From: Amoeboradix gromovi X-113
Lineage: Eukaryota > Fungi > Sanchytriomycota
Length of the DNA: 12,613 nt
Reading direction: 5' to 3'
Assembly (NCBI GenBank): GCA_018985225.1
Contig: JADGIF010000257.1
Coordinates: forward strand, 1-12,613
Shown: positions 1-12,613 of the stretch, in pieces
Position numbering within the stretch: position 1 is the first letter of the stretch
Layout: the number at the start of each line of letters is the position of its first letter
The notes under the pieces: generated by a model
Databases searched by the model: none
The model's input: the letters and a program-made list of their open reading frames with translations, nothing else
Told to the model about the DNA's origin: nothing
Program-made: the position numbers and the translations under genes

Positions 1-147
1 GAGGAATACAATTAATGAAAGCAAATTGGTATAATAGAAGAAGATCTTTTATTAGTGATAGCATTTCCTCCGTATGGAGCACCTCCTTTAAAAACGAGTT
101 AGTCTAGTTTTTATATTTGGTGTCCCATGTCTTAAGAAGGAGATAGC

Positions 148-700
148 CAAAAGAATTAATTGAATCGAATGCCATTAAATATGGTACGACTCTTGATTTT
201 CCTATTCTTTATGAACTACCCAAAAAGAAATTTACACCAATAAAAAGATTTGAGATCTTTAAATCCGTTGATACAATTTCATGTCTCTTGAGTAATTCAA
301 CCAGAAAATGGAAACTTTATTCCACCAAGGTGGAAGGATTAAGAAAGAAAATATAGAATGTTTAGGAGTGTTTAGTGGGACTTATAGATCTGTGTTAAGA
401 AAGATAATGAAAGAAGAAGTACTTATCGGGTTATGGTAGTTATAGTCATTTTAAAGGAATTCATACTAATGCATGCGTTATGTGATAGAGCTAGAATGAT
501 TATTACACCAGAATTTAGAACTTGAAGTTTGTGTTGCAAGTGTATCAAAGCCTAGAAAAGAGATGGTATCACTGAATGGTCAACGGCAATGCCGAACTAT
601 AAATTGTCTTATTTAGTTGATATATACACGAATGCATCAATAAAGATAGAACAAGCGGTAGAAATGAGCTTTTATGCAAAGATTCCTTTGGGAGACCCAT
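148..700 (+). pseudogene. Degraded Fanzor1-like (TnpB-family RuvC) nuclease, with stops and frameshifts; probably extends left of 148
   Basis: Across frames it reads EVLI-G-YGSYSHFKG (about 416-458), then LMHALCDRARMIITPEFRT*SLCCKC (RuvC-II Glu at 511, TGA at 523 in place of Ser, CxxC 532-543), then RQCRTINC (584-607), then DIYTNASIKI (619-648, decayed RD-NA-NI RuvC-III) and a GRP-like tail near 691-699. This matches the Fanzor1 order 'viayG..kG..vdEfrTS.lC..C..C..C..rD.NA..Ni..RP'. Confidence 0.75.
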
Positions 701-701
701 T

Positions 702-990
702 GTCTGCATCGAGAAAAATCCTATTAATGGAATGAGTCAGTTTCTGATTGTATGTCTCATGATGCTTGTGGATTTAGACAGATCTCTAGATTTTGATCGC
801 GTCTCGCATCTAAAACTTGCAATATTGGATTTTGTCAAATTTATAATACACTACTTCAGATCACGCAATTGACACTTGTGCACTAATATCTGATTAAAAG
901 CGAGATGACGAAGCAACTGCATCTCTCATCTGCTTCCTATGTGATTTACTCATCGCTTCTTGAATTGTGAACATTGGCAAACAAACCATC
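702..990 (-). mobile_element. Decayed Fanzor2/IS607-TnpB remnant (copy E); left boundary unresolved
   Basis: Minus strand gives VCLPMF (from about 986), then a frameshift, MQLLRHLAFNQILVHKCQLR (922-863, compare copy A MATMSHYAFKERLKFKCKQR), RDQ at 801-793 and a right-end-like gatttttctcgatgcagac (720-702) resembling gattttctcggaaatcaggac. Confidence 0.6.
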
Positions 991-1540
991 TGAAGCTGTG
1001 GAGAACAAGACAACTTTATAATTTGTAGTCGACTTTTGCTTTCTTCCGCCGATTTTTTACTACGCCGTATTTGACACACTAAACTTTTCCTTGGCTAGTA
1101 TCGCATGCACTGAGTGTATTTCATTGTCTCCAATTCCCTTGAGATTTAAAAGTCATTCCATTTTTAGGTGCTCACAAATGCACAACACGACATAAATGCT
1201 TTAAGGCCTTTATTTCTCGAAATCTTTAGATTGCCGTCAATGGATATCAATGATTATAAGTTCATATCTAGCGGTTACCATTAGATCAAAACCTGAAAGA
1301 TTTTTAGGGACTTCCGCAGCTTTATGTGCGAATTTCTGAATTGCTAAGATTATACTGTTGTTGCATTTTACTTGGAAAAACTCGAAGACTTGGATACTAA
1401 GAATATAAAATTTGGACGCAAAGACAGATTTATAGATGGAGTATCTTAATTTCTTGATGCAATTTTTCGATTGCTGAAGTCTATAACGTTTAATCCATCC
1501 AAAACTGTTTTCCCTTCTAGTATCGCCATGGCTCATACTA

Positions 1541-1645
1541 AAAGTCCTAGTTTTGGAAAAGATCAAGAGATGTTACAGGAAGACTGACAAAGCCTGTCAA
1601 CTAATTACACAAGCAACTGACGTAAACGTAACCCTGAGGTGGTAA
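1541..1645 (-). ncRNA. Putative omegaRNA scaffold of copy D
   Basis: Same position and similar length (about 105 nt) as the copy A scaffold. Starts ccacctcaggg, has a hairpin tgacag-gct-ttgtca (1599-1585) and ends aggacttt. Confidence 0.5.
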
Positions 1646-1760
1646 TAAATAAGAATGAATATATTTCAAGCTAGTGTTCTCTAATGGCATCTGGTCTCTA
1701 TCCAATTATAAATGACTTCTTCCAATGTTTTCAATATTTTCAGCGGCTAGAGGTCGTCAG
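1541..1760 (-). mobile_element. Fanzor2/IS607-TnpB remnant (copy D): nuclease C-terminus plus right end; may extend left to about 1870
   Basis: Minus strand gives IENIGRSH, then LDRDQMPLENTSLKYIHSYLLPPQG (1705-1631), which is homologous to NRDRMAARKIYIKYIHPYSIPPQC (copy B) and RNIYIKYMHTYSIPPQG (copy A). The terminal 24-mer gatcttttccaaaactaggacttt (1564-1541) matches the copy A end at 18/24. Confidence 0.78.
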
Positions 1761-1900
1761 AGATTGATTCTAGTAATTTATTATGGAATGAAATGCGACT
1801 AAAAATAATTCCGTTAAATTAAAGGCTGAGTTTCTTGCATAGATACCACACCGTTTCAACGGCAAGACTGAGGCGCTATGATTTTTTAAAACAAAATAAA

Positions 1901-2618
1901 ATGTCAAATAATGGATCCAAGGACGGAAAAGAATCTAGAGATATGTCACCATTTAAGTGGGAGTCCAAGAGAAGCGACTCACCCATTCCTTTTTCCAAGC
2001 TAAATTATGTCCCAAAGAACGTATCTATGGATTGCGAAGAACTAAGAGTGAAAAGAATAAGTGAAGCGGTGAGAACTATACTAGACTGTATTGGTGAGGA
2101 CCCAGAAAGAGAAGGGTTGTTGAAGACACCCGAAAGATATGCAAAAGCGTTAATGTATTTTACGAATGGATACACAGTCGACATGAAGGAAGTCATAAAC
2201 GGCGCTCTATTTCATGAGGATCATGATGAAATGGTCATTGTAAAGGATATTGATATATTTTCAATGTGTGAGCATCACATGGTACCATTCAGCGGGAAGG
2301 TTCACATTGGGTATATTCCGAATGAGCGGGTCTTAGGTTTATCAAAATTAGCCAGAATAGCTGAAGTCTATGCTCGTAGACTGCAAGTGCAGGAAAGGTT
2401 GACTAAACAGATTGCTGTGGCATTGATGAAGATTCTAGAGCCTCAAGGTATTTTGATTTAATATAGGCGTTGCCGTCGTAGTAGAATGCTGTCATTTTTG
2501 CATGATGATGAGAGGTGTACAGAAGACACAGGCAAAAACGATAACCTCATCAATGCATGGCGTTTTCCGTAACGATTCAAAGACGAGAGAAGAATTCTTT
2601 TCAATCATTAATAAATAA
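1901..2618 (+). CDS. GCH1: GTP cyclohydrolase I, join(1901..2447,2467..2618), 232 aa
   Basis: Motifs [34 protein letters not shown] and [23 protein letters not shown] are present. Removing the 19-nt intron restores the conserved C-terminus [52 protein letters not shown]. The first ATG is at 1901; the ORF-track start at 1835 is a TTG. Confidence 0.97.
2448..2466 (+). other. 19-nt spliceosomal intron in GCH1
   Basis: gtattttgatttaatatag: GT..AG, contains the in-frame TAA, and its removal restores the PQG-VAVV motif. Confidence 0.95.
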
Positions 2619-2642
2619 TTTGAACACTTGATATTCGTCATT

Positions 2643-3660
2643 TTATAAGTCTATTTTTTTATTAATATGCTTTTGCAAATGATACGTTGGTTCTGCTAAT
2701 TTTGGAATTATTTTGTACAACTTCTTTTTGGTTATGTTGCCATTGTCATCCATAGCAGTTATTTCGCCATCTGAAATTACCTCGTGTGGTAATTTTAAAT
2801 CAAACCCTTTTGGCGATCGGATCACTCGTTCCATTAATTTGTTTTCTCCACTTGGGACACTTCAAAAACTAGGCAAACTCTAAAACATGCCTCTAACGTA
2901 GGCATATTTAAGTAGAAATGTCACATATTTTATGATCTATTCTCTAGACGATTATTCTCTTTTACATTCGTCTGCTTTGCGACTCAAGTCTTTCTATAAC
3001 CTGAATATTCCTACAATATACATGCACATAACTATCCACGGCCAAATTATAGTGGGTGCGTCAGTATAAACTTAAACTTCTACAAGATATTTGGATGCTC
3101 CTATGCTTGCCATCTTTCCTATGAAAGCTACAGTATCATTGAGGAGTGTTCATTCTTAGTGCAAATGCTTTCCTTCAAAGAGAATGGTTCGGTTTCTTGT
3201 TTTGGACATTAAAAAGACTCTTTCTGTAGTGCTTGCAACTGCAGTCATTATAGAAATCACTTTTTCAAAAGTTTATCACTCTAAATGGTCTTTATGCTTT
3301 ATCTCTAATTTTGTTTAGTATTCGTAGCAGATTCCTTTCTTAGCACAAGCTCTCTATGGACTGAGTCATAGTTTCTTGAAAATCCTTGTCTTAATACTAT
3401 TTTCTGATAGGATTTGTGTAATATTGATTTGGGAACTTACTTAATAGGGTTAACACATCTAATAACTCAACAGCATACCCTTCTTTGTCATCTCCTTTTA
3501 TCAGCAACCTACTTTCGTAAAACAGGTCTTATTAGCAGTCATCAAGTTTAAATCGTCGACTGCGACTTTCATGAGCCATATCAATCCAATTTTCCTTTTC
3601 CTATAGTTCTCTAATTGAAGAAACACAGGATACTCAGTTCTTCTGATCTCTAGAAATTGT
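2643..3660 (-). pseudogene. Possible degraded coding sequence of unknown origin
   Basis: The minus strand is purine-rich with several short protein-like open stretches broken by stops or frameshifts, e.g. FLEIRRTEYPVFLQLENYRKRK, FYESRLLIKGDDKEGYAVELLDVLTLL and the 63-aa ORF at 2834-2643. No family recognised. Confidence 0.3.
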
Positions 3661-3761
3661 ACCCAACTCACCACAGTCAGTGCGTGTCATATCTAAATAC
3701 ATAATCAAGCGACATAGAATATACTTTTACGCCCGAAATAGTGTCAAGAGGTTATCGCCTA

Positions 3762-3991
3762 AAGAAAGGAAAAGATATCGGTGAGTGTGATGGAGAATTC
3801 ACTAGTCGAGCATGTACTTCATGCGGCACTCTGAAGAACAAACTGTCATCACAATTGGGTAGAGACTATGTGACAGCAAACTCGTAAAGTTCCGTCTTAG
3901 ATAGTGGAATGGAGAGCAAGCACCCATGCGAAGCGACAGCGCTGCTAGTTTCTTTCAGCAAATTAATGATTTTCTCGGAAACCAGGATTTT
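3762..3991 (+). mobile_element. Fanzor2/IS607-TnpB remnant (copy C); left boundary unresolved, possibly near 3673
   Basis: 3762-3887 reads KKGKDIGECDGEFTSRACTSCGTLKNKLSSQLGRDYVTANS*, matching the RuvC-II/zinc-finger motif 'cdEeyTS.tCt.CG' with the catalytic Glu position as Gly, the second CxxC deleted and a decayed DRD. The terminal 24-mer 3968-3991 matches 11408-11431 at 22/24. Confidence 0.85.
3888..3991 (+). ncRNA. Putative omegaRNA scaffold of copy C
   Basis: Colinear with the copy A scaffold: ttccgtcttag/tcccgcctcag, tagtggaatggagagcaagcac/tagtgaaagcgtgagcaatcac, tagtttct, and gattttctcggaaa(c/t)cagga(t/c)ttt. Confidence 0.6.
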
Positions 3992-4011
3992 TAATTAGAT
4001 GTTTAAAACAA

Positions 4012-6793
4012 ATGTTACTTGCTCTTTCAAGTGTTCAGAACTCAAATAAGGAAGAAGTATTCAGTTACTTGGAAAGGATACTGATAGAATGGATACCTCA
4101 TGAATTAATTAGTATTCCAACTGATGTGTCTAAAAGATTGTGCGAGATTATAGTTGGAAAATGGATTCAGTTCTTAGAAACAGAAATCCAAATGATGACA
4201 TTTAATCTGAATTTGAATGATTCAATAGATTATTTGATGTCTAGAGAATCAAAGATAACTCAGTACTATGACATTATTGAGTTTGAACTAATAAAACCGG
4301 AAATATTGCAAATTCAAGATTCATACGTTTGGAACCAACTGCAGCTAATTCAGAAGACCATGATAGAGTTTAAAATAAACTGCAGCAATATGATAAAAGC
4401 ACTTGAATGTTTTTTAAAATTTAGAGGTAGCATGCATGACTGCATTTTATACCCTGAAATTATGGGATTGCTGTACACTTGCAATTCGGAGCTAAATTTA
4501 AGCACTCCTCAGACGGAATTACTATTTCATATTCTGACATGGTCCATTCGACAAGAATGCTTAGAATTATACGTTAAGGGCATGAATTTAAGTAACTTTA
4601 CAACTCGCTCAGCATATCAAGTCCTACACTCTTTTCAGTGCTTTTTGGAGGTATTTCACAGATTTGATGAACTCGATGCTTTTCATAGCGCAGTTACCCG
4701 CAACAACTCAGCTTATTTGTTAAAAGAGGTTAACCAGAGTTTATTGTTCATGAATGACATTGTGTATGTATGCAAAGCAGCAGATTCGTGCTCTTTTGAC
4801 GAAATTCAAAGTAAAATCGACAGTTTTAGTGGATCATTACTGGAAAATAGTTTAGTGAACCTAAAAGCCCAATTCTTGATTTGTTTTGGTGAGCTTGGTA
4901 AGTTATCTAATCTTTTGTTTGTTTCGATTTATGAGAATTGGAGAGCAAATTTTGTAATATTTAAATTAAAATGGGTAGTAATAGAGCAGAACATTATAGG
5001 AGTCATCAATCAGTGCTTGGAAAGCACGGATTCAATAGAACGCAGAATATCGATACTTACCTTGTTCAGAAGTTATAGATTAAGCGAAAAATGTGTTTTG
5101 TTTCTAGATATTCAAAAAAAGTCTGCTTACGACCTTATATGCTTCAGATTGCGAAACTTGAGGAAATCTTTTGATCTTAGAAAATTAGAGCCAGAAATCC
5201 CAATAGGACAATTCAAATATTGCGGGTCTGCAAACTGGGCACTCAGATACATGGATCAGACTAAATACTTGGAGCTGCTAGTAAAGTCAATAAATTTACT
5301 TGATTTGCAAGAGATAGAAAGTTTTAAGCAGCATATTCGAGTCTATGTCAGTGATACATTTCAAATGTGGAAATCTACTTTGGCAGATGACATGGATTTA
5401 TACCTGAAATACCCTATATTAGATTTGGATAGCAAAAACTCAATGACTGCTAATCTGGATTTAAAGTTTCAAAATGCCATAAACGAGGGAATCGCGTGGA
5501 AAAAAATAGGATTCGAATTGCCAGACAGATTTCAATTTTACATTTCAAATTTCTCAGAGATCGTGCAAGCATATGATAAGGTAAACGATATATGCTTAAA
5601 ATACAACGGAATATTGGAGCAGGCAGGGACAGATTTTGAGTGCTTATTTACACCACTAAAGAAAGAGGTACTAAATTCATGCCAAAAAGGTTTATATGAT
5701 TTAACTTGGAATAACTTATTAGAAGTATTTACTTTTTGTAAAAACTCGTCATTTAGTTTAGTAAATTTGTCACAAATTTGCACAAAATCAAGGAAGTTCC
5801 TGACCAGCTTTGCAAAACGAGTAGAAACTATAAAGCTCTACGGCATCATGGAAAAGGTTACAGCGCCTGCAGATGGAGTCATTGTTGAAGAATTCATTCA
5901 GCTGTTAAACGATGAATTACAGCAGCTTATACAACAATTTAAAGCCATATTTAAAGAGACTGAGACGTTAAGAAGCAATTTACAAAAAACCCTAAGATAT
6001 TTTACGGAAGAGATTTGGTCAAATGTAAAGAAAGAATTAAACAAGGCAATATATAACACACTTTTACAGTTGGAGACCAATATTTGCAAAGAATTGATTT
6101 TACTATTGTCTAAAGATGCATCTGACCAAAATGAAGACAATTTACAGTTACTTCTTACTGTTAAATTAGACAGCAGTAATAAAATGACAATTTTACCTCC
6201 AGAGAATGTCATAATTGAGCAATTCGTTACTTTCAGCAAAGTGTGCCATGATGAACTCGGCAGGTTGATGGGTGAGTGCAAAAATATACAATCTAAGACA
6301 CCAGTACACCTGACGCATAATATCTCAGAATATTATGCAAGTTGCGAATTTTCATTGGACGTTTATAACCAATTTAAGGATATTTATGAACTAAATAAAG
6401 ATGCTTATGTTCGGCGTTTTAATAAACAAAACCCTTCAATAGATGCGTTTGATGCTGAAATCCAGCGTTACTATGAGTTCATGGTTCAGATTAATTCGAA
6501 AATTGAAACTATTCAAAGCGTCAATCTTTTCTCTTTAAACCACCAAGACTCAAAACAAAGCATAGTTTTACATTGTGTACAATGGCAAGTAAGTTCTTTA
6601 ATTAATTTAGGATAAGCTTAAAGAGCTGCTTCACACCAACACTGCAAAAAACGTGGACTCGCTCACACAATTAAATTATTCATTGGTGTCAAAAGAGATT
6701 GATGAGCAAATTCGCATTCTTGACAAGCACAATTATGACACAAAGTCTATATCTAACAAGTATAAGCAAGCTATGCTGAGACTAATTAAGTAG
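4012..6793 (+). CDS. Axonemal dynein heavy chain N-terminal tail only (DNAH2/inner-arm I1-beta-like, DHC_N1 region), join(4012..6588,6611..6793), 919 aa, no AAA motor
   Basis: Segments LERILIEW, KYCGSANWALR, WKKIGFELP, GLYDLTW and DIYELNKDAYVRRFNKQNPSIDAFDAEIQRY...KQSIVLHCVQWQ|DKLKELL...IDEQIRILDKH resemble the DNAH2 tail as I recall it (EIWEINKDSFI.RY..LNP...F.ADI.RY...HC.EWQNKF..LL...IHEQF.ILEKY). Stop TAG at 6791-6793; no Walker A motif seen. Confidence 0.82.
6589..6610 (+). other. 22-nt spliceosomal intron in the dynein-tail gene
   Basis: gtaagttctttaattaatttag: canonical GTAAGT donor, phase 0; removal opens a further 60 codons that continue the dynein similarity. Confidence 0.9.
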
Positions 6794-6817
6794 CGCAGTG
6801 TAATAAATAGTTTCTAT

Positions 6818-9800
6818 TTATTCATTTGCAATTATAGGGGAATTCGGAGTAGATGCCTCTATTTCAAGTATCTCTGACTTCTGTGCGCTGTTATCGTCAA
6901 TGTTCTCTGCAATCAGTTTTTCTTGGATACATTTGTCGTAAAACTTGGTTAGTTTTTCAGCATCGTTGCAAAAATCTCTCAGTTTCTTCAAACACTCGCT
7001 TGTATGATCAATCTCTAATGGCTTCCCGTATATGTCTTGACCATCGTACCTACATTATTAAAATATACATTGGATTCTCTATCCATTTCATCTCATTGTT
7101 TCCTGGTTTAAACAACAGAAAACAAGCACCCGTCCTGTGGACATATTGTGAGTATTCTGTAGCAGTTTTAATATGCGAGAATGTCAGTTTATAAGACTCT
7201 GGGAACAAGTTGTCGCTTTCAATGTCTAAAATATAATTCAATTCCAATGCCAATTGCCCAAGAAAAAATCCCACTGGCATATGTGATACGTAGAACTGTT
7301 CTAATTTAGCAGCGTCAGGTGGAGCCACAGCGAACCTAACAACAAAGGGCTTCCTAAATGGATTGTTTTCCCCCAGTAGAATTGTCTGCTCACTAGGCGT
7401 TTCCACTAGCTTAAAGCCTGTGGCAGAAGCACTTCTAGTCCAACTGTGGACCAGATTCTCAACATAAAAACTGCTGCTTAACAGCCAGTGTATTTGAAAA
7501 TGAAAGCATATTTTAGGGTTATGAATGGTATCAAAATGTAGCACACATAGCTGTCTGTTATCCGCATCGGTATGCTTGTTGGCATCGATCATCATTTTTT
7601 CCGAAATTCTAAATTTTTTAGTAGCGCTCCCCAGTAAGGATTTTGTTTTATCGCTAATCGAATCTATGCTATTTGACTTTGATCGAATAAACCACCCAAA
7701 TGATCTGTCTCTGTTTGTTTCATGAAATTGTGGCGACAGTCGATAAAAATAGTGACCATCGAGTAGTGTATGCTTGGCTTTTACGTGTTCAAATAGTCCC
7801 TTATTAAACATATCATTACCATATTCTACCGCTTCTTCCCTGGTTGTAATATCCTGAAAAGTTCGAATTAAGAAATCTACAAAGTCACTCCCGACAAAAA
7901 CTCGTTCATAAAACCTTAAGTGCCATCTTCGATCTTTAAAATTCAGACCATTAACCGGATCTGTCATTAGTCTTGCTACTTGCTCTATTGTTGCAGTTTT
8001 CTTTGTGCAATCGCTTGAAATATCCTCGTTATTCAGTATCACATCTTCTACTGGTTTTTGCAGCTCGTTTTTAACATGAGAGGCCGCCGAGAAAGTTGTC
8101 ATTGATATTCCTAGATGATTCACACTGTCTTGCAATTTCTTCATTCCTTTGACATTTGAGACTGGAACATCGTTAGTGTCCCTATATTGGACCTTGACAA
8201 AATTTTCCAAAAACCTTAGAAACCCTGCGATTCGTAACTCCTCTTCATCCAAGGACTCGTTTTTAGGATTGATTAACGACAAATTATTGGGAGGCGCTTC
8301 TGCTGGTATTAGTATATATCTAGTTCTATAGAAGGACAAGCTTTTTAGCGAGCTATCGGTAGACCAACCACTAATTAGCTGATCTAGATTATTCCAATTA
8401 TATTGGTCAAAACCAGGATAGTTGAATTCTGTTTGGCAGTCAAACGATTGGAATTGTGTAAATAACGAATACTTATACAAAATAGGCTGTCTATCATAGT
8501 TTAACTGCTTTATGTATCTGGTTACCTGTATGCTGTTGCTAGGATAGTCTATAGCTATCTTGTGGACTTCTCTACTTCTCGTTAACTTTAGCCTCTCAAC
8601 AGTTGTGTTTTTTGTAGGTATCACATATACCTGAGTAGGGCTACTGTATAAGGACGGATTTAATCGCGACTTGAAAAAAGACTTGTCATCCTTATAATAT
8701 TCTACTACAGGTCGCTCAATTTTTGTAGTATCTGGTGGAGAGTTAGAAATAGTAACAGCAGATGGAATGGGATTCAAATGAAGTTGAAACCCCTCAGACA
8801 GTCGAATATAGAGCATATTCTTTAACTGCTCCTCTAACGCTTCACCATCATTGTGCGTACTATCGATGCTGATTGACTTTTTTACCAAACTAACACCTTC
8901 ATTAGAACCACCATTAGAGATGCTATAGTTGTACTCTAAATAACTAGATTGTAGTTCAGGTTTAAGTGGAAATGATTTTACAGTTACTGGCATACAGGCT
9001 GGACAAATAATAGAAGACCATTTAACTTGAGCTACTTTATATTTATTAAACTCATCCTCTAGATAGAAGTGTTCCCACCTTTTGGATGAATTGGAATCGT
9101 TCTGCATCACCCGTTGTAATCCCATCATGGGTGAACTATTGGGCAGGGATGGAGTTAAAAACCCGGATTGTTTGTTATACGACTTACTTGGACTACCAAA
9201 TAGTCCGCTTGACTCCCTACTTTGAACATCTTTTTGAACACGCTTAGCCCATTTTATGTCGTTATATTTAATACGTTGATTCTTGTTGACTTGTATATCA
9301 ATAGGAATAGCAGTATTCTCCAGTCCATCTGATTTAAATGATTTGCTACCAGGGCTGCCGTCACTCAAGGATATGTTTGACTGATATGAGCTTGATAAAT
9401 CAAATTTTGGTGATTTTGTAGATTTCTCCCAAGGCAAGCTGAAGTTGTCAATAGTGATTGATTCCTGGAATACGGATTCGTCGTAAGCATTTGTTTCTGT
9501 AGACTTGAACTGAATATCCTGTATTTTGTAGGCTTTATGAAAGTGCTTCAACTTTAGATTTAAGTACGGCTCCCTAGGTATAACAATAGACGAGTTCTGA
9601 TTTAAATAGGTCTTGGACTTTGTAAATGTGCAAGCAGTGTAATACGAAATATCCAGCCACTCTGGTTGATAAAACAACCAACCTGAATCATGCATATCAT
9701 CAGAATCACTGTACAAGGGGTCATTTGAGGCAGTACTAGTTTTCTGCTGTTGATCATTAAAGTTAAATTGTCTCAATATCGGCAGGAATGCGAAGACTGG

Positions 9801-10943
9801 TGCTTTCGAAAACGGAGGGGGTGCAATACTTATTATATCTAATCCAGTTCCGTATTCTAACATTCTTTCATTAATAACTCGTAGAATTAGCTTATCACAG
9901 CATAGGATACCATTCAAACTGGATATAACAATCACTGAAAAGCCAGTTGAGCTCAAATAAAGCTCCCTGCCTCCAATCATATTTTCGTGTGAATTCATGG
10001 CCAAATTAACAGCCTCTAATATATTCCCTTCTCTAGCATATGCTAGTTGAAAAGCTCCCCAAGAGTTGCTTTTGTTTAATATCATGTTTCTAAAGTTGAT
10101 GATGCTAATCCGAATATCCTCAGAAAGCTGCTTATGGTCAACAGTTTTGGAATTTAATGACAAAATTTGATAAAAGTCCTGGCAAGGTCTACCAAGAAAA
10201 TCTGTTTCTACGTCTTTAGACGTAAGACCTAAAAATGAAGAGTTGAGCAATGATTCAGTGTACTTCATATTATCAGAATAATCCTCCGTAAGAATTATTC
10301 TACTGAAGAGAATAAGAGTCAAGCGATGATTTGTCTTTTGTTCTTTCCATTTATTAAATATTTTAGGGATTACACCGCTAACCATCTTTTCGAAATAAGT
10401 ATCACCATCATAGCAGAAATCAAATAATTCTCGGCTAATGTGAAGAAAGAGAAAGACTTGCGCAGATTTTGATCTAAATATGGTTTTTGAATCTGCATCA
10501 TAATATGCAGAGAGGACTTCCTTGTCATTCACAACAATTTTTCGGACTTGAGCCTTCAGAATACCATAATTCATAGTTTTGCCAACGAACAACACTCGCT
10601 TATGACAGGTACTAGTGAACCTATGAAAATCGCCATTAGAAAAATACTGATCTTTAATCGTGAACTCTATATAACTTGCAATTGGCGGCCTATCTGATTT
10701 TGTGACTAAACCATCCACACGTTGAGATATTTGAAGCAGATTAGAAGCTTCGGCTCCTAATTGCACTTGGCCAATGCGACACGAGCTCATTTTTGTTTGC
10801 AAAAACAGTGAAGTACTCTGCTCTTGAAAAGTAATCTTGACATAGTCGCCATTTTTAATATTTGGAAATGCTTTTTCATCTAGTAGCAAATCGTCTACAG
10901 AATCGGTTCGCCATATGCTTGTACTTATGCCTGATGATTGCAT
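6818..10943 (-). CDS. IML1: GATOR1/SEACIT subunit Iml1/DEPDC5, complement(join(6818..7049,7069..10943)), 1368 aa
   Basis: N-terminal motifs TIFRSKSAQVFLFLHISRELFDF..DGDTYFEKMV, GNILEAVNLA and KWSSIICPACMP; DEP domain KDRRWHLRFYERVFVGSDFVDFL..TREEAVEYG..LFEHV..KH..LDGHYFY; C-terminal QYVHRTG. Splicing the 19-nt intron adds LKKLRDFCNDAEKLTKFYDKC...ANE* (TAA 6820-6818), typical of the family C-terminus. Confidence 0.96.
7050..7068 (-). other. 19-nt spliceosomal intron in IML1
   Basis: Minus strand gtatattttaataatgtag. Its TAG is the ORF-track stop; removal gives WIENPM-YDGQ and a 232-nt last exon with conserved sequence. Confidence 0.92.
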
Positions 10944-10969
10944 TTGAAGGAGAAAAAATAATAAAATTA

Positions 10970-11136
10970 ACAGCTTGACTATTTTCTTGAATAAATCATT
11001 TATCGCGAATTTGTATATATTTTTGTGTCATTTCACGACTTTTCCAGATTTTCCTAATAGCTTAAACACTCGATATTTTTCCTTTTCGCAAATGGTAAAT
11101 CAATTCTAAATAAATAATTAACAGGTACAGCATACA
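10970..11136 (+). repeat. Element left-end sequence, repeated at 12243-12398
   Basis: acagcttgactattttcttgaataaatcatttatcgcgaatttgtat versus acagttcgattgttttcttgaataaatcatttattgcgaattggtat; similarity continues through ctaatag(c/t)ttaaa(c/t)actcgatatt to taaca(g/t)gtacagcataca. Confidence 0.93.
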
Positions 11137-11328
11137 AATACATATGATCTGATATTCTTATCATCGTTAAATACTAGTCAAATGATAAGTAGCTTGTCGA
11201 GCAAGGTCGCAAGAAATATGGCTACAATGTCCCATTACGCATTCAAGGAACGCTTGAAGTTCAAGTGTAAGCAAAGAGGAAAGACGCTAGTTGAGGAACA
11301 TATACATCAAGTATATGCATACTTATTC

Positions 11329-11431
11329 AATCCCGCCTCAGGGTAGTGAAAGCGTGAGCAATCACTGCAACGGAGAAACTAGCATTAGTTTCTCTGTGGA
11401 AATTCTCGATTTTCTCGGAAATCAGGACTTT
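11329..11431 (+). ncRNA. Putative omegaRNA scaffold of copy A (best-preserved copy)
   Basis: Overlaps the TnpB C-terminal codons and the right end, as established for TnpB/Fanzor omegaRNAs. Three hairpins: gtagtga..tcactgc (11343-11368, inner GC-GTGA-GC), acggagaaacta-gcat-tagtttctctgt (11370-11397, 12 bp) and gatttt-ctcg-gaaatc (11408-11423). Confidence 0.72.
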
Positions 11432-11452
11432 GACGAGGAGTAACAACTAAAT

Positions 11453-12226
11453 TTACTTTTTCATTAAATCTTTAAAACTAATATTCATGAGGCTAGGTTT
11501 GGGCTTTGCGAGTTTTAGATTTTTAGATATTCCGCTGGACGTTTTTGCATGCAGAGAAGGTAGAGCTACGTTGTTATCCGCGCTTGGTACATCTTGAGAT
11601 TTGGAATTGAGCTTCTTTCGCGCAGGATTTGTTCTTTTCTCAGCTTTCTTGCTGGAGTCCTTAGCTAATGGTTCATCATCTCTGTTGTCAGACTTACCAT
11701 TTGACTCTTTAGTTGAAGTATTACGTGCTTTTGAATCCAGTCGACCGCTCAACTTACTTTCAACATGCTCTTCAGAGGAAGTTGCTTCGCATTGGCTCTT
11801 AATTAAAACATCTGTTCCAGATTTGTATTTTATGTCAGGAATATCATTCTTTTTTAGACTTAAATATAAACAGCTGCCGGAGAATGAATAGTAAATATTT
11901 TTAAATAAGACATGGAATTCATTGCTTAAATAGTCTTCGAATATATTACAAATGGAATTTCCTAAAGAATCGGAAGAGAAGACATGGTAGTCTTCTGGTT
12001 TCGGCATATTGCCAACAAGATGCAATTTGCTAGGCTTCGTTATGTCGTATTCAAATAACTCAAACGCACGGTCCCATATTTTGGCAATTGATTCATTTAC
12101 CTTTAAAACGTCACAATTTTTACCAGGCATTGCTATTGAAAAAGTAAACAAGCTAGACTTAGCCGAGTTTAGTCTTGAATTTACTTCAAATTTTGGATCC
12201 AATACAAAGTCCAAATGCAAAATCAT
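11453..12226 (-). CDS. Hypothetical protein (257 aa from the ATG at 12226): globular-looking N-terminal part and K/S-rich low-complexity C-terminus
   Basis: Uninterrupted ORF fitting between two elements. The ORF-track start at 12232 is a TTG. No family recognised, and the true start is uncertain. Confidence 0.7.
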   Translation of the reverse strand: MILHLDFVLDPKFEVNSRLNSAKSSLFTFSIAMPGKNCDVLKVNESIAKIWDRAFELFEYDITKPSKLHLVGNMPKPEDYHVFSSDSLGNSICNIFEDYLSNEFHVLFKNIYYSFSGSCLYLSLKKNDIPDIKYKSGTDVLIKSQCEATSSEEHVESKLSGRLDSKARNTSTKESNGKSDNRDDEPLAKDSSKKAEKRTNPARKKLNSKSQDVPSADNNVALPSLHAKTSSGISKNLKLAKPKPSLMNISFKDLMKK

Positions 12227-12242
12227 CCGCAAGGAGTTTCGG

Positions 12243-12613
12243 ACAGTTCGATTGTTTTCTTGAATAAATCATTTATTGCGAATTGGTATGCATTTTTGTA
12301 TAATTTCAAAACTTTTCTAATAGTTTAAATACTCGATATTCTTCCTTTCACAAATGATAAATCAAATCTAAAGAAACCACTAACATGTACAGCATACATT
12401 CGTCTCAGACTGAGGAACTGGTCCAAACATGGAACAATTAGATGTCTTTCAATGCCTGGAATGAGATGAACAATAAATAAACTTGTAAACCATTTATTTA
12501 ATAATCCTTATAATTGGTTTTACCGAATACGCGACAATAGAGATCGTATGGCAGCAAGGAAGATATATATCAAGTATATACATCCTTATTCAATCCCGCC
12601 ACAGTGTAGTGCA
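12243..12613 (+). mobile_element. Internally deleted IS607-type Fanzor2 element (copy B), running off the window edge
   Basis: Left end homologous to copy A; ATG at 12385; LRNWSKHGTIRCLSMPGMR* (12410-12469) resembles the MerR-type HTH of IS607 TnpA (TLR.W...G.I...r.pGg.R); TnpB scraps KLVNHLFNN (from 12479) and RuvC-III NRDRMAARKIYIKYIHPYSIPPQ (12536-12604); scaffold start cttattcaatcccgccacagtgtagtg matches copy A at 11322-11348. Confidence 0.88.

What the first reader, a model, noticed from the sequence alone, without database searches (positions are those of the whole stretch)
11329..11451. Well-folded omegaRNA scaffold with a definable 3' boundary and guide
Seen: three hairpins (11343-11368, 11370-11397, 11408-11423). 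Similarity among copies A, C and D stops right after AGGAYTTT, so the following flanks are candidate guides: gacgaggagtaacaactaaa (A), taattagatgtttaaaacaa (C) and tagtatgagccatggcgata (D). Copy D has a hairpin of different sequence (1599-1585) at about the position of the second hairpin in copy A, which hints at structure conserved over sequence. Inference: a compact (about 105 nt) scaffold for a possibly uncharacterised Fanzor2 clade.
Basis: partly seen in the sequence, partly recalled or inferred. Interest (0 to 1): 0.78.

Follow-up and report, generated by a model that had tools for sequence, protein, structure and literature searches.

The report
Fanzor2 guide-RNA end, boundary corrected

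Summary
The three hairpins are real in copy A (z -2.8 to -3.8). They lie at the 3' end of an internally deleted Fanzor2 element (10971-11440) that has many copies: 102 contigs of one run leave copy A at 11431 into diverse flanks, and 41 short EukProt ORFs belong to it (24 of 24 looked up are Amoeboradix gromovi). Those flanks share TAACGAG(GAG) first; copy A has a private variant of this tail. The end is 11440 (alternatively 11437), so 6-9 nt of the 'guides' are scaffold. The missed tail carries GAGG, complementary to CCUC in a missed 5' hairpin (11332-11343): the likely nexus pseudoknot known from TnpB/Fanzor2 omegaRNAs, although 4 bp alone is chance-level. Left flanks begin at CAG, predicting an AG core and a CAG TAM rather than IS607's GG. 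Copies C and D fold no better than shuffles, and covariation is not significant on three copies. No intact nuclease, transposase or RNA was found for this organism; the closest intact relative is P0304 (579 aa, about 65% identical over about 100 aa). Verdict: new member of a known kind.

The parts
10971..11440 (+). Copy A: whole non-autonomous, internally deleted Fanzor2-derived element (about 470 bp; end 11440 favoured, 11437 alternative)
   Evidence: Contigs from other loci start aligning at 10969-10971 (table 5); summed depth falls to the single-copy level after about 11446, and the loose-end consensus is TAACGAGGAG
10971..10973 (+). CAG at the left boundary: candidate TAM/target motif with AG core (inferred)
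   Evidence: Shared by A and B (12244-12246); joints from 40 contig counts begin at 10969-71 or 12243-44 (counts may overlap between A and B)
10974..11133 (+). Left-end region shared with copy B (about 80%) and with the N-terminal part of family ORF P0002
   Evidence: blastn; tblastn
11134..11295 (+). Fanzor2 RuvC-II-region remnant (54 aa), followed by an internal deletion that removes E_alt, the zinc finger and the RuvC-III aspartate
   Evidence: 89% to P0001, 58% to intact relative P0304
11294..11431 (+). C-terminal tail reading frame (RNIYIKY...NQDF) that overlaps the whole scaffold
   Evidence: 96% to P0031; 23 of 41 family ORFs stop right after this F
11332..11343 (+). Missed 5' 'nexus' hairpin CCC-GCCUCA-GGG; loop CCUC (11336-11339) is the predicted pseudoknot strand 1
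   Evidence: Pair probability 0.71 for two pairs; the PPQG/PPRG motif that encodes it recurs in intact relatives P0304 and P0086
11343..11368 (+). Hairpin H1 (C11368 is T in about 99% of summed depth; A11360>G in about 25%, in the internal loop)
11370..11397 (+). Hairpin H2, remodelled between subfamilies (11376C + 11378T + GC/TGC insertion after 11385; a third, D-like type)
   Evidence: GETSIS versus GASSIAS in the ORF tails
11395..11435 (+). H3: the 6-bp cap 11408-11423 sits on a longer irregular stem whose 3' arm includes AGGACTTT
   Evidence: local fold; MFE; cap probability 0.46-0.58
11432..11440 (+). Conserved terminal tail (family TAACGAGGAG; copy A GACGAGGAG); GAGG 11435-11438 is the predicted pseudoknot strand 2; terminal AG
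11441..11460 (+). Revised candidate guide of copy A (host flank)
   Evidence: depth 37 (single copy) from 11447
12244..12613 (+). Copy B, young, cut by the window end inside H1
3662..4001 (+). Copy C, decayed; keeps a zinc-finger remnant; tail ends at 3998 or 4001; left limit uncertain
   Evidence: Pfam PF07282 E 0.016; nhmmer E 2e-7; z +1.36
1532..1720 (-). Copy D, decayed; RuvC-III remnant plus scaffold; tail ends GAG at 1532
   Evidence: nhmmer E 5e-6; tblastn E 7e-11; z +1.51

Best explanation
The stretch is the right end of a many-copy, internally deleted transposon derived from a Fanzor2 gene, and it likely encodes that nuclease's omegaRNA scaffold of about 106-109 nt, ending at 11440 (or 11437) rather than at AGGAYTTT. 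Shown: four remnants in the window, Fanzor2-type protein motifs, many distinct flanks, the shared terminal tail, and the fold of copy A. Inferred mechanism: in the ancestral intact element, a transcript running through the end of the ORF was trimmed to an RNA made of nexus hairpin, H1, H2 and H3, with the loop CCUC pairing to the terminal GAGG (pseudoknot). The flank after the end served as guide, and the nuclease cut empty insertion sites next to a CAG TAM, favouring retention and copying of the element. Mobilisation was probably IS607-like, by recombination at an AG dinucleotide found at both ends (no terminal inverted repeats). The present copies cannot make the nuclease (no RuvC-I/DPG in 41 of 41 ORFs; zinc cysteines decaying). 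They were spread in trans and are now mostly decaying; young copies such as A would still give a loadable RNA only if an intact protein exists somewhere in the genome.
For: Best PDB match ApmFz2. E_alt six residues before CxxC in 33 of 33 ORFs; LP(S/L)F at the canonical E position in the 6 ORFs long enough; intact relatives with DPG + E_alt + RD at about 60-66% identity over about 100 aa. Boundary: 102 contigs, consensus TAACGAGGAG, depth step to single copy; 8 read-through ORF tails. Fold z -2.8 to -3.8, stronger on the + strand than the - strand (-3.05 versus -2.35). Architecture matches the published nexus SL + stems + 3' pseudoknot (bioRxiv 10.1101/2023.11.20.567912, passages; PMC10711439, passages; PMC11832414, passages). 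In related viral Fanzor2 loci, 3 of 4 families with flank-defined ends have a 5-6 bp complement ending 1-2 nt before the end, and L055/L080 show a compensatory change. Variants at 10% or more of depth fall in the H1 loop, at the H1 wobble end, or remodel H2 while keeping a stem.
Against: Covariation on A/C/D is not above controls; C and D do not fold better than shuffles. The last three bases are less conserved: of the 8 read-through ORFs only 3 read NEE, and C and D fit an end at +7 better. No full-length protein from this organism in two searches; TnpA not searched. The scaffold is also in-frame ORF tail, so coding constraint in the ancestor cannot be excluded. The organism is inferred from the repeat's proteins only, not from host genes.
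Confidence: 0.8

Rival explanations
1. Fossil only: the family is dead; no intact nuclease or transposase remains, no omegaRNA is made, and the fold survives only because copy A is young. This is compatible with the ancestry in the best explanation but denies present function.
For: 0 of 41 ORFs have DPG, maximum 165 aa; only 16 of 33 keep E_alt + four Cys + RD; zinc cysteines are changed in 5/32, 6/32, 3/31 and 1/30; 13 of 22 listed variants are C>T or G>A, many in stems; no full-length hit from the organism.
Against: High-copy repeats break short-read assemblies, so an intact master may be missing from the protein sets; 718 of 3334 laid contigs are 99% or more alike and 992 are 95-99% alike to the window (includes unique sequence), consistent with some recent copies.
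Confidence: 0.5
2. The hairpins and terminal tail are mainly DNA-level transposase-recognition or terminator signals of a MITE-like element, not an RNA scaffold.
For: Ends of non-autonomous elements are conserved for mobilisation; the pseudoknot match is chance-level alone.
Against: Position right after RuvC-III, strand asymmetry of the fold, H2 remodelling that keeps a stem, and the same layout in characterised IS607 TnpB/Fanzor2 RNAs. The two roles are not exclusive.
Confidence: 0.1
3. One reading: scaffold ends at AGGAYTTT (11431) and the guide starts at 11432.
For: Similarity among A, C and D is clearest up to there; alignments of other contigs clip at 11431.
Against: They clip there because copy A has a private change; the clipped parts share TAACGAGGAG and ORF tails agree.
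Confidence: 0.03

Closest known systems
ApmFz2 (Acanthamoeba polyphaga mimivirus Fanzor2, PDB 9B0L) and its omegaRNA
   Same: Best PDB match (E 1.5e-10 for the remnant profile; 3.8e-23 for P0304); E_alt active site; pseudoknot made with the last scaffold bases (-4 to 0) (PMC11832414, passages).
   Different: Scaffold there spans -205 to 0; here about 106-109 nt is predicted. No intact ORF or TnpA here; ends show AG rather than GG.
IS607 TnpB reRNAs (ISXfa1; CboIStron)
   Same: Nexus hairpin plus stem-loops plus 3' pseudoknot; same dinucleotide at both ends; scaffold reaches to or past the element end.
   Different: GG core with GGG/TGGG TAM there; AG core with CAG TAM predicted here. Eukaryotic host, non-autonomous, no group I intron found (Rfam: nothing relevant).
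SpuFz1 'ghost' loci of Spizellomyces punctatus
   Same: Fungal genome with many nuclease-less, omegaRNA-bearing copies (42 gene loci plus 134 ghosts; PMC10432273, passages).
   Different: Those are Fanzor1 with inverted repeats and no pseudoknot; here Fanzor2-type, no TIRs, copies keep C-terminal ORF pieces, and function is untested.
MmeFz2 and NlovFz2
   Same: Fanzor2 with 3-nt TAMs (TAG, CCG); Mme omegaRNA has stem-loops plus pseudoknot (PMC12923547, passages).
   Different: Intact, active and low-copy (7 copies for M. mercenaria); predicted TAM here is CAG.

Membership tests
Fanzor (Yoon et al. fingerprints) | RuvC2 glutamate six residues upstream of the zinc finger (E_alt) | tested here: met
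   E in 33 of 33 family ORFs; deleted in copy A itself; definition
Fanzor (Yoon et al. fingerprints) | DPG motif in RuvC1 | tested here: inconclusive
   The region is absent from 41 of 41 family ORFs; present in the closest intact relatives P0304, P0086 and P0088
Fanzor | Canonical RuvC-II glutamate replaced by proline or glycine | tested here: met
   LP(S/L)F in P0001-P0005 and P0032; copy A has decayed to LSS; definition
Fanzor2 (versus Fanzor1) | Closest to IS607 TnpB/Fanzor2 proteins by sequence and tree | tested here: met
   ApmFz2 best in PDB; family nests among DPG/E_alt viral and metagenomic proteins, apart from five outgroup TnpB-like rows, in a quick 135-column tree without Fanzor1 rows
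Fanzor2 | Eukaryotic or eukaryotic-virus host | tested here: met
   Neighbours IML1/DEPDC5, dynein heavy chain and intron-bearing GCH1; 24 of 24 looked-up family proteins are EukProt A. gromovi
Fanzor2/TnpB omegaRNA | Conserved structured region from the ORF 3' end to the element end, followed by a variable flank | tested here: met
Fanzor2/TnpB omegaRNA | Pseudoknot between the 5' nexus loop and the last scaffold bases | tested here: inconclusive
   CCUC/GAGG has the right geometry but is chance-level alone (62 of 100); 58% paired on A/C/D
Fanzor2/TnpB omegaRNA | Significant base-pair covariation | tested here: inconclusive
   Three copies only; 5 pairs changed on both sides, 48 of 500 shuffles as high; genome not held
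Fanzor2/TnpB omegaRNA | RNA is expressed, binds the nuclease and guides cleavage | not testable with these tools
   Needs RNA sequencing and cleavage assays
IS607-type element | No TIRs; same dinucleotide at both ends | tested here: inconclusive
   No inverted repeat joins A's two ends; AG at both ends in A; GG at both ends in viral control L062; no empty site available
IS607-type element | Serine-recombinase TnpA in the element or genome | not tested
   No genome held; copies in the window are too short to encode one

The most novel reading that the evidence does not exclude
A gene-dense, reduced fungal genome has been flooded with hundreds to a thousand or more Fanzor2 mini-elements that act as a living guide library for one intact nuclease in trans. 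The system uses an AG recombination core and CAG TAM instead of IS607's GG, and its left ends, which sit 18-27 nt before divergent host start codons in both young copies here, supply promoters that make the insertions tolerable.
Probability: 0.12. Interest if true: 0.75.

Novelty: new member of a known kind. Interest (0 to 1): 0.4.

Why it matters
It adds a Fanzor2 lineage and a candidate scaffold of about 108 nt from a fungal phylum absent from the three main surveys' searchable supplements. It predicts a CAG TAM and an AG core that can be tested directly with intact relatives (P0304, P0086), and it corrects a boundary error that would likely have made the proposed cleavage assay fail. The very high copy number offers natural variants for mapping which scaffold parts matter, and for asking whether nuclease-less copies serve as guides in trans, an open question since the SpuFz1 ghost loci. 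The kind of system itself is known.

Tried and rejected
No whole genome is held, so the genome-wide alignment and covariance test could not be run. Sequencing runs: one DNA holder, no RNA holder listed. Rfam: only a chance mir-558 hit at E 0.63. Metagenome scans: DNA pattern 0 hits; protein alignment 0 of 45 candidates confirmed. P0086 in genome contigs 0 of 35 and in viral contigs 0 of 3, so no DNA of close intact relatives was obtained. An nhmmer scan of copy A's scaffold against the tails of the viral loci with a recognisable RuvC-III motif found nothing at E 5 or better, and none had CC[CT]CAGG. Searches for a full-length protein of this organism found none (the word-based searches are weak evidence). 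No CAG-adjacent match to either guide of copy A in the window. Earlier scan findings: none. Rejected: end at AGGAYTTT; TIR-type (MITE) ends; D as independent structural support; selection on the roughly 124-aa ORFs (cysteine decay); 'TA' after the tail as a duplication (not kept in the read-through ORFs). The careful tree did not finish; the quick tree was used. In the pseudoknot survey, ends of L006, L037, L055 and L080 were chosen by motif and are therefore circular; L070's longest match was only 4 bp.

Full report
Setting. The window is eukaryotic: GTP cyclohydrolase I, dynein heavy chain N1 and IML1/DEPDC5. Four intergenic remnants share a Fanzor/TnpB C-terminus: A (+, 10971-11440), B (+, 12244 to the window end), C (+, about 3662-4001) and D (-, about 1720-1532). 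No genome is held. A 45-aa piece of copy A found 23 proteins among 29 candidates, all EukProt, 109-165 aa. With cluster members and the exhaustive HMMER search the family has 41 ORFs; the 24 that I looked up are all Amoeboradix gromovi. The host is therefore likely this sanchytrid fungus or a close relative (genome 10.5 Mbp; PMC8371127, passages). I did not confirm this with host genes.

The observation. The three hairpins are in copy A's fold, and the region folds better than shuffles (z -2.80; -3.78 and -3.05 for two trimmed versions, against -2.35 on the other strand). H1 and H2 are well defined; H3's cap has probability about 0.55 and sits on a longer irregular stem whose 3' arm includes AGGACTTT. 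Copies C and D fold no better than shuffles (z +1.36, +1.51). On the three-copy alignment 73% of cells pair and 5 pairs change on both sides, four of them in H2, but 48 of 500 shuffles and a 3-column slide do as well. The claim of structure conserved over sequence is therefore not shown by D, although a D-like H2 occurs in 13 other contigs, and a common second H2 type (11376C, 11378T, GC/TGC insertion) also keeps a stem.

The boundary. Laying the contigs of the one run that holds this DNA on 11300-11480 placed 793 contigs. Summed depth is about 49,000 at 11426-32, 624 at 11433-39, 142 at 11440-46 and 37 thereafter; 102 contigs leave at 11431, and their loose ends have the consensus TAACGAGGAG followed by A/T only (the same first 12 letters from 79 contigs). 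Copy A reads GACGAGGAG there: the same tail with one base lost and one changed, which is why alignments clip. Proteins agree: 23 of 41 ORFs stop right after ...QDF-type ends (TTT then a stop), and the 8 that read through give NEE three times, NEK, NEN, TRG, TRI and IRK. The tail is secure through AACGAG (11437). The next three bases are the plurality and present in A but less conserved, and C and D fit the shorter end better, so I put 11440 at about 60% and 11437 at about 35%. Depth is not a copy number (tool caveat); 102 contigs with loose flanks suggest on the order of a hundred copies at least, and several hundred or more is my inference from depth and from two young copies in 12.6 kb.

What the missed parts add. 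Upstream of H1 lies CCC-GCCUCA-GGG (11332-11343; two pairs at 0.71). Its loop CCUC is complementary to GAGG (11435-11438), two bases before the favoured end; the MFE already paired them. Published TnpB and Fanzor2 RNAs have this layout: a nexus hairpin pairing with the scaffold 3' end (bioRxiv 10.1101/2023.11.20.567912, passages; PMC10711439, passages; ApmFz2 positions -4 to 0, PMC11832414, passages). In viral Fanzor2-like loci fetched, 3 of 4 families with flank-defined ends have a 5-6 bp complement ending 1-2 nt before the end, the fourth only 4 bp; four more ends chosen by motif also fit but are circular. The pseudoknot is thus inferred from geometry and homology. The PPQG/PPRG motif that encodes the hairpin recurs in intact relatives whose later tails are less alike, which fits but could be protein constraint.

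Left end. Contigs from other loci begin aligning at 10969-10971 or 12243-12244, that is at or just before CAG in both A and B. Both possible right ends finish in AG and there is no terminal inverted repeat. IS607 elements recombine at a dinucleotide present at both ends, with a TAM that includes it, and viral control L062 has GG at both ends. By analogy I predict an AG core and a CAG TAM. No empty site or TnpA was available to test this.

The protein. E_alt is kept in 33 of 33 ORFs, proline replaces the canonical RuvC-II glutamate, and ApmFz2 is the best PDB match. None of the 41 has RuvC-I (DPG); only 16 of 33 keep E_alt, four cysteines and RD, so the short ORFs look like leftovers under no evident selection. 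No full-length protein from this organism was found. The closest intact relatives are P0304 (579 aa, 60-66% identity over about 100 aa) and P0086 (551 aa, 52-60%), both with DPG, E_alt and RD; their DNA could not be fetched (for P0086). A quick tree (92 rows, 135 columns, no Fanzor1 rows, made before these two were found) keeps the family as one group among DPG/E_alt proteins with weak deeper support.

Mechanism. Most likely (0.8) this is omegaRNA-scaffold DNA at the right end of a non-autonomous Fanzor2 element: RNA from the ORF end through the tail plus flank guided an intact nuclease to empty CAG sites, aiding retention, while a recombinase moved the element. Shown: ancestry, multi-copy state, boundary, fold. 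Inferred: pseudoknot, TAM, core, mobilisation in trans. Whether any RNA or nuclease is still made is open (fossil reading 0.5).

Novelty. Nuclease-less omegaRNA copies are known (134 SpuFz1 ghost loci; PMC10432273, passages), as are Fanzor2 in fungi (same call) and up to 122 Fanzor copies per genome (PMC10530073, passages); Fanzor2 IS607-like elements without TIRs are described in PMC3627910 (passages). Full-text searches for Amoeboradix + Fanzor and sanchytri + TnpB gave 0 papers, and the searchable supplements of the three surveys do not name the organism (one scanned file was not searched, and most subscription papers are outside the library). The scaffold is shorter than ApmFz2's but not extreme: one viral family here has only 63 nt between RuvC-III and its end. 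Verdict: new member of a known kind, interest 0.4; the useful results are the corrected end, the predicted AG/CAG specificity and the copy number.

Noticed in passing
window 1-127: End of a second very high-copy repeat (summed depth 60,540 over 1-421; 24 contigs leave at 128; often lies close to either end of the Fanzor2 element). It folds on the + strand (z -3.51), has no other match in the window, and reads TGGG at its boundary on the - strand, like an IS607 target motif. Identity unknown.
   Followed up: partly
window 10943/10971 and 12226/12244: Both young copies have their left end 27 and 17-18 nt upstream of the likely ATG of a divergent host gene (IML1; the ORF ending at 11453), leaving little room for a host promoter outside the element.
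   Followed up: partly
window 2448-2466: GCH1 has a 19-nt GT-AG intron; removing it restores the conserved C-terminus.
   Followed up: yes
window about 700-1085, - strand: Possible fifth, very decayed Fanzor2 remnant (tblastn E 0.002-0.003 with P0304; hmmsearch iE 0.008).
   Followed up: no
L056, L061, L062, L064, L066, L070 (about 60 nt after the RuvC-III NI codons): Viral Fanzor2 family with an extremely short right end: 63 nt from NI to the flank-defined end AGCGG, with loop CGCT complementary to AGCG. It may be one of the smallest natural scaffolds unless the RNA starts further inside the ORF.
   Followed up: partly
L055 and L080 right ends: Compensatory change in the candidate pseudoknot (AGATGA/TCATCT versus AGACGA/TCGTCT).
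   Followed up: partly
window 6615-6870: The dynein N1 ORF stops at 6615 and short frames follow up to the IML1 3' end; the gene appears far shorter than a full dynein heavy chain, or continues through tiny introns.
   Followed up: no
window 11453-12268, - strand: 271-codon open frame between copies A and B with no Pfam match at E 0.1.
   Followed up: no
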